Positions 1 to 64,000 of a DNA stretch of 64,000 bases are shown in pieces. The notes under the pieces are model-generated. The model saw nothing but the letters and a program-made list of their open reading frames with translations, was not told where the DNA came from and did no database searches. The stretch covers positions 1-64,000 of IMG/VR virus record IMGVR_UViG_3300037827_000415; one strand, given 5' to 3'. The translations under genes and the position numbers were made by a program. Numbering within the stretch: the first letter of the stretch is position 1; the number at the start of each line of letters is the position of its first letter. This DNA is from a virus.

Positions 1-207
1 CCATTGCCATTCGCTCCGTTCTTCCGAATCACGCCACCCCATCGAATCGGTCAGTGCCGCTACAAATCCGATGATAATCACGGCCTTCAATTCGATACCA
101 CGGCTCATCTCTGCCTTGTACGAGCCGGCCGCCGCACTCCCAGCAACATCGGTCGCCCAAGGTGAGCGCGGACTTCATGAACAGCCACAGCGACCACATG
201 AATGTTT

Positions 208-873
208 TCATTCCGGCTTGTGTCCGTTCCCGTTTCGTTTGATCCGATCCAGCAACGACGTGGACTCGTCGGGCATCTCGGGCCGCTCAGCAGGCGTGGG
301 CGTGTCCGCTTGCCCCTCGGGCGCCGCACCATCCTCAGCAGTCGGCACAAGGCCGCGTTGCCCGCCCTCGGGCTTCTCGTGCAAGGCTGTGATTGGAGCG
401 GATGGCTGATCAGGCGTCAGTGGCTGCGTGCTTGGACACGGCAGTCCAGACTGAATCAGCCGCATCAAACCCGACATCGGATCCGAAGCAGGCTGATCAC
501 CCGCCGCAATCACATTCACTTGGCCGATCACTGTCTGGTTGGCCTGCGGCACGACCGGAGCGGGGTTCGGCAACGGGTCGCGGCCGCGGTCGCAGAGAAT
601 GTCTAGGAGCTTGGCCTCGCGTCGCTGGTTAACGCTGTCGATGTAAGCGAGAGCCCGCGTCGCCTCGATGCGTGCCTTCGCCTTCGGGTGATATGTGGCG
701 ATGTGCAGCAGCCCGTCGATGTGAACTTGCTGCTTGGCCGGATCGCGGCTCCAGTGGTTCGCCAAGGCGTCGCGGAGAATCGCGATGTCCGGCCGCTCGG
801 GCAACATCGACACGGGCGAATCGTCCGGCACTCCGGCGATGCTGGTCGACAGGGCTGAGGCTTGGATCACCAT
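208..873 (-). CDS. Hypothetical protein, possibly terminase small subunit-like
   Basis: 221-aa ORF with helical N-half and disordered C-half, coupled to neighbouring ORFs; function is a guess only. Confidence 0.35.
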   Translation of the reverse strand: MVIQASALSTSIAGVPDDSPVSMLPERPDIAILRDALANHWSRDPAKQQVHIDGLLHIATYHPKAKARIEATRALAYIDSVNQRREAKLLDILCDRGRDPLPNPAPVVPQANQTVIGQVNVIAAGDQPASDPMSGLMRLIQSGLPCPSTQPLTPDQPSAPITALHEKPEGGQRGLVPTAEDGAAPEGQADTPTPAERPEMPDESTSLLDRIKRNGNGHKPE

Positions 874-876
874 TGA

Positions 877-1101
877 TCACTTGCCGTCTTCGGTCGGAGC
901 AAGTGGACGGTCGTATCCAAGAACCCGTTTCACTGACGGCCATCCGAGCGGAGCCTTTACGGCACCGAGTTTCGACTCGATGTCGCGAACCCGAAGATCT
1001 GTCCCGATTGAAATCAGCGCGAGCCCCAGGACGCAAAGTCGCATCAGCCACAACAGGGTCGTTCGCTGTTCAAGATTTTTGATTCGCTCTTCGTGGTCCA
1101 T
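877..1101 (-). CDS. Small membrane protein
   Basis: 74 aa with one hydrophobic segment (LLWLMRLCVLGLALISIG). Confidence 0.55.
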   Translation of the reverse strand: MDHEERIKNLEQRTTLLWLMRLCVLGLALISIGTDLRVRDIESKLGAVKAPLGWPSVKRVLGYDRPLAPTEDGK

Positions 1102-1538
1102 GCCAATCTCCCGACGCCCACCGAGGAGGGGGTGTCCATTGGATTATTTTTGCCGGTGGGCGGCGGTTGGGGCAAGGTCAAGATCGGCGTGGCAGGACGG
1201 CTTGGTGGCCGGAGCCTGCCCTCCCAGACCGTTTCAGGTCCGCTGGATACGCCGCTTTCCAGTTGCGAGCATTTCAGTCCCAAAGCCGAAACGCCGCTGC
1301 CAGACCTGATGGTTACACGCGAGACACGAATTCGGGATCGCGTTTCCCTCTTTCGCTCGCCGCTTCACCATCGTCCTATTCCCGGGCAAGTTTCCCCACC
1401 CAGCTTTCGGTCATTCAGCAAAGCAATTCCACGGAAAACAAGTTCAGAACCAGTTCATCAAATGTGGTCGACGGTTAACTCTTCATTGGGCGTCTCCTTT
1501 GGGCCTTCGCATCGCGTTTTGGTCATCCCAATTCGCAG

Positions 1539-1566
1539 ATTATCAAAACGCCGGGCGATGCGTCAA
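1539..1566 (-). promoter_or_regulatory. Sigma70-like promoter
   Basis: TTGACG-N16-GATAAT on minus strand, preceded by an A-tract. Confidence 0.5.
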
Positions 1567-1649
1567 ATTTTTGTCGCGGGGCCGAAATTTGTGCTGCTTG
1601 GTGAGTTATCCTCAGCCTGTTACAAACTACCCTGATCTCTGAATACGAC

Positions 1650-2150
1650 CTGTCCCATAGGGACCGCTCCCTTCGCTCACTCGCTCCCAACGTCGGAGGG
1701 CTTTCCAGGGGGATGCTAACCGGGCTGTTTGGTTATGCGCTGGAAACCGTTCAAATTAGACGTTCGTCACGAATTTTGAGCGAAGTTTCGCGATTCACGA
1801 CGCAATTTCGCAGTAAGCACCTTCGTTTTTGAGGCGAAGGCATTACGTCGTGCCCGTGGTGTTTCGATTCTTGAGAACACTCTTCCGCACGGCCCCAACG
1901 GCAAATCTTCTGGGGCACTCCCCGGCTTTACGTACACCCTGCCAAGTCTCTTTACCGTTCGGCAGGGGGCGGTCTCTCACCCGCAGTCACCGGTGTTGCC
2001 AACGAACAACTCGCATGGCGAATCGTCCCAATGGCACCTCTCGCGAGTCGGCGGGCACCGCGAAAGGCCACCGCATCGGCTAAACTTCAACACCGATGCG
2101 TTATTCCCGCTGCCGGTCGTGAACCCGGCGACACTTGAGCGGGCGATCGA
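1650..2150 (-). ncRNA. Candidate large structured RNA or replication-origin region
   Basis: No convincing ORF; about 10 consecutive hairpins, with G.U pairs that work only on the minus strand. Confidence 0.45.
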
Positions 2151-2158
2151 AAATGAAG

Positions 2159-2782
2159 TCATTTATTCGATAAGTGCCGCTCCCGTAAGGTTTTCATGCC
2201 GATCGGATAACACTGCGATGCTTCCGCGTCGGCGACCGTGTTGTGTTCTCGGGGAACCCATTCCGCTTTCCACTCGCGGCCGGCCAAGATCTCCAAGCAG
2301 CGGGCACGAAGCTTTTGCAGGTGCGACTTATTGCACTTCCACGAACCGGAGAGTTGGTAGACCACGAGCTTGCTGTCACCGCGGATCGTGATCGGTCCGG
2401 GAAGTTTCAGTTCGACCAGCGCGATCTTCAGTGCCGTGCCGAGCCCGCACCATTCTGCGTGGTTATTCGTGGTCTGGGGGCCTTCGGCGATGATTTTGTG
2501 GCCGCGGTGGACTTCGACGCCTTCCGAGAAGATTTGCCAACCGATGGCTTCCGTGCCGCCCGGATTACGGGGCTCGTTGGCGCCGTCGAAGTAGATCAGC
2601 ACGCCGGTTGTGACGTGCGGGGGGGCCGGGCCGTCGCCGCGGCCAGTCTCGCTCTTCGGGGCGTTGTACTGATACCGCCCGCAGACGCAGTAAACGCAGT
2701 CCTGACCGGATTTCTGGGTGATGGTGCCTGTCTCGCCGCCGCACCAGCGGCAGGGGGCTCGCATCGTGAACGCTTCGGGCAT
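2159..2782 (-). CDS. rnhA: Ribonuclease HI with N-terminal Cys4 zinc finger
   Basis: Catalytic motifs YFDGA, TNNHAE, GDSKLV, WVPREHNTVAD; N-terminal CxxC...CxC. Confidence 0.9.
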   Translation of the reverse strand: MPEAFTMRAPCRWCGGETGTITQKSGQDCVYCVCGRYQYNAPKSETGRGDGPAPPHVTTGVLIYFDGANEPRNPGGTEAIGWQIFSEGVEVHRGHKIIAEGPQTTNNHAEWCGLGTALKIALVELKLPGPITIRGDSKLVVYQLSGSWKCNKSHLQKLRARCLEILAGREWKAEWVPREHNTVADAEASQCYPIGMKTLRERHLSNK

Positions 2783-2945
2783 CGATCACCGCGCGTAAAA
2801 AGAACCGCCTCATCAGAGTTTTCTCACGACACTGGGGAGGCGGTTCAAGAAGCAGCTTTCGCCGCGTGAATCGTCATTTTACCCAGATGCCGTGAGATTG
2901 GTCCAATTTAATCCGGCCGGCGGACCTGTCAAGCCCGAAATTTCT

Positions 2946-2975
2946 TTGACACGAGCGTGCGACAGCCGATATAAT
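2946..2975 (+). promoter_or_regulatory. Consensus sigma70 promoter
   Basis: TTGACA-N18-TATAAT just upstream of the GTG at 2981 (near-leaderless). Confidence 0.75.
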
Positions 2976-2980
2976 TCGAT

Positions 2981-3217
2981 GTGATTTACCGGATAGGAGT
3001 CATTGAAGTGGAAAACGAGTCAGACGACCAAACGATCCGCCTGTATGTCACGCTGCCGAAGCCGACGGTTGACGCAATCGACCTATTGCGTGGACCAATT
3101 ACACGTAACGAGTGGCTGTATAAGCAGATAATGCAATCGATCGGCCGCAAAGACTTGGCTGATTTGCACCGCGGGAGGGGCCGGCCTAGAAAAAACATCA
3201 CATTTTCAGAAAAATAG
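2981..3217 (+). CDS. Ribbon-helix-helix-like regulator with C-terminal RGRPRK motif
   Basis: IRLYVTLPKPTVDAID strand-helix pattern and AT-hook-like RGRGRPRK. Confidence 0.55.
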   Translation: MIYRIGVIEVENESDDQTIRLYVTLPKPTVDAIDLLRGPITRNEWLYKQIMQSIGRKDLADLHRGRGRPRKNITFSEK

Positions 3218-3229
3218 CATCGATTTATC

Positions 3230-3257
3230 TTGCAAGGCGTCCGATCCTTGGTAAAAT
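3230..3257 (+). promoter_or_regulatory. Sigma70-like promoter for small-gene cluster 1
   Basis: TTGCAA-N16-TAAAAT with TGn extension. Confidence 0.6.
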
Positions 3258-3301
3258 ACACTCAGACGCGAACGAAACACCGGAAAAGAAAGGTCAAAAC
3301 G

Positions 3302-3514
3302 ATGCAATATACAATCGAAGCCATCCGCGGAATGGACCCCCAGAATCCTCGGCAAATCGACTTGGGAGTGATGGACGAAGACGGGACCGTGGTCGAGCGG
3401 TTCACCGCATCGTCCTACGGGAAGTCGTTCATGTGGGTCCGCCGCATGTATCGCTCGTACGCCTTCGATTTGGCCGCTGGCTTCCAAGCTGTCGAATCCG
3501 CGTTTTCCGCCTAA
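3302..3514 (+). CDS. Small hypothetical protein
   Basis: ATG 3302 follows the AAAAGAAAGGTCAA motif. Confidence 0.65.
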   Translation: MQYTIEAIRGMDPQNPRQIDLGVMDEDGTVVERFTASSYGKSFMWVRRMYRSYAFDLAAGFQAVESAFSA

Positions 3515-3573
3515 TCGATCCTCATCCACCGGCATTCCACGGAGTGCCGAGACACGATGCCCGACAGTCCCTC

Positions 3574-3592
3574 AAAAAGTCGAAAGGTCAAA
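3574..3592 (+). repeat. Start-associated motif AAAAAGTCGAAAGGTCAA (representative copy)
   Basis: Copies at 3284, 3574, 3805, 7772, 8406 and 10071, each a few nt before an ATG, plus one at 31784. Confidence 0.85.
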
Positions 3593-3595
3593 GCG

Positions 3596-3784
3596 ATGCG
3601 GAAAGATCAAAAGGCAGGCTGGCGTGGAATGGATCCCGCCGTCGCAAGAGAACAGAACCGGATCTTTTATCTCCAGGTCTTCGCGGATTACGCGATCCAA
3701 ATTATGGCCTGTGAAGCACTCGGCATTGTGTTGCCGTTTCCGGTCGAATTGCACTATGCCGCTTTCACCGAAATATTCGCTTAG
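3596..3784 (+). CDS. Small hypothetical protein
   Basis: ATG 3596 follows the motif. Confidence 0.6.
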   Translation: MRKDQKAGWRGMDPAVAREQNRIFYLQVFADYAIQIMACEALGIVLPFPVELHYAAFTEIFA

Positions 3785-3823
3785 TCCGTTCTCTTTCCCC
3801 CACCAAAAAGTCGAAAGGTCAAA

Positions 3824-4159
3824 ATGATCAACTCCACCCCCCAGACCGAACAACTCGCCTCCACATTCACCCGCACGGTCCTCGCCCTGCCATCCGTGGG
3901 CGACCTGATCGACGAGCTCGGCACCGTCAACGCCGAACTGGCCGACCTTGAGAAACGCAAGGAACGCCTGCGAGACGCCCTGATCGCGGCCGGCGTGTCC
4001 GAAGGCGAAGGCACGCTCTTCCGTGCGACTGTGAGCCATGCTGAGGTGTCCCGCGTGGATTGGAAGGCCGTCGCTGAGAAGTTGGAGCCGAGCCGGCAGT
4101 TGATCGTGGCACACACGAGCGTCGTGCCGCGAGTGACTGTGAAAGTAGTCAGCCGATGA
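3824..4159 (+). CDS. Phage protein with coiled coil
   Basis: 111 aa, DELGTVNAELADLEKRKERLRDAL; ATG follows the motif. Confidence 0.7.
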   Translation: MINSTPQTEQLASTFTRTVLALPSVGDLIDELGTVNAELADLEKRKERLRDALIAAGVSEGEGTLFRATVSHAEVSRVDWKAVAEKLEPSRQLIVAHTSVVPRVTVKVVSR

Positions 4160-5282
4160 GTACCCGCCGGTTATTCATCAGCCACGACTGGCATCCCGGC
4201 GCGGATCCCAATCAACTGATCGTGTTGGAAAAGTGCCGAGACTGCCCCGAGTGCCTTGCGTACGACGATGAATGCTCGCTCATGTTTCAGGGCGTCTACG
4301 ACGATCTTGATTCTTTCCCAAAGTTTTGCCCGCTCCCCATTCTGTCGTACCCCGGAACCAAGCGACAGTTCAAGAAAGGCGAGTGAGCCATGAAGACGGC
4401 CCGCGACATGACGAAAAAGCAGTTCGACGACGCTTGCCGTGAACTCGGATTCGAGACGCACGGAATCATGGGCTACTACCGCCTGCCGTTACCGAAGAAC
4501 AGGGTTTGCGTCTCGATCCACAATGCTGGTAAGCGTCGTCGCGATCAACTGGCATACCTCATCGAGCAGGACCGCATTCAGGCCGACAAATATGGCCGAA
4601 AGGACGATTGACCATGACTGACACGCCGAAGTATCGATTGGAAGCGACAGCACGCATTGCGAGCGGGTTTGTCGCTCTTGGAATCTGGGACGAACGCGAT
4701 CAGCGGCTCGCCCAGTGCAATACTGCCGACATTGACCATGCTGCGAAGTGGGCGAACGAACAAATCCTGTTTTACGAGATCGGCAACACGGCGGACGTGC
4801 AACGGGAGATTGATCGGGCCTTCGCTGCGTTGAAGCCGGCGATCGACGGCCGGGAGGGGCTGATCGACGCGACGTTTGAGGTTATCGCCGATGGCGGCAC
4901 GGCGTTCCCATGCAATCACGGCACGAAGGATTTCGGGCCGGGGATGTCGCTAAGAGACTGGTTCGCGGGGCTGGCGATGTCAGCCGAGATTCGCAGGGAT
5001 ATGGCCGAAGAGTACGAGACGGTCGCGGAGCGTGCGTATCAGCACGCCGACGCAATGCTCGACGCACGCAACAAAAAAGCCGACTGAGAGTTCCGAGCAA
5101 TGATCTATACCGCGAATGTCGATTGTCCAGAGAAGTGTCAAGTTCCCGAAGGCTTCACGATGCACGATTTTCCGCGTCCGCGTCACGCATGGCGGGATGT
5201 GATTATTTGCCCGCACGCGGAATGCGGCCGGTGCTTCTTGCTCGTCAAAGAGCCGCACGAGTCAAATGAAAAAGCCCGCTGA
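4156..5282 (+). other. Run of small hypothetical CDSs (4156-4386, 4390-4611, 4608-5087, 5100-5282)
   Basis: Abutting or overlapping ORFs; 4608-5087 has the common phage motif GMSLRDWFAGLAM...AYQHADAML. Confidence 0.65.
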
Positions 5283-5338
5283 GAATTACTCAACGGGCCT
5301 CTATCCGGATCGTAGGCCGGCTCCCCAAAACAGTGTAT

Positions 5339-5731
5339 TCACTTCGCGTTTGGATCCTTCGCGGTCGCCGGTGCGGTCGCTCCGCTTCCCCACCCGCCGC
5401 GTTCACGCTGACGCATGTAACCGCCCAGCCATTCGACGGATCGCTTGTCGTCGCGATGGAACGGATTCGACAGCGATGACAGCCCGAGCTTTGCGGCCCG
5501 TGCACCAGACTCCGCGTCACTGGCGTGGTCGTCACGGTCGTGCCAGTCGGGTCGCTCTTCCGGCTCGTCGTCCCGCGTCTGCCGCGAGTGCACGAGTTGC
5601 GGCCCGAGGACGACAGTCCCGCCGATGACCAGCCCCAAGAGCACGGCAAAGACGGCGACGACTGCGAGCAGCTTTGAGAAATCGAGATGATGCGTGTTTT
5701 CATCCGGCATGAATCGCTCCCAGTGTTCCAA
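5339..5731 (-). CDS. Membrane-anchored hypothetical protein
   Basis: Hydrophobic segment LLAVVAVFAVLLGLVIGGTVVLG. Confidence 0.55.
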   Translation of the reverse strand: MEHWERFMPDENTHHLDFSKLLAVVAVFAVLLGLVIGGTVVLGPQLVHSRQTRDDEPEERPDWHDRDDHASDAESGARAAKLGLSSLSNPFHRDDKRSVEWLGGYMRQRERGGWGSGATAPATAKDPNAK

Positions 5732-5759
5732 TTGACCACACCATCCTAATCGGGTTTCA

Positions 5760-7016
5760 CTACGCTGTCTGCCCCGGTTTCGGCCCGACCAATGCCCACT
5801 TGCCTTCCAGCATGGCGGACAGGTTTTTCGCCTGAATCTCGGTCAGCAATTTGTGCTGTGCTCCCCACTTGATTTGGTTGCGGACGTCATCGACGACTTC
5901 GGAGTCCTTCGGCCCCTCGATGCCCTTGATCGTCTCTTCGTACATTTCCGTCGCCGTGGAACGCCATTCGGGCTCGGGAGCTGCGGCCTGCGTCGGGGCC
6001 TGAACCGGGGCTGCGGGTGAAGTGGTCTGTGCGGGTGGTGAGGGCTGAGTCGCAGTTCCCGCGTCGATGGCAGAATGGGCGGGATGCGTCGTCGGCTTTG
6101 GATCGGCCGGTGCGGCCGTCGCCGCTGGGGCCTTCGTTGCGGCCGGCCTGCCGCGTTTCTTCGCTTCTGCCGTGCCTTCGGCCGGCTTCCCGGCTGTCGA
6201 GTCACCCACGGGGGGGGACGCGGCCTGAGCGGTCTCCGGGGCTTGCGTGCGGGTTTCCAGGACGTTCGCCAGATGGTCTGATTTGGACTCGCCCGGCAGC
6301 CGGTCGGGAACGGGCCGATCATCGAATCCGTCGAAGTCCACAATTCGCCGCTGCGGATCCCCGCGTTCGGCCTGTTCATCCAGTTCGACCGCCATCGCAA
6401 GAGTCTGGCTGAGCTTCCAGACCTTTGAACTGCGGCGGATCGCCGTCTTTTTGGACATCTCCGAAAACTCGCTGAGCCAGACGTTTCGCTGCGGGATGCG
6501 AAGCAGTTCCGACTTCGGCACGACCGACAGTCCACGGCCGCCGCCGCGGGCCTCCCAGACGCAGTACGAAGCGACCACATTCTCTTGGATCATCGCCCGG
6601 TCAAGCGGAATCTCGTGCTCGATTTGCGGGCCGCTGATCGTGGCGTATTGCCGAAAGTCTTCGCCAGCCAGCACGACTTCCGCATAGACCGACTTGAGGA
6701 ACCGCGAGTTGTAGGCCAGTTCAAGAAAGCCGCGATAGCCGACAATCAACTGGCAAACCGGATTGTCCTTCCCGTATGCCACGAAATAGGCATGTCCAAG
6801 TGCCGATCCCGGAATGAGACCTAGAATCGCACAGTTCATCGCGGAGTCCGCGACGCTGCGCGGGGCGACGTTCGGGGGAAGCTTGTTCGCTTCCATCACG
6901 ACCGCGGACATGAAGTTTTCCACGTTCATGCCGGCCGGCAGTCGGCTCCGAATCGCCTCGGTGCCTTTGACGATCATCGTTGCTGCGGGATTTCTCGCCG
7001 CAATTGCTGTGCTCAC
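5760..7016 (-). CDS. recT: RecT-family ssDNA annealing protein
   Basis: AILGLIP..LGHAYFVAY..CQLIVGYRGFLELA and EMSKKTAIRR motifs; long Pro/Ala linker. Confidence 0.88.
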   Translation of the reverse strand: MSTAIAARNPAATMIVKGTEAIRSRLPAGMNVENFMSAVVMEANKLPPNVAPRSVADSAMNCAILGLIPGSALGHAYFVAYGKDNPVCQLIVGYRGFLELAYNSRFLKSVYAEVVLAGEDFRQYATISGPQIEHEIPLDRAMIQENVVASYCVWEARGGGRGLSVVPKSELLRIPQRNVWLSEFSEMSKKTAIRRSSKVWKLSQTLAMAVELDEQAERGDPQRRIVDFDGFDDRPVPDRLPGESKSDHLANVLETRTQAPETAQAASPPVGDSTAGKPAEGTAEAKKRGRPAATKAPAATAAPADPKPTTHPAHSAIDAGTATQPSPPAQTTSPAAPVQAPTQAAAPEPEWRSTATEMYEETIKGIEGPKDSEVVDDVRNQIKWGAQHKLLTEIQAKNLSAMLEGKWALVGPKPGQTA

Positions 7017-7462
7017 GTTTCTTGCCTTTCGCTCGTTTGGGTTTCGCTCACGCCCACCAAATCAACCGCACGCTCGCTCAAAAACAGCAGCATGGCCCCG
7101 AGTGCCGCGTGAAAAAGCGACTCAGGCCGCACGGCCGCTTGCGGGTCACTGGCCCGCAGTTTGTCCATCGCAATGCCGGCCACTTGCCCCGCGTCCGCTC
7201 GCCACTTGCTGGCACACTGGCGGCCCAGGAACATCGCGGTTTTCTCTTCGTCGGCCAGGATGGCGTCGAACATTCTCCGATTCGTATCGGACTTTATGCT
7301 CGGCACGCTGGCCCGGATTTCCGCGATCGCGATCTCGAACGCGACCGGCCGCAGCATCTGGATCGCGGCTTTTACCGCGGCGTCGACTTGCAGCGTGACC
7401 TTGGCGACGAGTTCGGCTGCGGCTTGCTCGGCTACTGGATCGGCTACTGGATCGGCTGTCAT
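7013..7462 (-). CDS. Hypothetical protein
   Basis: 149 aa, overlapping start/stop with neighbours. Confidence 0.6.
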   Translation of the reverse strand: MTADPVADPVAEQAAAELVAKVTLQVDAAVKAAIQMLRPVAFEIAIAEIRASVPSIKSDTNRRMFDAILADEEKTAMFLGRQCASKWRADAGQVAGIAMDKLRASDPQAAVRPESLFHAALGAMLLFLSERAVDLVGVSETQTSERQET

Positions 7463-7656
7463 TTGCCGAGCACCTTTTTCACAATCATTCCGAGCCCCAT
7501 TCTCAGCAATTCTGACAGGCTCACGCCGGCTACGTCGGCGGCACTCTTGGCCAAAGCCAGTTCCGATTTATGCAGCCTGATTCCGCATACGAAACTTTCG
7601 CCAAGCGGAGATTTCGGCCGACCGGGCTTTCGTTTTCGTTGTACGGTTTTACCCAT
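7459..7656 (-). CDS. Ribbon-helix-helix-like DNA-binding protein
   Basis: KPGRPK followed by GIRLHKSELALAKSAADVAGVSLSELLR. Confidence 0.65.
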   Translation of the reverse strand: MGKTVQRKRKPGRPKSPLGESFVCGIRLHKSELALAKSAADVAGVSLSELLRMGLGMIVKKVLGK

Positions 7657-7690
7657 TAAGCACTTATGTCTATTCGGGATTTTTTCTTAG

Positions 7691-7751
7691 TTTCTGTAGA
7701 ACAGCAATTGACAGAATGCTTTTCGGTCGTCAAGATGCTGTTATACAGAAA
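7691..7751. promoter_or_regulatory. Symmetric operator/promoter between divergent gene runs
   Basis: TTTCTGTAGAACAGCA...TGCTGTTATACAGAAA inverted repeat (15/16), with TTGAC on both strands. Confidence 0.65.
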
Positions 7752-7792
7752 CGACGTGCGGGCAGTCAAATAAAAGTAGAAAGGTCACGGCG

Positions 7793-8999
7793 ATGGCAAA
7801 GAGAGAAATCCCGGTCGGGTCGCCCAATTCGATCGCACGCTACATCGCGAACACAGACTTCGGAGAAAACGGGTTCGCGACCTTTGCGTACCACGAAGGG
7901 ATGCCTCATGTCGTCGCGGCCGGCACCTACATGCATTGCATGGCCTACATGCAGCCCGGCTATTGCATTGTGGACGTGAAACGAGTCTGGATCGTCTGGC
8001 CGACTCGCGATCGCTTCACCGGAGAACTGGCCGAAGCCTATCCGGCACCGGAGTCCACGTAGCAATGCTGACCAAACAACACGTCGAAGAATTGCGAAAA
8101 CTGTTCTGCAAAACCACTCCCGGCATGTGGTCCGCCGATACGATTCAGGTTCGCGAAAACCGCTCGGCATACCGCGTGATGACGAATGCGAAGAGTCAGC
8201 CGATCTTCGATACGCTGAATAGCGAAGTTGCGGAAATCCATGAGGATGACGACTGCTACCGATGGGATGAAACTGGCCGGAACGATTTTGCATGGATTGA
8301 GCGAGTTCACAACGACTTTCCGGCAATTTTGCGGACGATCACGAATCTGATCGAAAAGGTCGCCGAACTGGAAGTGTTGCGTTCCGACAAATAATCAGGG
8401 TTCACAAAAAGTCGAAAGGTCAACCATGTCTCAAATCACTTCGCCCCTTTCCGCCGCCGAAATTCGCGGCATCAAGTGGGTTTTCCGTTGCTCCGACGTT
8501 CGCCTGACTGGCGACGTCGTTGAGGGCTACAGGCCGTTTGTCATGCTCGGCGTGTGCGGCGATTGGAAACCGCTGGGGAGCGTCGAATCCGTATTGCGGC
8601 GAGTCAAGGCGACGGTTGCGGCTCATGGCGGTTATTGCCCGTAGAAAGGATTCTGAGATGTGCGGCTATCCACTGCCTGACGGGCTCAAGTTGCTGGACT
8701 GTGAAGCCGGACGGTGCGACCACTGCGACGAACAGGCCGGGATTAGGGCGTTTGGGCTCGACTGGTGCCCAACTTGCTGGGACGAACTCTGTGAAGCCCG
8801 TCGCGGTTGTGGCTGCTCCGAATTTTGCGATCACACGATTGCCGAACTGGGCTGCTATTCAGTGTTCGGTCGCTTCCGGCCTCCGCCGCGGCCAATCGAG
8901 CCCGACCCGGTTGACGAGTATTACGACGAGCCAGGCGGCGGCTGGGACCAAGCGTGCGAGCGGGCCGATCTTCAACGCAAACGAGCGAAGGGAGAATAA
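7793..8999 (+). other. Small-gene cluster 2, part 1 (7793-8062, 8065-8394, 8426-8644, 8658-8999)
   Basis: Closely spaced ORFs; two are preceded by the start-associated motif; the last is Cys-rich. Confidence 0.65.
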
Positions 9000-9002
9000 G
9001 CG

Positions 9003-9701
9003 ATGGGATGTGACATTCATCTGTACGTCGAGAACAAGGTCAACGGCATCTGGCAGTCCGCGGACACGTGGGACCGCGACAAGTACGCGGACGAGGGAGA
9101 AGACGCCCGACTGTCAGTCAATCAGCATTTGTACGATGGCCGCAATTACGACTTGTTCGCGATTCTGGCCAACGTGAGAAATGGCGTCGGTTTCGCCGGG
9201 TGCGACACTGGGTCCGGGTTCAAGCCGATCGCGATGCCCCGCGGATTGCCCAGTGATGTTTCTGCCGCAGTGCTGGCCAAATCTGACCGCTGGGATTGCG
9301 ACGGACACAGTCATACGTGGCTGACCGTCTCGGAACTGATCGCCTACGACTGGACACAAAAGACGAAACTTCGAGCATTCGTCAATGCTGCTGAATTCTG
9401 GAGATGGGAGCGGTACGACCGCCGACAAGGCGAGAGTCCCAATGAAACATGCGGAGGAATCGACGGGCCTCGAATCCGCAAGATCAGCGAAGCGGAGATG
9501 CGGGCGTTGCTGGAACCTTACGGCCAAGAGTGGTCGGCGGTCCCGCGGATCGCAAAAGAACTAGAGCACGTCTACTGCCGTTGCGAATGGGAACTGCCGT
9601 ATTACAAGTGCTGCCGGAATTTCCTTGCCGACACGCTCCCGCAGTTGTGGCGACTCGGTCGGCCGGATGATGTTCGGATCGTTTTCTGGTTCGACAATTA
9701 A
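9003..9701 (+). CDS. Conserved phage protein (MGCDIH...RNYDLFAILANVRN...RIVFWFDN type)
   Basis: Motif pattern recalled from a widespread phage hypothetical family. Confidence 0.75.
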   Translation: MGCDIHLYVENKVNGIWQSADTWDRDKYADEGEDARLSVNQHLYDGRNYDLFAILANVRNGVGFAGCDTGSGFKPIAMPRGLPSDVSAAVLAKSDRWDCDGHSHTWLTVSELIAYDWTQKTKLRAFVNAAEFWRWERYDRRQGESPNETCGGIDGPRIRKISEAEMRALLEPYGQEWSAVPRIAKELEHVYCRCEWELPYYKCCRNFLADTLPQLWRLGRPDDVRIVFWFDN

Positions 9702-9711
9702 CGGTGAGCCA

Positions 9712-10953
9712 ATGACCAGCGAACGCTGCCCAGACTGCGGTTCGACGAACGTGCGGCATGAAGTCGAGACGTGCCCCGATCAGCACGTCGTGACCGCGTC
9801 GTATTGGGTGTGCCAAGAGTGCGGCGAGGGATGGACGTGCCAAGAGGATTTGGAACGGGAGGCGACGTGATGGCGAAGAAAACTCATACCAGTGGAGTGC
9901 GTGAAGCGTTAGAGCTCGCCGCGTACGAGTTGGACCGAGCGGCGGGGCATATCCGGCTCAACTCTCGCGGCCCGGAATGTGTCGAACTGGCCGATCGATT
10001 CGATGAAGACGTGGAAGAGATCAAGCGAGTGATCGAAAAAGAGTTTTGAACGAGCGAAACCCAAACAGAGCGAAAGGTCAACCAATGCTGACGACGGAAC
10101 GGCCGCGGAAAGCGGTCTGGCGTGAGACGGTCGAGCGGGAGCAACGCGACGTGCGACTCATCATGGAGTTGCGAGTCCAGCGGGCACGGGTGCGGGCCGA
10201 GCGGATCAAGCTTCGCGAGCGACGCCTGCGGATGCTGCTGCGGGCCGTGATCGCGACTGACCCACAACTGCGGGAGCGGTTTGCCCAGTGCTTGCGGCTG
10301 ACTCCTGCTGATCGCATGGATTTGGACGTGAGCACGGAAGCCGAGTTGATGCGTTGCGTCGGGGTGGCCGATGGTTCGACGTAAGACTTACCCTATCATC
10401 GGCGATCCGCCGCTCACCGAGCGTCAACGGCGAGTGCTGTTTCGGATGTCGCATGGATGGTGGCTGGAGTGCTCCGGCCGCGAGGACTTGGCCGGAATAA
10501 TGGGCCGGCCGGGGAGCAAGCACGCGACAGCGAGAGTGTCCGTATCCGACATGAACGCACTTTTCTTGCGGTACATCCGGCGACCGTACGATGATCCGGA
10601 ATACGAGTTGACCGATGAAGGGCGAGAGGCCGCAAAATGCTGACTGACCCAGTTCTGCTTTACGTTCTCGCCGGCTTGCTGGCGTTGGTGCCTGCGGCGT
10701 TGATTGGGGCTTGGGAGGGACGATGATTACGCGAGACGAAGCACTCATCTACGAAACGCTGTCGTCGCCGTGGCTCGGCTACTTCTCTTGGAAATGGCTG
10801 CAAGAGTTGGCCGGAAGTTATCTCGCGTTCAAGGTGAAGCGGAAGTACGCGAGGTACGAGCGGCTCGGCGGCATCAGGCACGATCTGGGAATGCCGTCTC
10901 TGACGAAAGTGGTCCAAGAGATTCGGAAGGGGCAGCGAAGCGATCACGAGTAA
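9712..10953 (+). other. Small-gene cluster 2, part 2 (9712-9870, 9870-10049, 10085-10384, 10371-10643, 10723-10953)
   Basis: Overlapping or closely spaced small ORFs; the first is a CxxC zinc ribbon. Confidence 0.6.
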
Positions 10954-11387
10954 GTTAACATCTCCGCGACGGACAACTGCCAAGCCCCCGCACAGAAGAC
11001 TGGACCGCTTCCGGGGGTTGCGATGATCTCCATCCGGAACTCGCCATCGCCTCCGGTGTCCGCCAAATCGCCCGTCAGCAGAAATAGCGTTCCGGGGGCA
11101 GTCCACAGAAAGTTGTAGCCCGTGTTGTCCTCAGTCCAGAGCGGATCGATGGTCACGAGCGAATCGAAGAGATAGGTCGCGATCGGCGTGAGCGTGCCCG
11201 TGTTGACCGGGGCACGCGGGTTGACCGCCAGTAAGTCGAAGAGTTGCCACGCGAACGACCCGCCAGACATTTGGGCATTGGTGAGATAGGTGCCGGTGCC
11301 GGCATCGATCAGACGTGACATGAGCCGTGCCGGATCGCCTTCGCGGATCCTCACCCGTCTAGCCGGAATGTCCGTAAACGCACTCAT
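10944..11387 (-). CDS. Putative virion accessory protein (beta-rich)
   Basis: 147 aa, end of the minus-strand run 15109-10944. Confidence 0.55.
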   Translation of the reverse strand: MSAFTDIPARRVRIREGDPARLMSRLIDAGTGTYLTNAQMSGGSFAWQLFDLLAVNPRAPVNTGTLTPIATYLFDSLVTIDPLWTEDNTGYNFLWTAPGTLFLLTGDLADTGGDGEFRMEIIATPGSGPVFCAGAWQLSVAEMLTYS

Positions 11388-11848
11388 GTCGCCCCCACTG
11401 CCGGACTGGCATCAATCACCATCACGCCATCCTGCGGCGGCGACGTGCGGATTTCATTCGTCTCGATTCGCAGGCGATAATAATCGCCTCGCTTGAACGT
11501 GCCAACCGCGACATTCCAAAGGTTGAGCGTGGATTGCCGCTTATTGAGCCCCGTTTCCGCCACGAGGTGAGCGTGCTCGCCCGTGTCGTCGTGATTGATG
11601 TGCGAGCACTGGAAAAGCAGCTCGGGGAATTCCGGAAGATTGAACGGCTGCGGAGCCGGCTCGATCGTGCCGCGATAGGAGTGGTTCTCGCTGTACTCGT
11701 CGGGCCGCGTTCGATGGATCACCAGTTGAGCACGCGGAGCCGGCCCGGCGTCGAATTCGGCGAAGTGGGCCGAGCGTGGGGCCTCTTCTTCGCCGTTCAC
11801 TCCGCGGTAGTTTACGCAAGAAAAATTGAATGAAAGGGGGAGCGGCAT
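11384..11848 (-). CDS. Hypothetical protein
   Basis: 154 aa, coupled to both neighbours. Confidence 0.6.
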   Translation of the reverse strand: MPLPLSFNFSCVNYRGVNGEEEAPRSAHFAEFDAGPAPRAQLVIHRTRPDEYSENHSYRGTIEPAPQPFNLPEFPELLFQCSHINHDDTGEHAHLVAETGLNKRQSTLNLWNVAVGTFKRGDYYRLRIETNEIRTSPPQDGVMVIDASPAVGAT

Positions 11849-13864
11849 TTATTGTCCGTCTATTGCTTCAATTGCCCCGGCGAACACGCAAGTGGCGTCG
11901 ACCCAGTTCGCGTAGCAGTCGATCGCACACGCCCAATTCGCGTAGGCGTCGAGGGCCTCGATGCGACCCGCCACGACAATGCCTACGATAACATCGACGA
12001 CGATGCTGGACCACGGCCATTCGTGCAAGTCCAATCGCACGGCGACCGGCAGAATCGAGCAATCGAAAAACACGTCGCCAGTTTCGCGGTCGGTGAAGTC
12101 CGCCCCGGAGCTGATCGGCCAGAGGTGAAGATCGACCCGATTCTGCTGCGGCAGTTGCCGCGGGTCGGAAAACTCCGCATCGCCCGACGTGAATTCCGTC
12201 GTGCCGACTTCGCCAGCGACGGTGGGCCAGACCAGATACTCGTGCCGGTTCTCCACCGGCAACGCGAGCGTGTTGAACTGTGCTTGGTTGAACGTCTCGT
12301 CGTCACTGGAATCGCCTTGCACAGACACGGGTCGCATGAACTCGTCGTGGCGATTCTGCTGCGGCACATCGAACGTCTGCGAGAACATCAGGTCGATCGT
12401 CGTCTCGCTCGCGTCGCCTTGGCTCGACGTTGGCCAGACCAGATACTCGTGCCGGTTCTCAATGGGAAGGTCCGCGATCCAACGGGAGAAAATGTACGCG
12501 GACGGGTCGTCTTCGTTCGTGTCGTGGGCCGCACCGAACGGCAACACGAAATACTCGTGCCGGTTCTCTTGCGGGAGGGCCTGAAATGTGTCCGCAAACA
12601 CGGTATAACTCGCGTCGTCTTCCGACGTGTTCGGGCCGGCCGCCGTCGTGGGCCAGACGGCGTACTCGTGTCGATTTTCTTGCGGCAACGGGAGAACGTC
12701 GGCGAAGACCCAATAGCTCGCGTCCAAGTCGCTGCTGTCGTGCCCCGCGGAGAACGCCCGCGTGAATTCATCCTGCCGGTTCTGCTGGGGGAGTCCGTAG
12801 TCCAGGGTGAAGATGTATCCGCTCGGATCGTCCGTGGTCGGATCGTTGAACCAGACCGCTGGCCATGCGTGCTCGTCTCGCCGATTCTGCTGCTGCACGG
12901 CGTTCGGCGTGTCAGCGAACACGTAATAACTCGCATCGTCCTCCGATGCGTTCCCACCGGAGAACGTGTACGGCAACGCGAACAGGTCGACGCGATTCTG
13001 CTGTGGGGGCTCAAACGTCTTCGTGAACGAGTCCGAATCTACCACGGTCACATCGCTCATCGTCGCCGTGAATCCCGCGGACGGATTGACGAAGAATTCG
13101 TGCCGATTCTCTTGGGGCAGATCAAAGCCCGCGGTGAAGCAATCGGTTTCGCCGAACTCGGCATTGCCGTCGAGGCCGGTGACGGGCCAGAGATGATTGT
13201 CCGAGCGAACGGTGACGTCTCGCTGGAACGTGTCTGAGAACGTGTCGCTGTCGACGATCAGTGTGCCATCGCCCGAACCGCCGTCGAGCGAGCCGAACGG
13301 CATCCGCTCGTATTCGCGACGACTCTCTTGGGGCACGGCATTCCAAGGGTCTGTGAACGTGTCGCTGTCGACAAGCCCCTCCTCATTGGCGTTGCCGTCG
13401 AGAAACTGACTGGGCCGCACGAAGAAGTCATCCCGGGCCAAGATCGGCAGTTGCTCAAGAGTGAAGACGTCCGTTTCGGCCGAGTCCGAATTGCCGTCAA
13501 TTGCGGTGGCTGGCCACGGTGCGTATTCCTTCCGATTTTCCTGCTGCAGCGCGTTGTACGTGTCGGTGAACACGTCCGAGTCGACGACGGGGGCCGGGTC
13601 GTTCACGATCTCGTTCGTGTCGCCGTATGGCCAAAGGTGATTATCGCGGCGGTTCTCTTGGGGAAGCTGGTCGGTGTCTGCGAAGCAGTTGTCGTCCGAG
13701 CCGAACAACTCGCCGATGTTGGCCCCAATCGCGGCGAATGGGAACCGCTCGTATTCGCGGCGGTTCTCCATAACGATCACGTTCATCGTGTCGAAGAAAA
13801 CGTCGGTGTCCGAATCGTTGACATCGACATTCGACCGCGATTGATAGAAGAAAGGGTTCGGCAT
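11849..13864 (-). CDS. Acidic tandem-repeat protein (17 repeats of about 35 aa)
   Basis: Repeat consensus F-x-D-x(2-4)-LP-Q-[EQ]-N-R-x-[DE]-x3-P. Confidence 0.8.
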   Translation of the reverse strand: MPNPFFYQSRSNVDVNDSDTDVFFDTMNVIVMENRREYERFPFAAIGANIGELFGSDDNCFADTDQLPQENRRDNHLWPYGDTNEIVNDPAPVVDSDVFTDTYNALQQENRKEYAPWPATAIDGNSDSAETDVFTLEQLPILARDDFFVRPSQFLDGNANEEGLVDSDTFTDPWNAVPQESRREYERMPFGSLDGGSGDGTLIVDSDTFSDTFQRDVTVRSDNHLWPVTGLDGNAEFGETDCFTAGFDLPQENRHEFFVNPSAGFTATMSDVTVVDSDSFTKTFEPPQQNRVDLFALPYTFSGGNASEDDASYYVFADTPNAVQQQNRRDEHAWPAVWFNDPTTDDPSGYIFTLDYGLPQQNRQDEFTRAFSAGHDSSDLDASYWVFADVLPLPQENRHEYAVWPTTAAGPNTSEDDASYTVFADTFQALPQENRHEYFVLPFGAAHDTNEDDPSAYIFSRWIADLPIENRHEYLVWPTSSQGDASETTIDLMFSQTFDVPQQNRHDEFMRPVSVQGDSSDDETFNQAQFNTLALPVENRHEYLVWPTVAGEVGTTEFTSGDAEFSDPRQLPQQNRVDLHLWPISSGADFTDRETGDVFFDCSILPVAVRLDLHEWPWSSIVVDVIVGIVVAGRIEALDAYANWACAIDCYANWVDATCVFAGAIEAIDGQ

Positions 13865-13877
13865 CGATCAGTCCCAA

Positions 13878-13915
13878 CAAAAACGCCCGGAACGGCCAAA
13901 GCCTCCGGGCGTTCC
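13878..13915 (-). terminator. Intrinsic terminator
   Basis: AACGCCCGGA-loop-TCCGGGCGTT followed by a T-tract on the minus strand. Confidence 0.6.
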
Positions 13916-13939
13916 TGCGTCGAGAACCGGCAAAGCGGT

Positions 13940-14320
13940 TTACGTTACTGCGGGAGTTGTCGCTCCCGGGATAGGGGCGACAGGACTGGCGACGACCACG
14001 GGGACCACAACCGGAGCGGTCGGAACCGCGGCACCGGCCGTCACGTCTTCCACTGTGATGACGTATTCGTGGCCCTTCACGAAGGTCACGCCCGCGTCCA
14101 CATTCACGCCGGTCGCGACGAACTCCGCGGCCGGATGCCCCTGTTCGGCGAAGGCCGCGGTGTTGTCCGCGTGAGCGAACGCTTTCAGCTTGCCGGACTG
14201 AGTGACCGTTTTCGTCACTTCATTGGTCGGCTTGGCTGCCCCTTCGGCCAGAACGGACTTCACTTTTTCGCCGTGCTCTTTCTCGGCCGACTCACAGACG
14301 AAACGCAATTTCAGTGGCAT
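13940..14320 (-). CDS. Hypothetical protein with P/V/T/A-rich tail
   Basis: 126-aa ORF. Confidence 0.65.
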   Translation of the reverse strand: MPLKLRFVCESAEKEHGEKVKSVLAEGAAKPTNEVTKTVTQSGKLKAFAHADNTAAFAEQGHPAAEFVATGVNVDAGVTFVKGHEYVITVEDVTAGAAVPTAPVVVPVVVASPVAPIPGATTPAVT

Positions 14321-14323
14321 CGG

Positions 14324-14644
14324 TCATTCTCCCGTGAAGATTGTCGAGTTTCCCGGTCCACCGAAGGACCGCGGGCCGGAGCGGATCGGCCGAAAACTCG
14401 GGTCGCGACCGGCTTCGATGTTTTCCAGCATTTGCTCCGTTGGCACACACGCCTCGCAGCCGTCGCCGCAGTGGAACCCGTTGCAGTTCTGGCAAAAGCC
14501 CGCGTACATCAACATATCGCGGCGGATGTGCAGCCCGCAATGCACGCACTGGACGGTCGACACTTCCGAGAGCACGCGGCCGGTGAGCGTGTCCGTCGTC
14601 GTGATCAGCCCGGCCTCGCGATTCGGCAGGCGACTGCGGCCCAT
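14324..14644 (-). CDS. Cys-rich zinc-binding protein
   Basis: CVHC, CQNC, CGDGCEAC. Confidence 0.65.
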   Translation of the reverse strand: MGRSRLPNREAGLITTTDTLTGRVLSEVSTVQCVHCGLHIRRDMLMYAGFCQNCNGFHCGDGCEACVPTEQMLENIEAGRDPSFRPIRSGPRSFGGPGNSTIFTGE

Positions 14645-14650
14645 CGCGGC

Positions 14651-15109
14651 CTATTCCTTGTGGAAGAAGGTTCCGCGATACGTGGCCGTCGACGTGCCCT
14701 GATTGGATCGCAGGCCAAGGCCGTTGTTTTGCGTCGCCGGGATGACGATTTCCGAGCCTTCCGGGCAGACCCAGCGAACGGTATTCCGCTGATGGCAAGG
14801 CAGGTACGGCAAATCCTTGTTGCTCGTATACGTGGGCTCGCCAGAGAAGACGCCTTGGCCCGCAGACGACTCGCCGCCGGGGCCGCCGGGGTCGAGATTG
14901 TTCGGGGTGTAGGACGATCCAGCGGTGCCTTGGGCGGTCGTGCGGCCGATGTAAAATTCGGCGGTAGCGTCGGCTGTTGCTTGGCCACATCCTAGAATGC
15001 AGTCATAGAGTCGCATTCTGGTCAGCGGGGATGCCACGTTCTGGAAAAGGTTAAGGATCGATTTGCTTGAGCCAGCCGCACCCGAGCCGTTCGATACGAA
15101 CCGTTCCAT
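14651..15109 (-). CDS. Putative virion structural protein (small beta-sandwich)
   Basis: 152 aa, G/S/T/N-rich composition. Confidence 0.55.
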   Translation of the reverse strand: MERFVSNGSGAAGSSKSILNLFQNVASPLTRMRLYDCILGCGQATADATAEFYIGRTTAQGTAGSSYTPNNLDPGGPGGESSAGQGVFSGEPTYTSNKDLPYLPCHQRNTVRWVCPEGSEIVIPATQNNGLGLRSNQGTSTATYRGTFFHKE

Positions 15110-15188
15110 TTGAGCGAGTCCCCGTTTGGGCTTTCAGGCCATCATTTCGGTTTATGATGGTCCCAAACGGAAACTTGTCAACGTTGTT

Positions 15189-16469
15189 TCAGGTCGCGGC
15201 CGTTCTCTGCTCCAGAACGCTGCCATCTTCCATCACAATCGTGATTTCTCTCCCGGTGCCCGGACGCTCAAGCCAGATTTGCTGGTCACGCTCATCGGCC
15301 AGTTGCCCCAGCAGCTTCAAGTTGTCTTCGTCTAGGTCGCCCCCATTACGGAGCAACATGATCGTCAGCTTGGGATGCAGTTCGATCCCGATGCACGTAC
15401 TGACGCGGAGTTGCTCAGCCCCGCCAAGTTGCTCAAAAGGAATGCCGTTGAAGATCACATTGTCGTTGCCAAATGAGAGCCCAGCGATCGGGAACTTCGC
15501 GGCTGCAAGTTGATCGGCCTTTGATTTGTCGATCGCATCAATCTTGGCCGTCAACTGGCTCTCTCGGATTTTGAGCAGATTGACATGACCGATGGCTCGG
15601 GCGTGCTCTTTGTTCTCGCGTACCTTGCGGTTGATGGCGTCGACGCGGTCGGCTTCGGCCTTAAGAGCGGAAACGTCGATCGTTTCGATTTTGTCGAGGT
15701 CCGAGCAAAAGCACGGACGTTGAATCGCGTTCCAGTTTGCGACGTTCTGTTCAAGTTTTTGAACTGCCGCCTTTCGGGATTCGATCTCGGCTACCAATTC
15801 GACGATTCGTTGCGTCGCCAGTTTGCTTTCCCGATCGCCCTGTTGAATCTGCTGTTCGATCCGCGACCGCGTTCCCGCCGCCCGCTGAGCGAGCGTTACC
15901 TCTTGGGTAATGTCCGGCGTCGGAAGTTCATCCGAGGGGGCGTCGTCATGCTTCGGCAATCTCGCCAGCGATCCCTCCGCATCGCGAATCTGCCGGTTGA
16001 TCGCAGTCCGATCGGCATACAGCCCGGCACGCTGGCTATCCAGGTGTGTGAAGTCGAGCCCAAGAACGCTCTTGAGCAAATCGACCTGATCCTTCGGCTT
16101 CATGCTCTTGAACGCGAGCGGATCGAAGGTGAAGCGGGCCGCGAAACCGTCGAGCAATGCTTGCGGGCTCCCGTACTTCGCTCCCGCTTTGCTGCGGACT
16201 TCGACTTTTGAATCGCCGTCCGGCTTGATCGTCCGTTTGATGATGAAATCGTCGTCCATTTCGATTTCGATGGTCGCCTGACTCTCGCCATCGCGAACAG
16301 GCTTCGACGGGATGGCCGACTTGCCGGCGAGTGCCATCATGATCGAATCGAGCAACGATGTTTTGCCGTTGCCGTTCTTGCCGCCCACGACGATCAGTGA
16401 TCCATCCGGCTCAATTTGCACACATCGCAGTTTCTTCACGTTCTCGGCTGTCAGTTTGACGATCTTCAT
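15189..16469 (-). CDS. SMC/Rad50-like ATPase
   Basis: N-terminal Walker A GGKNGNGKTS, central coiled coil, C-terminal ABC-like signature LGGAEQ. Confidence 0.85.
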   Translation of the reverse strand: MKIVKLTAENVKKLRCVQIEPDGSLIVVGGKNGNGKTSLLDSIMMALAGKSAIPSKPVRDGESQATIEIEMDDDFIIKRTIKPDGDSKVEVRSKAGAKYGSPQALLDGFAARFTFDPLAFKSMKPKDQVDLLKSVLGLDFTHLDSQRAGLYADRTAINRQIRDAEGSLARLPKHDDAPSDELPTPDITQEVTLAQRAAGTRSRIEQQIQQGDRESKLATQRIVELVAEIESRKAAVQKLEQNVANWNAIQRPCFCSDLDKIETIDVSALKAEADRVDAINRKVRENKEHARAIGHVNLLKIRESQLTAKIDAIDKSKADQLAAAKFPIAGLSFGNDNVIFNGIPFEQLGGAEQLRVSTCIGIELHPKLTIMLLRNGGDLDEDNLKLLGQLADERDQQIWLERPGTGREITIVMEDGSVLEQRTAAT

Positions 16470-16502
16470 TTCGCTCGCCCTTTGAGAGAGTTTGGGAAAA
16501 AC

Positions 16503-16603
16503 GTTCGGGCCAGCGTCCGCAGCGGAGCGATCGGGTTAAGAGTGCTCAACGGCCGACGCCGCTTAGTTCCGCGGAGCTTGCAATCCCCGTGGACAACCCG
16601 AAC
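16503..16603 (-). promoter_or_regulatory. Structured 5' leader of the ATPase gene
   Basis: GTTCGGG/CCCGAAC closing stem with two internal hairpins, downstream of TTGACG-N18-TAAATT (16639-16610). Confidence 0.45.
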
Positions 16604-16644
16604 AAGAGCAATTTACCAGAGCCGCATGGGAAGCGTCAAATTTT

Positions 16645-18756
16645 TCAGTACGCCACGAAGGCCCCTTCGTGCGACTCGTTCGCCACGAAGGCGTTCGCCT
16701 GAGCCATCAGTCCCATCTGATCGCCGAATGCCCCGGAGTCATCCGTGCTCGCAGTCGAGTAGGCGATGAACAGCCAAGCGGCGAGCCCCGGCGACCCGTC
16801 CCACATATTCGCATCGAAGCCAGCCGCACCGACAAGCCCCTTCACGACCACGGCGACGGCACTGTTTGACGACCATGACGGATTATTGAGAACGGCGTCG
16901 GCAGCACTCGCAAAGTTGGGCGATTGATTCCATCCCGTGGTGAGCCCGGCAATTGGCCAGTTGACCGATTCGCCCGTGAGCGTACGGCTGGAGATGTTGG
17001 TCGACGTCGCCGCGAAGACGGACGGAATCGCGTTTTGCATGTCGATCGACGCGCTGCCCGCAATGCCAGTGATCGACGCGAGATTGACCACGAGGAACGC
17101 GGCACTGACGTCAGCGAACTGCGGGAAGTTCGTGGTGTAATAAAAGCCGAGATAGTCCAGTGCGACGAGAGTGTCTGTCGCGTCGGTGATCGTCACGGTG
17201 CCGAGCGTGTTCTCAAAGGCGTCCGCGTTGGATGCTGCGACCTGTCCGCCCGCGTTGCAGCCGCAGACCCAGAGGACGGACGACGTATAGCCAGATCCGC
17301 CGTTCGTGTTCTCGGCATCGACCCGGAAGAAATAGAGATTGTTCTGCGTGAGGCCCGTGATCGTCGCACTCGTGACCGCTGAACCTTGGTCGACTGTGGT
17401 CCAAGTGGCATTGTCGGTCGACCACTGGACTTTGTTGTCGGTTACAGTTCCGCTGCCTTGCGTCCAACTCAGGGCGACGGATGTTGCGGAACCGTAGGAT
17501 GCCGCGAGGCCGGTGGGAATGCCGGGGGGAGAGGCCGCCGCGCCGAACGCAATCCCAAGGTATTGCTGCGGGCCGCTTGCATCGACCGGATTGAAGGCAA
17601 GCTGGACACCTCCCGTGAGGCTGTTGACCGGAGCACCGACTTTTTTGACTGAACCGGCGCTAGACCATCGCTCAAGAACATCGGTCGTGCTGTATGCAGA
17701 GAGAAGCCCGGTCAAAAGCCCGGTGATGACGGGACTGACCAGAATTGCGTTCTGTGTGCGATTATTCGTGCCGTCATAAACGCCGATAGAAAACGAGGTC
17801 GCACTCTCGGCGACGGCACTGGTCGATGCGGCACTTCCGTCTGACGCAATCAGGCAGCCTGTTGGGGTGAAAGAAAGCGAGTTGGACTGGTTGCCGTTAG
17901 ACGTCGGTGCCGTATTGCTGAAAACGGCCGCCTGGAATGTTCCGTAGAGCGCGGCAACGGCAAACAGGGTGCCGCCCGCTGTTGGGTCCACGTTGGACCA
18001 AGTGAATTGGAGACTCCCGCTGGAGTATCCGGTAATGTCAGCGAGCAGATAGGTGCTTGGACTGGACGCCGCATTGGCGTCGCAAATAATGTGGTCCGTT
18101 CGTTGCAACGCGGCACAGTATGTGGACGATGAGCCACCGGCCGCCGGAATGATCTGAAATCCAGTCCCCCATCGGCTCGACGTAGATGTCGCTGCCCCGA
18201 GATAGAGGTCAGCCTCGCCCCCACCATTGGTGCTCGTGCCGCTCGCCGTCCTGGCACATGCCGCGACGAGCACACACTGAGGAACGCCCGTCGGAATTGT
18301 GACTGTCTGGGCTCCCGCGGACGTTGGAGACTGAGCCGTGACTACGGCCGAGCTGGTAATGTCCGTTCCGCAGAACGCCAGAAGAATTATGTTGAAAGCG
18401 GTCGCGTTGGCAGTCGTGAAATTCAGTGTGAATGTTGTGCTGCCAATCGCCGTGACCTTCGCCTCATAGATCACAGTGCCGCTGTTGTTCACGGCGGTAA
18501 TGAGGGAGGTGATGTTTTGTCGCTTGTAGGCCGGAACGGTGCCCGCGCTGGTGTCTTCTCCGCGGGCGAAAAACCCAACCTGGTTAAGGCTGGAGTCGCA
18601 CATTCCGAAACCAATGGCGGTATCCGGAACGGTGCTCGTCCCCGTTGAAATCGAGGGAATCGCGATGATGAACTGAGCCTTCGACGGCGTGGTGCAAGTG
18701 ACGTTTCCGGTCGACGAAGGCACAGCGACATCGATTTCAACGATTTGCAGGGCCAT
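16645..18756 (-). CDS. Fibronectin type III domain-containing virion surface or fibre protein
   Basis: FN3 pattern PGIPTGL..SVALSW..ATITGL..YFFRVDAEN; S/T/A/G-rich. Confidence 0.75.
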   Translation of the reverse strand: MALQIVEIDVAVPSSTGNVTCTTPSKAQFIIAIPSISTGTSTVPDTAIGFGMCDSSLNQVGFFARGEDTSAGTVPAYKRQNITSLITAVNNSGTVIYEAKVTAIGSTTFTLNFTTANATAFNIILLAFCGTDITSSAVVTAQSPTSAGAQTVTIPTGVPQCVLVAACARTASGTSTNGGGEADLYLGAATSTSSRWGTGFQIIPAAGGSSSTYCAALQRTDHIICDANAASSPSTYLLADITGYSSGSLQFTWSNVDPTAGGTLFAVAALYGTFQAAVFSNTAPTSNGNQSNSLSFTPTGCLIASDGSAASTSAVAESATSFSIGVYDGTNNRTQNAILVSPVITGLLTGLLSAYSTTDVLERWSSAGSVKKVGAPVNSLTGGVQLAFNPVDASGPQQYLGIAFGAAASPPGIPTGLAASYGSATSVALSWTQGSGTVTDNKVQWSTDNATWTTVDQGSAVTSATITGLTQNNLYFFRVDAENTNGGSGYTSSVLWVCGCNAGGQVAASNADAFENTLGTVTITDATDTLVALDYLGFYYTTNFPQFADVSAAFLVVNLASITGIAGSASIDMQNAIPSVFAATSTNISSRTLTGESVNWPIAGLTTGWNQSPNFASAADAVLNNPSWSSNSAVAVVVKGLVGAAGFDANMWDGSPGLAAWLFIAYSTASTDDSGAFGDQMGLMAQANAFVANESHEGAFVAY

Positions 18757-18838
18757 TCAGTCAGTCCGAAAGAGATTTTTGCATGGGGTCGGCCGAATCG
18801 TTAAAATGGGGACTGCGGGCCGGAAAGGCCGATCATCC

Positions 18839-19951
18839 GTGCGAAAGCTGTCCTGTCGAAAAAAACTCGCGTTCTCCGCTTCAATTCTTGTCCTGTCGCT
18901 CCTGATCGCAGAATTTGGGCTGACCTTCGCGGTCAGCAATTCGGTCTCCCAAGGTGACACGACGTTCTACGCTTGGGAAGACTCCGGCAAAACCATTCGC
19001 TTTGATCCCGTCCGCGGATATTGGCTCGGCACGACGCCTTCCCGATTCGTTCGCATGGCCGCAGGCGAAGTCGACTGTGCGGGGACAATTCGCGGCAATG
19101 CCCAAGGTTATCCCGACGCCCATGATTTTACACTAAGAAAGCCGTCCGGCATCCGTAGACGGTATCTCGTGCTCGGCGATTCGTTCACGGCCGGCTGGGG
19201 TCTGGAGACGAATTGGCCGGATCGAATCGAAGCATCGCGGCCGGAGTTGCAGCTTTACAACCTCTCGACGGACGGGGGCGGCCTTGCGAACTGGTGGAGC
19301 AATCTGACGCGGTTCGCGATCGCGGAGAATTACCAATTCGACGGCGTGATCTTCGCGGTATTCTATGGCGACACGAAGCGGAGTTTCACGATCAAGGACC
19401 ATCGCGACACGGCCGAGCCGCATTTCGCCCGCGTGGGATGGAAGCCGGAGACGTGGCCGCGGATGCAAGCGGAGGCTGACCAATTCTTGAAGCCGCTTGC
19501 CGGTGAGTACGCTTCCCACATTCTCTCGACCGAAGACTTTGAGCGTGCCTTGGCGACTCGCAGACTGCCGGTTCACAAGCGTCAACAACCGTGGATCATG
19601 TCGCAACTGATGGGTCTGCCGGCGTCAATTCAGCGGTTCACGTTGCCCAGTGATTCGGCGGATGGGAAATACGACGCGGACCAGTTAGCTTTGATCGACG
19701 ACATTCGCCGCGTTCGCGTGCCGATCATCGTGGTTCGCATTCCGACGCGGGAGAGCCTGATCACTGGCTGGCACGAAGCCGAGCCGGAAGCGTTTGCCAA
19801 GTTGCTCGGGGGGAAGTTCTTGGACGGTGCCGACGCCCTTCGGGGTCTAAATCCAACGCAGATTCGGGGCCTGTTCTTCAAGCACGACGGCCACTGGAAT
19901 CAGGACGGGTCGAATCGCTTCGCGGCATGGGTGCAGAAGCAGATTCAGTAG
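18839..19951 (+). CDS. SGNH/GDSL-family hydrolase with N-terminal membrane anchor (start uncertain)
   Basis: LVLGDSFTAG block I and DGHWN block V. Confidence 0.8.
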   Translation: MRKLSCRKKLAFSASILVLSLLIAEFGLTFAVSNSVSQGDTTFYAWEDSGKTIRFDPVRGYWLGTTPSRFVRMAAGEVDCAGTIRGNAQGYPDAHDFTLRKPSGIRRRYLVLGDSFTAGWGLETNWPDRIEASRPELQLYNLSTDGGGLANWWSNLTRFAIAENYQFDGVIFAVFYGDTKRSFTIKDHRDTAEPHFARVGWKPETWPRMQAEADQFLKPLAGEYASHILSTEDFERALATRRLPVHKRQQPWIMSQLMGLPASIQRFTLPSDSADGKYDADQLALIDDIRRVRVPIIVVRIPTRESLITGWHEAEPEAFAKLLGGKFLDGADALRGLNPTQIRGLFFKHDGHWNQDGSNRFAAWVQKQIQ

Positions 19952-21141
19952 GTAAAACATCCCTGCGGCGTGCAGATTGTGCGGCCGCCGTAGAACTGCT
20001 GCGTAGGAATATGCTGCACCGGCGGCCTATCCTGCCACTGGTCAGCGGCCCAGTTGTAACAGCGAGTCGTCTGCCCGTACGCTTGTATCGGAATCGCTTG
20101 CTGATAACCGTAGTTCACTGGCTGACTGCAATTCGGAGCCGAGTATTGCACGGCCGGCTGCGAGCAATTCGGTGCCGCGTAAGCCTGCGGTGCGGAGCAA
20201 TTCGGCTGCTGCGAGCTGCGATTCCGCCACGCCTGCCACTCGTCGTACTGGCCATCGACAGCCGGGGCCTCGGGCGGAAACTTGATGCCCGGCCCAGCCT
20301 GCCGCCGATCGCTTCGCGGGTGCTCGTTCATCAGCTTGTCGATCGTCGGTGGGTTGAACCCGTGGTAGACCGTTTTGACGATGCCGTTCTCCACGATTTC
20401 AATCGTCGGGTCGAGCCCGCCCCGTGGCACGGCCTGGACCAGCCAGAAGTGCTTGCTGCGGTCGAATCCCACGGTCCAGCCCGCGGGGACGGCTTCGCGA
20501 ACCAAGCCATTGACCAGATTCATACACGCGACGCAAGCGGGGGCACGACCGTTCGTCGGCTCGAGCGTTCCGTCCGTCAGCCTTCTCGTTCCCCGCAAGT
20601 CGAGTTGGATTCTGATGCCGCTGTAATTGCCGTATGGCGTTGCGGACGGTTCGTCATCCAGTGGATCGTGAACGCCGAAGGTCTGGTTGGCCGCGTTCGG
20701 CTTCGCTTCCGACGCTGGGGCCTTCGCGGGCGGAGGCGGTTGATCCAGTGCTTTGACGACTTCGGCCTTCACCCGGTCGGGGACGCCGGTGAGCTTCTGA
20801 TCGAACGATGCTTGCATGCCGGTCAGGCTCTGCCGCATCGACTCAAACTCGTGGTGCATGACCGTGGGCTGCTGAGCGAGTTGATCCGCAATCTTGGCGA
20901 GCAACGCATCCGTGGTCGACGGCTGGGCCGGCTGCTGAGTTTCGGCCGGCGGATTCTTCAAGTCGTCGGGGATCGGCGTGCCATCCTCGGGGGCGTTCTT
21001 ATCTTTGTCCGCATCGTCCGCTGCCCGGTAATGGCGATGGTGCCGGTCGTAATCGTAATCGTCGCGGTGCGGTCGGCGACGTTCGGGCAAAGAACAGCCC
21101 GCGACCGCAAGCAGGCAGACCAAAGAGAGAATCGTTCTCAT
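19945..21141 (-). CDS. Lipoprotein with Q/P/C-rich C-terminal repeats
   Basis: Lipobox VAGC; three PNCS repeats. Confidence 0.7.
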   Translation of the reverse strand: MRTILSLVCLLAVAGCSLPERRRPHRDDYDYDRHHRHYRAADDADKDKNAPEDGTPIPDDLKNPPAETQQPAQPSTTDALLAKIADQLAQQPTVMHHEFESMRQSLTGMQASFDQKLTGVPDRVKAEVVKALDQPPPPAKAPASEAKPNAANQTFGVHDPLDDEPSATPYGNYSGIRIQLDLRGTRRLTDGTLEPTNGRAPACVACMNLVNGLVREAVPAGWTVGFDRSKHFWLVQAVPRGGLDPTIEIVENGIVKTVYHGFNPPTIDKLMNEHPRSDRRQAGPGIKFPPEAPAVDGQYDEWQAWRNRSSQQPNCSAPQAYAAPNCSQPAVQYSAPNCSQPVNYGYQQAIPIQAYGQTTRCYNWAADQWQDRPPVQHIPTQQFYGGRTICTPQGCFTY

Positions 21142-21144
21142 GGA

Positions 21145-21987
21145 TCACCGATAGGGTTGATACGTGGGCGGATTGTTCAGGAAGTCGGCACGGCCGGCGT
21201 TGTACACTTCCATGTCGCTGATGCCGGACAGTTCGCATTGCGGAGAACCACACCAAGTGCGAAAGACGCTTGAGGCAACCAGTGTCGTTCCGCGGTCGCC
21301 CCACTGATCGCCGTGTGAGTTCACCAAGATGATGTAATTATTTCCGTCCGAATCCTTGTCTTCGACATAGCCGACCAGGGCGACACAGTGACCGCCTAGG
21401 GATTGGCCTTCAACGCTTTCCACGGGCTCTTTTGTTTGCCGATGATTGGCGAGCGATTCTTGCCACGGAATGCCGATGACTACAGCCCCGAGTCCAGCCG
21501 CAAGGAAATTGAAGACGTCGTTGTACGAATAAAGTGCGGTATGCGTCCGCACAAGATGATCCTTCGCCGCGTCGAAGTTTTCTCGCGTCGGCTCAAGATT
21601 GTAGTCGCCGGTGTATGGCAAATCTTCTTCAAGCAGAACCCCGTAGTCCTTGGCACCTTGAACCACGCCACTGATTGTGCATCCTTGGTCGCCGCGGATG
21701 CCGCATTTCATCTGCCCGACGCGATAACTGAACTGCGGGCTCAGGTCGATCACTCCGCCGCGAGTGGCGAAGTAATTATCAACGCGGGCGGCGGCCGTCA
21801 GCCCATGCCCAGCACAGCTTGATTCCATCATCTGGAACCGAATACTCAGCCACTTTCGCGGATCGATTGCCTTCGGAGGGGTGTACGCTCCGAAAATGCG
21901 AAGTGGCGAACACTTCTCATGCAAATAAGAAGTGTCCTCTTGCTCGGACGCCCAGCCGAGTTTGAATTCAAAGTCGCCCACGCTCAT
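21145..21987 (-). CDS. Papain-like (C1) cysteine peptidase
   Basis: Q....SCAGH, GGHCVALVGY, NSHGDQWGDRG supply the Cys/His/Asn triad. Confidence 0.85.
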   Translation of the reverse strand: MSVGDFEFKLGWASEQEDTSYLHEKCSPLRIFGAYTPPKAIDPRKWLSIRFQMMESSCAGHGLTAAARVDNYFATRGGVIDLSPQFSYRVGQMKCGIRGDQGCTISGVVQGAKDYGVLLEEDLPYTGDYNLEPTRENFDAAKDHLVRTHTALYSYNDVFNFLAAGLGAVVIGIPWQESLANHRQTKEPVESVEGQSLGGHCVALVGYVEDKDSDGNNYIILVNSHGDQWGDRGTTLVASSVFRTWCGSPQCELSGISDMEVYNAGRADFLNNPPTYQPYR

Positions 21988-22409
21988 TCGTCGTCTCGCT
22001 CGTCGTCGCGGTGAATTGGTTCGTCAGAATTCAAACTGCGAAAGCCGCGTGCGATGGCCCGCACGTATTTAGACTCACGCTTGCCGTACTTGTCGCGGTG
22101 CTGAGCCCCGATGTTGTCCATCAACTTGTTCATTTCGGCGAAGTCGGCCTTGTACTTTTTGGCAAGCCCGTCCTTGAGAGCGGTCCACAGTTCGCCCTTG
22201 TCGTAGACCTTACCGCCTTCCATGTCGTCGGCGATTTTGTCCCAAGCGTCGGCCTGATCGCGGTCGTACTTCCGCTGTGCGGACGCGACCATTCGCTCGA
22301 CGGTCCCATTCTTATTGGGCGTCACGTGGCGGCCGTCGTCGCTCGACACGCATCCCGCGAGCACCGCGGCGATTATTCCGACAAGGATTGTGCGGCTTGT
22401 GTGGCCCAT
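21984..22409 (-). CDS. Lipoprotein
   Basis: Signal peptide with lipobox LAGC. Confidence 0.7.
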   Translation of the reverse strand: MGHTSRTILVGIIAAVLAGCVSSDDGRHVTPNKNGTVERMVASAQRKYDRDQADAWDKIADDMEGGKVYDKGELWTALKDGLAKKYKADFAEMNKLMDNIGAQHRDKYGKRESKYVRAIARGFRSLNSDEPIHRDDERDDE

Positions 22410-22783
22410 GTTTGCATATCGCTCCCAAAACTCTCCCGTGCTCCGACGGCACCGGGGGCAGCATACTGTTCGTGATAATGGCTTTCCAAGTACGAGATCA
22501 GAATCTTGACCGCCAGTTCGATCAGTTTTTTCGTGGCCCAGTCTTCAAGGCGGTCCTTCCATCCGTGATCGGCCGCGTCGGCTTCGATGTCCGCGATGAT
22601 GAGTCGCATCGCTTCAGACTCGTCTTCTTTCGACTCCCAGAAGCCGGGGCAATTGGCCAGACGACGCATTGCGATCGCGTGGGCACGATCCGTCGCTTCC
22701 CACGAAGTTTGGCTGTAGGCGATCCGCTCACCGTTGTATTCGATTTGATCGAAGTTCAACTTGCGGATTCGTAAGTAGTCCAT
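22373..22783 (-). CDS. Hypothetical protein
   Basis: ATG 22783 overlaps the upstream stop (TAATG). Confidence 0.6.
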   Translation of the reverse strand: MDYLRIRKLNFDQIEYNGERIAYSQTSWEATDRAHAIAMRRLANCPGFWESKEDESEAMRLIIADIEADAADHGWKDRLEDWATKKLIELAVKILISYLESHYHEQYAAPGAVGARESFGSDMQTWATQAAQSLSE

Positions 22784-23202
22784 TATTGAATCGCCGGAAT
22801 GTTCAAGGCTTGTTCGGCCACTTTGACTCTCGCAGCCAGCTTCTCGAATTCCGTTTGAGAAACTCCCGCAGCCGGAACCGCAACAAGCGGAGCGGGGGCC
22901 TCGACGCTCTTCGCCACGGATGGAACATGCGACACAATGGCGTGTGCCCCCTTGCTGAAGCTGTAGCCGTCGAAGATTGCCCCAACGATCGTGGGCAAGA
23001 GAAAGACGCAAAACGCCAGCCAGCGGGCGACCCAGCCGCCGTCCGGCCCGACGCCTTCAATCTCGACGAGCGGTTCACCCAATTGGAAGCATTGGAATTG
23101 ATCCAGCACCACGAACGCGATCGCGGCTAGGACGATCCCAAGAATTACCCGGCCGGCCGTCAATCTCACGTAGGCGGCGGGGACGGTTGATGCTGTCGCC
23201 AT
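22783..23202 (-). CDS. Holin-like two-TM membrane protein
   Basis: Two hydrophobic segments. Confidence 0.5.
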   Translation of the reverse strand: MATASTVPAAYVRLTAGRVILGIVLAAIAFVVLDQFQCFQLGEPLVEIEGVGPDGGWVARWLAFCVFLLPTIVGAIFDGYSFSKGAHAIVSHVPSVAKSVEAPAPLVAVPAAGVSQTEFEKLAARVKVAEQALNIPAIQ

Positions 23203-23660
23203 TCTGCTCTGGCCCTTTTATTGGCTTCGCTCTCAGGATCGGGCGTGAACGTCACCGGATGCGTCTGGTCGTTGACCACGTTCTTTGCGGCGTTCCACTT
23301 GGCCCAATCATCGTAAGCATTCTTGACCGTGCTGAGAACGCCGACCGTGTGATCCTTGAGTTCGGCCGTCTGTTGATTGGTCGCGTTCTCGATTTGCTGG
23401 GTCTGTTTGGCGTTGGCGTTCGCGATGCTGGATCGGTTCGCAGCGATGCCGACGGCCGTCGTCGCTGCGGTCGCTAGGCCGGTCATGCCGCCCAAGGCTG
23501 TGGTGCGACTCTGCTCTGGGAGTTTTTCGCACCAGACGAGAACGACGATGGCGAGCATCGCGAAGCCCAGCAGGCCGGCGACCATATAGAGCAGCAGCAC
23601 GATCGGGTCACGCGGCGGCTTCGGCGTTTCGGCCTTCGGTTTGCGTTTACGTTTCGCCAT
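23166..23660 (-). CDS. Holin-like membrane protein
   Basis: Basic N-terminus MAKRKRK then one or two TM segments. Confidence 0.5.
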   Translation of the reverse strand: MAKRKRKPKAETPKPPRDPIVLLLYMVAGLLGFAMLAIVVLVWCEKLPEQSRTTALGGMTGLATAATTAVGIAANRSSIANANAKQTQQIENATNQQTAELKDHTVGVLSTVKNAYDDWAKWNAAKNVVNDQTHPVTFTPDPESEANKRARAEWRQHQPSPPPT

Positions 23661-23665
23661 GTTGC

Positions 23666-24172
23666 TCAGTGCTTGTTGTATTCCAGTGCGATTTTGACGG
23701 CCTCGACCGCGATGCCGGCGAACACCGTCGCGATGAGCGAGATCACCGTCCAAAAGGTTCGGCTTCGTTCCTTTTGCCGGTTGTGGTGCTCGCTCTCAAG
23801 CGTTTTGATCTTGTGTTCATGGATGGCCATTCTCTCGCCAAGGTGGCCGTCGTCTCCACCCTTGATGAATTCGTCGATGTCGTCGACCTTGGCCTTCATC
23901 AATTCGAGATCGACCATCTTATCCTTGATGAGCCGAACGTCTTTGATCAGGTCGCTCCGCTCCACGGCCCACGAAGACGTCATGTCGCGAAGCCCGTCCA
24001 CAAGCTGGGAGATGGCCTCCAAGAGCCTTTCCTGCCCCTCGTGGTCGTTGCCTCTGGATCGCGTAGACGACGGCATGACGTGTCTCCCCTCCAAACCGAG
24101 CAGGGGCTCGTGGCCATTTGTCCCGAGGATGCCGACGGGCTCAGAATGGCTGAACGAATTTTCGGCCGTCAT
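23666..24172 (-). CDS. Coiled-coil protein with C-terminal TM
   Basis: FWTVISLIATVFAGIAV near the C-terminus. Confidence 0.6.
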   Translation of the reverse strand: MTAENSFSHSEPVGILGTNGHEPLLGLEGRHVMPSSTRSRGNDHEGQERLLEAISQLVDGLRDMTSSWAVERSDLIKDVRLIKDKMVDLELMKAKVDDIDEFIKGGDDGHLGERMAIHEHKIKTLESEHHNRQKERSRTFWTVISLIATVFAGIAVEAVKIALEYNKH

Positions 24173-24291
24173 GAATAGACCGCTTTCCCGAAGGCCCGCC
24201 AGTGAGGCAACTAACGCTCCCGGAGATGGCGGGAGTTCCTGTTGATTGTGGCCGAAATCGGGGATTTGTCGAGATTATCCCTTGGCCAATG

Positions 24292-24316
24292 AAAAAAGCC
24301 CGCATTTCTGCGGGCC
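24292..24316 (-). terminator. Intrinsic terminator
   Basis: GCCCGCA-GAAA-TGCGGGC-TTTTTT on minus strand. Confidence 0.7.
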
Positions 24317-24430
24317 GGGGGCCTTCGTTTGGGTCGCATCGACTTCCATGCTGCGATTTTACTGTCCGGCCCCTAAAAAATGACGGTGCGGGTCTCAGGG
24401 CCGATTCCCGCACCGCCGCTCATCCTTGAA

Positions 24431-25405
24431 TCATGCGGCAAGTGCCTTTTCAATCAACTCCCCAAGCTCGCCGATCCGCTTCACCATCGTCTCCGGTACC
24501 CGCTTGGCCTTGTCGATCATGTTGCCCATCGCGGTCAGCTCCTTCGCGTATTGCGTGGCTTCGTCACCCATCTTCGCGATCAGCCCGACCGCGTTATTGG
24601 CCAGTTGACGGCACTTGCCGACCCATACCGAGACGACGGCCGGATCATCCTCTGGATCGAGCTCAGCCGGCTTCGCGACCGGCACCGGATGATCGTTGCG
24701 GAAGTTCACCAAGCAATCCGTGATCTTGTCGATGGCCGCTTGGCCGAGCCCCTTGATCGCGGACGGTAGAAACTCGCCGGCACCGATTCGCTTTTCGAGT
24801 TCGCCAACGGTTGTGATGCCGGCCTCGATCATCTTTTCCGTGTAGCCTTCCGGGGCGTGGAGTTCGGCGATTGGCATTGCGGCGGCTTCGTCCACGATCG
24901 ACTCGATGACGTGTGCGGCAATGTCTTTTGCTGACATGCTGCCGTCGTTTGCCGGCTGCCCATTGCTCGCGTCAAATGGCAACGCCTTCTGTTTCGTGGC
25001 CGCGTTCCGCCTTCGCACGGCGTGCCGCATGTTGGCGATCAACTCTTCCCGCGTGTCCTTCGCGTCCTTCAACTGGATTTTCAGGTCGGCGATCACGCGG
25101 TCCTGCTGGTCGATCTCGTCCTCCAGTTCACGGAGTTCCTGATCGCGAAGGTTCATCTCGTGCAGGCGGGTTTTGAGACGCTCGAATTCATTGTCGTCGC
25201 CAGCCAGACTGCCAATCGTCTCGTAGCCGACGATTCCGAGAGATTCGGCGGAAGCGAGGGTGTCAGCCCCTTCCTCCAGTGCCGGCGGATCGCTCGGCTT
25301 CAATCCGAACTGTGCCGCAGTCGCCGGATCGGACACATTGATCGCGGTCGTGTTCTGTGCCGGTTCGGGGTGCAGCGGGTGTTCGATGCTGGGATCCCAC
25401 GCCAT
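24431..25405 (-). CDS. Coiled-coil protein with HhH-like motif
   Basis: EAGITTVGEL...IKGLGQAAIDKI. Confidence 0.65.
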   Translation of the reverse strand: MAWDPSIEHPLHPEPAQNTTAINVSDPATAAQFGLKPSDPPALEEGADTLASAESLGIVGYETIGSLAGDDNEFERLKTRLHEMNLRDQELRELEDEIDQQDRVIADLKIQLKDAKDTREELIANMRHAVRRRNAATKQKALPFDASNGQPANDGSMSAKDIAAHVIESIVDEAAAMPIAELHAPEGYTEKMIEAGITTVGELEKRIGAGEFLPSAIKGLGQAAIDKITDCLVNFRNDHPVPVAKPAELDPEDDPAVVSVWVGKCRQLANNAVGLIAKMGDEATQYAKELTAMGNMIDKAKRVPETMVKRIGELGELIEKALAA

Positions 25406-25419
25406 GTTTTCGCTCGCTT

Positions 25420-25710
25420 TCAAGAAAAGAACGTCGGCAAATCCGGCCCTGGCTGCGACGGTCGGGCCGCAGGCGTCGATTGTTTCCAGTGTGGCTGATT
25501 GTTGCGGATGTGATCCAGTAGAACGTATAGCACTTTAGTCAGCGACTCTTCGGCGGTCTCATCGGTCAGTTGATCGGCTTCGATGTAGAGCGTCGGCTTG
25601 GCCATGCCCCAGTCGATTTGGACCTTGATCGCTCCCGCGTTGGCGTGGGACTCGATGCGGATGAAGCCGGATTCGCGGGCGAGGTCGCGTATTAGGGTGG
25701 CTAGTGTCAT
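25420..25710 (-). CDS. Hypothetical protein
   Basis: 96 aa, overlaps the HNH gene stop. Confidence 0.55.
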   Translation of the reverse strand: MTLATLIRDLARESGFIRIESHANAGAIKVQIDWGMAKPTLYIEADQLTDETAEESLTKVLYVLLDHIRNNQPHWKQSTPAARPSQPGPDLPTFFS

Positions 25711-26231
25711 GTTTGCATTCGGTTGTACATTCCGGACAATCGCCTCGCCTGCTCCAATTCATTTTGATGTTCAGTAATGTGTGCGCTCCTGTCGAGAGAG
25801 TTCAGGTTAGATGGATCGTCGTTCAGTGTATTGCGATCTTCATGATGCACGAGCATTCCGGACGGCAATACGCCATGAACACTTTCCCAAACAACGACGG
25901 CACGTAATTTCCAGTCGGCTACATTTCCGTTGTCTGCGATCTTCACCCACGCTCGCGGCTTTCCGTTTTTATCTTTCCTGATTCGCACAGAACCAATCGG
26001 CCGTTTTGTTTTGGGGACTTGCCCTTTTTTGAAGCTGCCGGAGTTTGCTCCGAAAACTCCGATTTTACCTTTCATCCACGGCGTGCTGCCCGGATTAAAC
26101 CTTCCGCGTCCGGATCCGTGTTTTCGATTCCATTCGTGATAGCATCGCTGCGAACAGAATCTAATTGCCCTCTTTCCGGAACGATGTCGACAGAACTCTT
26201 CTCTGCATTCCTCGCAGACCCAAATCGGCAT
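25707..26231 (-). CDS. HNH homing endonuclease
   Basis: VWESVHG..VHHEDRNTLNDDPSNL..H. Confidence 0.85.
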   Translation of the reverse strand: MPIWVCEECREEFCRHRSGKRAIRFCSQRCYHEWNRKHGSGRGRFNPGSTPWMKGKIGVFGANSGSFKKGQVPKTKRPIGSVRIRKDKNGKPRAWVKIADNGNVADWKLRAVVVWESVHGVLPSGMLVHHEDRNTLNDDPSNLNSLDRSAHITEHQNELEQARRLSGMYNRMQT

Positions 26232-26242
26232 CTCGGTTTTTC

Positions 26243-28168
26243 CTAGGCGAACAGGACGCCTTGTTCAGTTTTTGAAGATACAGCTCTTTTGCAATTCTTG
26301 ATAGCGGCGTCGAAATATGATTCCTTTAGTTCGATTCCATAAAATCGCCTTTCCAACTGGATGGCGCTGTAGCCGGTGCTCCCCACGCCGCAAAAACAGT
26401 CCAGTACCAGTTCGCCGGGATTACTCCACAGCCGCACGCACCGCTCGCAAATGTCGAGCGGGAACGCACAGATATGCCGCGTGTCCTCTTCGTCCTTCGC
26501 TTCAAGCGTATTGAGCGTCCGCGACCAGCGGATATCCGACCAGCACGCTTCGGCCCAGTCAATCCACTGATTGCGGCTCACTTGGTTTTCGCTGTCGATC
26601 AGAACCGCATTCTCGCCCGGCTTGCGGAACTTGATGATGTAGTCCGGCAGACATGGGGCCGACTGCGAGCGATCGCGTTCAAGGCCGACGAATTGCAGGC
26701 GACGTGATCTTGTGCGAATCGCCTCGGAATTATGCGTGAGAATGCAGCTTTCCGTCGCGAACAGACCGTCCTCGGCTTCGACCGTGATGCACGTGCAAGG
26801 AAATTCGCCGATCTCTTCGATGGCAACGACAGCCCGCCTGAATCCCTTCTGCGGCGGAATCCACTTCGCGATCTTGTCCTTGAACCTGAACGGACATATT
26901 CCGTCTCGAAGACGCGGGGTCAACTCGTAAATCACTCTACCGAATCGCGTTTCGCCGTTGTGGTGATACTTGCTGCCCGCTCGTGCGATCTTTGTGCAGA
27001 TTCCGCCAAGCGACTCTACAAGAAACTTGAAGTCGTCAGCCAGACGCTCCGACGTTGTGTGGAACGCTACGCCGCCCTTCACCTTGTTTTTTCCGTCCGT
27101 ATCGAGCAGCCCCGCAATCAATAGTCGGCGGGACATTTCGTCCGCGAAAAGATAGGTCGGCGGGACGAACTTATCCCAAGCGTGCTTGCCTTCCAGTCCG
27201 AGCGACCGAATCGCGTGCAGGACGTCATTACGATGCCATTCCGGGCATGTGATGTTCCAGGTTGAAGCATCGTTGCCGCGCTCGGATCCGGGATTCAGCC
27301 GGAGGCTATGATTATGTGGAAGAGACAGGTTCTCTACGATTCCGCGTTGCGTGCAAATTTCGACAACGCCGCGTTTCGACAGGCAGCCATCACCAAGCAG
27401 TACGCCAAGCAGATATGGATCCAGCGGCAATTGCTTTGCGTTGAATTTTACGGCCCCGCCAATCGTCGGCAGGAAAAACTTCGCCGATCCGCTTGGCTGA
27501 AATAGCCCGCGACTCTTGATCTCCTCCGTCTTTAGTACGATTTGCCGCCTTTCTCCGTGAATTTGAGCGGTAGTCATCACTGACCAGAGATGGTTGCCGT
27601 CGCAGTCAACTGAAGACCCGTCGGACGTCGAGACGCGAAACAGCCTTCTCGTGCCTTGCGGCCACACGCCCACGACACGCGTCGGCTGACCAGAAGATCC
27701 GATCACTTGATCATTGATGGCGAGAGACTGAATCTCGCTCCATCCTTGAGGCGTCAAAACCCTCGATCCGTCTCGTAGAGCCTGCGGATTCTTTGAACAC
27801 ATGACTTCGCCGTCGTAAATGAATCCCGCTCGCTGGCCAAGGCGAATGTTGAGCCCGCGAAAGTCGTGAACGCCTTCGCCGCCCACTCGCTTCAGGCCGG
27901 GGATTTGCATGACGTGGCAAGCGAACACGCGGCCCGGCTTGAGTACGCGAAGGATCCTGCGATAGAAGAATGCAAGATGGACTTTGGACTCCGCCCCGTA
28001 GCTTTCGACGTTGCCGATGTCTGACTCGCTGTCGCTGTACGCGAACAATGCGGGGAAGGCCGGGCTGCACATGGCGAAATCGACTGACGATTCCGGCATG
28101 ACGCTCTCCATATGGGGGATAGCATCGCCGTGGTGGATGAAGAATTCTTCGCCTTCGGGAATCAGCAT
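26243..28168 (-). CDS. Beta-class N4C/N6A DNA methyltransferase containing an intein
   Basis: Motif IV variant SPAF, LRVLKPGR, HICAFP, motif I LDCFCGVGST; start overlaps the upstream TGA. Confidence 0.88.
   Translation of the reverse strand: MLIPEGEEFFIHHGDAIPHMESVMPESSVDFAMCSPAFPALFAYSDSESDIGNVESYGAESKVHLAFFYRRILRVLKPGRVFACHVMQIPGLKRVGGEGVHDFRGLNIRLGQRAGFIYDGEVMCSKNPQALRDGSRVLTPQGWSEIQSLAINDQVIGSSGQPTRVVGVWPQGTRRLFRVSTSDGSSVDCDGNHLWSVMTTAQIHGERRQIVLKTEEIKSRGLFQPSGSAKFFLPTIGGAVKFNAKQLPLDPYLLGVLLGDGCLSKRGVVEICTQRGIVENLSLPHNHSLRLNPGSERGNDASTWNITCPEWHRNDVLHAIRSLGLEGKHAWDKFVPPTYLFADEMSRRLLIAGLLDTDGKNKVKGGVAFHTTSERLADDFKFLVESLGGICTKIARAGSKYHHNGETRFGRVIYELTPRLRDGICPFRFKDKIAKWIPPQKGFRRAVVAIEEIGEFPCTCITVEAEDGLFATESCILTHNSEAIRTRSRRLQFVGLERDRSQSAPCLPDYIIKFRKPGENAVLIDSENQVSRNQWIDWAEACWSDIRWSRTLNTLEAKDEEDTRHICAFPLDICERCVRLWSNPGELVLDCFCGVGSTGYSAIQLERRFYGIELKESYFDAAIKNCKRAVSSKTEQGVLFA
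26729..27781 (-). mobile_element. 351-aa intein with LAGLIDADG endonuclease, class 3 signature
   Basis: Starts ALRDGSRVLTP, block B DGNHLW, LLGVLLGDG and IAGLLDTDG, block F CTCITV, ends LTHN followed by Ser. Confidence 0.9.
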
Positions 28169-28602
28169 CAGTCGCACCTTTCGCCAAAGCCTTCGCGTTC
28201 GTGAAACTGATAGTCGATTTTGTGGCCCGGAACGCCGCAGAGTCGTCCGCGGATTTCGTGCCATTCTTCCGAGTTTTCTTCGACGGTTTGCATTTTCAGG
28301 ATTGCGTCGCCGACTTCCGTATCCCGCACGACCCAGATTTCACGACCGCGATTGAACGGAAGGATCCGCACTTGCAATCCATACCGGTGGCCGACCTTCA
28401 GGCAAATATCAAAGACGACCTTGAACCATTCTTCCGACGGCCGGAACATCGCGGCTCGACATGCCCCGAGATAAATCTTCTCCGCTTCTCCGCTGACGAA
28501 TCCGGCCGCGAACACCGGAATTAAAGCCGGGTCCATGCCGGTGAATTGTTCAAGCCCAACTTTGTAAAGCGGGCCGCACGTCTGCGGTTTCAAAGTTGCC
28601 AT
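28168..28602 (-). CDS. Hypothetical protein
   Basis: 144 aa between helicase and methyltransferase. Confidence 0.65.
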   Translation of the reverse strand: MATLKPQTCGPLYKVGLEQFTGMDPALIPVFAAGFVSGEAEKIYLGACRAAMFRPSEEWFKVVFDICLKVGHRYGLQVRILPFNRGREIWVVRDTEVGDAILKMQTVEENSEEWHEIRGRLCGVPGHKIDYQFHEREGFGERCD

Positions 28603-30068
28603 CGGTGCTCCTTAAACAGATTCTCTTGGATCGCCGTGTCCGCCTCCAGCATCTCCGCCTTGCGGAGCACGTTCGCGATCATCGGCTCTTCCAACTCGGT
28701 TGTCGGTATGTGAACGTTCAGAGCTTTCGTCGAGCCGACACGATTGGAACGCTTGACCGACTGCTTGTATTCCACGAGTGAGTCATGCAGTCCGTTGAAG
28801 ACGTGCCGCGTGGCAATCTGGAGATTCAAGCCCAAGCCGAGCACGCGGCTTTTGCTGATCAGGATCCGCTTGTCGCCCCGCTTGAACTGGTCCAGCATCT
28901 CAATTCGCTTGTCGATCGGCGTGGACCCACTAATGCTGAGGGCCTCGGGAAACGTCTCGGCCATCTGGTCTTGCTCGTCGTTGTATTTGCACCAGACGAT
29001 CGTCGATTCAGTCGGCCACGAATCAACAAGATCGCGGACGAACTTCGGCTTGAAACTCTCAATTCGCTTCCCGTCGTATTTCCCCTTCGCAATCTGGCCG
29101 ATCTTCGCTCGCTGGCCGATGCCGCCGACCTCTGCCACGAACAATCGACCAGTGAGATCGCGGGCCGCGTCGCGTTGCTCTTGGCTCAAGTCGACGCGAT
29201 GAATGTGGACATGGATCGGCGGAATCGTGCCGACATTGTCCTTCCAGCCGTAGGTCGCCGGATCGGCCATGAAGATGCACCAGTGGGAGAGATCGCGATA
29301 GAACCGCTCCATTGCGTGCGGCTTCAGTTCCCACCGCTCGCCCGTCTTTCCGCGGTTGACGAAATACGTCGCGAGGAATTCGTTCGTCGTTTTGGCCACG
29401 TCCATGAAGACGGCGTGATTGGCGTAGTCGATGCGATCGTTGGGGGCCGGCGTACCAGTGCAGGCCAGCTTCCACTTGAGCCCTTGGCCCAATCGCAAAA
29501 CCGCCGTCGCCCACTTGCCGTAGTGCGGCGCGAGCATGTGCGACTCATCGAGGATCAAGGCCCCGAGCCGCCCTTGCCGCAAGTCGTGGTTGAACGCTTC
29601 GTAGTTCGTGACACCGACGCCCATGCCGTGGTCGAGAAAATTCTGCACGTCGCCAGACGCGATTTGAGTGATCGGCAGTCCGGGATAGAAGCGGGCCGAT
29701 TCTGCGACGGTCTGAGAAACGACCATCAGCGGCGAGACGATCAGGACCGGACGCATCCTGATTTGTTTTAGCACGTGCTGAGCAAATTCGAGCATGATGG
29801 CAGTCTTGCCCCAGCCCGGATCGGCGAACACAGAGAACTTCCGCTTGCGAATCGCGAGGCGTGCGATGCCCGCTTGATAGTCGAACAGGAATGGACTCGG
29901 TTCGTAATCCGCATCCGTGGGCCGCGCTACAACATTGCCAAAAATCGCTGCGGCGTATTCGTCGGGGACGATGGCGTCCGATCCGCGGAATTCGTAGACC
30001 GGGCAACGACGCACGGCGAGGAATTGGCGGTAGCTTTCCAGTGATGACGTATCGAAGGTGATTCTCAT
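28590..30068 (-). CDS. SF2 (SNF2-like) helicase
   Basis: ADPGWGKT, LILDESH, CTGTP, GLGLNLQ, QSVKRSNRVG. Confidence 0.88.
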   Translation of the reverse strand: MRITFDTSSLESYRQFLAVRRCPVYEFRGSDAIVPDEYAAAIFGNVVARPTDADYEPSPFLFDYQAGIARLAIRKRKFSVFADPGWGKTAIMLEFAQHVLKQIRMRPVLIVSPLMVVSQTVAESARFYPGLPITQIASGDVQNFLDHGMGVGVTNYEAFNHDLRQGRLGALILDESHMLAPHYGKWATAVLRLGQGLKWKLACTGTPAPNDRIDYANHAVFMDVAKTTNEFLATYFVNRGKTGERWELKPHAMERFYRDLSHWCIFMADPATYGWKDNVGTIPPIHVHIHRVDLSQEQRDAARDLTGRLFVAEVGGIGQRAKIGQIAKGKYDGKRIESFKPKFVRDLVDSWPTESTIVWCKYNDEQDQMAETFPEALSISGSTPIDKRIEMLDQFKRGDKRILISKSRVLGLGLNLQIATRHVFNGLHDSLVEYKQSVKRSNRVGSTKALNVHIPTTELEEPMIANVLRKAEMLEADTAIQENLFKEHRWQL

Positions 30069-30613
30069 GCTTTGCTCACATCCAGCGGCATCAACAGTCC
30101 TTCGCCGCCGTCGAAGACAAAGCTGATTGGGTTGAGCTCTTCGCCCGGCTGCGGAATGGCGATGCGTAGATTCGGAAGCGTCCGCATCAGGACGTCGTAT
30201 TTCGTTGCAACGGTCGCGGAGCCGATCTTGACCTCTCTTGGGAAGTGCACCGTTCCGCTGCCATTGCAGCAGTCGCAATCGCAGACAACATCGTCGTCGT
30301 CGGCCCCGGAGCAGACTTCGCAGCAGCAGTGGCCACATTCGCCGCAAGCCCAGCACGGGACGGTTGTGTAAGACTTGTCCGTGACGACGAAATCGCCATC
30401 CATCTTGAACTGCCTGAAAGTGTCCGACGGGTCAAGGATGTTCTTCTCGCCCTTGGGAACCGTGTCAGACTCAGCCGTTTTGTACCGGACGCAGATTCGC
30501 CCATCGGTGGCCCAGAGGTAACCGGACTTGACGAACGGTTCGCTCAGGTCATATCGGTTCGATGCGTCACTCGCGAACTGATCGAACAACACCGATGCCG
30601 TCAGCAGATTCAT
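30065..30613 (-). CDS. Cys-rich protein with sliding-clamp-like motifs
   Basis: WATDGR and C-terminal GEGLLMPL; several CxxC. Confidence 0.5.
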   Translation of the reverse strand: MNLLTASVLFDQFASDASNRYDLSEPFVKSGYLWATDGRICVRYKTAESDTVPKGEKNILDPSDTFRQFKMDGDFVVTDKSYTTVPCWACGECGHCCCEVCSGADDDDVVCDCDCCNGSGTVHFPREVKIGSATVATKYDVLMRTLPNLRIAIPQPGEELNPISFVFDGGEGLLMPLDVSKA

Positions 30614-30622
30614 TCTTCGCTC

Positions 30623-30913
30623 CTATCGCCGTCGCCCCTCGCTGATCTCTTCCGCCAAATCAATCTGGTCAATCCGCCGAATGACGTGCCGGAACCAAGC
30701 GGAAATCAGTTCGCACCGCGGCCCCATATCCTCCGGCCCGCAAAACGTCTCGTACGCCCGCTCAAAGACGAAACTGATGTTCCGCTTCGGATCCGCAATC
30801 GTGATGATCACCACGGGCGGATTGCCGCAGCACCACGACCTGACCTTGAAGCCGCGATCGGCGACCCGCTCCCGCAGGTGCAGGAATCGGGCCTCGCACT
30901 CTTCGTTGGTCAT
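30623..30913 (-). CDS. Hypothetical protein
   Basis: ATG 30913 downstream of a TTGACT promoter-like site at the IS junction. Confidence 0.55.
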   Translation of the reverse strand: MTNEECEARFLHLRERVADRGFKVRSWCCGNPPVVIITIADPKRNISFVFERAYETFCGPEDMGPRCELISAWFRHVIRRIDQIDLAEEISEGRRR

Positions 30914-31155
30914 GTCCGCACCGTACCGAATCTGCCGTGGGCGAGTCAAATTTTTTCGGAATTGTATACTTAACAAACCAAGCCAAGAAGGCAGATTGAC
31001 AGGCCAAAACAGCGCAACTTATGATGCTGCATGAGGTTTCGTTGTGGCATCACGACCAGAATTCATCAAAGATATTCGGGAACACGTCGGCCGGCTTTGT
31101 TCGTCGATTGATCGCGAACTCGTCGACGAAACTCAGCGTTTTTGCGACTGGTGGG

Positions 31156-31479
31156 TCAACTGCTACAAGCCGGATTCCACCTTGCAACCAAGTCGCCCAC
31201 CTCGGCGAGACGTTCCCGCTCATCGCCCCGATTGATGCGGGCTAAGATGTGGGTGGCCCCTTTCGCGATCGCGGCAGACTTTATGTCGCTCTCCCGCGTG
31301 CAGCAGTCTCTGAGCGAATCGCCTTGCCCAAAATAAAGCGATTCCCAGTGGCCCGGTTTCCATTCGAGTGCGAAAGCGAAGTTTCCCGGCTCATCGGCAA
31401 ACTCGTTGTCTAGCGGGTAAATCCAGTACTCATATTCCCTTCCGGATTCGCCCGGATAAATAACCACCGGTATAAGCAT
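31156..31479 (-). CDS. Degenerate GIY-YIG-like protein (IS passenger)
   Basis: PGNFAF...LYFGQGDSL...E.DL...NP.C pattern. Confidence 0.55.
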   Translation of the reverse strand: MLIPVVIYPGESGREYEYWIYPLDNEFADEPGNFAFALEWKPGHWESLYFGQGDSLRDCCTRESDIKSAAIAKGATHILARINRGDERERLAEVGDLVARWNPACSS

Positions 31480-31491
31480 TGAGCCGGGCCG

Positions 31492-31659
31492 TCACTTCTT
31501 CTTTTTCGTCCGCCGCTTTGCCTTCGCCTTAGGCTGGGGGACCGGCTCGGTACTAGCCCCGCCCGGCACTTGCAGGAACTTTTCGAGAGCGGTCTCGAAA
31601 GGCAGCGGGTGAAGAGAGATTTTCTTGCCGCGATCGGATTCCGGTTCCGGTTTCGTCAT
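31492..31659 (-). CDS. 55-aa basic protein (IS passenger)
   Basis: MTKPEPESDRGKKISLHPLPFETALEKFLQV...KAKRRTKKKK; below the ORF-track cutoff. Confidence 0.55.
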   Translation of the reverse strand: MTKPEPESDRGKKISLHPLPFETALEKFLQVPGGASTEPVPQPKAKAKRRTKKKK

Positions 31660-31715
31660 GCCGGCGATTGTAGCCGAAGGGGACGGATTGAATCCAATTT
31701 TTCGCCGCGCATCCC

Positions 31716-31744
31716 TTGACGCGCAAATGGGGCAGATCTAGGCT
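31716..31744 (+). promoter_or_regulatory. Sigma70-like promoter of the IS-borne RNA unit
   Basis: TTGACG-N17-TAGGCT. Confidence 0.6.
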
Positions 31745-31758
31745 GCCCGCAGTGCGGT

Positions 31759-31868
31759 AAAAAACCGCGTTTGATTCTGAGCGAAAGTCGAAAGGTCAAC
31801 ACGCTTGAGGCGTTCCCGAGCCTCAGGCGTGCCTTTACGTCTTGGCTCGGGATTGAACGCGGTTTTTT
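31759..31868 (+). ncRNA. Long hairpin leader RNA ending in a U-tract
   Basis: 31759-31782 pairs with 31845-31868 (24 bp including G.U); inner stem CACGCTTGAGGC/GCCTCAGGCGTG. Confidence 0.6.
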
Positions 31869-31905
31869 CGTTTCTAGAAGTGAGTTTTGCGGAGAGAAGA
31901 AAAAC

Positions 31906-32005
31906 GCCGGGGTGGCGGAATTGGTAGACGCATCGGCCTTGGAAGCCGACGGGGGCCTCTTGCTAAGGGATCACCCCCGTGCGGGTTCAAATCCCGTCCC
32001 CGGCA
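31906..32005 (+). tRNA. Atypical tRNA: anticodon TGG (Pro) on a class II, Leu-like body
   Basis: Acceptor GCCGGGG/CCCCGGC+A73; D arm GGCGGAATTGGTAGACGC; anticodon arm TCGGC-CTTGGAA-GCCGA; 31-nt variable arm; T arm GCGGG-TTCAAAT-CCCGT; CCA not encoded. Confidence 0.9.
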
Positions 32006-32145
32006 TTCTCATTGTAAAATGCGAGAACCGTCAGCGGCAAACTGACGGTTCTCCTGTTCGCCGTTAGGGGGCGAACCATGCCGTAAAGTCGCGCGCATGG
32101 TACCGCTCTCGGTTTTGACACACAAGACAAAACGGGACCGGGGCC

Positions 32146-32616
32146 ATGCCTCTCGTGAAATGCCGCGATTGCGGATATTTAGCTTCGCGCATCAAGGCTG
32201 ACAATTCGCCCGTGGAGGCGGTCAGTCGCGTTCGCGATGCGGGACAATTTAGTCTTCAAGAATCAAGAGAAGTTCTGTGTTACAGGGGCTTTTCTGGCTT
32301 TCCGGTCAACGGGACGCTAACAGATCGGCCGCTGGCAGTTGCTCTTGAAAAAGAAATCGCATGTCCTGAATTCACGGTTTGGCTCAAGGGCAAAACGCCA
32401 AAAGAGCACGAAGACATGAGCATCTTAGAAAAGGTACGGCAGGAATATAGACAGTCCCAAGAGGATGCCGAGCGGAAGGCAGACCAAAAGGCAGACGCGA
32501 GGGAACGCAAAGAGGACTCACGCCACTGGCGCACGTTTTGGCTAGCGGTCGCGGCCCTAGTCGCCTCCATTGCGATCGGCATTGCGAATTTCGCGTTCAC
32601 GCTATCGAGACGCTAA
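32146..32616 (+). CDS. Zn-ribbon protein with C-terminal TM (IS passenger)
   Basis: N-terminal CRDC; C-terminal FWLAVAALVASIAIGIANFAF. Confidence 0.65.
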   Translation: MPLVKCRDCGYLASRIKADNSPVEAVSRVRDAGQFSLQESREVLCYRGFSGFPVNGTLTDRPLAVALEKEIACPEFTVWLKGKTPKEHEDMSILEKVRQEYRQSQEDAERKADQKADARERKEDSRHWRTFWLAVAALVASIAIGIANFAFTLSRR

Positions 32617-32622
32617 TTCGCC

Positions 32623-33591
32623 TCACTGAATCCCGCCCCACAACTGATCGATGCCATCTCGCAGAATTGGCTGGCGATACATGAGACGTCGGCCAGCAAT
32701 GCCGTTGATTGCGACGTCCATTCGCTGCGAGTCCTTCATCTTTCGATTGTTCCAGCGGAAGCTGAATTCATCGACGTAGCGATGCAGGTGACGCTTGCCA
32801 ATCTGGTGGAACGTGCCGTAGTGACCACGCTTGAGCAACGCGAAAAAGCTTTCGGCCGTATTCGTCGTCACGAGCGTTTCGCCACCATTCGTCCTGCGGA
32901 CGTATTCACGCTGCTTGTGCAACGAGCGGTGATGGCCACCGGCAAACTCGCGGCCGACGTGGTTATAGAGCGGCACTTCATCGGTGAACAAAGTCGAGTT
33001 GCGATCGGCGTATTTGAACAACACTTCTCGCAGCGTCGATCCTTTCAGATCGTCAACCGGCGTTGCGTGGGCTCGGCCGCCACGTTCCACGAGCAACGCC
33101 ACTGCTTTTTTTGATGTGCCGCGTCCCGCCTTGCTGACGCCCCTGTACCGGGGCTTGCCGCCGACGTAAGTTTCGTCTGCTTCCAGCTCGCCCTTCAACG
33201 CTCCGGCCAGTGGCTCTTGCTTCATCGCGTACCGAATGCGATGGGCCATGAACCATGCGGTTTTGTAGGTCACGCCGAGCATCCGATGGAGCTGATGGGC
33301 CGACACTCCCTTTTTGCTCGCGGACATCAAATGCAGGGCCAGCAGCCAAATGCGAATCTTGATGTGCCCGCGTTCCATTACGGTTCCGACCGTCACCGTG
33401 AACTGCTTGCGGCACTTCGGATTCTTGCACTTGTAAACGCCGGGCCGCGTCGATTTTCCGGCCAGCTTGATCGACTCATTCGACATGCAATGCGGGCAGG
33501 CTCGACGCTCGCCATTCGCTCCCCAGCGGGTTGCCTCAAGATAATCGCGGGCCTCATCTTCTGTCAGCTTGCTGAGTTCGGCGAAATTCAT
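32623..33591 (-). CDS. IS1595-family (ISXO2-like) DDE transposase
   Basis: Zn ribbon CPHC..CKNPKC, HTH, EADETYVGG, TDE, TNTAESFF, YVDEFSFRWN. Confidence 0.95.
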   Translation of the reverse strand: MNFAELSKLTEDEARDYLEATRWGANGERRACPHCMSNESIKLAGKSTRPGVYKCKNPKCRKQFTVTVGTVMERGHIKIRIWLLALHLMSASKKGVSAHQLHRMLGVTYKTAWFMAHRIRYAMKQEPLAGALKGELEADETYVGGKPRYRGVSKAGRGTSKKAVALLVERGGRAHATPVDDLKGSTLREVLFKYADRNSTLFTDEVPLYNHVGREFAGGHHRSLHKQREYVRRTNGGETLVTTNTAESFFALLKRGHYGTFHQIGKRHLHRYVDEFSFRWNNRKMKDSQRMDVAINGIAGRRLMYRQPILRDGIDQLWGGIQ

Positions 33592-33665
33592 TGCGGGCTC
33601 CTTTGTTGACACCCGCATTATCGGTAATTACACTTGGTTTGTCAAGTATACAATTCCGAATTTTT

Positions 33666-35513
33666 TCAGTCGCCCAGTTCGTGCCCGTTCTTTTCCGCCC
33701 AATCGTCGCCGTCAAAGTCGAAGCTTGTGGCCGCACTGTCCATTGATGCCTCTGGCTTTTCCACGTGCAGTTTTTGCCGCGATGGCTCAAACCGGCATTT
33801 CACCGTGTGCTGATGCGTCGGCCGATTCTTGTTCTTCCCGATGAATACGAAGAATTCCTTTGGGTCGTGCTTCGCGTCGATCCGGTGCGGCCAAAGTAGG
33901 AATAAGATCACATCCGCGTCGCCCTCAATCTGCCCCGACTCACGAAGGTCCGACAGCTTTGGCTTGAACGTCTCCCGCTTCTCGACTTCTCGGCCAAGCT
34001 GGGCCAGTTCGATCATCAGCACTCCGGTTTCCGTGGCGATGTGCTTGAGCATCAGGCTGGTTTCGGTGACTTGCTCGTAGCGGCTGTTTTTCTTGCCGAG
34101 CAGCAGTTGCATGTAGTCCACGACTACGCAGCGAACGCCGTGATCGCGAACGTGCTGGCGGATCGACTCGCAGGCCCGTTGCGGCGTGCCGCAGTTCTCG
34201 ACGACGTAAATCGGGGCTCGCTCGTGAAAGTGGCCGTCCACGTCCTTGAGCACGTCCTCGGAACGGTGAACCCACGCCTCTTCATTGATCGGGGTTGAAT
34301 ACTGGATCGCCCGTTTGCCCAGCATTAGGCGGGACATTTCGTCTGAGATGATTAGGATCGGGTGTCCCTCTCCGGCAATGTTGTACGCCGCTTGAAGTGC
34401 GGTAGCCGATTTTGCATGGCTCGGCCTCGCCGCGATGATGACCACCTCCGGCGGCTGCACCCCGCCGCCGATGGCATAATCCACATCACCCAATCCAAGG
34501 CTGATGAGCCCTTGCTTCCCGTCCTTCAGGCTGGCCATGTATTCGCGGGCCGACTCGTACAGCGTGTTGGACGGCGGCGGTTCAGGCGGTGCCTCGTGCT
34601 GCGGGACTCTAACCCGGTCCCACTGCATCGGCTGGACGTTTTTTAAGTACCCTCGCTCTCCAGGCACCTTGTCGGCCTGCGAAAGTTTGTGGCGAATCTC
34701 CCGCTCGTTCCACGGCGGATCGCACAGATTGGACCACTCTGCCATGACCGCGTAGGCGTCAGGCTCAGTCAGGTCGAACCCGAGCATCAGCGTGCAGGCC
34801 ACGTGGAACGCCTTGTCGTGTCCCTTCTGTCCGCTCACCGCGATCGGCATCCGGGCGACGTACTTCCGGGCTCGTTCGACGATTGCCGGCTGGCCGTAGA
34901 AGTCTGTCGGGGCTGGTGACCCAAGAGTTTGCGGCTTGAACCACTCGGCACAATAGCGATTCAGGACCGCTTGCCGCTCCATCGGTTCTTTGGGGAACTT
35001 GCCCACTCGCTTGCCCGTGACGGCGAAGTATCGCAGATGGTCGTAGACTTCGATGCCCGGCTCTTTCTCGCCGACCGTGGCGACGCCTTCGACTTTGATT
35101 TTCTTGCCGGAGTCCATCGGGGCTTTCGCCCGAATGAACATTTTCGCCCCCGTGCCGCTGGGGCTGAGTTCGGTGTATGTGTTGAAGTCCGACATGATTT
35201 GCCGAGCCCAGTCGGCCCACTCGCCGGTTTCGAGGTTGCGGCAACCGTCCAGGTCGATGCCGCAGAATTCGTCTTCCGCGGTGAAGACGAATCCGATGCC
35301 CGACCATCGGCCGGTGATCCGATTGGCCGTGACGGCGGATTTGAAGTTGCACCAAGTCTGCGGATCATTCGACTTGGCTAACTGGCCAGAGAACACGCTG
35401 TATGGGAGCTTTGTCGGCTTGTCGCCGTCGCGGGTCACGATTGTCCAGACCAGCCACTGACGAAGTTCCTGTAACGCTGTCGGCACGCCTTCGGGACAGA
35501 CCTGGATCAGCAT
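33666..35513 (-). CDS. Primase-polymerase (AEP-like) fused to DnaB-like helicase
   Basis: GIDLDGC and ELSPSGTG at the N-terminus; VVDYMQL, AQLGR, SDLRESGQIEGDAD at the C-terminus. Confidence 0.9.
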   Translation of the reverse strand: MLIQVCPEGVPTALQELRQWLVWTIVTRDGDKPTKLPYSVFSGQLAKSNDPQTWCNFKSAVTANRITGRWSGIGFVFTAEDEFCGIDLDGCRNLETGEWADWARQIMSDFNTYTELSPSGTGAKMFIRAKAPMDSGKKIKVEGVATVGEKEPGIEVYDHLRYFAVTGKRVGKFPKEPMERQAVLNRYCAEWFKPQTLGSPAPTDFYGQPAIVERARKYVARMPIAVSGQKGHDKAFHVACTLMLGFDLTEPDAYAVMAEWSNLCDPPWNEREIRHKLSQADKVPGERGYLKNVQPMQWDRVRVPQHEAPPEPPPSNTLYESAREYMASLKDGKQGLISLGLGDVDYAIGGGVQPPEVVIIAARPSHAKSATALQAAYNIAGEGHPILIISDEMSRLMLGKRAIQYSTPINEEAWVHRSEDVLKDVDGHFHERAPIYVVENCGTPQRACESIRQHVRDHGVRCVVVDYMQLLLGKKNSRYEQVTETSLMLKHIATETGVLMIELAQLGREVEKRETFKPKLSDLRESGQIEGDADVILFLLWPHRIDAKHDPKEFFVFIGKNKNRPTHQHTVKCRFEPSRQKLHVEKPEASMDSAATSFDFDGDDWAEKNGHELGD

Positions 35514-35588
35514 TCGTTGCCTTTCTTATCCCGTACCGCATCAAGAGAAATTCGACGATTGCTTCGCCGATGTGCGTTGGTTGATTTG

Positions 35589-36524
35589 TCATGCGCCCTC
35601 CCGCGTGAGAATCGCGTCGATGGCCTCGTATGTTTGCGTGGGCCCGATGGTCAGGTCGTCAAGGGGACCGCGAATCTCCTCCAGCACCCCTCGCAGCCGC
35701 TCGGCTTCAGCCTTCAGGTCCCGGTTGTCGAGCAGGGTTTGCTCCATGTTCTCAAGGCACTTGTCCTGCTCTTCGATGGTCTGCTGGGCGACCTGCAATT
35801 CGCGCTCGGCCTCTTCTGCCCGCTTTCGCCATGCGGCATGCATCTCGTTCTCGGTCTGGAGCTTGATCCGCCACTCAAGCCCGCAGGTGCAGGCATCGTC
35901 GCTGCCTGGATAGGCAGGACAGTTCATGCCGTGCTTTAGCTCCACATGCCGCTCGGCTTCGGACGGTTGGGCGGCGGGAGCGTCGGCAAGAGATTGATGG
36001 GCAACGATGAAGTCATAGCGACACCACTCCCGGTACGGCCAAGCGATGTCAAAGCAGTCTTCGTGACGGGCAATCACGGTGACGACGAACACGCGACCTT
36101 TTTTGTCGCGTAGGCGGTAATCTCCGAGCCCCGGCGGCGGCCCGTCATGCCACTCCCGCAGCCGCCGCTCCCGCGCGGTCGCCGCTTTGGCTCTGTCCAG
36201 CAGGTCGCGATTTTCTGCCTGAATGATTTCGATTGGAGCTGGCTGGCGACCGCACGATTTGCACGTCTCTCCCAGCTTATTCACCACAAAACACGACGGG
36301 CATCGCTGAAGTCCGACTCTTCTGCAATAAATGTCTCCGAGCGACATGGGGCCTTTCAATCGCTTAATCTCGTCGGTCGCCTCTTTGAGCTTGGCGGCAA
36401 GGGCACGGTGGGAGTCGAGAAGTTGGTTGGCCTTTTCGTCAGTAAGCGTCAGCCGATCGCAGTTGACGTGCTGTGCCATCTCCGCGATCCGGGCGTCGGG
36501 CAGGATGTCGGTCATGGTCTCCAA
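35589..36524 (-). CDS. Hypothetical coiled-coil phage protein
   Basis: 311-aa ORF in the minus-strand run. Confidence 0.6.
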   Translation of the reverse strand: METMTDILPDARIAEMAQHVNCDRLTLTDEKANQLLDSHRALAAKLKEATDEIKRLKGPMSLGDIYCRRVGLQRCPSCFVVNKLGETCKSCGRQPAPIEIIQAENRDLLDRAKAATARERRLREWHDGPPPGLGDYRLRDKKGRVFVVTVIARHEDCFDIAWPYREWCRYDFIVAHQSLADAPAAQPSEAERHVELKHGMNCPAYPGSDDACTCGLEWRIKLQTENEMHAAWRKRAEEAERELQVAQQTIEEQDKCLENMEQTLLDNRDLKAEAERLRGVLEEIRGPLDDLTIGPTQTYEAIDAILTREGA

Positions 36525-37141
36525 TCCTTCAAATCGTCATCACTCGGAACGCGAGAAATCAGTGGCTTTTGCCCGTTCGTTTTCAATCGATCATTGGAAC
36601 GCATGAGCCACGAATAGAGGAATCGCCTCATCCCCTTCGCGGTTTTCATCGCCTTAGTTTTCGTATGACCCAAGGCATTGTTGCATTCTTCTCGTACGTC
36701 GAGCCGTTGAAACTGCGTTTGCCATGTAGCGATTTGTGCCGTGTGCAAATCCCATCTTTCTGGCTGCCCCGCACAATCGAACGTCATCGCGACAGGAGAA
36801 CTGTCGATCGGCTCACCCTTGGTCTTTGCTTTCAGCTTCGCCTTGGACAGCCACTTCGCCGCGTTGGGGATGCGGAGCCCGTCGTCGCCGTCCGCAAGCC
36901 AGCCCGCGTCCATGACAGCCTTCCAGAACATCGGCGACGCGGGGACCGCTTCATTCAGGTCGGCCAGCGTGAGACGCGGAAGGTTGCCCGCAGCGTCGGC
37001 GTTCTGGTCGGCCCAGATCCAAAACTCAAGCAGCGTGCCCGCGGCTTCACGGCGTGAAATCGACGCCTTGCGGGCAATCTCGATGACCTTGCGTTTCCGC
37101 GGCATCGAGTGCTCAATCGGGATCGACCGACGATCCGCCAT
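36512..37141 (-). CDS. Putative phage replication protein
   Basis: REAAGTLLEFWIWADQN N-terminal motif; KTAKGMRRFLYSWL C-terminal motif. Confidence 0.6.
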   Translation of the reverse strand: MADRRSIPIEHSMPRKRKVIEIARKASISRREAAGTLLEFWIWADQNADAAGNLPRLTLADLNEAVPASPMFWKAVMDAGWLADGDDGLRIPNAAKWLSKAKLKAKTKGEPIDSSPVAMTFDCAGQPERWDLHTAQIATWQTQFQRLDVREECNNALGHTKTKAMKTAKGMRRFLYSWLMRSNDRLKTNGQKPLISRVPSDDDLKDWRP

Positions 37142-37186
37142 GCTGGCCGTCCGTGCCGCTTCGTGGCCCGAAGCGTGGGGGGGAAT

Positions 37187-37266
37187 GAAAAACCCCAATC
37201 AGCCCACGCTCGGCCATTGGCAAGCGTCCCGGTGGAAACGCTCGCCCGAACGTGGACTGACAGGGG
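37187..37266 (-). terminator. Long leader hairpin with U-tract (attenuator-like)
   Basis: CCCC..TCAGTCCACGTTCGG pairs with CCGAGCGTGGGCTGA..GGGG, followed by TTTTT. Confidence 0.55.
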
Positions 37267-37345
37267 CTCAGGACTGGCTCTGTGTTATGCTCATCATCGT
37301 CCAATGGCGGGACGGTTCGGCGACAATACACACGAGAGGCGGGTC

Positions 37346-37837
37346 ATGTCAAAACTTTTTTCGACGATTTGCGTTCTCTTTTTCGTCATGTCGACGCAAG
37401 CCTTTGCCGGCAGTGGGCATCAGGAAACTTCGTTCACGTTGCCCGTCAACGAGAGGCGAGTCTGCCAGTGGATTGAAGAGCACGCCGACGCAATCACGAA
37501 AGCGACCGGGGCCGAAATCGTGCGGAAAAAAGGCGACCGGGCACATTTGATCGTCCGCGACGATGACGGCCGAACGTTCGATTTCGTCGTGAGCCGCGAG
37601 AAGAATGCGGCAGGGAACCAATTCGACGAAGAGTTAACCAAGGTTGTGAGCGGGCAACTGACGGCTCAGGCGACGCACGTTGGCGTGGACGCGGTTCCCA
37701 ACGGTTGCATGGTTCATGTCCGCATGTCGGCCGAAGTGGAAGGCGTCTCTGGGCCGAAACTGGCGGTCGGGCTCAGGCGGAAGGTGCGGGCGATTCGGGC
37801 GATGATTGAGGGGGCGTTCGGGAAGTCGGACCGTTAG
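37346..37837 (+). CDS. Secreted protein, possibly SRPBCC/START-like fold
   Basis: Signal peptide MSKLFSTICVLFFVMSTQAFA; opposite strand to neighbours. Confidence 0.6.
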   Translation: MSKLFSTICVLFFVMSTQAFAGSGHQETSFTLPVNERRVCQWIEEHADAITKATGAEIVRKKGDRAHLIVRDDDGRTFDFVVSREKNAAGNQFDEELTKVVSGQLTAQATHVGVDAVPNGCMVHVRMSAEVEGVSGPKLAVGLRRKVRAIRAMIEGAFGKSDR

Positions 37838-38832
37838 GAAGATCGGCCCAGTGCGTCACGAATCCGAATGCCCAATGACCCGGCAACGTGGCCCAGCAGT
37901 TTAGCTTGTATCCCACGCGAATGGTGCCATCGATGTTTCTCATCAGCACGGCTTCGCCAAGAATAGGGGGCCGCTTGCCCGCGTCGATCCACTCAATCTC
38001 TTCTTTCATGCCGACACCACATCAATATCTTGGTTGACCTTTTCGAGCACCCGAGCCTTCGCGAACGACTTGAGCCGATCGATCACGGCCCGCACGTCGT
38101 TCGCCGAGTTGACCAGAACATCGCGATTCGCGTCGAACTTGTGCCGGCAGAAGAGCGTGATTTCATAGCCGTCGCCATCATTGGGCAGCAGCTTGTCGAC
38201 GCCCTCGATGTGAGCCGCAATCGCCAGCCGCATCGCCTCAAGGGGATGTTCGCTGCTTGGGTTTCCATCGCTCATGCGTGCCTCCCCTGTGGTGTGCGGC
38301 CGGTGCCCGTTGTTTCTTCCGCTCTTGCTGCTCGATTCGCCGCGTCGGATCGGTGCTCGCGTCCGTCACGCCGTCGCTCATGTGATCGACGATGCCTTTG
38401 CAGTCTGGGCAAACGTACTGATCGCCCACGAGTTTTGCGCGTCGACCACAGAGCGGGCACTTCGGCACCGCGTTGATCGCTCGAATTGGCTCGCTGTACG
38501 TGATCCGTTCGCACAGCGGGCAGCGGAAGCCGATCAGCTTGCCGCCTTCGTAAAGCCGCTCCATCGGCACGCGACACTTCGGCTGGCAAAGCGGTGGATG
38601 GCCGATGGTCCACCGCATGCCGTCGGTGTGGTTGTCGCTCATCTCCGCTCCCAAGTCTCGGCATTGTATCGATCGCGCCATTCATTCCGGTCTTTTGTCA
38701 GCCGATCGATTTCATCGATTAGCTCTAACGCTTCTCGGTAGCCGGGACACGGAAACGGAGGCGAATTTAAAACATCGCTTTGCTTCCAGCACAATGCGTT
38801 GCTGCGGATTTTGGCCAAGCGGTTCGGCGTCA
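37773..38832 (-). other. Run of small hypothetical CDSs (37773-38009, 38006-38275, 38238-38642 Zn-ribbon, 38639-38832)
   Basis: Overlapping small ORFs; 37773-38009 has a DUF551-like WID...P...VTHWA.LP pattern. Confidence 0.55.
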
Positions 38833-39174
38833 TGGCTTGGTGGTCGCCGGCACGGCCGCGACCGCGGGGACCGCTGCAACGGGCGTTGTTGCAACCGGAG
38901 CGACCTTCGCCAGCGTGGACGTGAGCCACGGCCCAATTGATGAGACGAGAGCGGACGCGATCGCGGCCCCAGCCCCGGACGGCAGGCCGACCGTGCTGAG
39001 CTTTGCCGTCAGGGCGGTTTCAAGCGTGGGCAGTTCGGCCGCGAGCTTCGTCAGCAACTTGCCCGCTTCGGTCGACGCGAGCGATTCAATCTCCGGTTCA
39101 GCCGCGGTGAATGCCGATTCAATTTCGCTGCCGATTGTGCCGAGTTTCGCTTTCAGGTTGGACGCGAGAGTCAT
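38830..39174 (-). CDS. Ala-rich protein with P/V/T/A tail
   Basis: AGGAG upstream of ATG; amphipathic helices. Confidence 0.65.
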   Translation of the reverse strand: MTLASNLKAKLGTIGSEIESAFTAAEPEIESLASTEAGKLLTKLAAELPTLETALTAKLSTVGLPSGAGAAIASALVSSIGPWLTSTLAKVAPVATTPVAAVPAVAAVPATTKP

Positions 39175-39277
39175 TGTGCCTTTGCTCCTGTTCGATGTGA
39201 AAGAAAAACTGCGGCCAAAATTGTCCCTGACCGCAGGTCGCGGCACGTCCAACAAGGATGCCCGCTTTCCCGAGATT

Positions 39278-39380
39278 CGTCACCGGCGGGGATCGAACCC
39301 GCATCACACGGTTGAGTTTGCACCCGGTTTCCCGGAGGTTTCTCCATGGCCGTGCATCCTACCAGTTAGACGAAAGTGAC
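39278..39380 (-). tRNA. tRNA-Glu-like RNA with a 38-nt anticodon loop
   Basis: GTCACTT/CGGTGAC+G; D stem GTCT/GGAT; anticodon stem CACGG/CCGTG; 4-nt variable loop; T arm GCGGG-TTCGATC-CCCGC. Confidence 0.75.
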
Positions 39381-39443
39381 GACGCTCATTTTTATCGCGA
39401 CCAATTGCGGGGTGAACGAGCAAACCCAGTCACGCTTTCAATT

Positions 39444-39535
39444 AGTTTCCGGCTGGAGTCGAACCAGCACCTCACTCAATGACCACCGGATTCTCACCCG
39501 GATCGGCGTGCGTGCACCACTGGCACTACGGAAAC
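39444..39535 (-). tRNA. tRNA-like RNA with a 28-nt anticodon loop (isotype unassignable)
   Basis: GTTTCCG/CGGAAAC; D stem GTGC/GCAC; anticodon stem CACGC/GAGTG (one mismatch); T arm GCTGG-TTCGACT-CCAGC. Confidence 0.7.
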
Positions 39536-39623
39536 TACGGTGCTTTTTCGCGACACCCACGCAGGGCCAGATTTTCCCCTGACAGCGGTTTGAAACGGAC
39601 CACTTACCGTACACATCTATTGG

Positions 39624-39842
39624 TCAACCCAGTGGGAAAACCCGCGTTTCAAGTGATTCGATCTTATTAAACAGCACGCCCATCCCGAAAAGAATCTGCT
39701 CAGCAATAATGGACGTACGCGAACTTTCTTGATCGAGTAGCTCTTTGAGATAAGCCGGATTTGGCAAAAGCTTTGCACACGGTTCGCAGTAACACGATTC
39801 GCCGCTCAGGGGGCGGTCGCAGAGATAGCATCTTGTTCTCAT
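39624..39842 (-). CDS. Small zinc-finger protein
   Basis: CYLC...CEPC; overlaps the YqaJ stop. Confidence 0.55.
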   Translation of the reverse strand: MRTRCYLCDRPLSGESCYCEPCAKLLPNPAYLKELLDQESSRTSIIAEQILFGMGVLFNKIESLETRVFPLG

Positions 39843-40780
39843 TGCACAGTCAACGCCAGCGGCTTCGGGGCTTTCACAATTCTTGTGTCCACTTTAACAA
39901 ACGACGAAACAACATGCTCAGCGATGCTCTGCTCTTGCCGCCGAAACGCGGTCCCGTCGCCCAATATGCCGTACTGAGCGTCGGCCATTTCAAACAGCCA
40001 CTTTGACTTGATCGCGGCCTTCCGGGCGTCATTCGCTTTGTTCGATTGGCCAAGGGCTTCGTACTCGGCCTTCAGCAGCTTCGACTCATCGCTCAGGTCG
40101 ACGGCCTTCCCGTCCTTCAGACCGAACATGCTCTTGATCGTTCCGAGCGTCGAAGCGTGATCCCACGACGGCTCCGGGGCTTCGTGGTCGGCGAGCTTCC
40201 GCACGAATTCGCGTTCAATCTCGACCATGCTCGCGATCAGCCGCTCGTTTCGCTGGACGCGATAGATTTTGAACGCGGCACCGATTATGACCGGCACCCA
40301 GATGACTTCCAATTCAAGCACGGCACACGCCTGTTGACATTGGACGTTATAGCTCGCCGGAATGTCGTCGGTCCCCGGCTTGCCCCATTGATCGGCCATG
40401 AACTGATTGGTCCGCTTGGCTTCGATGCCGTGCGGCTCCGCGATCACGAGTCCGTCGGGACTGACAGTCATCCAAGGCCATTTCTTGCTGCGATAACTGG
40501 GCGGCTTTTGTGTGTAGACCTTCGTGCCGGTTTTAGCTCGGAACATCCGCAGAATCGCGGGCTCGAAAAACTTCCCCATAAGCATCGAGTCGTTTTCGTC
40601 GGGCTCGGGGTCGAGCCCCAGCTTGCGGCGGTAGATGCTCAACGGCGTGTCGTATTCGCTCAGCCCGCAGACTGCCGCAGCTTCGGAACCGCCGACGCTG
40701 TTTTCGCGGGCCGTGTGCCATGCAAGAGAGCCTTGGGCGGCGACGACTTCGGCGGAGTCGAATTGCGGGAAGTTCGGCAT
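39839..40780 (-). CDS. YqaJ-like viral recombinase exonuclease
   Basis: W...R..SVGGSEAAAV, GKFFEP, VSPDG, IEAK, YNVQCQ. Confidence 0.9.
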   Translation of the reverse strand: MPNFPQFDSAEVVAAQGSLAWHTARENSVGGSEAAAVCGLSEYDTPLSIYRRKLGLDPEPDENDSMLMGKFFEPAILRMFRAKTGTKVYTQKPPSYRSKKWPWMTVSPDGLVIAEPHGIEAKRTNQFMADQWGKPGTDDIPASYNVQCQQACAVLELEVIWVPVIIGAAFKIYRVQRNERLIASMVEIEREFVRKLADHEAPEPSWDHASTLGTIKSMFGLKDGKAVDLSDESKLLKAEYEALGQSNKANDARKAAIKSKWLFEMADAQYGILGDGTAFRRQEQSIAEHVVSSFVKVDTRIVKAPKPLALTVQ

Positions 40781-40792
40781 GACGAAACCGAT

Positions 40793-41113
40793 TCAGTTCT
40801 GTAACGCGAGAGCGGAACGCATGACCGTCACCGCGAAATCGAGAACACGCTCAATCGCCCGATCGCTCTTTGCGTTGATCGCCTGAGAAAATATCTGAGA
40901 ACATCCGATGAACTGGATGGTCGTCAGCGAGGTTTTAACCCGTGAGATTTCGTAGCACAGGCTTACGAACTGGGCAGTCTGGGAACCGCCGTCGTCAACG
41001 CTGTTTATCCACCACAGGCATTCGTCGCAGCCGCACGCGACGAACGCTTCGCACGACTGGCGAAATTCTTCGGAGTAGAGTGCGAACGTCTCTTCAAACT
41101 GTTGGATCGACAT
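40793..41113 (-). CDS. Hypothetical protein
   Basis: ORF between csrA and the exonuclease; start uncertain. Confidence 0.45.
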   Translation of the reverse strand: MSIQQFEETFALYSEEFRQSCEAFVACGCDECLWWINSVDDGGSQTAQFVSLCYEISRVKTSLTTIQFIGCSQIFSQAINAKSDRAIERVLDFAVTVMRSALALQN

Positions 41114-41204
41114 GCTTCGTTCCAAATAGGCGAAGGGACCGGCCGGAGCCGAAAGGTCAGTAACGAAACCGACCGGCCCCTGTCGCAGACGCGATTCCGT
41201 TCGC

Positions 41205-41399
41205 TCAAACAACCGGACTCGCTTCCGGCTGAGATGGGTCGCTCTGTAGCTCTTCGCGAATCACGCTGATTGATCGGTCGGCGTCGATGCCCAGTCGGCA
41301 GTTGTTGGGACCGATTCGCACAACTGCGACCTTGATAATTGGATAGCCAGGAACTTTAATCAGGATCGCTTCGTCTTTCTTTCTCGAAAGCACCAACAT
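41205..41399 (-). CDS. csrA: Carbon storage regulator CsrA/RsmA family
   Basis: MLVLSRKKDEAILI...VVRI...RLGIDA..SISVIREEL. Confidence 0.88.
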   Translation of the reverse strand: MLVLSRKKDEAILIKVPGYPIIKVAVVRIGPNNCRLGIDADRSISVIREELQSDPSQPEASPVV

Positions 41400-41478
41400 T
41401 GTGAATCCTTTCATGCCCGCATGTCGTTTCGCTCTGCCCCTGTTTAGCATTTCACCGGGCATCGGGTCAAATTTTATT

Positions 41479-42078
41479 TCACGAATTTCTCCGAGAGAAG
41501 TTTATGTGTGCCAGCGATGGCCTTAACTCTAAAGCGGCCCTATCGTAAGCAGCGGCGGCCTCTTCCTCGGTGTCGAACAGGCCCAATTTAATGCGTTTTC
41601 CGAAATGCGTAATCTTGGCCAGCCAGCGACCGTTTCGCGTTTTAAAAACTCCTTTAAATCTCGATGTCTCGTGGCCGCGGCTGCGTTTTCTCGTATTCCA
41701 TTGCTGTTCAGTATTGGTAATCCATCTGCAATTTCCGGGCTCGTAGTTTCCTTCTACGTCGATCCTGTCAATTCTCAGCCCTTCGCAATATCCATTGCTA
41801 ATCGCCCATGTGATAAAAGTTGCCGGATCTTTCCATTCATTGCAGACTTCTATTCCCCTTCCCCCATAATTGGAAAAGCCGGGCGTTTTCGGATTTTCGC
41901 ATCTTCTTCTCATGTCCTGATACGCCCTATAAAGCGGCGTTCGCGACATTCGATGAGTGCGTTTTCTTCCTCCGTGAACTCCGGATAGTACAGAGCATTT
42001 GATTCCGCAAAATCTTCTTCTGAACGATGGCGGCGCGAAGAATTGTTTTCCGCAATGTTCGCAATGGCAGAGAGCCAT
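41479..42078 (-). CDS. HNH endonuclease with AP2 domain
   Basis: YGGRGI.VC, IDRIDVEGNYEPGNCRW, SRFKGV...LGLFDTEEEAAAAYD. Confidence 0.88.
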   Translation of the reverse strand: MALCHCEHCGKQFFAPPSFRRRFCGIKCSVLSGVHGGRKRTHRMSRTPLYRAYQDMRRRCENPKTPGFSNYGGRGIEVCNEWKDPATFITWAISNGYCEGLRIDRIDVEGNYEPGNCRWITNTEQQWNTRKRSRGHETSRFKGVFKTRNGRWLAKITHFGKRIKLGLFDTEEEAAAAYDRAALELRPSLAHINFSRRNS

Positions 42079-42230
42079 GAACGAATGCCCTTTGTCTTTT
42101 CGGGCCGACGCGACCGGAATGCCGGACAAAGGAAGAACGGCATTCTCGCGGTCGAGTCGCTTGGCCGGTTCGTAGCTATCGTTCCGGCCGTCCCGAAGTT
42201 CGTGAGAACAGATCTATTCTCTCGTATCGC

Positions 42231-43454
42231 TTAACTGAAAGCAATTGGCGGCCGACCCGCCAGCTCCCAGCTTTCGCCGCAAAAGCTATAACCCCCGATC
42301 CGCCCAGAATCCGCGACGATCGGCACCCCGGAGACGGGCAGGAAAAACTTGCGGTCGATCAGCGGCGTCCCGTCCGCGGACTTGATCTTGCGAATGTGGA
42401 CGGCCCCTTGCGGATCGGCCCCCGTGCCGTAGATCACATCGCCGCAGCCATCGACCGCGATCGGGCCGACGTTCAGCCCTTGGACCGCGAACGAATTCGG
42501 GGTATGCGTCCAGATGACCGCGAGCGTGTCCAGGTTGACCTTCGTGATAATGCCGCTGCTCTTCAGGACGAGTCCGTCCGGGGCCGCGTTCAACTGCGAC
42601 GGGCGAAGCGTGGTGTTTCCGCCGATCACCCATGCCCCCGTGCGGCAGTCATGCTTGGACAGCCAGCCACTGGGCAAAGCGACAAACACGTTCTGATTCC
42701 AGACGAGCCCGTTCTTTTCGGGGGGTCCGATGCAGACCAGTTTGTCGAGTCCCGTGCGTGCTCCGGTGTACGCGGGGATTGATGCCCCCGTGTGATCGGG
42801 ATTGACGCTCCAGGTGATTCCGCTGCCGTTGATCGCTTGGCGAATGAGCGTATGCGTGGGATTGGGCGGACTCCCGGCACTCGCGAAGATGTACCAGTTG
42901 CCCGCCCGGTCACAATCGACGCCGGCCGCAGTTGGGAATCCGCCGAATGAACTGTTAATCGTCGTGACGACAAGATCGTTCTTGCGGCAGAAGTACCAGT
43001 GAGTTTGCCCCGTGACTCCGGTTGTCGTCGTGGTGTAACAGACCCATTCCGCGGGGCCGTTCGACGCATCAACGATCTTCTCTTGCGTCGTGCCGCCGTT
43101 CGGATTCGGAATGGCGAAGGTCATCGACGTATCGCCCTGCCGCCCGAGCGTGCCGTAGGCTCGTGAGATTGTGCCCCCCGCGACCCAAGCGGCTGAGATG
43201 GTTCCGTCTGTCGGATCACACGACGGAAGGTTCGCCGTGTCCATCGCGTCAAAGCCGATCGTGTCGATGCTTGACGCCTGCCCTTCGCTCACAATCTGGC
43301 CCGCGTCCAAGTCGATGCAATAGACCGTGCCGCCCACTGAGAATTGATACAGCAGAGTCTTCGGTGCGTACGGGTAAAGCACGTAACCGGGCAGCCGGCT
43401 TGGAATCGGCTGGCGGATTCGGAAGGCTTCCCATTGTGGCGTGCGGCCTACCAT
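42231..43454 (-). CDS. Beta-propeller-like tail protein 3
   Basis: Repeated beta-strand/W patterns; start overlaps the upstream stop. Confidence 0.6.
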   Translation of the reverse strand: MVGRTPQWEAFRIRQPIPSRLPGYVLYPYAPKTLLYQFSVGGTVYCIDLDAGQIVSEGQASSIDTIGFDAMDTANLPSCDPTDGTISAAWVAGGTISRAYGTLGRQGDTSMTFAIPNPNGGTTQEKIVDASNGPAEWVCYTTTTTGVTGQTHWYFCRKNDLVVTTINSSFGGFPTAAGVDCDRAGNWYIFASAGSPPNPTHTLIRQAINGSGITWSVNPDHTGASIPAYTGARTGLDKLVCIGPPEKNGLVWNQNVFVALPSGWLSKHDCRTGAWVIGGNTTLRPSQLNAAPDGLVLKSSGIITKVNLDTLAVIWTHTPNSFAVQGLNVGPIAVDGCGDVIYGTGADPQGAVHIRKIKSADGTPLIDRKFFLPVSGVPIVADSGRIGGYSFCGESWELAGRPPIAFS

Positions 43455-44392
43455 GCGAACGCCCCGATTCTGCCCACGCTCGGCTCGGCCAGCGTCGGCC
43501 CGCTTCGGCCGTAGGTCGGACCCGTGCCGCTGATCGACGCCCATCCGCTGAGTCGGTCGCCTTTGGCGGAGACGAATCCGCCGGAGTTTACCAGTGTGAT
43601 AATCGGCCCCGAGATGCCGAGAGAATTGGACAACGCGATCAGTCGGCCGCCAGGAATGGCACACGGGCTCGATAGTGTCGCCGTCGTGGCGAGCACTCCG
43701 CCGTTTACCGGACTCACGATATCGACGAGTGATCCAGTGCCGGTGTCCGCCTCACCGTAGACGAATTGGTCGCCCACGCTGATCGCGGTGAATGTGAGCG
43801 GGGCAGTCCAGTCCTGAACGAGCCCGGAACCGTATTTAATCAGGGCCGTGCCAGCGACGTAGAGATTGCTGTCCGCATCGAAGCGGCACGTCGCGGCACC
43901 GGCCTGAGCCGCCGTGCTCGACATTACTCCCGTCGCCCCGTCGTAGACTTGGATCGTTCCCGCCGCCGTGATCGCGACGTTGCCGTTGCGGTCCACATCG
44001 ATGCCAACGCCGCTCGTGCCGAGCGTCAGCCCGTGATTCGTGGTCCATGCGGTCTGCCAGTTCGCGGGGTTGATTTCGAGCACTGCGGCCGTCGTGAGCA
44101 CCGCGATTCGGCTATTCACTGGATCGTAGGCAATCACACGGGCGTTCGTCGTCGCGGCGAAGAATGCGGCCGACGCGGCGGTATCGAGCAATTGGCCGTA
44201 GCCGGCGTTTGTGGAATAGAACTGCTGCTTGCACCCGTTGATCGCGATCCCGCAGTTCGCGACGGTCGTTCCTGTCGTGAGGCATGACGCGGCGACGCGA
44301 AGCGTGGACACGTCGACAACCGAAACCGTCGCCATCACGGGGAACGACATGAACCAGACTGAGAGCGGCGTAAGGTTGCCGGCTTCTTTCAT
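43448..44392 (-). CDS. Beta-propeller-like tail protein 2
   Basis: DVDRNGNV, RFDADSNLYV, YDGATG repeats. Confidence 0.6.
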   Translation of the reverse strand: MKEAGNLTPLSVWFMSFPVMATVSVVDVSTLRVAASCLTTGTTVANCGIAINGCKQQFYSTNAGYGQLLDTAASAAFFAATTNARVIAYDPVNSRIAVLTTAAVLEINPANWQTAWTTNHGLTLGTSGVGIDVDRNGNVAITAAGTIQVYDGATGVMSSTAAQAGAATCRFDADSNLYVAGTALIKYGSGLVQDWTAPLTFTAISVGDQFVYGEADTGTGSLVDIVSPVNGGVLATTATLSSPCAIPGGRLIALSNSLGISGPIITLVNSGGFVSAKGDRLSGWASISGTGPTYGRSGPTLAEPSVGRIGAFAW

Positions 44393-45483
44393 GCGAACGT
44401 CCCCAGTCGCCCGGCACGCGGTTCAAGCCAGTAGGGATAACCTTGGTTCGTCGGGCCGATTGCGAATTGATTGACCGTCGCCCCGGTGCCCCGGCTCAAC
44501 TGCCAAAGGTTCGTGACCGCTCCGCCTGCCGAAACTGGAGCGGCCCCCACAAGCAGCAAGCCCTTCAGTTCGCATACGCTGGCCGCGGTGTTGTTCCCGA
44601 TTCTCTGTGACCACTGCTGAGCCCCGCTCGCCGTGGCGTATGAGAAGACGTTGCTGCCCGTGGTCAACGGACCAATGGTCACGAAGGCAAGTCCGTCCGC
44701 CGTGATCCAGACCGAAGCGACTGAAATTGTCGTTGTCGAGTTCGGAGCGACAGACCAATTCTGAGCCCCGGTTGCCGCAGCAAACTGGCGGAGCTCGCAT
44801 CCCTGATTCCCGGAGTAGCAGCACAGAGTATAGATCGCTCCGGCCGGATCAAATTCGACTTGGACGCGGCCGGTGATTTGAGAGCCGCCCGGCGGGGTGA
44901 ACGGCACGACCCACTGCGAGACTCCGAACGCATTCCAATAACCGACCTTGTACGCCGTTCCCGATCCGGTTGGCGTGAACAGGCAGGCGGCGTTTCCGTT
45001 GCGATCGCAGGCCCCGGCGAGAATCGAAATCCCGGTCATGCCGGCGGGCAGGGCATAGGCAATGTCGTTGCTGTCTGAAATGAGCGTGAGCGGATTGATG
45101 GTCGCGAATGCGGTCGCGGTTGGCGTGAGCACGCGGCCGTTTGAGTGGGCGTTGATGAAGCCGACGCCCACGGATGCCGAGCGGAATTTCCGGCCGTCCA
45201 ATCGATAGATGAAACTGAACGGCAGGCCCGCGGGGCCGTTGAATCGGCCGCTCAGGATGGACAACACCGGATCGCAAAAGAAAGCCGCGTTAAGCGATTG
45301 AGACAGTCCCGGAGCCGATGATTTTTCGCCAATTCCGACAACTGGGGCCATTGTCGCGGAATTGAATCCGACCACCGATTCTGTGGGGACGGTATTGCCG
45401 CTTGTGGACGCGAACAATGCGAACAAGTCCGCCGCGTTATCGCCAAAGAGCGGAGCGAGCGGGGGGCGAGAGATCGCGGTCAT
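44389..45483 (-). CDS. Beta-propeller (PQQ-like repeat) tail protein 1
   Basis: AATGAQNW and ASGAQQW repeats. Confidence 0.6.
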   Translation of the reverse strand: MTAISRPPLAPLFGDNAADLFALFASTSGNTVPTESVVGFNSATMAPVVGIGEKSSAPGLSQSLNAAFFCDPVLSILSGRFNGPAGLPFSFIYRLDGRKFRSASVGVGFINAHSNGRVLTPTATAFATINPLTLISDSNDIAYALPAGMTGISILAGACDRNGNAACLFTPTGSGTAYKVGYWNAFGVSQWVVPFTPPGGSQITGRVQVEFDPAGAIYTLCCYSGNQGCELRQFAAATGAQNWSVAPNSTTTISVASVWITADGLAFVTIGPLTTGSNVFSYATASGAQQWSQRIGNNTAASVCELKGLLLVGAAPVSAGGAVTNLWQLSRGTGATVNQFAIGPTNQGYPYWLEPRAGRLGTFA

Positions 45484-46685
45484 GTGCCAGCCATTGCGGC
45501 AACGGTCGTCGTCGCCCCGCTCGGACCCAAATGCCAAACGACTTCTTCGACCTGCGAGCCGGGATTGAACGCTTGGATGCCGTCGTAGCACCACAACTTG
45601 GGCCGCTCGGCCTGATCGCGGGATTGGTAATACGAATTGATGAGCAACTGAGCCAGCGTGTTGAGTGCGATCACGTTCGTCGGGTTCTGATTCTGGCAGC
45701 ACATCTGAGCGTCGAGGGGGGCAAAGATCACGTCCGTCGTGCCCGGCACCGGCGTCGCACCATTGGGCATCGTCGTGGGACCGCCGTTGAACACGTAATA
45801 GGGTGCGGTCGTGATAGATTCTTCCGGTGCTCCCGGATAGATCGCCAAGAACACGACGTCGACCGACGCGGGGAACCAGATGTCATCCGACTCAACCGGG
45901 TTATTCGCGAAGAGTAAAAAATTCTGGCTGGCCTGTTGAAGCTGCTGAAAGTTCGTGTCAGCCGCACCGCGTTGCACGGCGGAGAAACTGCCGCCGTTCG
46001 TCGGGTTGTAAACGAGATCCATGAAGAGCGATTGCAGGCATTCGGCGTAGGCCGAAAGGGGGGCCTGTTCGATGAAGCGGAAGCGCTCGGGATTGGACGT
46101 TGGAAAGGTCAGGCCGACCAGCGTTGGGGCGGGGGAGACATACGTCCAAATGCTGCCCAGCATCTTTTGCCAAGTCCACGGCCCGCGGCCCGGCCCCGGA
46201 TTGCCGTTGAACAGCACGGCCGCCGCGGGATCCTCAGTCTCACTCCAATACTCCGCGGTCGGGTCGGCCAAGGTGCGGACGTTGTACGCTTGCGTAAACG
46301 TGGACCGCAAACCAATTGCCCGCTCGTCGGCCGCATGAACGATGAATAGCCCGTTCGGATCTTCGGCCGCCCCGCCGACAATCTGGGTCGCATCAAGGAA
46401 AACCATCTTCGCGGCTTGAAGCTGGTTCTGTCCGCAGCCCAAGATCAAGGCGTTATACGGGTCGTTGCCGAGCGAGATGGCCTGCACGACCTGCACGTCG
46501 GAGTAGAGCATCAGAAGCCACGCTTCGCCCGGCATTGCCCCGCGCGGGCAGCGGTATGAGTTGCAGCGGGCGATTTGCGCGAGGGCGTTCGGGTCGGGGT
46601 TGTCCGACTCCGCGATTTGGCGATAGTGCTGGCTGGCGGATTGGATGGATTGACCGCCGAATGAGCCGTATTCGGTGTCAGCCAT
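45480..46685 (-). CDS. Putative tail tip or hub protein
   Basis: 401 aa directly upstream of the propeller trio. Confidence 0.5.
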   Translation of the reverse strand: MADTEYGSFGGQSIQSASQHYRQIAESDNPDPNALAQIARCNSYRCPRGAMPGEAWLLMLYSDVQVVQAISLGNDPYNALILGCGQNQLQAAKMVFLDATQIVGGAAEDPNGLFIVHAADERAIGLRSTFTQAYNVRTLADPTAEYWSETEDPAAAVLFNGNPGPGRGPWTWQKMLGSIWTYVSPAPTLVGLTFPTSNPERFRFIEQAPLSAYAECLQSLFMDLVYNPTNGGSFSAVQRGAADTNFQQLQQASQNFLLFANNPVESDDIWFPASVDVVFLAIYPGAPEESITTAPYYVFNGGPTTMPNGATPVPGTTDVIFAPLDAQMCCQNQNPTNVIALNTLAQLLINSYYQSRDQAERPKLWCYDGIQAFNPGSQVEEVVWHLGPSGATTTVAAMAGT

Positions 46686-47394
46686 CGGTCGGCACCCAGC
46701 GGTCGCCTTCGAGGTCGATCACGTTTTCGTCAAAATCTGGAGCGACATGCCACACTTTGCCGTGTTTGAATCCCCAGCCAACTGCCCCGGTCGGGATGTG
46801 ATGATGGCCAGCCACGCACTTGACCCGCACCCACTTCGGCGGATCGGGCACCTTCGCCTGCGGGGGATCCGGGATCAGGAAATGGCGGACGCACCATTCC
46901 AATTCATAGCCGCGTCCGGTCTCGTGACTGACGAATGGCGCCCGACACCCGGATGCTTCGGTGAGATATCCGACCACGTCTCGGTTGTATTCTTCGCTTC
47001 GGATGCGGACAGCGTAAAGCGGGCCGATTTCAGTCGGTGGGCCATCGACCCACCCTGGCGTTTTCTGCGGATCGACGAGCGAATCCGGCCCCAAACCGCG
47101 AGCACACATCTCGTGCAACTGCTCCGGTGAAATGCATGCTCGCCCGTCATTTGGCTTGTCGATTTCTAGATACTTGCCGTTGGCACTGATCGTGAATTCG
47201 CCAATGGTGAATTGGGCGACTTCGCCGCATGTCTCGCGGCAAAGCTGCTCCCACTCGTGAGTCGGGACATGCAGGATCGTTCTGTCGTCGTCGGCATCTT
47301 CCATGTAGAGCCGATAAGTGTCCCTTTCGGTGGATTTGACGGCAGAGAACAGGCCTTGATCCTTGACGGTGATTTCGTGATAGCCGATCGCCAT
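46678..47394 (-). CDS. Hypothetical protein
   Basis: AGGAG RBS before ATG 47394. Confidence 0.55.
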   Translation of the reverse strand: MAIGYHEITVKDQGLFSAVKSTERDTYRLYMEDADDDRTILHVPTHEWEQLCRETCGEVAQFTIGEFTISANGKYLEIDKPNDGRACISPEQLHEMCARGLGPDSLVDPQKTPGWVDGPPTEIGPLYAVRIRSEEYNRDVVGYLTEASGCRAPFVSHETGRGYELEWCVRHFLIPDPPQAKVPDPPKWVRVKCVAGHHHIPTGAVGWGFKHGKVWHVAPDFDENVIDLEGDRWVPTDG

Positions 47395-47456
47395 GCTTTC
47401 GCTCCTAAAAAGGAAAGCGGCATCATCGCGAAAAGACCGGCCTTGCGTCAAATAAT

Positions 47457-48866
47457 TTACGCGGCGATCGTTTCGACCGGACGCCAGATGCGTGGGCGAG
47501 CCAGAATCGGCTTGTCCTTCTCGTCGCGGAACCGCACGCAAGCCGTGGCATAGCCGCTGAACGTGGCCGCCGTCGACTTCCACCAGTTCGGGAATTCGGC
47601 GTCGCTCTGCACGCTCATCTGCTTCGTTGGATCATCGGCCCGCGCCGCGACGTTCGATTCTTCGTCGTTCGCACCGGGGAGGCCACTGGGAATCAGGCGA
47701 TCCACGTCAACTTCAGCCTGCACGTCGTACTCGGTGCTGCCGAAGTTGAGCTCCGCGAGGCAGTCCCAAATCTGCTCTTTCACCTCTTGCACGAGAGCCC
47801 GCAATGCGAGTTGCTGCGACGTGAAGAACGCCATCGCGGGAACCGAACGGCCGGCGAACCCGCCCACGCTGGAGACGGCGGTGAGAATGTCGTCAGGGAT
47901 TTCCAAGCCGTGCAGGATGTCTGATCGCAGTTCGCGAATGTAATCGTGCAAGCCCGTCGCGTCGCCGTTGATGGCGGGCTGTTCGATCTTCCAGATGGAC
48001 TCGCCCGGCTTCGCTGGATTGTTCACGAACGGGACCGTGCCGACCCCGCCCGTGCGGATCATTTCGGCCAGTTGGCGGGCCAAGTCACGATAGGGGATTT
48101 TCGTGCCGGGGCTGCCATCGGACCCCATGTTCGTGACGTACTCGCCCGGCGGATGCTGCACCCAAAATCCGCTGTAGGCATTCTTGTAGAACCACATGCG
48201 GCGGATCGCGAGTGCCCCGCTGAACTGGTCCCACTTGTCGATCCACGGACTGTAAGCTCCCAGCAATTCACTCCGGCCGTTCCAAGATCCGAACCGCCGA
48301 CCGTGGACGTACAGAAACGACTTCGGCGGGAACAGCGTGACCTTCCCCTTGTTGCGGTATCGGTCCATCGATTCTGGGCCGTTGCCGTACCAGTTGTTAT
48401 CGTCCGCGAGCACGGATGCGGCCGAAATCTGAATGCCGGCGAACTGGCCGCCCCGCGTGAGAATCGAAATGTCGGACGGATAAACGTCGCGGAAGTGGCC
48501 CAAGTGAACCTTGCGATCGTCGCCAAGTTTGTAGATCACCTCCCCACCAGCCCGGCTGTACCAGAGTGCCTCCAGCAGACGGGGAACGACGTAATACCAC
48601 GTGCGTTCGATTTCCCCAGTCATGAATTCGACAATCTCTGGCCGACCGGAGAGTTTGAACTTCACGGTCAGCAGCGGGGCGTTTTTGATCGCCATTCCAA
48701 GGCGAATGTCGGGATCGTACTTCATCGACTCGACACGCCTCACCGTAAAGATCGGCAGGCCGAGATCGATCATGCCGGGGATTTGCAATCCGTAGCCGGA
48801 CGGGCGATACATGCCCGTCTGCACCTGGAACATCTGGCGGATTGCACCCTGCGACATTTCGAGCAA
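47457..48866 (-). CDS. Portal protein (Mu gp29/DUF935-like)
   Basis: M..DPDIRLGM, HGRRFGSWNGRSEL.GAY.PW.DK and LAELNFG patterns; 469 aa. Confidence 0.7.
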   Translation of the reverse strand: MLEMSQGAIRQMFQVQTGMYRPSGYGLQIPGMIDLGLPIFTVRRVESMKYDPDIRLGMAIKNAPLLTVKFKLSGRPEIVEFMTGEIERTWYYVVPRLLEALWYSRAGGEVIYKLGDDRKVHLGHFRDVYPSDISILTRGGQFAGIQISAASVLADDNNWYGNGPESMDRYRNKGKVTLFPPKSFLYVHGRRFGSWNGRSELLGAYSPWIDKWDQFSGALAIRRMWFYKNAYSGFWVQHPPGEYVTNMGSDGSPGTKIPYRDLARQLAEMIRTGGVGTVPFVNNPAKPGESIWKIEQPAINGDATGLHDYIRELRSDILHGLEIPDDILTAVSSVGGFAGRSVPAMAFFTSQQLALRALVQEVKEQIWDCLAELNFGSTEYDVQAEVDVDRLIPSGLPGANDEESNVAARADDPTKQMSVQSDAEFPNWWKSTAATFSGYATACVRFRDEKDKPILARPRIWRPVETIAA

Positions 48867-48868
48867 GG

Positions 48869-49360
48869 TCAGGCCCTTTGTCTAACGGCGGTCAGGCTCC
48901 AAACGAACGCGATCACCCAGCCGAGTAGCGTCCAGCCCAAGAGGATGTTGAGGGCTGCGATGGCTGCGACCTGCTGATGCGATCGAACCGACGCGATAAT
49001 CGTGGGCAGCAAGTAAATCCCGCCGATCACGAACAGCAAAATTATTCCGCCGGGCTCAACGTGCTGGCCGTCGCTGCCGGACGCAATGATTGCAGGAACG
49101 ACAGCCATTGCAAAGATCAGCAGAATTCCCGACAGGGCCACGATTCCAATAACTGATGAAACTGCGGAAGCGGACCTTACGGCTTCGGCTTTCCTACGCG
49201 GCGATTGCATGACGGGCTCCGATTCAATTTCGCGAATCATGTCGAACATCGGCGAGCCCGCAGTCGCATCGAATTCTGCCGCCGTCTCTTTCTCGTGAAT
49301 GTCCATAATCATGGGCGGCAGACTGTACGTTTCACGGCAATTCGGACAAGAGAGTTTCAT
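48869..49360 (-). CDS. Superinfection immunity (T4 Imm-like) membrane protein with N-terminal Zn ribbon
   Basis: YLLPTIIA..R.H....I..LN.LLGWTLLGWV.A.VWS; N-terminal CPNC. Confidence 0.85.
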   Translation of the reverse strand: MKLSCPNCRETYSLPPMIMDIHEKETAAEFDATAGSPMFDMIREIESEPVMQSPRRKAEAVRSASAVSSVIGIVALSGILLIFAMAVVPAIIASGSDGQHVEPGGIILLFVIGGIYLLPTIIASVRSHQQVAAIAALNILLGWTLLGWVIAFVWSLTAVRQRA

Positions 49361-49448
49361 TGGATACCTCCATTGTGGCATCCGTGGCCCGGTTTATCTC
49401 CCGCCCATCACTCTATCGCTTTAGTCCGTTCCGCGTCAAAAAAAGTTC

Positions 49449-49984
49449 TCAGGCTCGGCCAGCCAGCGATGCGTCGATCTTTGCAGTGACTTCATCGGCA
49501 ACCATTTGCCGATAGGCTTTATCGCCAGCGGCCTCCCCTTCGATCATCGCGATCAGGCTACAGCGGAATTCTTTGCTGGCATCGTGCTCGGCGATTCGTC
49601 GCATGGATTCGATGGCGTCGAGTCGGTCAAGTGCGGAGAGCATTCCCCAGAATCTTCCGCGGCTGACGCTTCGGGGGTCGAATCCGAAACTGCTTGCGAA
49701 GCGAGCCTCTTGGAAAAAAAACCGGAGACCCTTTCGTTGAGGTCCAGCACGGCGGCGTAGAACGCCAGGGACATATTCGGGCTGGCCTCAATGCCATGAT
49801 CCTCTTTCAGCCTCACGCCGACGATTTTGATGATGTCCTGATTCGTGGGCTGCTTGCCTTCGCCGATCGCGTTGCGAAGCCTCTCGATTTCTTCAAGAGG
49901 GCTGATCTTGATTTCCTTGCCCCCGATCACGATTGTTGCCCAGCCATCGTCTTCGCCAAGGTCGATTTTGAATTTGTCTGCCAT
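49449..49984 (-). CDS. Tail assembly chaperone pair (49553-49984 plus a -1 frameshift product ending at 49449)
   Basis: Slippery GGT TTT TTT TCC (T8 at 49714-49721); the -1 frame reads FQEARFASSFGFDP...GMLSALDRL to the stop at 49449. Confidence 0.7.
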
Positions 49985-50004
49985 AACTCGGAAAAGCCCC
50001 TTCT

Positions 50005-51798
50005 TTACTGGCCGTCGCTTTGGACGCCGGTCGTCGTTTTCGACAAGTTGTCCGGGAAGTTTTGCATGATCGTATCGGGGTTCGCGCCCGAAACGATGTA
50101 CTCAATGTACCAAGAGAGACCGTGAAGCGTCGCCCCGAAATACTCTCCCCACGTCTGAGCCTTCACGTCCGAATGGCCGACCTGAATGTTGGCATTTCCT
50201 CCGACGGTGATCGATGGGGTGGGTAATTCTGGCGGAGCATTCGTCCTGACAGCCGATCCTTCAAAGATGATTTTCGCCGGTTTCTGTCCGCTGACCTGAC
50301 TTGATGCCGGCGGCAGCGTCGGGTCAAGTTGTGCGGCCACCGGGGCCCTGTCCGAAGAAATCGTTACCGGGGGCTGGCCGCTCGACCCGCTTCCGATACC
50401 GCCCCCCGAATTCGGCGGTGCGGACGTCGGAAGGGGAAAGTGTGTGCTCGAATTCGGATACATCACGAGTCGCACAGAACCATCGTAATATAGATAAATT
50501 TGAGTCGTCGGATCATTTGTCGGAGCCCCCGGATCAAACTGAGCGATGTTGCCAGTCGGATAACCGCTCGCCAACGTCAACTGCGGAATCGCCGCATTGC
50601 ACTGGTTGACGATTAGGTCGTTGCTCGGATTGAATCCTTGTCCGTAAAAGCCGCGGGAATACCATGCGTTTTCGAGCATGGAATTTTGCCACGATAGCCA
50701 GTCCGTCGAGCCGACCGGAGAAAACATTCCGGCTTTCAAAAACACATCGCTCCAATTTCCGGGATCGCCGCCGAACTGCGGTTTTCCATTGTTCAGCGTT
50801 CCGGGCTGGCTCTGAAATGCGAAATCAAATGCGACTCTACGGCTATTGAAGACAGGCTCAGTCACGTTCATGGAAATAATCAGGGCCAGCCGCCCTTGAT
50901 TTCGCATGTTAGTGATTCGCTCGTTCAAAATCAGAAACACTTTTTGCAAGCCGAGTGCGATGAGTTGCGGCTTGACCACTTCGACGAAGCCGCTAATCAC
51001 AATCGTCGGAAGGATGTGCAGGCCGCCGGCTCGCGTCGTGGTCAATCGCTGATCGAATTGAATGTCCGAGCAATACGTCGGCAGAGCATTGTCGCCAGCG
51101 ATTTCCTCAAAAATGAACGTGAAGTCTTCGCGGCTCTTGTCTTCGCTCAGGAACCAATCTTGACTCTTGAGGCGGAATCCTAACGGTGGAACGGGAGCGA
51201 TCGCCTGCCGGTTCATGTCCGCGGTGAACGCGATGTTAGGCGATCCGGGGGCGGCACGATTGAGCCCGATTTGGCTGTGCCCGCGAATGACGATAACCGT
51301 CAGGCCCGCCTGATCCACGGTCCAGTCGTTCGTATACGTCAATTCGATCAGCGGCCCGACGAAGCCTTCGATTCCGTTCAATGCACACGGGACGAGGGCC
51401 ACCTCGCACGTCCACGTGACTCGCATGGCCAGATTTGCCCCGATCGGCTCAATGCTCACCAATCTGGGCTTCGGGCCGTAGATCACGTCCGCCGGGTTGT
51501 CGGCCGTGTTGATCTCGAACGGCCCATAGCCCAATCCTTCAAAGATCAGCACTCCCCCGGCTTGCGTCATGGTCGCGATAAAATCGACCATGTTGTCGTC
51601 AGTTGGGTCGCCGCCGCCAAGCCCGTCGTAATCGCTAGTCAAAACGAATCGGACCATCAATTCGATGACGTTGTAAATGACCGTGCGGCCGTCCGATGAA
51701 TAATGCGGCGTGACGCGCAGCGTGGTTCTTACACGCGGCCCGTTGATGTCGTAGCCGTTGTAACTCAGTGTTCCGAGCGATTCGAGAGTTTGTGCCAT
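50005..51798 (-). CDS. Putative distal tail or baseplate protein
   Basis: 597 aa, beta-rich, downstream of the tape-measure-like gene. Confidence 0.55.
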   Translation of the reverse strand: MAQTLESLGTLSYNGYDINGPRVRTTLRVTPHYSSDGRTVIYNVIELMVRFVLTSDYDGLGGGDPTDDNMVDFIATMTQAGGVLIFEGLGYGPFEINTADNPADVIYGPKPRLVSIEPIGANLAMRVTWTCEVALVPCALNGIEGFVGPLIELTYTNDWTVDQAGLTVIVIRGHSQIGLNRAAPGSPNIAFTADMNRQAIAPVPPLGFRLKSQDWFLSEDKSREDFTFIFEEIAGDNALPTYCSDIQFDQRLTTTRAGGLHILPTIVISGFVEVVKPQLIALGLQKVFLILNERITNMRNQGRLALIISMNVTEPVFNSRRVAFDFAFQSQPGTLNNGKPQFGGDPGNWSDVFLKAGMFSPVGSTDWLSWQNSMLENAWYSRGFYGQGFNPSNDLIVNQCNAAIPQLTLASGYPTGNIAQFDPGAPTNDPTTQIYLYYDGSVRLVMYPNSSTHFPLPTSAPPNSGGGIGSGSSGQPPVTISSDRAPVAAQLDPTLPPASSQVSGQKPAKIIFEGSAVRTNAPPELPTPSITVGGNANIQVGHSDVKAQTWGEYFGATLHGLSWYIEYIVSGANPDTIMQNFPDNLSKTTTGVQSDGQ

Positions 51799-51810
51799 GG
51801 CTCCGAAAGT

Positions 51811-53292
51811 CTAGGGGTCGGCCCGAAGAGCACCCGGGAAGAACTTTTTCTTTACCGGATCCCAAACCCAGCCGGGACCGCCGACGTTTCTTCCGGCGAT
51901 CGCTCCCGGTGGCGGAGGCCCTTGGAATCCACCGCCGCCTTGGCCCGCAGGTGCAGCCGCCGCGTTTGGTCGATTGCCTGCCGGAACTTGCCCGGCCATC
52001 GGAACACCGTTCAATCCCGGAAGCCTGAAATTCCAATTGGCACCGGCAAGTGCTGCCGCAAAATCCTTCGCGACTTCATCGGCCTGTGCTTTTTTTGCCG
52101 CGTCTTCCAGTGCCTTCTTGTGGGCAAGATCGCCTTTGACCCATTGCTGGAACGCATCCTTCAAATCCTCAAATCCGCCTTTGCCTTGCAGTGCTTTCGG
52201 AAGTATCTGCCAAGCTTGATTCAGAATGTTCATTCCACGGCCAATGTTGCCCGTCCAGTCGTGCATCGTCGCTTCGCTGATCAATTCTCGCGCTACGTTC
52301 AGAGCTTCGATCAGCGTCGGGCCGAACTTCGTCAGTAAGGTCGCCTTGAAGTCCTCCCACTGTTGTTCCAATTCAAACGACGCTCGCACGTATTTCGACA
52401 GAGTGTCGTCAATCCGCTGGGCACGCTGGATATCGCGAATGATTCCTTCGGCCCCTGTCGTCGCGGTGGCCCCGAGCGTTTGTGGAGCGAAGTTTCCATA
52501 TCGCTTGACCATTTCATCGAGCGATCGCGTCGCGGCCTGAACCGCGTGCATAAACTCCCCGAGCACGCGAGTCCCGAAGTACAGAGCCCCGAGAAACATC
52601 GTCACGTTCTGGAGATTCATGCCGCCGACCGCGGGGGCTGGCGGAATGTTGCCCGGTCCTGGAGTGGGCGGCAATTGCGGCGGAAGTCCTCCGGGCGGTG
52701 CCGGTGGAAGCATCATGCCGCCGCCAGCGGCTGCCATGCCCCGTCGCGGAAGGTTCGCCGGTGGCTGTCCCGGTCCCGGCAGTCGCGGCGGTTGCCAGTC
52801 GGGCGGCCGGGGCGGTCCGAGTGCTCCGCCCGGCTGCGTCGCGTCGACCGTGTACTGATCCCGTGGCAGCGTGATGATGCCCCGACGCGACGCTTCGGCC
52901 ACGGGAGCGGGCAAGCGTGCGGCCCGCGTGGGCTCCGGCAGTTTGGGAGCCGGTTGCGAAGTTGGTGGCTGCGGGGGGTTCAACCGCCCCTTGACGACGC
53001 TCTCCAGCAACGCGCGATATTGGTCGGCCCCCGGCAACGCCGACTTGGCCGCACCGAGCACCTTGAGCGTCTCGACCGCCTCTTTGGACGTCTTATCGTT
53101 GCGGCCGATCGCTTCGCGGAGAGCGGCCAGATTGGCGGCAACGATCGCGTCCAGGCCCGCACGCTCGGGGACAGACGGCCCAGATTGAGCGGACGGCTTG
53201 CTCGGATCAACGCCCGACTGCGGAGCTGGGGCCTGCTTGCCGGCCGAGTCCTCGCCGGTGATGACGATGCGTAGTTCTGGATTGTCGGGCAT
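51811..53292 (-). CDS. Tape measure-like protein (short, Pro-rich)
   Basis: Follows the tail tube gene; N-terminal ELRIVITGED; helical C-half. Confidence 0.5.
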   Translation of the reverse strand: MPDNPELRIVITGEDSAGKQAPAPQSGVDPSKPSAQSGPSVPERAGLDAIVAANLAALREAIGRNDKTSKEAVETLKVLGAAKSALPGADQYRALLESVVKGRLNPPQPPTSQPAPKLPEPTRAARLPAPVAEASRRGIITLPRDQYTVDATQPGGALGPPRPPDWQPPRLPGPGQPPANLPRRGMAAAGGGMMLPPAPPGGLPPQLPPTPGPGNIPPAPAVGGMNLQNVTMFLGALYFGTRVLGEFMHAVQAATRSLDEMVKRYGNFAPQTLGATATTGAEGIIRDIQRAQRIDDTLSKYVRASFELEQQWEDFKATLLTKFGPTLIEALNVARELISEATMHDWTGNIGRGMNILNQAWQILPKALQGKGGFEDLKDAFQQWVKGDLAHKKALEDAAKKAQADEVAKDFAAALAGANWNFRLPGLNGVPMAGQVPAGNRPNAAAAPAGQGGGGFQGPPPPGAIAGRNVGGPGWVWDPVKKKFFPGALRADP

Positions 53293-53303
53293 CGTCGCTC
53301 ATT

Positions 53304-53783
53304 TTACGTCGTCGAGAACCAACGCACACCGCCAGACGAGTACGGATAGAACCGCATCGTCAATGGCGGCATTCTCGCACCGGAGCGGAAGGCGAGTTCG
53401 CCGTTGAAATTCTCGTCAATGATGGCCTGACTTCCGGTGAGCGTGTTCGGGGCTCCGACGGCGGTCGTGCCGGTGACGACCGTGAGGACCATCGAAGCGG
53501 AGAGGCCGCTGCCCACGTCGAGTGTTCCGGCTTGTCCGGCGACGCCAAAGGCACCATAGGGCCAGAACGGGGCGAGAGCGTACTGATACTCGATGCCCAT
53601 CCAAATCAGGAACACATCCGCACCGCGGAACACGGCGTCGATGACGGATTCGCCGTACAGGTCGGAGCGGACGACTTCTTTTGAGACGCTGTAGCGGAGG
53701 CGAAAGCCGTCCGAACTTTGTCCCACCGAAGTCGAGTTCCACGCGCCCTGATAGGGGCCGGCCGTGATTGACGCGAGGGCCAT
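53304..53783 (-). CDS. Major tail tube protein
   Basis: 159 aa, VGQSSDGFRL..V.SD.YGES.ID tube-like pattern and position. Confidence 0.65.
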   Translation of the reverse strand: MALASITAGPYQGAWNSTSVGQSSDGFRLRYSVSKEVVRSDLYGESVIDAVFRGADVFLIWMGIEYQYALAPFWPYGAFGVAGQAGTLDVGSGLSASMVLTVVTGTTAVGAPNTLTGSQAIIDENFNGELAFRSGARMPPLTMRFYPYSSGGVRWFSTT

Positions 53784-53785
53784 GC

Positions 53786-54238
53786 TTACGTTCCTTTAGC
53801 TACGGTTGCCGCGGCCTGAGTCGATGCGAGCGGCCCGGGATCTGACGGCGGCGGAGCAGGTGGAGGCGGAGGAGTGACCGGGACCACAATGACAGCCGGA
53901 GTCGCGACCACCGGCGTTACCGCCTTGGTCTCCGCGGCGAGTTCCGCTTGCTGCTCGGCAGTCATGGGCAGCCCAGTCCATGCCGGATCGGTCAACTCAA
54001 CTTCCCGCTCCGTGAGCAACGCGGCCATTGCCTGCTTCCACTGGTCCGTCGCCTTGCACTTGGCACAAGTGACCGAATCGGCCTCGCCCGTGGCGTGTTT
54101 TGGCATCGTTGCCTTGTTGCCTTGGCACGCGGGCCGGCAAAATCCCTTGTCGACCGTCCGCGTTTGCGTGTTCGGCCGCATGAACGGAATCTGAGCCGCG
54201 GGATCATCCACCATGAAATGAATCTGTGCTTTCGCCAT
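53786..54238 (-). CDS. Hypothetical Zn-binding protein with P/V/T/A tail
   Basis: VTCAKC. Confidence 0.6.
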   Translation of the reverse strand: MAKAQIHFMVDDPAAQIPFMRPNTQTRTVDKGFCRPACQGNKATMPKHATGEADSVTCAKCKATDQWKQAMAALLTEREVELTDPAWTGLPMTAEQQAELAAETKAVTPVVATPAVIVVPVTPPPPPAPPPSDPGPLASTQAAATVAKGT

Positions 54239-54786
54239 CAGTCCGCCTCGACAGTCTGTTGTGCCCGCTGGGCCTCGATGAATTGTAATTGCTGGCTCAC
54301 GCCCAACAGCCCCTTAGCTTCACTATTGCCCCACCACGTTCCCGCTCTCGGCTCGGGGTTCGTCGCCCGTGCGAAATGCAGCGGCCGGTAAAACTTCCAA
54401 ATGCCGCCCGTGCTCGCCGTGTTGCCGGGGATCATCGCGTTGGCCGCGGTCATAATCTCGTAGTTGCCGTGGACCACGTCGATCACGTGGCGAGCGTAGA
54501 AATCGAGTCGCCCATCCTGATCGGTGAGGATTTCCGTGCCCCACGCACTGATCGGGATGTCGCCCGCTTTGACGCTGATCGTGATGTAGATCGAGAACCA
54601 TTCGTCGATCCAATCCAGGTCGCCGGCCCGATTGTCCCAACTGCCTTCGTGAATCGAGACGAAGACGTGCGACGGTGCCCCGATGATTGGGCGGTCGGAA
54701 TAAGTCATCGCACATTCTTGGGCGTTCCAGTTGAACTTCTCGCGAAGCGTCTCTTGCATTGAGCGTCTGTAGGCGTAGCTGGACAT
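54238..54786 (-). CDS. Putative tail terminator
   Basis: 182 aa; position upstream of the tail tube gene. Confidence 0.45.
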   Translation of the reverse strand: MSSYAYRRSMQETLREKFNWNAQECAMTYSDRPIIGAPSHVFVSIHEGSWDNRAGDLDWIDEWFSIYITISVKAGDIPISAWGTEILTDQDGRLDFYARHVIDVVHGNYEIMTAANAMIPGNTASTGGIWKFYRPLHFARATNPEPRAGTWWGNSEAKGLLGVSQQLQFIEAQRAQQTVEAD

Positions 54787-55266
54787 TCATCTTTTCACTT
54801 GCGGAGCCAGCAGCATCACGATCGAAGCGATCGCGACTGCTGCGGCGAAAATCGTGGAAATGATCCACATGTTGAACGTGCCCGACTTCTCCGAATGCTG
54901 GATCACTCCCGCCTGCTGCGATCGCCAAGATTCTAATTCTCTCAGTCGCTCTCCGTTGGACTCAAAATGCGTGTTGGTCAGGCCGGTGAACGTCTCCGTA
55001 ATCGTCTCCAGCTTTTCTCCGACAGCGTGAAATCGCTGCTCCGATTCCGATCGCGGCATAAATGTCATGGCTTGCTGGTTCAATTGTTCGCGGATTTCGT
55101 TCATCGACGCCAGCCGACCCATTAATGATGTTTCGGCCTTATGGGTGCTCGTCTCTTGGGCGTCAAATCTCTGCTTGTATTGCTGGTCCTTCTCCGCGAT
55201 CACGCGGTCGAAATGCTCTTTGAGAATGTCTACCGTCCATGCTGATTTGTGTTTTTTTCTCCCCAT
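54787..55266 (-). CDS. Coiled-coil protein with C-terminal TM
   Basis: RLASMNEIREQL; WIISTIFAAAVAIASIVMLLA. Confidence 0.6.
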   Translation of the reverse strand: MGRKKHKSAWTVDILKEHFDRVIAEKDQQYKQRFDAQETSTHKAETSLMGRLASMNEIREQLNQQAMTFMPRSESEQRFHAVGEKLETITETFTGLTNTHFESNGERLRELESWRSQQAGVIQHSEKSGTFNMWIISTIFAAAVAIASIVMLLAPQVKR

Positions 55267-55283
55267 TGCCGTGATCCGAGCAT

Positions 55284-55817
55284 TTATGCTGCCAACAATC
55301 TGCGAACAATTTCGTCGTGAATCCCCGGCAGAATCGCGGCCTGAGCGGCCCGCACGTACGAGTCGGGAATCGTCCCGTCCGCCGGCCACGCGGGACGTGC
55401 CGGAAGTTTCACACTGCCGTCTTCGTTCTTCGTTCCATTGAACACGTAGCCCGCGTATTGCGTCGGGTCGCGTTTGAGGTTGCCTTTGTTCGTGGCTCGT
55501 ACGCGGAGCTCGGCCATCGCAGACCGGACCACGTCGCCGGCCAAGGATTCGATCAGTGATCCAGTCTCAATCAGAGTGAGCCCCCCGCGTTCTTGGGCCG
55601 CCTTGCTCTTCTTCCAGCTAATGTCCGCGTCGTCGATGCCGCCATACGCCTTGACGACGTACTCCCGCTGAATCTGTTTGGCGACGTCGGCCGCGGCCTG
55701 TTCGAGCACGCGGACGCCGAAGCTGGTCGAAGCGTGGACCACTTCGGACACGACTTGCTCCACAATGCGGCGGACGTTTTCCGCGCTGCAGCGGACGTTG
55801 AGGACGCGGGCCGTCAT
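55284..55817 (-). CDS. Virion morphogenesis protein (Mu gpG-like)
   Basis: LIETGSL..S, YAGYVFNGT, LPARP. Confidence 0.7.
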   Translation of the reverse strand: MTARVLNVRCSAENVRRIVEQVVSEVVHASTSFGVRVLEQAAADVAKQIQREYVVKAYGGIDDADISWKKSKAAQERGGLTLIETGSLIESLAGDVVRSAMAELRVRATNKGNLKRDPTQYAGYVFNGTKNEDGSVKLPARPAWPADGTIPDSYVRAAQAAILPGIHDEIVRRLLAA

Positions 55818-56045
55818 TCAATGATTCCCGAACAACATCGAAACCGATCGCTGCATCGAATGCTGAGACTTGGCCGCGGCTTGCGTCGCTTTCTTCATTG
55901 CCGCTTCGTGGCCCTTGGCGTTGCCGGACGCGAGATGCCCGATGGCTGCGGCATGGTGGGCTCGGGCCATCGCCGCGTGCTGACGGGAGTCGGCCGCGTG
56001 CTTGATCGCTTTGACGCCTTGCTTGGCTAGTTGATGGAAGGACAT
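55818..56045 (-). CDS. Small Ala/His/Lys-rich protein
   Basis: 75 aa, abuts both neighbours. Confidence 0.55.
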   Translation of the reverse strand: MSFHQLAKQGVKAIKHAADSRQHAAMARAHHAAAIGHLASGNAKGHEAAMKKATQAAAKSQHSMQRSVSMLFGNH

Positions 56046-56046
56046 T

Positions 56047-56550
56047 TCACCACTCCAGTACGACGTCTAAAAAATCCCCCTGCCGGGGCTTCTTGGAGCT
56101 TTGGTCTCCGGTTGACGCCTCAAAACTGGCCCTAATTTTCCGGTTGAAGTTGACTTGGTCCACTCTCACGTTACTCATGGTCGGTCCGGGCTCGCTGATC
56201 GGATAGGCGTCCGGCACTTCGTACTTGAATTCCTGGATCGATTTCAGTTGCTCTTCGACTTCGTCGTATTCCTGTTGCAGCCCGTCGTGGGCCGCATTCT
56301 TTCGCCGCATGATCATCACGCTCGCCAGTGTCGCACAGGCGAAACGGACGAAGTTGTTTCCCGCCAATTGCGTCGGGTCGTACCGCTGGCGAAGGTAATA
56401 ATCGATCCGCACCGATGCCCATGTAATCGCAGTCGCGAGATTCCCTTGGATCACGGGTATCGCACTCGCACCGTCGTTCAACAACGCTTGCAGCCCGAAT
56501 CGGCTGAGCATGAACGTCACGTCGGCTTGAGCACAGTACGAAGTCGTCAC
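56047..56550 (-). CDS. Head-tail adaptor (Mu gp36-like)
   Basis: SYCAQADV..AI..AS..IDYYLRQRY...Y....EQLKSI. Confidence 0.75.
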   Translation of the reverse strand: MTTSYCAQADVTFMLSRFGLQALLNDGASAIPVIQGNLATAITWASVRIDYYLRQRYDPTQLAGNNFVRFACATLASVMIMRRKNAAHDGLQQEYDEVEEQLKSIQEFKYEVPDAYPISEPGPTMSNVRVDQVNFNRKIRASFEASTGDQSSKKPRQGDFLDVVLEW

Positions 56551-56553
56551 GGT

Positions 56554-56724
56554 TTACTTCCGTCGAAATGCCCACTTAATGAAACTGATCGCCGTCGTGA
56601 CTGCCCATTGAACGAATCGGGCGTACCAAGGTGATTGGTCGACCACGATATTGACGTCCGCCGTCGTGTGCTTCATCGGGTGATGATGCGGGTGTGTTTT
56701 GTGGGGATGTCCCTTCCCGGTCAT
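56554..56724 (-). CDS. 56-aa His-rich amphipathic protein
   Basis: MTGKGHPHKTHPHHHPMKH...WYARFVQWAVTTAISFIKWAFRRK with AGGTG RBS. Confidence 0.5.
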   Translation of the reverse strand: MTGKGHPHKTHPHHHPMKHTTADVNIVVDQSPWYARFVQWAVTTAISFIKWAFRRK

Positions 56725-56732
56725 GTCTCACC

Positions 56733-56773
56733 TAAAAAACAAAGGTGGGCAGGCAAAGCCGTACCCACCCTTG
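56733..56773 (-). terminator. Intrinsic terminator after the capsid genes
   Basis: CAAGGGTGGG...CCCACCTTTG followed by a T-tract. Confidence 0.6.
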
Positions 56774-56813
56774 CGAGCGAAAAAGGCACAAGGCGTACTT
56801 CCGATTGATTCCT

Positions 56814-57221
56814 TTAAGGCGTGGTCGGGAGCGGCGATGTCCCAGCGATTGGGCCGCCGGACGAAACCGCCGACACGGGAGGCGTCGAAGCCGTGACCTG
56901 CGGCGGCATGATCGGCGTGGCTGGCGGCACCACAACCGGAGGAGTCACGATTGGCGATGTCACGACGACAGGCGTAGGAGCGACAACAGGGGCGGAGCCC
57001 GCCGAGGCGTCCTGCCCGCCCTTTTTCACATCCGATGCAATGGGCTTTGACGTTTCCGCCCCTGCCGTCGTTTTCGGTTCGAGGTCGAGCGGATCCTTGA
57101 TCTTCATTTCGGCCAAGATCAGGTCAAGCTTCCGCTCGATGGTGCTCAGGTTTGAAGCCGGCATTTTTCGCTCCACGGGGCTCGACAGTGAATCCAGAAT
57201 CTGAGTGAGAAGCGACGGCAT
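56814..57221 (-). CDS. Hypothetical protein with P/V/T/A tail
   Basis: 135-aa ORF. Confidence 0.6.
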   Translation of the reverse strand: MPSLLTQILDSLSSPVERKMPASNLSTIERKLDLILAEMKIKDPLDLEPKTTAGAETSKPIASDVKKGGQDASAGSAPVVAPTPVVVTSPIVTPPVVVPPATPIMPPQVTASTPPVSAVSSGGPIAGTSPLPTTP

Positions 57222-57236
57222 TTGTCAGCCTTCGCG

Positions 57237-57656
57237 TTAGCCGATGTTCGCTCCGGCGGAGCAAGGATACCAGAGTGCATAGAAGTCCATTTGCCCCGCC
57301 GTGATGTTCGCCGTGGCAATCGTCAGGGCGATCGGGCCGTTGGCGATGAACCCCTCGATCTCGTTCGCGTAGTCGGTTCCCGGCGACGTGCTGGTCCACC
57401 ATTTATTCGCCGTGATGTTCGTGGCGGTCGTGGCCGCGATCAGGCTGCCCGTGCTGTTTGCCGTTCCGATCGCCAGCGTGGCGCTCGTGCCCACCAGCGA
57501 CGTCATGCAAAAACCGCCGAGCGCGAACAGCCAGCAGCGGCCGGTCAGGTTGAAGACGGTCACAGGCGTTCCCGCGACGCCGTAGGTCACGCCGTCAAAC
57601 GTGACAGTCTGGCGAGTGAACTTGACCTCGCGTGAGACGATTCCGAAACCGGGCAT
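57237..57656 (-). CDS. Putative capsid-associated protein
   Basis: 139 aa, beta-rich, immediately after the capsid gene. Confidence 0.55.
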   Translation of the reverse strand: MPGFGIVSREVKFTRQTVTFDGVTYGVAGTPVTVFNLTGRCWLFALGGFCMTSLVGTSATLAIGTANSTGSLIAATTATNITANKWWTSTSPGTDYANEIEGFIANGPIALTIATANITAGQMDFYALWYPCSAGANIG

Positions 57657-57689
57657 TGTGCCGACTCCAAAACTCTGCCGTCGAACTGA

Positions 57690-58895
57690 TTAGGCAGCCG
57701 TGCCGGTGAAGAACGCGGTGGCCAAGCCGGAAGCGGCCGGGATGTATTCGCAGGGAATCGCGTTGTCGAGCGTGTAGAGATAGACGCCCGTCGGATCGTA
57801 CGTGTACGTGGTCCAACTGGTCATGCCCATCTTGTCGACCCACGGCATGTTCGGGCCTTCGCTCACGGGCTCGCTGCCCAGTGCGATTTCCCAGAACAGC
57901 GGATTCGGGGCCTTGGGGCCGAACCAGAAGCAACCGGCGGGCACGAACTTCGTGTAGGTCTCGGAGCCGAGAGCCCCCAACTGGAGCACGCTGTCGACGA
58001 TGATCCACTCCAGCCACGGGAAGGCCCGCAGCCGGCACTTTTTGACGTTCTTCGGGTTGTCGAGTTCGTTGCTCTCGTCGCGGATGTATTCCGAGAACGG
58101 CGACTGGGCGATGCCGGCCTTCGCGATCACGTAGTCGTTTTCCGTGACGGCCTGCCAGATGTCTTCGCCGCAGATGATCCGGCCCAAGTTGGTGCCGACC
58201 GTCGTTTGCAGCGTGACGTCGAGCGACGCGATGTGCTTCGTGATGTCCGTGGACGGATTGGCCCAACTCGATTGGATGATCGGAGCCCCGGCAAGTCCCG
58301 TGGACGGGTCGGTATTCGCCGTGCCGATCATGTTGAGCTGGTTGTAATTCTCGCCCGTCGACGTCGAGTTCGGCCGCTGGAAGTCGATCGTGAGCAACGC
58401 CCCGGCCGACGTAAAATTGTAATACATATTGTCGCCGGACTTGTGCAGGTACATCTTGCCCTGAATCATGCCGGCGAGCATGGCGGCTCGGAAGTTCCCA
58501 ATCCGCTGGCCCATGAAACGTTGCTGGCGGCGAATGAAACTCGCCCCCATGTTGTCGAATACGGCGGAACTGCCGCCGATCGGCCGGTAGTTATGCAACT
58601 CTTCGGCCAAGAGCGGCAATTTTTCGTGAGCACGGGCGATCGTCACATTGACGCGGCCCACCGGGTTGCGAGTGACGGTCGCGGCCGGACGCCCCGGTGC
58701 CGCGGCCTGAGCCGCCGTACGCACGTTGTTGAACGTGTCATAACCGTGCTGCCGGTGGCCGATCTTCATTTCGCACGGACCGCCCGGCTCCATGCCGAAC
58801 AAGCGGAGCAAGGGATTCTCGGCGACGGCGATTCGAGAAATCACCTTCGTCGTGATAATCGGATGCAGGATTTGCTGGATACTTCCGGTCGTCAT
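57690..58895 (-). CDS. Major capsid protein
   Basis: 401 aa, follows protease and decoration genes; capsid E-like size and pattern. Confidence 0.75.
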   Translation of the reverse strand: MTTGSIQQILHPIITTKVISRIAVAENPLLRLFGMEPGGPCEMKIGHRQHGYDTFNNVRTAAQAAAPGRPAATVTRNPVGRVNVTIARAHEKLPLLAEELHNYRPIGGSSAVFDNMGASFIRRQQRFMGQRIGNFRAAMLAGMIQGKMYLHKSGDNMYYNFTSAGALLTIDFQRPNSTSTGENYNQLNMIGTANTDPSTGLAGAPIIQSSWANPSTDITKHIASLDVTLQTTVGTNLGRIICGEDIWQAVTENDYVIAKAGIAQSPFSEYIRDESNELDNPKNVKKCRLRAFPWLEWIIVDSVLQLGALGSETYTKFVPAGCFWFGPKAPNPLFWEIALGSEPVSEGPNMPWVDKMGMTSWTTYTYDPTGVYLYTLDNAIPCEYIPAASGLATAFFTGTAA

Positions 58896-58949
58896 TTCCC
58901 GAGATCCTTACTTGACCATGTTCGGTCAGTGAGCCGCTGACAGCGTGGC

Positions 58950-59762
58950 TTAGCTGAAGGTGACGGTATTGGTCGGGGCCGAGAGCACTTGGGGGACCCA
59001 CTTGAGGTTCGTGCCGTCGTAGAACGAGCTGACCTGGACGAAACCGCCGATCTTGTGGGACGCCGTGACGAACGTGATGTCGTTGTACGTGGCCGAGTTG
59101 TCGCCGACGATATTCGCCCCCTCGTTGGAGGCGATGACCATGTTCTGGTTTGCTTCGTTCAGGAACCAGATGCTGATGCCGTTGGCGATCGGCGGCAACG
59201 TGAACGTGAACTGCCCCGTGCTGTTCGCGATGAACAACTTGCCAGAGTCGGCCGCCACGCAGGCGTATGACGCTCCCGTGGTCTGCGGGATAACCTGGAG
59301 CCAAGGAAATTGGCGGCCGGGGAAATCGTCATCGAACATGAATCGGGCACGCATCTGGGCACGTGCCTGACCGTCCAGTCCGATCAACTGGCTCGCCTTC
59401 ACGGGGCCGCCGCACATGAACATACCGGCGTAACGGCCGGCGACGGCGTTCGTGAACGGGTCGAGCATGTTCACTTCGCACGTCAGGATCGCGACGGCGA
59501 CGTTCGATCCGTCCGTGGCGTTCGCGGAGTACGCCGTATACTGCCCCGGCGTGGCCGCGAGCTGACCAAGCAAGAGGCCCGGCCGCAGCACCGTGTTCGG
59601 CGTATTGCCGACGTCCGTCGTGGTCGACGACAGCGTGCCATCGGTCCACTGATAGCCACCCCAGAACGATCCGCCCCAGCCGATCGTCGCTTCTTGGGAC
59701 TGAACGAGCCCGGTCGGGCCGGGAGCACCCCAACCGTATCCACCGCTGGCAACGATCCCCAT
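58950..59762 (-). CDS. Head decoration protein
   Basis: LRPGLLLG....G.Y.AY...ATDGS.VAVAIL decoration-type motif. Confidence 0.7.
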   Translation of the reverse strand: MGIVASGGYGWGAPGPTGLVQSQEATIGWGGSFWGGYQWTDGTLSSTTTDVGNTPNTVLRPGLLLGQLAATPGQYTAYSANATDGSNVAVAILTCEVNMLDPFTNAVAGRYAGMFMCGGPVKASQLIGLDGQARAQMRARFMFDDDFPGRQFPWLQVIPQTTGASYACVAADSGKLFIANSTGQFTFTLPPIANGISIWFLNEANQNMVIASNEGANIVGDNSATYNDITFVTASHKIGGFVQVSSFYDGTNLKWVPQVLSAPTNTVTFS

Positions 59763-59824
59763 TTCTCAGTTCCCCAAAAAGACTTGTGCGGCAATCCCAA
59801 TCAAGGTCATGACGGCGTTTGGAG

Positions 59825-61237
59825 TTAGGCGAGGCCCATCGCTTTGAGTTCGGCGTCCACGATCGAATTCTGCTCTTCTTCCGACTCGGGCACGACGCCC
59901 CCGCCGGTGAAGAATCCGGGCTGCGGCTCGACTTCGAGCTTGCCGCGATCGCTGGCCATTTGCGTGATCTTTTGCTTGTCGTCCCAGACGGCACCGGCCG
60001 GCATCGACTCGATGATTTCAAGCTTGGCATCGAGCAAGGCGTTCGACTTCGACTCGGCGGAGAACTGGAACGTCTTCGCCAAGTCGCGAAGCTTGGCCGA
60101 GTTGGCGGGGCTCACGCGGCCGGAGCGTTCGGCGTTGCCGATGCGGGCCAGATACTTCTCCTGACACATCTCGGTCAACTGCTCACGCATGGCGATTTCC
60201 ATCGCCGTGGGCTGCGACATTTGCACGGGCTCGACCGGCTTCACTTCGGGCTCATTGCCGTCCAAGGAAAGCTGAAACGCTTCGATCAGTTCCGGCGTTT
60301 CCTTGATCTTTTTGGCCTTGTCGGCGGCCATCTTGCCGGAAGCAACCATCGCGTCTAGTTTGGCGGCAGCATCTTGGCTCATAACAAGCACCGTTGGTTC
60401 GGTTCTGAGGGATCGATCGGAATTCTGGTCGCGGTTCTCAGGCTGATCCTGACGTTGACCGCCGGTATTCTGTTCGGCCGCTGCGGATGACTCGGTCGCC
60501 GCGAGCAGGATTTTCGGAGCGTTCTTCGCGGCCCACGACCAGCCGTCCGGGAGTACGATGTTGTGCCCCTTGGCCAAGCATTCGATCAGCCGCTGGAGCG
60601 TGGTCGGCTTTTTCTCGCCCGGCTTCTTCTCGTCGTCCGCTTCGGGCTTGTTGTAGTCGTCCGAATACGGGTCGTCCGTCTGGACTTCTTCGTAGGGCGA
60701 GTCGCCCAATTGAACTGTCTGGATCGCACCTTTGGCCAAGGCTGCGTCGAGACTCATGGCCGTCGCCGCGAGGAATTCCTTCGACTGATTCGGGTTGACC
60801 GGACGCGGCGTCACGGCAATGTGCGTGATCGCCTTTTCGTATTTCTTGCCGCTGATCGGGTTCGTGTACGGGCCAAACTGTGGGCTGAGTTTGCGGCCGA
60901 TCTTTTCGAGCTTGTCGGCGTCGTCGTCGCGAGGGGCATCGAACCGAACAGACAGGTTTCCTTTGTCGTCCTTGAAAAACTCTTTCACCTCACCGATTTG
61001 AAGGCGGTCCCGATCGCGTCGCTCGCGTTCGGCGGTGTCCTCTCGCTTGTAGGGCCAGCCTGTTGGATCATCGACGGCCGGATGTCCCCAGTGAACCGGC
61101 ACGTCCAGGCCGGTTTCGTTCATGTCGGTCCACGCGGACAGGAATTCGTCGTAATCGGACGTCGAAACGTCGATGACGGCGGTTTCCGTGAAGAACCGTC
61201 CCGGCTCTCCGATATCCTTGGTGAACTGCTTGCCCAT
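59825..61237 (-). CDS. Prohead protease/scaffold (Mu I/Z-like)
   Basis: VPVHWGH, LSPQF, THIAVTPRPV; helical C-terminal scaffold. Confidence 0.75.
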   Translation of the reverse strand: MGKQFTKDIGEPGRFFTETAVIDVSTSDYDEFLSAWTDMNETGLDVPVHWGHPAVDDPTGWPYKREDTAERERRDRDRLQIGEVKEFFKDDKGNLSVRFDAPRDDDADKLEKIGRKLSPQFGPYTNPISGKKYEKAITHIAVTPRPVNPNQSKEFLAATAMSLDAALAKGAIQTVQLGDSPYEEVQTDDPYSDDYNKPEADDEKKPGEKKPTTLQRLIECLAKGHNIVLPDGWSWAAKNAPKILLAATESSAAAEQNTGGQRQDQPENRDQNSDRSLRTEPTVLVMSQDAAAKLDAMVASGKMAADKAKKIKETPELIEAFQLSLDGNEPEVKPVEPVQMSQPTAMEIAMREQLTEMCQEKYLARIGNAERSGRVSPANSAKLRDLAKTFQFSAESKSNALLDAKLEIIESMPAGAVWDDKQKITQMASDRGKLEVEPQPGFFTGGGVVPESEEEQNSIVDAELKAMGLA

Positions 61238-61339
61238 TCGCTCTAATCTGGCCCCAAACAGGATCTTGTCAACGTTGTTTTCCGTGGAGGCCGGACTTTT
61301 TTTGACTCGCCTATGCGGTTTTTGAGATGATCGCCATCC

Positions 61340-62293
61340 ATGGGATGCAAGAAAAAACGCCGAAAACATCGCAGCAAGGGCAAGCCGCTCGCGTTGCCGA
61401 CAGTCGTCTTTGACAACTGGAAAGCCTTAACTGTCGGACTTGGCCCGAGGCGGCTCGGCTATCTCGCGAGGCGGATCTCAGGCGAATCGTTTTCTCAAAT
61501 TGCGGTGACGGAAGGGATGACCCGACAGGCAATTAGCAATGTCGTGCGGACAGCGTTGAGAAGAATGTCACGCAACGCCCGCAAACTGAACATCGATCTC
61601 GGGTGCGACATCCTTGCGATCTCAAAAGCACGGTCCACCGCGATTGCCACGCGGGACGGAAAGTTCTCTTGGCGGCACACACGAAAGCGGGCGATCGCAT
61701 GCCGACTGAACACTTTGAAAAAAGCATTGAAGGCCGGACCTAACGCTCAGGCATTCTGCTGGAAGACGAATTTCCCCAAAGCGGGATGTGATTTTTGCGG
61801 TGCAATTTATCGTCGCTGGGCAGGGATCGTGAGCAGATGCACTGATACAACCACTCCGGCATATCGATGGTATGGAGCACGCGGAATAACCGTGTGCGAA
61901 GAATGGCTGAACAGTTTCAACGCATTTCGTCTCTGGTGCCTTTCAAACGGCTTTGCCTGCAATCTTCAAATTGATCGCCGCGACGGCAATCTTGGCTATT
62001 CTCCGGACAATTGCCGTTTCGTCACTTCACAACAAAATTGCTGGAATTGTGGCAAGACACGCAAAGTTGGCAGTGGCCTCAAGCAGTCGAAATACAAGGG
62101 CGTCTCGTGGTGGGCGGCGGTCGGGTGCCGGGCACGCTGGAAAGCTGCCATTCGCGTAAATCGCAAGAGTATTCATCTCGGATTGTTTGATAACGAGGAA
62201 GATGCCGCCCGAGCCTATGATGCGGCCGTTCTCCGTCATCGCGATCCGCAGTACGCCTACCTCAACTTTCCAGATGTGAACGCGGCTAAGTGA
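61340..62293 (+). CDS. HTH-HNH-AP2 protein
   Basis: SFSQIAVTEGMTRQAISN HTH; YGARGI.VC, IDRRDGNLGYSPDNC; SKYKGV...EEDAARAYD. Confidence 0.8.
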   Translation: MGCKKKRRKHRSKGKPLALPTVVFDNWKALTVGLGPRRLGYLARRISGESFSQIAVTEGMTRQAISNVVRTALRRMSRNARKLNIDLGCDILAISKARSTAIATRDGKFSWRHTRKRAIACRLNTLKKALKAGPNAQAFCWKTNFPKAGCDFCGAIYRRWAGIVSRCTDTTTPAYRWYGARGITVCEEWLNSFNAFRLWCLSNGFACNLQIDRRDGNLGYSPDNCRFVTSQQNCWNCGKTRKVGSGLKQSKYKGVSWWAAVGCRARWKAAIRVNRKSIHLGLFDNEEDAARAYDAAVLRHRDPQYAYLNFPDVNAAK

Positions 62294-62369
62294 TTCGCCG
62301 CCGGCCAAACTTTTTTTGACCGCATGGGGGCTGTTTTGGGATGATGCGTGGCGAAAGGAGCGAGAGAAA

Positions 62370-62579
62370 ATGCCGAACAAATCTGTCCCTTTGTCAGAAT
62401 GCATGGACTATCAGCAGGAGCATCGGGCACGCTCTTATTCGTCCGGGCTCTGCCCCGACTGCAAGTCCCCTTTGGCTTCCGGCAAGAAACGGTGCAAGGC
62501 GTGCCTTGCAAAGGGCCGTGAGCGAGCACGCAAATATCATGAGCGACGACGTGCGGCGAATCGGAAGGAGGGGCGATGA
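62370..62579 (+). CDS. Small zinc-finger protein
   Basis: CPDC...CKAC; AAGGAG RBS. Confidence 0.6.
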   Translation: MPNKSVPLSECMDYQQEHRARSYSSGLCPDCKSPLASGKKRCKACLAKGRERARKYHERRRAANRKEGR

Positions 62580-63181
62580 CCCAACTGGAACAACTCGCCG
62601 CCGACATGCTCGCCCAAATCGACCGCGACGAAATGCGTCGGCTGGAGCAACTTTACCCCGACTGCACTTGGGCCAAGTTCTTCGACGTCGAGCGGTTCGT
62701 GATGTGTGCGGCGGATAAGGCGATCGGTGAACTGAGGCTTGACCAGTGGGATTTCCCGCTTCGCATTCTCGACTTGGGCAGCGGTTTCGGCTATCTGCCG
62801 CTCGCCGCGAAGGTGCTCGGCCACGAAGCGATCGCCCTGGAGTGGCCCAATGAAATCACGCAAGCAGCATCGCGGTGCGTGCCTGTTCGCTGGGTGTTCC
62901 AGCGGATTGAACGTCTCGTTTCGCTGTTCACGATTGGCACATTCGATCTTGTGAACATGACGGGCGTGAATCTCGTCCATGCTGGCGATTCGCCGCGGCA
63001 ATTCTGGTCTCAATCCGACTACGAGTTCCTAATCGACGACGTGCTGACCATGCTTCGGCCCGACGGCCGGTTCATCATCGAATACAACCGCGGGCCGGAG
63101 CATAACTGGCTGGCCGGCTGCAATTGGAACGGGCGGCGGCATACCAGTGTTGGGAATCGGATCGTTTTTACGAAGGAGTGA
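62576..63181 (+). CDS. Class I SAM-dependent methyltransferase
   Basis: ILDLGSGFG, FDLV, LRPDGRFI. Confidence 0.8.
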   Translation: MTQLEQLAADMLAQIDRDEMRRLEQLYPDCTWAKFFDVERFVMCAADKAIGELRLDQWDFPLRILDLGSGFGYLPLAAKVLGHEAIALEWPNEITQAASRCVPVRWVFQRIERLVSLFTIGTFDLVNMTGVNLVHAGDSPRQFWSQSDYEFLIDDVLTMLRPDGRFIIEYNRGPEHNWLAGCNWNGRRHTSVGNRIVFTKE

Positions 63182-64000
63182 TGATGTTCGACCCGAGCGA
63201 CCCGGCCATTTCTTCGGCGTACGATGAATGGCTCAAAACGCGCCCGGCTTCCGTGCAAAAACTCGCGGCCGAATTTCCGCCGGGGACTGCGGTTAATCTC
63301 GACGGTGAACAGTGGTTTGTTTTCAGTTACACCGAAGGCGATGAGGTTTCGCTGACTCCGGTTCACCCGGCCGACGATTACACGGCGGCATTTAAAGAGC
63401 GGCGGCTTGTCCATGCCGAATGCTTGCGAAAGGCGATGGCTACAGATGAATCCACGTGACGAACTGCGGATGCTCGTGCTGTTTTATGTGGGTGGCGTGA
63501 TTGGGATCGCCGCGCTGAAAGAGCGACTCACTGAAATCGTTAAACGCGAACCGGACAAACGGCGTGAGCAGTTGATGCTGTCGGCTTCGATGGTCTTGGG
63601 TGTCAAAGGCCAGGAGATGCAGAGAGCAATCGAGATGGAAACGGCCGCGATCAGTCTAGCCAACAACAGGGCGGAATTGATGCTTGCCGCGTGCAAAGAC
63701 TACACCGCACCGATCCGTGGCTGGAACGTCGGCGAATTGGCGGATCGCGATCAGATTCTGGTCAACAAGTTGAAGGCGGCTGTGCAGTGATGTTTAAACT
63801 GAGGATTTCAGAGCGATTCATTGAACGTCGCGGAAATTTTACGTTCACGTTCAACAAATTAGTCGAGTTGCCTTTTGCTCCGCAAAACGGGCTCGTAATC
63901 TTTATTGCCGGCCAGTTTGAGATTCCGGTCAACCATCTGCTGTGGGACGACAACGAGCAACGGTTCGACTGTTATGTTGAGCACCGGATGGAAGTCGACG
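63181..64000 (+). other. Hypothetical CDSs 63181-63459, 63446-63790 and 63790 to window end (partial)
   Basis: Overlapping start/stop codons. Confidence 0.6.

What the first reader, a model, noticed from the sequence alone, without database searches (positions are those of the whole stretch)
30949..33666. Complete IS1595-family element that carries a tRNA transcription unit
Seen: 26-bp TIRs (one mismatch) and an exact 8-bp TSD enclose an intact transposase, three small CDSs and a promoter-hairpin-tRNA unit pointing towards the transposase. Established: IS1595 members make 8-bp TSDs and some carry protein passengers. I do not recall tRNA passengers being described. Inference: this is a recent insertion that mobilises an atypical tRNA together with small proteins, possibly an addiction or defence-like module.
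Basis: partly seen in the sequence, partly recalled or inferred. Interest (0 to 1): 0.78.

Follow-up and report, generated by a model that had tools for sequence, protein, structure and literature searches.

The report
Jumping gene carrying a code-bending tRNA
A soil phage carries an intact 2.7-kb jumping gene whose cargo includes a tRNA built like a leucine tRNA but reading a proline codon, and the jumping gene's own transposase keeps that codon at two fixed spots, so the element seems to translate part of its own gene with a private adaptor.

Summary
The window carries a complete IS1595-family element: 26-nt inverted ends with one mismatch, an exact 8-bp duplication (AATTTTTT), an intact transposase, and 1.7 kb of cargo. 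It sits between two replication genes of a complete 82.9-kb phage. Contigs from four other studies reproduce parts of it and both junctions, so misassembly is unlikely.

The tRNA is real (Rfam tRNA 60 bits against a cut-off of 29). ARAGORN misses it because the variable arm is 31 nt. Its body is leucine-type (A73, Leu D arm, long arm) and its anticodon is UGG (proline).

The transposase's nearest relatives carry the same kind of tRNA. In 19 of 22 carriers, a fixed codon near the transposase C-terminus is the exact complement of the cargo anticodon. This holds over six anticodon types: UGG/CCA, CGG/CCG, AGG/CCT, CUA/TAG, UUA/TAA and CCU/AGG. Here the only two CCA codons of the gene are P136 and P317.

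Best reading: the cargo tRNA decodes dedicated codons of its own transposase, probably as leucine. The purpose is unknown. The defence or addiction idea found no support. One cargo protein has a GIY-YIG nuclease fold.

I found no published description. This scan has reported the same class before on other DNA.

The parts
30949..30956 (.). left target-site duplication AATTTTTT
   Evidence: Identical 8-mer at 33659-33666, directly outside the TIRs.
30957..30982 (+). left terminal inverted repeat
   Evidence: Inverted repeat I1, 96% complementary to 33633-33660. The same end motif (GGnAATTrTATACTTGACAAA) flanks about 100 related elements.
30996..31025 (+). inward-facing promoter-like site (TTGACA-18-TATGAT) before a doubtful small ORF (31021-31245)
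   Evidence: 11 of 12 consensus matches. The ORF has no family hit and no relative.
31156..31479 (-). orf107, a small GIY-YIG-fold cargo protein
   Evidence: AF2 pLDDT 87. The top nine Foldseek hits are all UvrC GIY-YIG domains, and a profile search of PDB finds UvrC at E 0.16. Homologues sit as cargo in L095, L011 and L040. One relative has 82% identity.
31492..31659 (-). orf55, a small basic ORF just upstream of orf107; coding status unproven
   Evidence: ORF list. No family hit.
31759..31868 (.). 110-nt hairpin flanked by A6 and T6, resembling a two-way terminator or insulator; contains a 17-mer also found before phage start codons
   Evidence: Inverted repeat I3. The 17-mer at 31784-31800 is identical to 8408-8424 and matches 3576 and 3807 at 16 of 17; 0.04 matches expected by chance.
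31906..32005 (+). cargo tRNA: leucine-type class II body, anticodon UGG, 31-nt variable arm
   Evidence: RF00005 at 60 bits, E 8e-12. Own model R1 scores 80 bits. Family alignment A3 has 98% paired cells, and 18 of 20 pairs show compensatory changes. A73 is present in 31 of 32 family members.
32023..32053 (.). perfect 12-bp hairpin after the tRNA
   Evidence: Inverted repeat I13.
32146..32616 (+). orf156, an orphan ORF with a C-terminal membrane helix, convergent with the transposase
   Evidence: ORF list. The only database match is to itself. Other hits are weak and cover the membrane-helix region only.
32623..33618 (-). IS1595-family DDE transposase, intact
   Evidence: The best relative among 1.84 billion representatives has 56% identity.
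32668..32670 (-). CCA codon for residue 317 (motif GRRLMYRQ-P), the complement of the cargo anticodon
   Evidence: Alignment column 498; 19 of 22 carriers match their own tRNA here.
33211..33213 (-). CCA codon for residue 136 (domain linker), the second matched site
   Evidence: Alignment column 256. These two are the gene's only CCA codons among 9 Pro codons.
33617..33645 (-). transposase promoter-like site, with its -35 box inside the right TIR
   Evidence: TTGACA-17-GATAAT, 11 of 12 matches.
33633..33658 (-). right terminal inverted repeat
33659..33666 (.). right target-site duplication AATTTTTT

Best explanation
This is an intact IS1595-family 'transporter' insertion sequence sitting in a phage genome.

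Shown:
- It has TIRs, an 8-bp TSD and an intact DDE transposase.
- Its cargo tRNA is a well-formed, conserved class II tRNA with leucine-type features and the proline anticodon UGG.
- The nearest relatives of the transposase carry homologous tRNAs.
- The codon at a fixed C-terminal site of the transposase covaries with the cargo anticodon. In the proline-anticodon group, a codon in the linker between the DNA-binding and catalytic domains covaries too.

Inferred:
- The tRNA is expressed and charged with leucine. LeuRS does not read the anticodon, which is also why such a body can carry any anticodon.
- It decodes the two dedicated CCA codons of its own transposase mRNA (P136, P317) in competition with the host's tRNA-Pro. 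That would yield a Leu-containing isoform, or a read-through isoform in the stop-codon variants.
- This would be recoding programmed by an element-borne tRNA. It resembles the programmed frameshifting of IS1 and IS3 and the suppressor tRNAs of recoded phages.

What the isoform does (activity, regulation, or holding on to the cargo) is not known.
For: Element anatomy.

tRNA. The D arm is identical to that of bacterial tRNA-Leu, and A73 with G1-C72 is present.

Recurrence: Leu-type tRNAs lie inside the TIRs or next to the transposase in L008, L010, L022, L055, L086, L141, L165, L169, L173, L226, L260, L261, L263, L271, L274, L252 and L299. OWN clusters with carriers L274 and L022 (SH-aLRT 92).

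Covariation:
- UGG carriers have CCA at the C-terminal site.
- CGG carriers have CCG at both sites; these are their only 2 CCG codons among 7 Pro codons.
- AGG carriers have CCT at both sites; these are the only 2 CCT codons among 15 and 13 Pro codons.
- The CUA carrier has TAG, the UUA carrier TAA and the CCU carrier AGG at that site.

At the two sites, 20 of 24 codons are cognate. At conserved-proline columns, 1 of 29 is cognate.

Leucine is a native residue at this site in 13 of 64 family representatives with the motif, second after Pro with 15.
Against: - There is no evidence of expression or charging. RNA-library contigs hold the region, but as part of a 50-kb contig, so this is probably DNA.
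- Both sites lie in coil regions of the model.
- Sixteen tRNA-less relatives encode Pro (CCT) at the C-terminal site, so proline is probably tolerated there and the benefit of leucine is unclear.
- Three carriers break the rule: L299 (site codon TAT), L166 and L042.
- Leu-type UGG tRNAs also occur in phage contigs with no transposase nearby, so decoding the transposase cannot be their only role.
- No canonical promoter was found for the tRNA.
Confidence: 0.65

Rival explanations
1. Codon supplement. The tRNA is charged with proline by ProRS, which reads G35 and G36. It simply supplies a decoder for a rare CCA codon so that the transposase is made in any host.
For: The anticodon is UGG with A73. 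CCA is fairly rare in this phage, at 9.6 per 1000 codons. The matched codons are often A- or T-ending in GC-rich contexts.
Against: The same body type carries stop (UUA, CUA), Arg (CCU) and Gly (GCC) anticodons, so the shared feature is the Leu-type body and not proline. The acceptor has G1-C72 instead of the C1-G72 used by bacterial ProRS (established knowledge). The cognate codon is avoided at conserved prolines, 1 of 29. CCG is matched in CGG carriers although it is not a rare codon in general.
Confidence: 0.1
2. Host-directed or phage-directed cargo. The tRNA mainly acts on the cell, for example by proteome-wide Pro-to-Leu mistranslation, as a decoy for tRNA-cleaving defences, or as a toxin-like addiction factor. 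The transposase codons merely tolerate it.
For: Leu-type UGG tRNAs occur free-standing in phage contigs. The element persists in the phage across samples. Allo-tRNAs have been reported near toxin-antitoxin loci (PMC5389517).
Against: Tolerance alone does not predict that the cognate codon would be kept at one fixed site across six anticodon types. No defence or toxin-antitoxin family was detected in the cargo.
Confidence: 0.12
3. Non-decoding RNA-RNA contact. The anticodon loop pairs with the triplet in the mRNA, as a T-box specifier does, to regulate the transposase without translation of that codon by this tRNA.
For: In the proteobacterial relatives, the site sits in a nucleotide-conserved context, TAT CGG CGG NYT GGT GAA GCC. 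This hints at an RNA-level element.
Against: Complementarity does not extend beyond 3-4 nt here (read from the sequence). The site is inside a reading frame. Stop-codon variants with open extensions fit decoding better.
Confidence: 0.04
4. Decaying hitch-hiker. A captured host tRNA-Leu gene has mutated in its anticodon and has no function.
For: UGG is one change from the Leu anticodon UAG. ARAGORN rejects the gene.
Against: 98% of stem cells are paired, with compensatory changes in 18 of 20 pairs across 32 homologues. The tRNA recurs in distant elements and its anticodon covaries with the site codon.
Confidence: 0.03

Closest known systems
IS1595-family 'transporter' insertion sequences with passenger genes (ISNwi1-type; Siguier, Gagnevin and Chandler 2009, from my own knowledge)
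   Same: DDE transposase with an N-terminal zinc ribbon, short TIRs, an 8-bp AT-rich TSD, and 1-3 kb of cargo downstream of the transposase.
   Different: As far as I know and could search, the passengers described so far are proteins. Here the cargo includes a tRNA whose anticodon matches dedicated codons of the transposase gene.
Allo-tRNAs and irregular tRNA polycistrons (Mukai et al. 2017, PMC5389517)
   Same: Natural long-arm tRNAs whose anticodon does not fit their aminoacylation identity. Some lie near mobile or toxin-antitoxin genes.
   Different: Allo-tRNAs have 8/4 or 9/3 acceptor/T stems and serine identity. This tRNA has a 7/5 structure, A73 and a Leu-type D arm. That paper describes no IS1595 cargo and no matched codons.
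Nematode nev-tRNAs and the Streptomyces tRNA-ProA/ProX family (PMC10404621; review PMC11415595)
   Same: Genome-encoded tRNAs expected to insert an amino acid that the codon does not specify. The nev-tRNAs are likewise Leu-type bodies with non-Leu anticodons.
   Different: Those are chromosomal. They are not carried by a transposon and are not paired with dedicated codons in a neighbouring gene.
Suppressor tRNAs of stop-codon-recoded phages (from my own knowledge)
   Same: A mobile element brings its own tRNA so that codons in its own genes are read differently from the host's code.
   Different: There, many late genes carry in-frame stops. Here a 2.7-kb insertion sequence has one or two dedicated codons, and in this copy they are sense (proline) codons.
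Programmed ribosomal frameshifting in IS1 and IS3 transposases (review PMC5009743)
   Same: An insertion sequence uses recoding to make or tune its transposase.
   Different: That is a cis-acting slippery site, with no element-borne tRNA.

Membership tests
IS1595 family insertion sequence | DDE transposase of the IS1595/ISXO2 type with an N-terminal zinc ribbon | tested here: met
   PF12762 at 7.7e-33 and PF12760 at 3.4e-10. NF033547 at 180 bits against a cut-off of 75.
IS1595 family insertion sequence | terminal inverted repeats and an 8-bp target-site duplication | tested here: met
   26-nt TIRs with one mismatch and an exact AATTTTTT duplication. About 100 relatives show the same end motif, and most of those with a TSD have 8 bp.
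IS1595 family insertion sequence | other copies with different flanks, as evidence of mobility | tested here: not met
   The phage holds a single copy. No copy above 56% protein identity was found in genome, viral or metagenome contigs or in 1.84 billion proteins. Mobility is inferred from the TSD and from relatives.
tRNA (Rfam RF00005) | cloverleaf scoring above the family's gathering threshold | tested here: met
   60 bits against 29, matching model positions 1-71 in full.
tRNA (Rfam RF00005) | stems supported by compensatory changes in homologues | tested here: met
   Alignment A3 has 98.1% paired cells, 18 of 20 pairs with changes on both sides, and 0 of 500 shuffles as high. The alignment was fitted to the model.
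bacterial tRNA-Leu | A73, a class II long variable arm and a Leu-type D arm (E. coli LeuRS identity set, from established knowledge) | tested here: met
   A73 is present. The D arm GTGGCGGAATTGGTAGACGC equals that of chromosomal and phage tRNA-Leu.
bacterial tRNA-Leu | a leucine anticodon (NAG or YAA) | tested here: not met
   The anticodon loop is CUUGGAA, giving UGG.
bacterial tRNA-Leu | charged by LeuRS | not testable with these tools
   Needs an aminoacylation assay.
bacterial tRNA-Pro | class I body with C1-G72 | tested here: not met
   31-nt variable arm and G1-C72. Only the anticodon fits.
allo-tRNA (Mukai 2017) | 8/4 or 9/3 acceptor/T-stem geometry and serine identity (G73) | tested here: not met
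   7-bp acceptor stem, 5-bp T stem and A73.
GIY-YIG nuclease superfamily (orf107) | GIY-YIG alpha/beta fold | tested here: met
   The nine best Foldseek hits are UvrC GIY-YIG domains, with probability 1.0 and TM 0.49-0.62, but E is only 8e-3.
GIY-YIG nuclease superfamily (orf107) | catalytic Tyr, Tyr, Arg, Glu and Asn set; Pfam match | tested here: inconclusive
   There is no Pfam hit. The YFG, R, E and N positions align, but the first Tyr is Phe in this copy and Tyr in the homologues.
toxin-antitoxin or anti-phage defence module | match to a known defence or toxin-antitoxin protein family | tested here: not met
   No PADLOC, Pfam, NCBIfam or PHROGs family matches orf55, orf107, orf156 or orf74.

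The most novel reading that the evidence does not exclude
A transposon with a private codon assignment. The insertion sequence carries a leucine-charged tRNA that re-reads CCA, nominally proline, at dedicated positions of its own transposase. Transposase function or regulation would then depend on the element's own adaptor. By riding in a phage, the element would spread a code-bending tRNA between cells.
Probability: 0.4. Interest if true: 0.9.

Novelty: new variant of a known kind. Interest (0 to 1): 0.8.

Why it matters
If the inference holds, this would be sense-codon recoding by a tRNA that an insertion sequence carries for its own gene. It would be a new way for mobile DNA to control a transposase, and a natural vehicle for spreading mistranslating or suppressor tRNAs among bacteria and phages.

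It is directly testable. The element is small. The prediction is simple: leucine at two named residues only when the tRNA is present. Natural variants with six different anticodon-codon pairs already exist as controls.

It also matters for annotation. Standard tRNA finders miss this gene or label it as tRNA-Pro.

Tried and rejected
- ARAGORN finds no tRNA in the window or in the whole phage. This is explained by the 31-nt variable arm.
- I looked for other copies of this exact element in the phage, genome contigs, viral contigs, metagenome contigs and 1.84 billion protein representatives. Nothing exceeded 56% identity.
- I looked for the empty site. The flanking DnaB-like gene has no relative in viral contigs, and no contig joins across the element.
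- Expression could not be shown. Two metatranscriptome runs hold the region, but one does so within a 50-kb contig, which points to DNA carry-over.
- I tested whether tRNA-less relatives hide a hairpin whose loop matches their site codon. They do not: 11 elements against 9.4 ± 2.7 in shuffles.
- I planned a prospective test on database representatives with Pro or Leu at the site. Substitute scans gave one confirmation, L285, which lies on the same contig as L274.
- A consensus promoter scan finds none for the tRNA.
- The MFE fold of the single sequence is not a cloverleaf (z = -1.8). I did not weigh this, because tRNAs often misfold in silico and the covariance evidence is strong.


Full report
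**Setting.** The window is the first 64 kb of an 82,866-bp IMG/VR virus record with direct terminal repeats, rated 100% complete. The finding lies between a DnaB-like helicase gene (33666-35513, minus strand; PF03796 at 6.8e-45) and a run of small genes followed by an SNF2-type helicase. The downstream 96-aa gene most likely starts at the ATG at 30913. The element therefore sits in a roughly 45-nt gap between two genes on the same strand. Genome GC is 58.7% and the element's is 55.9%.

**The element is real.**
- AATTTTTT occurs at 30949-30956 and again at 33659-33666, directly outside 26-nt inverted repeats that differ at one position.
- The 331-aa transposase matches the IS1595 DDE domain, its zinc ribbon and the NCBIfam IS1595 model.
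- It aligns full-length with 83 homologues and keeps the nearly invariant acidic residues D148, D213 and E256.
- It folds with mean pLDDT 91.
- A promoter-like site (TTGACA-17-GATAAT) has its -35 box inside the right TIR.
- About 100 of 160 related loci show the same end motif (GGnAATTATATACTTGACAAA), element lengths of 1.8-4.9 kb and mostly AT-rich 8-bp duplications. The whole clade therefore carries cargo downstream of the transposase. From memory, this corresponds to the ISNwi1-type 'transporter' group of IS1595.

**Assembly check.** Logan contigs from four further runs in four studies (soil RNA library, leaf litter, root, and a 2025 sample) match the stretch at 100% identity. A 50.5-kb contig crosses the left junction. 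Contigs of 952 nt and 447 nt cross the right junction. No contig skips the element. Misassembly is therefore unlikely, and the insertion looks fixed in this phage lineage and not fresh. The contigs give no evidence of transcription.

**The tRNA.**
- ARAGORN reports nothing. Rfam's tRNA model scores 60 bits (E 8e-12, threshold 29) over its full length, with a 28-nt insertion in the variable region.
- The anticodon loop is CUUGGAA, so the anticodon is UGG.
- The rest is leucine-type: a D arm identical to chromosomal and phage tRNA-Leu, G1-C72, A73 and a long variable arm of 31 nt.
- It is the only Rfam-level tRNA in the window.
- In a model-fitted alignment of 32 homologues, 98.1% of stem cells pair and 18 of 20 pairs show changes on both sides. 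No shuffle or slid control comes close. A73 is kept in 31 of 32.
- This is a maintained tRNA and not a decaying copy.

**Recurrence.** No near-identical copy of the element exists in any collection searched; the best transposase relative has 56% identity. Among the nearest relatives, however, Leu-type tRNAs with non-Leu anticodons are common. They usually lie just downstream of the transposase on the opposite strand, and inside the TIRs wherever both ends could be found.

| Anticodon | Loci |
|---|---|
| UGG | L010, L022, L173, L261, L263, L274, L260, L271, L252 |
| CGG | L008, L165 |
| AGG | L086, L169 |
| CCU | L055 |
| UUA | L141 |
| CUA | L226 |
| GCC | L166 |

On a transposase tree, this copy groups with carriers L274 and L022 (SH-aLRT 92). 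Carriers are concentrated in the early-branching, non-proteobacterial part of the tree.

**Codon-anticodon match.** I tested this on 171 transposase genes.
- At the site three residues after the Tyr of the C-terminal motif G-[KR]-R-L-x-Y, the codon is the exact complement of the cargo anticodon in 19 of 22 carriers with a readable anticodon.
- The matches are CCA with UGG, CCG with CGG, CCT with AGG, TAG with CUA (followed by a 44-codon open extension), TAA with UUA, and AGG with CCU.
- In the proline-anticodon group, a second site in the linker before the catalytic domain matches as well.
- In this copy, the only two CCA codons among nine proline codons are P136 (33211-33213) and P317 (32668-32670).
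- In L008 and L165, the only two CCG codons of seven Pro codons are at these sites.
- In L086 and L169, the only two CCT codons of 15 and 13 Pro codons are at these sites.
- If the two cognate codons fell at random among the proline codons, three independent lineages alone would give about 1e-5.
- Across 12 proline-type carriers, 20 of 24 site codons are cognate. At the five conserved-proline columns, 1 of 29 is cognate.
- Exceptions are L299, a Planctomycetota chromosome with an adjacent convergent UGG tRNA and site codon TAT; L166, whose contig ends at its tRNAs; and L042, whose anticodon loop carries an insert.

**Meaning.** The simplest reading is that the cargo tRNA decodes these codons.
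- All variants share a Leu-type body.
- LeuRS does not use the anticodon (established knowledge).
- Bacterial ProRS prefers C1-G72, which is absent here.

The inserted residue is therefore most likely leucine. Avoidance of the cognate codon at conserved prolines fits that, as in codon reassignments.

The purpose is unclear:
- Both sites are in coil in the model.
- Homologues have T, I, S, A, P, L or V at the C-terminal site. Leucine is the second commonest residue among 50%-clustered representatives, with 13 cases against 15 for Pro.
- Sixteen tRNA-less relatives encode Pro there.

So I cannot claim that proline is harmful at this site. I can claim only that a codon read by the element's own tRNA is kept there. 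An isoform-producing, regulatory role seems the most natural, by analogy with programmed frameshifting in IS1 and IS3 and with the suppressor tRNAs of recoded phages. This remains an inference.

**Wider distribution.** A pattern scan of IMG/VR found 40 contigs with a Leu-type D arm followed by an NGG anticodon. A few of these are intron-bearing Leu tRNAs. Several of the intact Leu-type UGG tRNAs have no transposase or IS end within several kb. The tRNA family is therefore not confined to these elements. In 401 Planctomycetota genomes, the pattern occurs twice.

**Other cargo.**
- orf107 has a GIY-YIG fold: AF2 pLDDT 87, and the nine best Foldseek hits are UvrC N-terminal domains. It recurs as cargo in three related elements, and an 82%-identical fragment exists. 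Its first catalytic Tyr is Phe here.
- orf156 is an orphan with a C-terminal membrane helix.
- orf55 has no support beyond being open.
- No defence or toxin-antitoxin family matches any of them.
- The 110-nt hairpin upstream of the tRNA resembles a two-way terminator. It contains a 17-mer identical to a leader found just before three phage start codons.

**Literature and earlier notes.** Full-text searches found no description of tRNA passengers in IS1595 elements or of transposon-borne anticodon-swapped tRNAs. Mukai et al. 2017 report allo-tRNAs near toxin-antitoxin loci and one pseudogene overlapping a transposon-related ORF, but those tRNAs have different geometry and identity. This scan has reported the same class several times on other DNA. 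I re-tested the central claim here and it held, with three exceptions.

**Verdict.** The finding is an instance of an apparently unpublished class in which an insertion sequence carries a tRNA matched to codons of its own transposase.

Noticed in passing
window 39277-39380 and 39443-39535 (minus strand): Two neighbouring tRNA-shaped genes of the phage itself. Each has a good acceptor stem and T arm but an enlarged anticodon region. My Leu-type model scores them at 18 and 30 bits, Rfam's tRNA model does not reach E 1, and ARAGORN finds nothing.
   Followed up: partly
window 31784-31800; also 8408-8424, 3576-3592, 3807-3823: The 17-mer AAAGTCGAAAGGTCAAC inside the element's long hairpin is identical or 16 of 17 identical to a leader just before three phage start codons (0.04 matches expected by chance). 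The element and the phage share a translation-start-like motif.
   Followed up: partly
L012:6090-6160, L056:7072-7141, L063:7109-7183, L105:5977-6044, L135:6101-6168: Small (68-75 nt) tRNA-like genes inside related IS1595 elements, with a GGGGCU...CUCCA acceptor, G3:U70 and A73. This is an alanine-type, tmRNA-like acceptor. L012's has a UGG triplet in its loop, and the transposase site codon there is CCA.
   Followed up: partly
L055:5001-7193: A related element with three cargo tRNAs: Leu-type CCU, an Arg-like body with GCU, and a third odd one. Its transposase has an in-frame TAG at codon 20 as well as the matched AGG at the C-terminal site.
   Followed up: partly
transposase alignment column 498 in about 120 proteobacterial relatives (e.g. 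L025, L028, L095): With no detectable cargo tRNA, the site codon is almost always N-Y-T: ACT 43, ATT 38, CCT 16, GCT 11, TCT 7, with ACC, ACG and ATC nearly absent. It sits in a nucleotide-conserved context, TAT CGG CGG NYT GGT GAA GCC. The cause of this codon-level or RNA-level constraint is unknown.
   Followed up: partly
L042:8396-8512 and L268:774-883: Leu-type tRNAs with an insert of about 35 nt in the anticodon loop, which may be an intron or a disabled loop.
   Followed up: no
L248:4865-4949, L247:10930-11015, L255:6593-6679, L279:10003-10105, L281, L283, L267, L275/L277: Intact Leu-type tRNAs with a UGG anticodon in phage contigs, with no IS1595 transposase or IS end nearby. Neighbouring genes include a portal protein, an HTH protein and a DUF5131 protein.
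   Followed up: partly
L299 (Planctomycetota genome G114, contig 101, 53431-56460): A chromosomal IS1595 transposase (38% identity) with an adjacent, convergent Leu-type UGG tRNA with a long variable arm. The C-terminal site codon is TAT, and a conserved proline uses CCA. This is a counter-example to the matching rule.
   Followed up: yes
L293:6649-6736 and L286:6748-6839: Long-arm (88 and 92 nt) tRNAs called Ile(UAU) and Ala(UGC) by ARAGORN, lying near more distant IS1595 transposases.
   Followed up: no

What the first reader, a model, noticed from the sequence alone, without database searches (positions are those of the whole stretch)
31751..31870. IS-borne 110-nt hairpin sequesters the same 17-mer that precedes phage genes
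Seen: AAAGTCGAAAGGTCAAC at 31784-31800 is identical to 8408-8424 and matches the copies at 3574 and 3805 over 16 nt. Here it is not followed by ATG. It lies in a long stem opposite GCCTTTACGTCTT, and the hairpin ends in a U-tract upstream of the odd tRNA. A competing short hairpin GCGGT-AAAAA-ACCGC sits at the 5' end. Inference: an attenuator that senses phage transcripts or the motif-binding factor could license tRNA read-through only during phage gene expression. Alternatively the cargo was captured from a related phage.
Basis: partly seen in the sequence, partly recalled or inferred. Interest (0 to 1): 0.7.

Follow-up and report, generated by a model that had tools for sequence, protein, structure and literature searches.

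The report
Terminator-like hairpin before transposon tRNA
A jumping gene that landed in a soil phage carries an unusually long RNA hairpin just ahead of its odd tRNA gene; the hairpin buries an exact copy of the ribosome-binding leader of the phage's own early genes, and it most likely works as a transcription stop or insulator, while the proposed phage-sensing switch has no evidence yet.

Summary
No shuffle of the window reached four copies.

In the phage the motif is an extended Shine-Dalgarno leader. Six plus-strand genes between 3.2 and 10.1 kb carry AAAGGTCAA 1-4 nt before ATG, with the SD mostly unpaired.

The fifth copy lies in the 5' arm of a 46-bp, 110-nt hairpin (31759-31868, -67.6 kcal/mol). 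There the SD is fully paired. The stem base is A6-CCGCG...CGCGG-U6. All five wobble pairs fit the plus strand only.

The hairpin sits inside a verified IS1595 element (30957-33658), 37 nt before the odd tRNA and about 8 nt after a weak promoter candidate. A 5-bp 5' hairpin competes with the terminator base.

No homologue of the hairpin was found in Rfam, in about 160 related IS loci, in 15 upstream regions of similar tRNAs, or in 800 soil-phylum genomes. The 16-mer occurs elsewhere only at about chance level and never as a recurrent RBS.

Best reading: a terminator or insulator leader containing phage-derived sequence. A regulated, phage-sensing attenuator is possible but unsupported. Expression could not be shown.

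Earlier notes of this scan cover the tRNA and the IS, and one flags this same stretch; no hairpin like it was noted on other DNA.

The parts
30949..30956 (.). left copy of the 8-bp target-site duplication AATTTTTT
30957..30982 (+). left terminal inverted repeat of the IS1595-family element (CGGAATTGTATACTTAACAAACCAAG)
   Evidence: 25/26 match to the right repeat
30996..31025 (+). strong sigma-70-like promoter match (TTGACA-18-TATGAT, 11/12) just inside the left end, pointing toward the hairpin
   Evidence: consensus match only
31156..31479 (-). 107-aa passenger ORF; a homologue follows the transposase directly in related locus L030
   Evidence: 36% identity over 99 aa, E 1e-12
31492..31659 (-). 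55-aa passenger ORF; weak look-alikes sit downstream of transposases in L106 and L156
31716..31744 (+). candidate promoter TTGACG-17-TAGGCT (-10 keeps T1, A2, T6 only); predicted start near 31751
   Evidence: read from the sequence; not flagged by the scan, so weak
31754..31768 (+). short 5' hairpin GCGGU-AAAAA-ACCGC that competes with the base of the long stem
   Evidence: -7.6 kcal/mol alone; forcing it leaves CGCGG-U6 unpaired and costs 9 kcal/mol overall
31759..31868 (+). 110-nt hairpin, 46 bp, 8-nt loop, stem base A6-CCGCG / CGCGG-U6
   Evidence: -67.6 kcal/mol; five G.U pairs and no A.C on the + strand
31784..31800 (+). 17-mer AAAGTCGAAAGGTCAAC, an exact copy of the phage early-gene RBS leader, fully sequestered here
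   Evidence: unpaired probability of GAAAGG 0.00-0.02
31805..31927 (+). possible 40-codon TTG frame, 9 nt after GAAAGG; it crosses the 3' arm and the U-tract and stops inside the tRNA D-arm
   Evidence: no evidence that it is translated
31831..31843 (+). GCCTTTACGTCTT, the imperfect inverted copy of the motif on the 3' arm
31863..31868 (+). U6 tract directly after the CGCGG stem base; the minus strand has a matching U6 from the A6 at 31759-31764
31906..32005 (+). odd tRNA: Leu-type body, UGG anticodon, 31-nt variable arm
   Evidence: RF00005, 60 bits; missed by ARAGORN
32023..32053 (+). perfect 12-bp hairpin after the tRNA; the U-rich tail is on the minus strand only
32146..32616 (+). 156-aa passenger ORF with no relative in 5.8 billion proteins
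32623..33618 (-). IS1595-family DDE transposase
   Evidence: PF12762 E 7.7e-33, PF12760 E 3.4e-10
33633..33658 (-). right terminal inverted repeat
33659..33666 (.). right copy of the target-site duplication AATTTTTT
3576..3592 (+). phage copy of the motif (16/17), 3 nt before the ATG of a 62-aa gene
3807..3823 (+). phage copy of the motif (16/17), directly before the ATG of a 111-aa gene
8408..8424 (+). phage copy of the motif (17/17), 1 nt before the ATG of a 72-aa gene

Best explanation
The stretch is the transcribed leader of a tRNA cassette carried as a passenger by an IS1595-family element that recently landed in a soil phage.

The leader folds into one 46-bp RNA hairpin. Its base (A6-CCGCG / CGCGG-U6) has the shape of a factor-independent terminator on both strands. 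I think it works mainly as a strong stop or insulator. It would hold back plus-strand transcription coming from the weak promoter 8 nt upstream and from the strong promoter at the left IS end. It would also stop minus-strand transcripts that run antisense through the tRNA. The unusual tRNA would then be made only by limited read-through.

The 17-mer is a copy of the resident phage's early-gene ribosome-binding leader. It became part of the 5' arm and is completely paired there. It is most likely inherited phage-type sequence, not a sensor.

Shown here: the motif identity, the fold, the strand asymmetry, the IS borders and the position. Inferred: the promoter, termination, read-through and the origin of the motif.
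For: - The hairpin is far more stable than shuffles (z = -7.8) and more stable on the + strand (-72.8 against -54.5 kcal/mol). All 5 wobble pairs are G.U on + and would be A.C on -.
- The stem base is CGCGG followed by UUUUUUCGUUUCU on +, and by U6 on -.
- I saw no acceptable -10 between the hairpin and the tRNA and the scan flagged no promoter there, so the tRNA must be reached through the hairpin.
- The cassette lies between the transposase and two ORFs. In relatives these ORFs or their look-alikes follow the transposase on the same strand. The hairpin therefore marks the edge of an inserted module.
- GAAAGG-type SDs precede 17 ORFs of at least 45 codons in the contig, and the extended leader precedes only phage genes. 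None of the IS's own ORFs has it.
- In the phage genes the SD is mostly open; in the hairpin it is closed.
Against: - A 46-bp stem is several times longer than ordinary intrinsic terminators, and a promoter followed at once by a terminator is odd for a simple insulator.
- Every non-wobble imperfection of the stem (U.U, bulged A, unpaired UCAA, GA/G loop) falls in the motif region. The 5' arm keeps 17/17 identity to the phage leader, including four unpaired bases. This looks like constraint on the motif itself and not like a decaying relic.
- Identity to the phage stops exactly at the motif edges, which is unlike a recently captured fragment.
- The wobble asymmetry is only 5 of 5 (one-sided p about 0.03).
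- No transcript ends were seen.
Confidence: 0.4

Rival explanations
1. Regulated attenuator. The exposed RBS-like leader on the nascent 5' arm is bound by a 30S subunit, which could start at TTG 31805 and translate a 40-codon frame across the U-tract as in pyrBI-type coupling, or by a phage factor that recognises the early-gene leader. Binding would keep the hairpin from closing and let RNA polymerase run into the tRNA only when that partner is available.
For: The 17/17 copy of a functional phage initiation leader includes unpaired bases, and the stem defects cluster there. A TTG lies at 9-nt spacing, and its frame covers the 3' arm and the U-tract. A mutually exclusive 5' hairpin shares ACCGC with the terminator base.
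Against: There are no homologues, so nothing is conserved or covarying. The time window before the apical stem closes is only about 25 nt of transcription (inference). The alternative fold is 9 kcal/mol worse. The TTG frame has no coding signal and ends inside the tRNA. No candidate RNA-binding factor was found; the six motif-bearing genes have no PHROG family.
Confidence: 0.15
2. Stand-alone small RNA or double-stranded RNA substrate. Promoter plus hairpin plus U-tract would make a roughly 118-nt RNA that acts by itself. It could be a decoy copy of the phage leader, or be cut by RNase III at the central bubble as in phage T7 or lambda processing sites.
For: The layout of promoter candidate, structured RNA and U-tract is that of a small-RNA gene. 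More than 20 bp of helix lie on each side of an internal bubble. The strand asymmetry favours an RNA.
Against: Almost no single-stranded seed is available. Duplex predictions of the 3' arm or the apical loop with the six phage RBS regions and with the transposase, p55 and orf156 5' regions are no better than shuffles; most z values lie between -1.9 and +1.2, with single outliers of -2.9 and -2.4. There is no complementarity to the tRNA. No Rfam family matches.
Confidence: 0.15
3. DNA-level palindrome with no RNA role: a by-product of inverted duplication or recombination when the tRNA module entered the IS, or a protein-binding or replication hairpin.
For: The two arms are clearly homologous over their whole length, including a diverged inverted copy of the motif. 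The hairpin lies at the edge of the inserted module. Other long palindromes occur in related loci.
Against: All five transition differences between the arms are G.U on the tRNA-coding strand and none is A.C. A U-tract and an A-tract flank it exactly. The palindromes in other loci are unrelated GC-rich repeat elements with equal energy on both strands.
Confidence: 0.12
4. The shared 17-mer is coincidence or generic low-complexity sequence (two AAAGKTC heptamers) and means nothing.
For: The 16-mer occurs in at least 120 genome loci and 19 viral contigs, often inside AAAGTC/AAAGGTC heptamer arrays.
Against: Within this window 0 of 100 shuffles give 4 copies. An exact 17-mer match between the 2.7-kb element and the rest of the contig has blastn E = 0.011, and it hits the most repeated RBS leader of the phage, on the same strand. 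The hits elsewhere are about what chance gives for databases of that size and are in unrelated contexts.
Confidence: 0.03

Closest known systems
Bidirectional intrinsic (Rho-independent) terminators
   Same: A G+C-rich stem base is directly followed by a U-tract and preceded by an A-tract, so both strands read hairpin plus U-run.
   Different: The stem is 46 bp and 110 nt instead of about 5-14 bp. It sits right after a promoter and before a tRNA, not between convergent genes. It contains a complete RBS leader.
Leader attenuators that use translation coupling (E. coli pyrBI leader; from general knowledge)
   Same: There is a promoter-proximal terminator, a possible short frame that runs across the terminator, and an alternative upstream hairpin.
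   Different: Here the SD and start codon lie inside the terminator's own 5' arm. The controlled gene is a tRNA. No conservation or leader-peptide signal is available.
RNase III processing hairpins of phage T7 early mRNAs and the lambda N leader (from general knowledge)
   Same: A long helix is interrupted by an asymmetric internal loop, and an RBS is sequestered in the stem.
   Different: No downstream ORF would be activated by processing. Cleavage is untested. No sequence family is shared.
IS10 RNA-OUT and plasmid antisense hairpin RNAs
   Same: An IS-encoded, bulged stem-loop RNA with its own promoter.
   Different: It is not antisense to the transposase start, and no trans complementarity above background was found.
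IS1595-family elements with passenger genes, including tRNA passengers noted earlier in this scan
   Same: The transposase family, repeat type and 8-bp duplication are the same. A convergent odd tRNA lies downstream of the transposase, as in L021, L076 and L330 (also L161, whose IS ends were not defined).
   Different: None of the relatives examined has this hairpin, and strong structure upstream of the tRNA is not a family trait.

Membership tests
Intrinsic terminator | G+C-rich stem ending directly at a run of U | tested here: met
   CGCGG (31858-31862) is followed by U6 and then CGUUUCU. The minus strand shows the same shape.
Intrinsic terminator | Compact hairpin (stem about 5-14 bp, loop 3-8 nt) | tested here: not met
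   46 bp with internal loops; not called by the consensus scan.
Intrinsic terminator | Transcripts end in the U-tract | tested here: inconclusive
   Only assembled contigs of metatranscriptome runs could be laid, and these cannot show ends. A 50-kb contig suggests DNA carry-over.
Transcription attenuator or riboswitch-type leader | Mutually exclusive terminator and anti-terminator folds | tested here: met
   GCGGU/ACCGC (-7.6 kcal/mol) excludes the terminator base. The forced fold is -60.8 against -69.8 kcal/mol.
Transcription attenuator or riboswitch-type leader | An identifiable sensor (leader peptide, ligand pocket or protein site) conserved among relatives | tested here: not met
   No relatives of the leader were found anywhere. 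The TTG frame is unsupported.
Any Rfam family | Score at or above the gathering threshold | tested here: not met
   Only the tRNA passes. The best hit on the hairpin is a plant miRNA precursor model at 20.5 bits against a threshold of 245.
Trans-acting antisense RNA (RNA-OUT type, or the tRNA-pairing small RNA noted in e1-3800235) | Extended complementarity to a target (transposase start, tRNA or phage RBS) | tested here: not met
   The longest Watson-Crick run to the tRNA is 8 nt, and the duplex energy is no better than shuffles. Target z-scores are unremarkable.
IS1595-family insertion sequence (for 'IS-borne') | DDE_Tnp_IS1595 transposase, terminal inverted repeats and 8-bp target duplication | tested here: met
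Functional Shine-Dalgarno leader (for the 17-mer) | Lies 4-10 nt before a start codon of a real ORF and is accessible | tested here: met
   Met for the phage copies. Not met for the hairpin copy: no ATG, and SD unpaired probability at most 0.02.

The most novel reading that the evidence does not exclude
The hairpin is a gate that mimics the phage's early-gene translation leader. When 30S subunits or a phage leader-binding factor catch the 17-mer on the nascent RNA, the terminator cannot close, and the transposon's code-bending tRNA (Leu body, Pro anticodon) is made. A potentially toxic tRNA would then be tied to the infection programme of the phage that carries the transposon.
Probability: 0.08. 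Interest if true: 0.75.

Novelty: new variant of a known kind. Interest (0 to 1): 0.35.

Why it matters
IS1595 elements that carry tRNAs with mismatched body and anticodon recur in this scan and in the loci fetched here. How such a risky tRNA is kept in check is unknown. This element offers one concrete candidate control: an exceptionally long terminator-type hairpin between promoter and tRNA. The exact phage RBS leader inside it is a physical link between the transposon cargo and the phage it rides in. If the hairpin only insulates, this is an ordinary leader with an odd history. If read-through depends on the motif, it would be a new way for mobile DNA to couple a tRNA to a virus's expression programme. 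The question can be answered with a simple termination assay.

Tried and rejected
- **Rfam:** searches at the gathering threshold and at E up to 10 found no family for the hairpin.
- **Phage database:** blastn of 31400-33800 against 50,697 phage records gave no match.
- **Motif in viral contigs:** the 16-mer has 19 single hits in unrelated contexts, none before an ATG.
- **Motif in species genomes:** Of 121 hits, 10 are followed by ATG, which I estimate is about the chance rate. The best-looking one lies inside an efflux-pump gene. Five soil genomes holding the motif have only 1-2 copies of the 13-mer core. No genome sampled uses it as a common RBS. The host itself is unknown and may not be in the collection.
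- **Transposase relatives:** about 160 loci, all at or below 54% identity over the full-length protein. blastn and local alignment found no hairpin homologue. A shared CGCGTTTGA...TTGAACGCG in L021 is a 9-mer on the opposite strand relative to the tRNA, and I treat it as chance.
- **Long palindromes in related loci:** these are unrelated GC-rich repeat elements.
- **Similar tRNAs:** a pattern search gave 59 matches, of which about 11 are real tRNAs. Strong structure upstream of such tRNAs is not a general trait: median percentile 0.23, and 3 of 15 at or below 0.05. The 120-nt window used cuts our own hairpin.
- **orf156:** no relative in viral contigs.
- **Passenger and motif-bearing proteins:** no PHROG family for any. 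The IS passenger ORFs also have no Pfam family.
- **Hairpin DNA in 400 Acidobacteriota-side and 400 Verrucomicrobiota-side genomes:** only 20-35-nt matches inside unrelated coding regions.
- **Sequencing runs:** two metatranscriptome runs hold the whole region as contigs identical to the window, one inside a 50-kb contig. Two others hold short low-depth pieces. This does not show transcription, strand or ends.
- **Pairing tests:** pairing of the leader with the tRNA, and of the 3' arm or loop with the phage RBS sites, the transposase, p55 and orf156 5' regions, is no better than shuffles.
- **Other classes considered and dropped:**
  - Integron attC site: the core sites RYYYAAC and GTTRRRY are absent.
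  - Retron msd: no reverse transcriptase was recognised among the element's ORFs.
  - YrlA-type Y RNA: different architecture.
- **Literature:** a search for IS1595 tRNA passengers found nothing relevant.

Full report
**What is there.** The window is the first 64 kb of a single 82,866-bp viral contig. The 17-mer AAAGTCGAAAGGTCAAC is exact at 8408-8424 and 31784-31800, and 16/17 at 3576-3592 and 3807-3823. All copies are on the plus strand. The expected count is 0.04, and no shuffle of 100 reached four. In the whole contig a further copy with three mismatches lies at 7773. The core AAAGGTCAA also occurs at 3289 and 10073.

**What the motif is in the phage.** Each of these six sites lies 1-4 nt before the ATG of a small plus-strand ORF. 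These ORFs show the usual codon-position G+C pattern. GAAAGG precedes the start codon of 17 ORFs of at least 45 codons across the contig, among them dnaB and the 418-aa gene at 5760-7016. GAAAGG is therefore a common Shine-Dalgarno of this phage, and CAAAAAGTCGAAAGGTCAA is an extended leader used by a cluster of genes at 3-10 kb. In 141-nt folds around the six genes, most SD bases are largely unpaired. The six proteins have no PHROG family.

**The hairpin.** Positions 31759-31868 fold into one hairpin of 46 bp with an 8-nt loop, at -67.6 kcal/mol. In a 136-nt frame the energy is -72.8 with z = -7.8 on the plus strand, against -54.5 and z = -4.9 on the minus strand.

The difference between strands comes from five G.U pairs. 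All five are on the plus strand, and no A.C mismatch occurs there. This is modest evidence (5 of 5) that the structure matters as plus-strand RNA.

The lower 24 bp and the upper 12 bp are uninterrupted. Every non-wobble defect lies where the 17-mer sits: a GA/G loop, a U.U mismatch, a bulged A and four unpaired bases UCAA. The 3' arm carries a diverged inverted copy of the motif. The 5' arm matches the phage leader 17/17. The SD in this copy has an unpaired probability of at most 0.02.

The base of the stem is A6-CCGCG / CGCGG-U6, followed by CGUUUCU. This is terminator geometry on both strands.

**Surroundings.** The hairpin lies in a complete IS1595-family element:
- 26-bp terminal repeats at 30957-30982 and 33633-33658, with one mismatch;
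- an exact 8-bp duplication AATTTTTT;
- a transposase at 32623-33618 on the minus strand, with PF12762 at E 7.7e-33.

Rfam finds a tRNA at 31906-32005, 37 nt after the U-tract. ARAGORN misses it. A perfect 12-bp hairpin follows the tRNA, then a 156-aa ORF with no relatives.

On the other side, TTGACG-17-TAGGCT (31716-31744) is the only promoter-like site close to the hairpin. Its -10 keeps only T1, A2 and T6, and the consensus scan did not flag it. The same scan flags a strong inward promoter at the left IS end, and another on the minus strand just after the tRNA. I saw no acceptable -10 between the hairpin and the tRNA, and the scan flagged none.

If transcription starts near 31751, the RNA begins with GCGGU-A5-ACCGC. 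This 5-bp hairpin (-7.6 kcal/mol) uses the ACCGC that the terminator base needs. Forcing it leaves CGCGG-U6 unpaired and costs 9 kcal/mol overall.

**History of the cassette.** The 107-aa ORF at 31156-31479 has a homologue directly after the transposase in L030. The 55-aa ORF has weak look-alikes in the same position in other relatives. The plus-strand block of promoter, hairpin, tRNA and orf156 therefore looks like an insertion between the transposase and its usual followers, with the hairpin at the edge of the block.

None of the IS's own ORFs uses the phage leader. Identity to the phage stops exactly at the ends of the 17-mer.

**Search for relatives.** None was found for the hairpin.
- Rfam has no matching family.
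- Phage records give no match.
- About 160 loci encode related transposases, all at or below 54% identity over the full-length protein. None matches by blastn or local alignment.
- Four of these loci (L021, L076, L108, L161) carry a convergent tRNA near the transposase.
- A pattern search for Leu-type D-arms with a UGG anticodon loop brought about eleven more real tRNAs, three of them next to IS1595 transposase sequence.
- Some of these tRNAs have a hairpin just upstream. As a group, however, their upstream 120 nt are not more structured than random windows of the same loci: median percentile 0.23, and 3 of 15 at or below 0.05.
- 800 genomes sampled from two soil phyla gave only short matches inside coding regions.

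The hairpin is specific to this element. No covariation test is possible.

**Is the motif a general host RBS?** The 16-mer occurs in 19 viral contigs and in at least 120 loci of species genomes. All are unrelated contexts: heptamer AAAGTC/AAAGGTC arrays, an enterobacterial plasmid family, and coding regions. My rough estimate for databases of this size puts these counts near chance. Five soil genomes holding it have one or two copies of the 13-mer core.

**Tests of trans-acting models.** The leader has no complementarity to the tRNA beyond 8 nt, and its duplex energy is no better than shuffles. The 3' arm and the apical loop pair with the six phage RBS regions and with the transposase, p55 and orf156 5' regions no better than with shuffled targets. 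Single outliers reach z = -2.9 and -2.4 among 18 tests. If the element were an antisense regulator of the leader, the 3' arm should be the perfect copy. In fact the 5' arm is.

**Expression.** Two soil or rhizosphere metatranscriptome runs hold the region as contigs identical to the window, one inside a 50-kb contig. This is what DNA carry-over looks like. Contigs show neither ends nor strand. I make no claim about transcription.

The most economical reading is a terminator-type leader that insulates the odd tRNA from flanking transcription in both directions and lets through only some read-through. It would be built from, or including, phage-type sequence (confidence about 0.4).

Two facts sit uneasily with a mere relic and keep a regulated gate alive as a minority reading: the motif is kept exact on one arm even where it is unpaired, and the stem defects cluster there. 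Neither the ribosome-coupled nor the factor-coupled version has any positive evidence.

The finding is a lineage-specific variant of a known kind of element. Its interest is moderate, mainly because of what it controls.

Noticed in passing
L021:5050-5133; L076:5090-5162 and 5624-5705; L108:1790-1878; L161:1860-1943; L330, L332, L306: Distant IS1595 transposase relatives also have tRNA genes close by, mostly convergent and just downstream of the transposase. They include Leu-type bodies with a UGG anticodon loop (L108, L330, L332, L306), an apparent UUA (ochre) anticodon in L076 and a CUA-like loop in L161. In L021 and L076 the tRNAs lie inside 2.8-2.9-kb elements bounded by their own inverted repeats.
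   Followed up: partly
window 30915-30956 joined to 33667-33705: The reconstructed empty site has a 7-bp hairpin (GGGCGAC...GTCGCCC on the minus strand) overlapping the dnaB stop codon, and the duplicated AATTTTTT is its loop.
   Followed up: partly
window 30957-30964 and 33651-33658 versus 31916-31923: The first 8 nt of the IS terminal repeat (CGGAATTG) equal the D-arm of the passenger tRNA (GGCGGAATTGGTAGAC), and the next bases are similar. An 8-mer match of this kind has roughly a 5% chance, so it may mean nothing.
   Followed up: no
window 31648-31663 versus 40775-40790 (minus strand): A second exact 16-mer (CGGTTTCGTCATGCCG) is shared between the IS and the phage. In both places it covers a start codon: the 55-aa IS ORF on one strand and the 313-aa phage ORF on the other. 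blastn E is 0.045, so possibly chance.
   Followed up: no
window 30900-33700: Sigma-70-like promoter matches are enriched in the element (7 found, 1.0 expected). One sits in each end pointing inward, and one on the minus strand at 32040-32011 would make an RNA antisense to the tRNA that ends at the 110-nt hairpin.
   Followed up: no
L180, L190-L193, L197, L204, L209, L259, L286 and others: The 16-mer often falls inside long tandem arrays of AAAGTC/AAAGGTC-type heptamers in Bacteroidales, Patescibacteria, Anaerolineales and other MAGs. What these arrays are was not examined.
   Followed up: no
window 7690-7752: A 63-nt imperfect palindrome lies about 20 nt upstream of the weaker motif copy at 7773 and its 89-aa gene. 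Its sequence is unrelated to the IS hairpin.
   Followed up: partly
window 33592-33618 (minus strand): The promoter match in the right terminal repeat overlaps the annotated transposase ATG. The protein's tenth residue is Met and is preceded by AAGGA. The real start may therefore be Met10 with a conventional SD.
   Followed up: no

What the first reader, a model, noticed from the sequence alone, without database searches (positions are those of the whole stretch)
31906..32005. tRNA with a leucine-type body and a proline (UGG) anticodon: candidate natural mistranslating tRNA
Seen: a well-formed 7/5 cloverleaf with anticodon loop CT-TGG-AA, G1-C72, A73, D region GGCGGAATTGGTAGACGC, A15 with U48, and a 31-nt variable arm (GGGGG/CCCCC stem plus inner hairpin). 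Established: bacterial tRNA-Pro is class I with C1-G72, and ProRS uses G72/A73. A15:U48, A73, this D-loop layout and a long variable arm are tRNA-Leu features, and bacterial LeuRS largely ignores the anticodon. Inference: it may be charged with Leu and decode CCA/CCN, causing Pro-to-Leu substitution, relieving proline stalling or acting as a toxin or decoy. All stems are intact, which argues against decay.
Basis: partly seen in the sequence, partly recalled or inferred. Interest (0 to 1): 0.9.

Follow-up and report, generated by a model that had tools for sequence, protein, structure and literature searches.

The report
Transposon tRNA: leucine body, proline anticodon
The odd tRNA is real, but it is the cargo of a 2.7-kb jumping gene that landed in a phage. 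Its proline anticodon matches two fixed codons in that element's own transposase gene, which suggests the transposon decodes part of its own gene with a private, probably leucine-carrying, tRNA.

Summary
Observation confirmed. Window 31906-32005 (+) is an intact 7/5 cloverleaf tRNA (Rfam 60 bits) with a UGG anticodon, G1-C72, A73, A15/U48, a 31-nt variable arm and a D arm identical to E. coli tRNA-Leu.

It is not a phage gene proper. It lies inside a complete IS1595-family element (30957-33658) with 26-nt terminal inverted repeats and an 8-bp target duplication, AATTTTTT. The element inserted just after the phage DnaB stop codon.

Among 241 related transposase loci, about two dozen carry Leu-type tRNAs. 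The tRNA anticodon co-varies with the codon at two fixed transposase sites, P127 and P308 here (both CCA):
- UGG with CCA: 11/14 at site 1 and 13/14 at site 2.
- AGG or GGG with CCT, and CGG with CCG: 8/8.
- CUA with an in-frame TAG, UUA with TAA and CCU with AGG, all at site 2.

Four other conserved proline columns match in only 2/51 cases.

The phage's own CCN codons sit at invariant prolines, so the phage itself is not recoded.

Best reading: an IS-borne tRNA, most likely charged by LeuRS, that decodes dedicated codons in its own transposase. Charging is inferred, not shown.

This scan reached similar readings on other genomes. I found no published description.

The parts
30949..30956 (.). 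Left copy of the 8-bp target-site duplication, AATTTTTT
   Evidence: Read; identical to 33659-33666. An 8-bp duplication is what I recall as typical of the IS1595 family.
30957..30982 (+). Left terminal inverted repeat of the IS (starts CGGAATTGTATACTT)
   Evidence: the repeat finder pair I1: the reported arms, 30955-30982 and 33633-33660, are 28 nt and 96% complementary. I trim them to 26-nt repeats starting at 30957 and ending at 33658, because that placement gives an exact 8-bp duplication on both flanks. A contig self-match gave the hint. This is the only copy in the 82.9-kb contig.
31156..31479 (-). Passenger ORF of 107 aa, function unknown
   Evidence: ORF list. No Pfam or PHROG match. 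A 36%-identical ORF sits beside another IS1595 transposase in L243.
31760..31870 (+). 110-nt near-perfect hairpin ending in a T run, just upstream of the tRNA
   Evidence: MFE -72.1 kcal/mol, z -7.45, 0 of 200 shuffles fold as well; inverted repeat I3.
31906..32005 (+). Class II Leu-type tRNA with UGG anticodon (31940-31942) and a 31-nt variable arm
   Evidence: Rfam 60 bits; own model R1 79.7 bits; covariation; D arm identical to E. coli tRNA-Leu.
32023..32053 (+). 12-bp perfect hairpin downstream of the tRNA, a possible 3' processing or termination signal
   Evidence: Inverted repeat I12, 100% complementary. It is not followed by a clear T run.
32146..32616 (+). Passenger ORF of 156 aa with a C-terminal hydrophobic segment, function unknown
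   Evidence: ORF list; translation; no Pfam or PHROG match.
32623..33591 (-). IS1595-family transposase of 322 aa (Zn ribbon, HTH and DDE domains); start ATG at 33591, after AAAGGAG
   Evidence: Pfam DDE_Tnp_IS1595 at 7.7e-33 and Zn_ribbon_IS1595 at 3.4e-10. All 8,000 scored candidates were homologues at E <= 0.001, the named ones mostly from Planctomycetota MAGs. AF2 model pLDDT 76.6.
33211..33213 (-). Site 1: CCA codon for residue 127, in the linker between the DNA-binding and DDE domains; cognate to the cargo tRNA
   Evidence: Residue 127 is in coil in the AF2 model.
32668..32670 (-). Site 2: CCA codon for residue 308, at the start of the variable C-terminal tail; cognate to the cargo tRNA
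   Evidence: Residues 306-322 have pLDDT below 50.
33633..33658 (-). Right terminal inverted repeat; it overlaps a promoter-like site (TTGACA-17-GATAAT) that points into the transposase gene
33659..33666 (.). Right copy of the target-site duplication, AATTTTTT; it overlaps the DnaB stop codon (33666-33668)
   Evidence: Read.

Best explanation
The tRNA is the passenger of a complete, recently inserted 2,702-bp IS1595-family transposon (30957-33658) that landed in a soil phage. It belongs to a family of IS1595-borne tRNAs with a leucine-type body and non-leucine anticodons. Shown here: the element's ends and target duplication, the tRNA's cloverleaf and family, and the fact that the tRNA's anticodon co-varies with the codon at two fixed, structurally permissive positions of the element's own transposase (residues 127 and 308 here, both CCA). 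Inferred: the tRNA is transcribed and charged by the host LeuRS, which ignores the anticodon. It would then compete with host tRNA-Pro at those two sensor codons, so that part of the transposase carries Leu instead of Pro. In stop-codon relatives the equivalent outcome is read-through into a C-terminal tail. Transposase isoform or activity would thereby be tied to the amount of the element's own tRNA, for example as a copy-number or expression sensor. The direction of the effect (activating or inhibiting) is unknown. Misreading of host or phage CCA codons would be a side effect, not an adaptation of the phage.
For: 1. Transposon cargo. The 26-nt TIRs and the exact 8-bp duplication AATTTTTT bracket the tRNA and an intact IS1595 transposase. 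A Schlesneria MAG element, L137, has the same build: similar TIRs, TSD TTTCGTCA, 2,716 bp and a long-armed UGG tRNA inside.
2. Recurrent family. Covariance model R1 finds Leu-type tRNAs beside related transposases in 22 of 240 sampled loci from genomes, viral contigs and metagenomes. L012 and L116 add two more.
3. Codon-anticodon covariation. UGG elements have CCA at site 1 in 11/14 and at site 2 in 13/14, against backgrounds of 9% and 3.5% in unlinked relatives (binomial 1e-9 and 2e-18). GGG (L151) and AGG (L230, L381) elements have CCT at both sites. The CGG element (L377) has CCG at both. The CUA element L435 has an in-frame TAG at site 2 followed by 34 sense codons. The UUA element L290 has TAA at site 2, and the CCU element L175 has AGG there. 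Flanking synonymous positions differ freely and GC3 ranges from 0.30 to 0.85.
4. Internal control. Four other conserved Pro columns in the same genes match the cargo anticodon in 0/12, 1/14, 0/13 and 1/12 cases.
5. Leucine identity. A73 is present in 19/20 tRNAs, G1:C72 (or G:U) in 20/20, U48 is invariant and A15 nearly so, and the D arm is identical to E. coli tRNA-Leu. These are the E. coli LeuRS determinants, and the anticodon is not used (PMC9976931). The same body carries CUA, UUA and CCU anticodons, which ProRS cannot recognise, so an anticodon-blind synthetase is the parsimonious charger for the whole family.
6. Both sites lie in coil or low-confidence regions of the AF2 model, where a Pro/Leu swap or a change to the tail is tolerable. 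Unlinked relatives show Leu at site 1 in one small clade and I, V, L, T, A or P at site 2.
Against: No direct evidence of transcription, processing, charging or decoding. RNA-library contigs contain the locus, but contigs cannot show transcription. Site 1 is a conserved Pro, in any codon, in most unlinked relatives, so Leu is not needed there. ProRS reads G35/G36, and eukaryote- or archaeal-type ProRS enzymes depend little on the acceptor stem, so partial or full prolylation cannot be excluded. CCA is not clearly avoided elsewhere in UGG-linked transposases (13/107 against a background of about 9%). The zero cognate codons elsewhere in the AGG-, GGG- and CGG-linked genes (0/32) may reflect GC bias. 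Two CUA-linked elements (L172, L184) have CCA, not TAG, at both sites. TAA is a common natural stop at site 2, which weakens the L290 match. No strong promoter lies between the hairpin and the tRNA. The linked elements are related to each other, so the binomial P values overstate independence.
Confidence: 0.6

Rival explanations
1. Remoulded proline tRNA. A tRNA of Leu descent is charged with proline by ProRS through G35/G36 and A73. The element carries it to control the speed of decoding at two pause-sensitive codons (domain linker and C-terminal end), without changing any amino acid.
For: G35, G36 and A73 are ProRS determinants, and some ProRS types ignore the acceptor stem. Site 1 is Pro in most unlinked relatives. 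Both sites are in flexible regions where the residue may not matter. The phage's CCN codons are true prolines. Other agents of this scan read long-armed UGG tRNAs in phage tRNA arrays as proline tRNAs.
Against: G72, G15:C48 and G37 are absent, and C1:G72 never appears in 20 relatives. The Leu-specific D loop and A15:U48 are conserved without an evident reason under this reading. The same body and the same site 2 are used with CUA/TAG, UUA/TAA and CCU/AGG pairs, which ProRS cannot serve. A Pro-for-Pro supply does not explain why only two codons per gene match.
Confidence: 0.2
2. Non-decoding tRNA-like RNA. The gene makes a structured RNA used as a decoy, an antisense regulator of the convergent transposase mRNA, or a processing or termination signal, and it never enters the ribosome.
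For: The tRNA converges on the transposase gene, and in several relatives it lies 10-60 bp beyond the transposase stop codon. Position 37 is unconstrained and two members have C33. Mukai et al. suggested that some allo-tRNAs are not used in translation (PMC5389517).
Against: Codon-anticodon covariation across seven anticodon classes is what decoding predicts, not antisense pairing. tRNA position and orientation relative to the transposase vary between elements (upstream in L153, L157, L234). All stems and T-loop and D-loop tertiary bases are conserved with compensatory changes.
Confidence: 0.08
3. Phage-adaptive tRNA. The phage keeps the gene to supply a rare CCA decoder or to escape host tRNA-cleaving defences.
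For: The tRNA lies on an 83-kb phage contig. CCA makes up 14% of the phage's Pro codons.
Against: The gene sits inside an IS with intact TIRs and TSD inserted between DnaB and the next gene. The same tRNA-transposase module occurs in bacterial MAGs of several phyla. No empty-site variant or phage relative carrying the tRNA was found.
Confidence: 0.04
4. Sporadic anticodon mutation or decaying pseudogene of a tRNA-Leu.
For: UGG is one substitution away from the UAG anticodon.
Against: Fourteen further tRNAs next to related transposases keep UGG, with diverse stem sequences and compensatory changes. The loop has A37, not the G37 I would expect in a CUN-reading tRNA-Leu. All stems are intact.
Confidence: 0.02

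Closest known systems
Nematode nev-tRNAs (Hamashima et al. 2012, PMC3333845; 2015, PMC4300185)
   Same: Class II, long-variable-arm tRNAs with non-Leu, non-Ser anticodons. They are charged with leucine in vitro because LeuRS ignores the anticodon (abstracts).
   Different: They are eukaryotic chromosomal genes with Gly or Ile anticodons. They are not on a mobile element, and no matched codons in a partner gene are known.
Allo-tRNAs and 'polycistrons of irregular tRNAs' (Mukai et al. 2017, PMC5389517)
   Same: Bacterial and metagenomic long-armed tRNAs with many non-cognate anticodons, proposed as missense or nonsense suppressors. [quoted passage not shown]
   Different: Allo-tRNAs are defined by 8/4 or 9/3 acceptor/T arrangements, whereas this tRNA is 7/5. 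A text search of the paper found no UGG, proline or LeuRS, two passing mentions of transposon-related elements and no codon coupling; I did not search it for IS1595 by name.
Phage-encoded suppressor tRNAs in stop-codon-recoded phages (from my own knowledge: crAss-like and other recoded phages)
   Same: A mobile genetic element carries a tRNA that reads a codon used in a special way in its own genes. The L435 relative has a CUA tRNA and an in-frame TAG in its transposase.
   Different: In those phages stop codons are recoded across many late genes. Here one or two codons of a single gene are involved, mostly sense (Pro) codons, on a 2.7-kb transposon.
bldA tRNA-Leu(UAA) and TTA codons in Streptomyces (from my own knowledge)
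   Same: Expression of particular genes is tied to one tRNA through rare codons kept at defined places.
   Different: bldA is a correctly matched chromosomal Leu tRNA. It involves no identity mismatch and no mobile element.
Streptomyces tRNA-ProA / ProRSx deliberate mistranslation system (from my own knowledge: Vargas-Rodriguez et al. 2021)
   Same: A natural bacterial tRNA whose anticodon and amino-acid identity disagree.
   Different: That system has a Pro body with an Ala anticodon and a dedicated synthetase. Here the body is Leu-type with a Pro anticodon, no synthetase is carried, and the gene is IS-borne.

Membership tests
Bacterial tRNA-Leu (LeuRS substrate, E. coli identity set) | Discriminator A73 | tested here: met
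   A at 32005; A73 in 19 of 20 relatives; identity set from PMC9976931.
Bacterial tRNA-Leu (LeuRS substrate, E. coli identity set) | A15:U48 Levitt pair, G18G19 and Leu-type D-loop layout | tested here: met
   Positions 5-26 are identical to annotated E. coli tRNA-Leu. U48 is invariant and A15 nearly invariant in the family.
Bacterial tRNA-Leu (LeuRS substrate, E. coli identity set) | Leucine anticodon (NAG or YAA) | tested here: not met
   The anticodon is UGG. It is therefore not a tRNA-Leu isoacceptor in the decoding sense.
Bacterial tRNA-Leu (LeuRS substrate, E. coli identity set) | Actual leucylation | not testable with these tools
   Needs an aminoacylation assay or mass spectrometry.
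Bacterial tRNA-Pro | G35 and G36 in the anticodon, plus A73 | tested here: met
   UGG anticodon and A73.
Bacterial tRNA-Pro | C1:G72, G15:C48 and G37 (E. coli set), with a class I short variable loop | tested here: not met
   G1:C72, A15:U48, A37 and a 31-nt variable arm. C1:G72 is absent in all 20 relatives. Identity set.
IS1595-family insertion sequence | DDE_Tnp_IS1595 transposase with an N-terminal zinc ribbon | tested here: met
   Pfam PF12762 at 7.7e-33 and PF12760 at 3.4e-10.
IS1595-family insertion sequence | Terminal inverted repeats and an 8-bp target-site duplication | tested here: met
   26-nt TIRs with one mismatch, trimmed from the 28-nt arms; AATTTTTT on both flanks.
Allo-tRNA (Mukai et al. 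2017) | 12-bp acceptor branch arranged 8/4 or 9/3 | tested here: not met
   7-bp acceptor and 5-bp T stem here and in all 20 relatives. Definition from PMC5389517.
Mobile-element tRNA that decodes dedicated codons in the element's own gene (phage suppressor-tRNA logic) | Cargo anticodon matches special codons kept in the element's own coding sequence | tested here: met
   Sites 1 and 2 match in 15/17 and 15/15 Pro-anticodon elements, against 2/51 at control Pro columns. TAG, TAA and AGG cases at site 2.
Mobile-element tRNA that decodes dedicated codons in the element's own gene (phage suppressor-tRNA logic) | Demonstrated decoding of those codons by the cargo tRNA | not testable with these tools
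   Needs a reporter assay or proteomics.

The most novel reading that the evidence does not exclude
A widespread family of IS1595 transposons runs a private genetic code. Each element carries a leucine-charged tRNA whose anticodon, whether sense (Pro, Arg) or stop (amber, ochre), is kept matched to one or two sensor codons in its own transposase. The dose of the element's tRNA then sets which transposase isoform is made, giving self-measurement of copy number or activity. As a by-product, the element spreads missense and nonsense suppression horizontally among bacteria of many phyla and their phages.
Probability: 0.4. Interest if true: 0.95.

Novelty: new variant of a known kind. Interest (0 to 1): 0.85.

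Why it matters
Natural tRNAs whose body and anticodon disagree are rare and mostly of unknown use. Here the mismatch comes with a built-in clue to function. The element's own transposase keeps the matching codon at two fixed places, and the codon changes whenever the anticodon changes, including to stop codons.

If the tRNA inserts leucine, this would be:
- sense-codon reassignment confined to a single gene of a transposon;
- a new way for a selfish element to regulate itself;
- a vehicle that moves code-altering tRNAs between bacteria and phages.

It would also supply natural, portable Leu-type tRNA scaffolds with arbitrary anticodons and variable arms of up to 31 nt, which are of interest for genetic-code engineering.

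Tried and rejected
- ARAGORN finds no tRNA in the window or the contig at default settings.
- No DNA match to the tRNA in the phage or plasmid collections.
- A first search for terminal repeats within 31000-34200 and a local alignment of the right end against 31380-32160 found nothing, because the left end lies at 30957.
- The DnaB single-protein scan of viral contigs found nothing. The profile scan gave only relatives at 44% identity or less, so no empty-site phage was obtained.
- The metagenome scan returned no relative above 54% identity.
- Laying contigs of four runs showed no joint that skips the IS. Presence in RNA-library contigs cannot show transcription.
- No region of the window is complementary to the anticodon arm.
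- Phage-wide recoding of CCN to Leu is rejected: CCA and CCG codons of DnaB sit at columns that are 97-100% Pro in 120 homologues.
- Avoidance of the cognate codon elsewhere in the transposase is not established. For CCA it is 13/107 against a background of about 9%. The 0/32 in the AGG-, GGG- and CGG-linked genes may be GC bias.
- The AF2 model places both sites in flexible regions, so it cannot say whether Pro or Leu fits better.
- The many TGA, TTA, TTG and TTT 'anticodons' in the broad pattern scan appear to be intron-interrupted tRNA-Leu(UAA) genes, judged by eye from the printed sequences, not odd tRNAs.
- Literature searches for IS1595 with tRNA cargo, and for tRNA-Leu bodies with proline anticodons in bacteria, found nothing relevant. 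The library is incomplete.

Full report
OBSERVATION

The Rfam tRNA model matches window 31906-32005 (+) end to end at 60 bits. ARAGORN reports nothing at default settings; I assume the 31-nt variable region is the reason. The sequence gives:
- a 7-bp acceptor stem with G1-C72, A73 and no encoded CCA;
- a 3-bp D stem with the D loop of bacterial tRNA-Leu;
- an anticodon loop C-U-UGG-A-A, with the anticodon at 31940-31942 and A37;
- a variable region of 31 nt, with a GGGGG/CCCCC stem enclosing a second small hairpin;
- U48 and a normal T arm.

Positions 5-26 are 100% identical to annotated tRNA-Leu genes in all 5,426 complete E. coli genomes.

CONTEXT

The window belongs to a virus record. This is a single 82,866-bp contig of 58.7% G+C that encodes a major head protein, a head decoration protein, a protein with a weak match to a tail-protein family, RecT, a RecE-like exonuclease, a DnaB-type helicase, an SNF2 helicase and a DNA methylase. 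This is the only tRNA the Rfam scan of the window or ARAGORN on the contig reports.

Next to it lies an IS1595-family transposase (32623-33591, minus strand; Pfam PF12762 at 7.7e-33 and PF12760 at 3.4e-10). A contig self-match pointed to inverted repeats outside my first search range. The repeat finder then reported arms 30955-30982 and 33633-33660 (28 nt, 96% complementary).

Reading the flanks places the element ends at 30957 and 33658, giving 26-nt repeats with an exact 8-bp direct repeat, AATTTTTT, on both sides. The right copy overlaps the DnaB stop codon. The tRNA is therefore the cargo of a complete 2,702-bp transposon that inserted into a short intergenic gap of the phage. The element also holds two small ORFs of unknown function and a very stable 110-nt hairpin just upstream of the tRNA (-72 kcal/mol, z -7.45). 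It is present once in the contig.

THE FAMILY

A pattern scan of viral contigs for a Leu-type D arm followed by a CTTGGAA loop returned six real class II tRNAs with UGG among 20 hits. The scan's earlier notes suggested a transposon link, which I tested independently.

I fetched 80 genomic, 80 viral and 80 metagenomic loci that encode relatives of the transposase at 41-54% identity. From 20 tRNAs I built covariance model R1. Their alignment supports the cloverleaf: 97.8% of cells are paired, 17 of 20 pairs carry compensatory changes and 0 of 500 shuffles reach this.

R1 finds Leu-type tRNAs beside the transposase in 22 of the 240 loci. They come from Planctomycetota, Acidobacteriota, Actinomycetota, Alphaproteobacteria, Anaerolineales and other MAGs as well as viral contigs. 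Two of the pattern-scan tRNAs (L012, L116) also sit beside a transposase relative.

Anticodons found:
- UGG: 13 Leu-type tRNAs besides this one, plus one class I tRNA (L400);
- AGG (2), GGG (1), CGG (1);
- CUA (3), UUA (1), CCU (1), and a few others.

Four relatives share the unusually long variable arm of 29-31 nt (L116, L137, L159, L234). The L159 arm is visibly homologous to the one here.

In L137 (a Schlesneria MAG), similar terminal repeats and an 8-bp duplication, TTTCGTCA, enclose the transposase and the tRNA in a 2,716-bp element.

CODON-ANTICODON COUPLING

I aligned all 241 transposases codon by codon. Two columns stand out. Site 1 is residue 127 here, in the linker after the HTH helix (motif E-P-L/M). 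Site 2 is residue 308, where the conserved core ends and a variable tail begins.

| Cargo anticodon | Site 1 | Site 2 |
|---|---|---|
| UGG (14 evaluable at each site) | CCA in 11/14 | CCA in 13/14 |
| GGG (L151) | CCT | CCT |
| AGG (L230, L381) | CCT | CCT |
| CGG (L377) | CCG | CCG |
| CUA (L435) | not matched | in-frame TAG, then 34 sense codons |
| UUA (L290) | not matched | TAA, then a short frame sharing an R-N-Q motif with L435 |
| CCU (L175) | not matched | AGG |

- In unlinked relatives CCA occupies 9% of site 1 and 3.5% of site 2.
- Neighbouring synonymous positions vary freely, and GC3 of the linked genes ranges from 0.30 to 0.85.
- As an internal control, four other conserved proline columns in the same genes match the cargo anticodon in only 2 of 51 cases.
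- Binomial probabilities are 1e-9 for site 1, 2e-18 for site 2 and 1e-5 for the three non-UGG Pro lineages. They ignore relatedness, but the control columns share that relatedness.
- Exceptions: L188; two CUA elements with CCA at both sites; and the fact that TAA is a common natural stop at site 2.

WHICH AMINO ACID?

This step is inferred, not shown.

For leucine:
- The E. coli LeuRS determinants (A73, A15:U48, G18G19, D-loop layout; anticodon irrelevant; PMC9976931) are all present and conserved across the family.
- The acceptor and core ProRS determinants (G72, G15:C48, G37) are absent, and C1:G72 never occurs.
- The same body serves amber, ochre and Arg anticodons at the same site 2. Only an anticodon-blind enzyme can charge all of them.

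For proline, or neutral:
- G35/G36 are the main ProRS determinants, and some ProRS types depend little on the acceptor stem.
- Site 1 is Pro, in any codon, in most unlinked relatives. Leu occurs there in one small clade.
- Site 2 is I, T, A, P, V or L in relatives.
- An AF2 model (pLDDT 76.6) puts residue 127 in coil and residues 306-322 below pLDDT 50. Either residue is tolerable, and the fold cannot decide.

The phage itself is not recoded. In DnaB, CCA and CCG codons sit at columns that are 97-100% Pro in 120 homologues. The phage has 151 CCA codons.

MECHANISM

The best-supported reading is that the transposon's tRNA decodes dedicated sensor codons in its own transposase. With a Leu charge it would compete with host tRNA-Pro and produce a Leu variant. 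In stop-codon relatives it would produce a read-through tail.

This ties the transposase isoform to the amount of the element's own tRNA. Whether it activates or restrains transposition is unknown. The natural Pro at site 1, and natural termination near site 2 in relatives, would fit a restraining copy-number-sensing role, but that is speculation.

Rivals are:
- a Pro-charged tRNA used to tune decoding speed;
- a non-decoding RNA;
- a phage-adaptive tRNA;
- a sporadic mutation.

The last two are contradicted by the transposon structure and the family data.

COMPARISON WITH WHAT IS KNOWN

- Nev-tRNAs are the nearest in mechanism: class II tRNAs with non-Leu anticodons, leucylated in vitro (PMC3333845).
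- Allo-tRNAs are the nearest bacterial phenomenon, but they are defined by 8/4 or 9/3 structures. A text search of the paper found no UGG, proline or LeuRS and only two passing mentions of transposon-related elements.
- Phage suppressor tRNAs with recoded genes share the logic of an element decoding its own special codons.

Searches of the held literature found no report of IS1595 elements with tRNA cargo or of this coupling. The library is incomplete. Other agents of this scan reached similar readings on other genomes. My tests here are independent of theirs, but they are not independent discoveries.

LIMITS

There is no expression or charging data. No empty-site phage was found. The statistics are not phylogenetically corrected.

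Noticed in passing
window 31760-31870; also 3576-3592, 3807-3823, 7773-7789 and 8408-8424: The IS-borne 110-nt hairpin upstream of the tRNA contains a 17-mer (AAAGTCGAAAGGTCAAC). The same 17-mer recurs exactly at 8408, with one mismatch at 3576 and 3807, and with three mismatches at 7773, all in the phage backbone. That is 5 matches against 0.12 expected. It suggests either exchange between the IS and the phage or a shared regulatory motif.
   Followed up: partly
window 39444-39535 (-) and 39278-39350 (-): Two further tRNA-like sequences hit my Leu-type model R1 at 33 bits and 15 bits, but no Rfam family matches at a meaningful score.
   Followed up: partly
window 26243-28264 (-): The DNA methylase ORF (N6_N4_Mtase) also carries weaker LAGLIDADG and Hint-domain matches, the Hint match below Pfam's cut-off. 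The methylase may be interrupted by an intein with a homing endonuclease.
   Followed up: no
L081, L088, L112, L115 (GUG anticodon); L028, L043, L070, L087, L121 (GUU anticodon): Viral contigs hold tRNAs with a Leu-like D arm and long variable arms but His or Asn anticodons. Their acceptor ends look His-like (extra 5' G, C73) or Asn-like (G73). Class II-shaped versions of normally class I tRNAs seem common in phages.
   Followed up: no
L172 3375-3443, L184 3374-3442, L176 3368-3437, L249 4452-4524: Irregular tRNA-like sequences of about 70 nt have reduced D arms and CUGG-containing anticodon loops (8-membered in L172). In L172 and L184 they sit beside the CUA tRNA. The transposases of L172, L184 and L249 have CCA at both special sites, and L176 has CCA at site 2.
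   Followed up: partly
L175 transposase, codons 20 and 22: The CCU-linked element has an in-frame TAG at codon 20. Its only other AGG codon falls at a conserved Arg (R22). This is either decay or a second decoding event. A class I tRNA with a GCU anticodon lies nearby.
   Followed up: no
L264 4761-4844 and its transposase: This Leu-type tRNA has the loop CTGGAAA, which looks like a UGG loop that has lost one U. Its transposase has CCG at site 1 and TTA (Leu) at site 2. It may be a lineage that lost the tRNA function and fixed a true Leu codon.
   Followed up: partly
window 31156-31479 (-) and L243 4702-4992: The 107-aa passenger ORF of the IS has a 36%-identical counterpart just downstream of another IS1595 transposase, so it may be a recurrent passenger of unknown function.
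   Followed up: partly

Follow-up and report, generated by a model that had tools for sequence, protein, structure and literature searches.

The phage genome in record IMGVR_UViG_3300037827_000415 is 82,866 bp long, carries direct terminal repeats and is rated complete; the window analysed here comprises its first 64 kb (64,000 nucleotides). Soil and rhizosphere sequencing runs contain DNA nearly identical to this phage, and no close relative was found among GenBank phages. The 82.9-kb genome is devoid of a canonical tRNA set: default ARAGORN calls no genes, and Rfam yields a single one (T3), which lies on an IS1595 element. Two adjacent units, which we term T2 (39444..39535) and T1 (39278..39380), nevertheless have the shape of tRNA genes. 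Both lie on the minus strand, as do all of the genes around them, which run leftward.

T2 is 92 nt long, with G1 at 39535, the discriminator U at 39444 and no encoded CCA. Its acceptor stem (GUUUCCG/CGGAAAC) comprises seven Watson-Crick pairs and is followed by U8 and A9; four Watson-Crick pairs (GUGC/GCAC) form the D stem, which closes the loop CAGUGGU and is followed by G26. A 4-nt variable loop (AGGU) leads into the T arm, GCUGG-UUCGACU-CCAGC, whose 5-bp stem is again entirely Watson-Crick. An earlier, sequence-only reading had described the acceptor, D and T stems of this gene as perfect, and a segment table of the minus strand confirms that description. By the same segment and pair table, T2 has the body of a tRNA, with a cloverleaf, a 7-bp acceptor stem, a D arm with GG and a T loop of the UUCRA type. 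Position 14 is C rather than A, A21 is missing, and the anticodon stem (CACGC/GAGUG) includes a G.A mismatch, making T2 the more deviant body of the pair. The Rfam tRNA model (RF00005, gathering threshold 29 bits) finds no match in T2 at E values up to 10, and ARAGORN with its intron option (-i) calls it at default stringency. The variable loop and T arm are identical to those of a Gemmataceae tRNA-Phe (24 nt) and a Verrucomicrobiota tRNA-Met, among others. In five genomes that share this T arm, the 5′ halves of T1 and T2 have no match.

The anticodon loop of T2 is replaced by a 28-nt segment, CGAUCCGGGUGAGAAUCCGGUGGUCAUU (39478..39505, minus strand). Within it, nucleotides 39486..39501 form the hairpin CCGGGU-GAGA-AUCCGG, capped by a GNRA tetraloop. 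This fold had been proposed from the letters, and the calculations bear it out: with the acceptor and T stems held fixed, the hairpin pairs with a probability of ∼0.86, compared to ∼0 for the stem that ARAGORN draws. A class-I cloverleaf with the inner hairpin has a predicted free energy of −31.6 kcal/mol. The lowest-energy form, at −32.2 kcal/mol, is a variant in which the arm becomes an interrupted rod of 13 bp, ordered as CAC/GUG, a 6-nt 3′ bulge (CAUUGA), GCCG/UGGU, an AU bulge, CCGGGU/AUCCGG and the GAGA loop. ARAGORN instead reads T2 as a class-II-like body whose anticodon loop AU-CCG-G is separated from a following C by 8 inserted nucleotides (GUGAGAAU), at −12.8 kcal/mol; the sealed fold beats this open-loop reading by ∼19 kcal/mol. 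Read directly, the insert of T2 also contains a direct repeat, two copies of AUCCGG(G)UG.

T1 (103 nt, minus strand) has a body of the tRNA-Glu type, as indicated by U11-A24, U13.G22, a 4-nt variable loop and G73 as discriminator. A 38-nt segment takes the place of the anticodon loop and ends in A-CUC-AA. RF00005 scores T1 at 34 bits, above the gathering threshold of 29, and treats 37 nt of the anticodon loop as an insertion; ARAGORN calls T1 only at relaxed stringency (-i -ps). The 38 nt can form three competing small hairpins, GGAG-AAAC-CUCC, CCGG-GAAA-CCGG (39324..39335, minus strand) and GGGU-GCAA-ACUC, of which the latter two are GNRA-capped. CUC is the Glu anticodon, it lies at the normal distance from the 3′ stem strand, and A37 comes next. 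Because A-CUC-AA occupies its normal place on a Glu-type body, T1 probably descends from tRNA-Glu(CUC). At the corresponding place, T2 has the triplet UCA and then U, unlike a normal loop. Fold and deletion tests gave neither gene a 7-nt anticodon loop with U33 or an accessible anticodon. Because the modelled arm of T2 is sealed and the hairpin GGGU-GCAA-ACUC of T1 buries the CUC triplet, neither RNA is predicted to present an anticodon, and very probably T1 and T2 cannot read codons.

On the plus strand, the T1 insert reads GGAGG-7 nt-ATG (39327-39346), an arrangement like that of a ribosome-binding site; the frame runs for only seven codons, and the resemblance is probably due to chance. A 37-nt match of the insert to the start of a Gemmataceae gene was likewise set aside as a chance Shine-Dalgarno/ATG look-alike. 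Two plus-strand open reading frames that span T1 and T2 (38780-39379 and 39376-39582) were rejected as genes, as they lack the GC3 signature that genes show here and cross a terminator.

We next consider how far these structures exceed what chance would supply. Compared with shuffled sequences, the insert of T2 has a z-score of −2.05 (4% of shuffles are as good) and that of T1 a z-score of −2.38 (2%); z-scores for the whole units, at −1.0 to −1.45, are unremarkable. In 30 dinucleotide shuffles of the 82.9-kb genome, ARAGORN made 0.03 calls per shuffled genome at default stringency and 0.83 at relaxed stringency. The pattern TCCGGG..CCGG..GUG-4nt-GC.GGUUCGA occurs in the window only in T1 and T2, and had no matches in 100 shuffles. 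Pairs of CCGG spaced 7–16 nt apart are found once per ∼1.6 kb, which puts the probability of both loops holding one by chance at ∼4e-4.

The two units have more in common than their position. Both contain the hairpin motif UCCGGG...CCGG(G)UG, use G-CACG as the 5′ strand of their anticodon stem and have a variable loop of 4 nt. Both are preceded by a leader motif, GUCGCGA(U)AAA..A.CGU, that ends 8–10 nt before +1 in each case; local alignment of the leaders gives a P value of ∼0.007–0.012, with the shared position not counted, and the motif with its A-run is found nowhere else in the genome. Both trailers begin with AAU and contain GAAAGCG. The CCGG-based GNRA hairpins differ in detail, with a 4-bp stem and GAAA in T1 and a 6-bp stem and GAGA in T2. 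The sequence-only reading had placed a related hairpin at the same site on unrelated tRNA bodies and had counted the genes as two parallel cases. The hairpin is indeed present in both genes, although not at exactly the same site, as T1 has 10 more nucleotides on its 5′ side. The bodies can hardly be called unrelated, given the shared leader, trailer, GCACG strand, 4-nt variable loop and leader–trailer pairings. Nor do the genes count as two cases; they represent one design twice.

Pairing between the leader and trailer may enclose each unit. In T2, the leader motif GUCGCG (39549..39554, minus strand) can pair with its complement CGUGAC in the trailer (39429..39434), and this helix is kept in the minimum-energy fold of 39426-39557, together with a 9-bp acceptor helix that includes the pairs N-1:N73 and N-2:N74. 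In T1, the leader motif GGUCGCG (39396..39402) has a perfect 7-nt complement, CGCGACC, in the trailer (39236..39242), abutting the terminator. The two pairs beyond the acceptor stem can form in both units (A-U and U-A in T2, C-G and U-A in T1), and the clamps are retained in both minimum-energy folds. One caveat here is that hexamers of the GUCGCG type are common in this genome, and hence these predicted clamps are a lead rather than a result.

The sharing of leader, trailer, stem strand and clamps speaks against independent origins, and we conclude from the sequences that T1 and T2 are two diverged copies of one design. Their bodies are identical at 36 of 57 positions (63%), a value not far above that for unrelated tRNAs, and differ at the other 21. 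Five stem pairs have changed on both sides between the copies and still pair. As both hairpins are retained and the flanks are shared, the comparison suggests that the sealed shape was maintained while the copies diverged. This argument presupposes that T1 and T2 are paralogs; compensatory differences are also seen between any two tRNAs.

The pair is followed, ∼40 nt after T1, by a strong intrinsic terminator (39199..39236, minus strand) consisting of a 12-pair stem, six pairs of which are G-C, and then UUUUUCUUUC. This terminator ends the T2–T1 unit, and the gene beyond it has its own promoter-like site. A sigma-70 scan identified no promoter immediately ahead of either gene, so T2 and T1 are likely to be co-transcribed with the genes upstream. 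Directly upstream of T2 is a 72-aa ORF of zinc-ribbon-like character (CxxC..CxC; 39624-39842, minus strand) that matches no family. Its stop lies 88 nt ahead of T2; at the other end, its start and the stop of a RecE/YqaJ exonuclease gene (39839-40780, minus strand) overlap. Farther upstream, 1.7 kb from the pair, is a gene for a CsrA homologue (41205-41462, minus strand; PF02599, 55.9 bits; phrog_9500). Downstream of the terminator lie small ORFs, a replication-initiator-like gene and a primase-helicase gene, on the minus strand. RecT, HNH-AP2 genes and the IS1595 element are encoded elsewhere, as are a DNA methylase with Hint and LAGLIDADG domains (window 26243-28264, minus strand) and a large terminase with a LAGLIDADG domain (L083 14558-17488, minus strand), each with an apparent intein. 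The neighbouring genes provided no functional hint for T1 and T2 and no partner protein.

About 600 nt downstream of T1, a 147-aa ORF (38238-38681, minus strand) matches the Pfam model Zn_ribbon_TiaS at 27.7 bits, against a cut-off of 27.3. The model derives from a tRNA-modifying enzyme; the match is probably a generic zinc-ribbon one.

Two metatranscriptome libraries contain the region, exclusively as unspliced contigs that are identical to the genome and show no joints. These data are assembled contigs with even depth over 50 kb; they are uninformative on processing, splicing and expression level, and probably reflect DNA carry-over.

To look for relatives, we searched viral, metagenome and genome collections and found no homologous locus, only distant or chance matches. 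Searches of viral contigs with the RecE/YqaJ protein and the primase-helicase revealed no related loci. Scanning metagenomes with a RecE alignment yielded 80 loci, all at ≤38% identity and all devoid of similar tRNA-like genes; a RecE homologue of 84% identity lies on a JGI contig of 6.4 kb. Comparison of T1 and T2 with GenBank phages returned only T-arm-level matches to assorted tRNAs, and the single match to the composite family pattern lies inside a coding region and was dismissed as chance. When viral contigs were probed with exact 18–24-nt segments of T1 and T2, nothing was found except one 24-nt match to T1. That match, in an unrelated phage contig of 135 kb (IMGVR_UViG_3300017791_000355, 702-725), covers the T arm and 3′ acceptor strand; it did not resolve into a gene similar to T1, and ARAGORN calls no tRNA there. 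The tRNA-Glu(UUC)-like gene beside it takes relaxed stringency to be called, and the stretch as a whole (560-810) may hold further odd tRNA-like genes.

Comparison with known RNAs helps to place T1 and T2. They resemble canonical tRNAs (RF00005) in the 7-bp acceptor stem, the D arm with G18 G19, the 5-bp T stem, the UUCGA loop and the 4-nt variable loop; the score of T1 exceeds the Rfam threshold, and the lack of an encoded CCA is shared with the Gemmataceae tRNA-Phe gene. They differ from them in having structured segments of 28 nt (T2) and 38 nt (T1) in place of a 7-nt loop, and no U33; T2, lacking A14 and A21, also fails the Rfam model. In the Prevotella Lak megaphages, some tRNA genes contain 'enigmatic' introns of ∼93 nt at position 37/38, with a CU-anticodon-purine 5′ loop that stays normal (Devoto et al. 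2019, PMC6784885). There too, phage tRNA genes are overlong from extra sequence in the anticodon arm, with an unknown mechanism of removal, but the inserts of T1 and T2 are only 21–31 nt, and a canonical loop cannot be restored from them. Unlike intron-containing tRNAs of the archaeal/eukaryal type, T1 and T2 show no bulge-helix-bulge, and only the energetically poor ARAGORN reading of T2 provides AU-CCG-G/C. Group I introns have a catalytic core of over 200 nt, far beyond the 21–31 nt available here, and Rfam reports no Intron_gpI match.

YrlA-type Y RNAs are encoded beside the Ro60 gene and consist of a permuted T arm, a closed acceptor-like hairpin and a D arm (Chen et al. 2014, PMC4201824; RF02553). 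Like T1 and T2 as modelled here, they contain a non-decoding, tRNA-like module with termini held in a helix, and YrlA RNAs are substrates of tRNA enzymes. T1 and T2 differ in their normal cloverleaf order, and the YrlA model scores 15.4 bits (E = 1.4) against a gathering threshold of 69. The phage genome contains no TROVE (Ro60) gene and has no match to PF01981 (PTH2) or PF01195 (Pth). ARAGORN -m finds no tmRNA, and Rfam has no tmRNA match. Two further likenesses, by description, are to non-decoding tRNA-like RNAs and to a hairpin mounted on a tRNA body. The stable RNAs species 1 and 2 of phage T4 (rnaC, rnaD) lie in its tRNA cluster and are tRNA-like and non-decoding; they are longer than T1 and T2, and their function is unknown. 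In engineered 'tRNA scaffold' RNAs, a laboratory design, a cargo hairpin replaces the anticodon arm, and the tRNA body confers processing and nuclease resistance.

The usual explanation for phage tRNA genes is codon supply; a more recent one is that they replace the tRNAs that host defence nucleases destroy. Neither accounts for a sealed decoding loop on a retained tRNA body, which points to a third use, as a mimic, decoy or scaffold. We put roughly even chances on T1 and T2 being selected, non-decoding tRNA mimics that act as a decoy or scaffold. The genome offers no canonical tRNA set of which T1 and T2 might be strays. Because the searches found no homologous locus from which to judge covariation or conservation across phages, selection is something we infer. 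Leftward transcription, either continuing from the recombination genes or starting at a weak promoter that belongs to the pair, would cover both units and stop at the intrinsic terminator behind T1. Each unit would then fold into the L-shape of a tRNA, with the acceptor, D and T arms intact and the elbow formed by G18 G19 and UUCGA, and the anticodon arm would be zipped into a long helix with a GNRA cap, so that no anticodon is presented. The ends might be produced by RNase P and RNase Z cleavage with CCA addition, or might be clamped by the leader–trailer helices.

A sealed arm would offer anticodon nucleases no single-stranded loop. The mimic could occupy a tRNA-binding partner, most plausibly a tRNA-targeting defence or tRNA-processing enzyme of the host. 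A decoy for tRNA-targeting defence would be the best-fitting role, because an intact body with a sealed loop could occupy such a protein without being cleaved. Alternatively, the tRNA body could form a nuclease-proof scaffold on which the GNRA hairpin is presented to a protein. The decoy or sponge role, like the RNA stability and the manner of end formation supposed here, is what we infer. Examples of tRNA-targeting defence systems and phage tRNA counter-measures are documented (PMC11555353, PMC12445682). A broader proposal, which we regard as tentative and clearly less probable than the mimic reading itself, is that T1 and T2 belong to a wide, undescribed class of phage tRNA mimics: GNRA-sealed, uncleavable decoys for host tRNA-targeting defence or a tRNA-processing enzyme, with ends that are possibly clamped. 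If such a class is real, standard tools miss it. Because default ARAGORN and Rfam both overlook T2, the "non-coding gaps" of phages may hide many such RNAs.

Other explanations account for some of the same features. T1 and T2 could be functionless relics, a tRNA-Glu(CUC) gene and a second tRNA gene or duplicate, each inactivated when its anticodon loop gained a small palindromic insert or duplication. T1 still has a Glu-type body with CUC-A-A at the normal place, as expected after insertion into a working tRNA-Glu gene; the G.A pair, C14, missing A21 and Rfam failure of T2 would also fit decay; the twofold AUCCGG(G)UG repeat resembles a product of slippage; and mobile DNA is plentiful in this genome (IS1595, HNH-AP2 genes and two inteins). 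We nevertheless consider decay somewhat unlikely. Although the copies have diverged by 37%, T2 has perfect acceptor, D and T stems and T1 nearly perfect ones; each insert forms a structure with a GNRA cap, the flank motifs and terminator are retained, and phage genomes rarely keep dead DNA. The sequence-only reading had suggested that these RNAs are purposeful. This stands insofar as the units are really tRNA-shaped and GNRA-capped, and random decay explains them poorly because two such structured units sit in one terminated transcription unit; its premise of unrelated, independent bodies does not hold. Another possibility, that the pair is a cis-acting module at the end of an operon, would make the folds and clamps processing points for RNase P, Z or III, or 3′ stabilisers of the recombination-gene mRNA, with the small RNAs as by-products. 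The pair does close a long leftward string of genes, 88 nt after the last ORF and just before the terminator, and each unit is enclosed by a leader–trailer helix whose N-1:N73 and N-2:N74 pairs resemble processing stems. However, the terminator hairpin already protects the 3′ end, clamps of 6–7 bp are short for RNase III, and the module leaves unexplained why the anticodon arm is sealed and GNRA-capped in both copies. We judge it quite unlikely.

Very unlikely, in our view, is that the genes encode tRNA precursors from which host enzymes remove a short insert of a novel type (21 and 31 nt, or 8 nt if T2 is read as by ARAGORN) to yield Glu(CUC) and a second decoding tRNA. ARAGORN -i does offer an Arg(CCG) reading of T2, with U33 and G37. 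In that model the 8-nt insert occupies the classical 37/38 position, and the class-II-like body has a D stem of 3 bp, a D loop of 11 nt and a variable arm of 15 nt. The T1 loop ends in the cognate Glu anticodon CUC and then A37, and the oversized 'enigmatic intron' genes of the Lak megaphages provide a precedent (PMC6784885). Yet the Lak inserts, at ∼93 nt, come with an intact CU-GUA-U 5′ loop, and with class-I stems no deletion of a single contiguous block that leaves 7 nt gives U33 in either gene. The ARAGORN reading of T2 also carries the ∼19 kcal/mol penalty noted above. The folds contain no bulge-helix-bulge, Rfam finds no group I intron, and a six-frame search of the complete phage genome found no tRNA_int_endo, RtcB or RNA_ligase. 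These results likewise disfavour the mini-intron role that the sequence-only reading had listed among its options. No bacterium is known to splice inserts of this kind. Finally, it seems highly improbable that T1 and T2 are RNA partners of the CsrA homologue that the phage itself encodes, whether as its sponges or as its targets. The CsrA-family gene is encoded on the same strand, 1.7 kb upstream, and T1 contains AGGAUG, UGGAG and a GGGAAA hairpin loop, but GGA density is ordinary: the best 120-nt window falls in the 5% tail, and windows of 300 and 460 nt are unremarkable. Known Csr/Rsm sponges have GGA in most loops; T1 and T2 lack such an abundance of GGA motifs in hairpin loops, and the T2 insert contains none at all. 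The mimic reading thus remains the one that we prefer.

The third tRNA gene of the window, T3 (31906-32005, plus strand), is of a different kind. It scores 60 bits with RF00005 and is missed by default ARAGORN. Its class-II, tRNA-Leu-like body has the D arm GCG-GAAUUGGUAGA-CGC, A73, a variable arm of ∼31 nt and the canonical loop CU-UGG-AA, which carries a Pro anticodon. T3 adjoins the IS1595 transposase gene (32623-33618). Contigs from several sequencing runs break, or continue into other sequence, within the IS1595 element (window 32776-33660), with loose ends at 32820, 33236-33294 and 33660, a pattern to be expected if the samples contain related copies of the IS or variants without it.

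The genome also shows a strong bias in one palindromic tetranucleotide. GCGC occurs at 55 sites genome-wide, compared to ∼583 expected from neighbouring trinucleotides (ratio 0.09), and counts of CGCG, CCGG and GGCC over the whole genome are near expectation. The avoidance of GCGC suggests pressure from a GCGC-specific restriction system.
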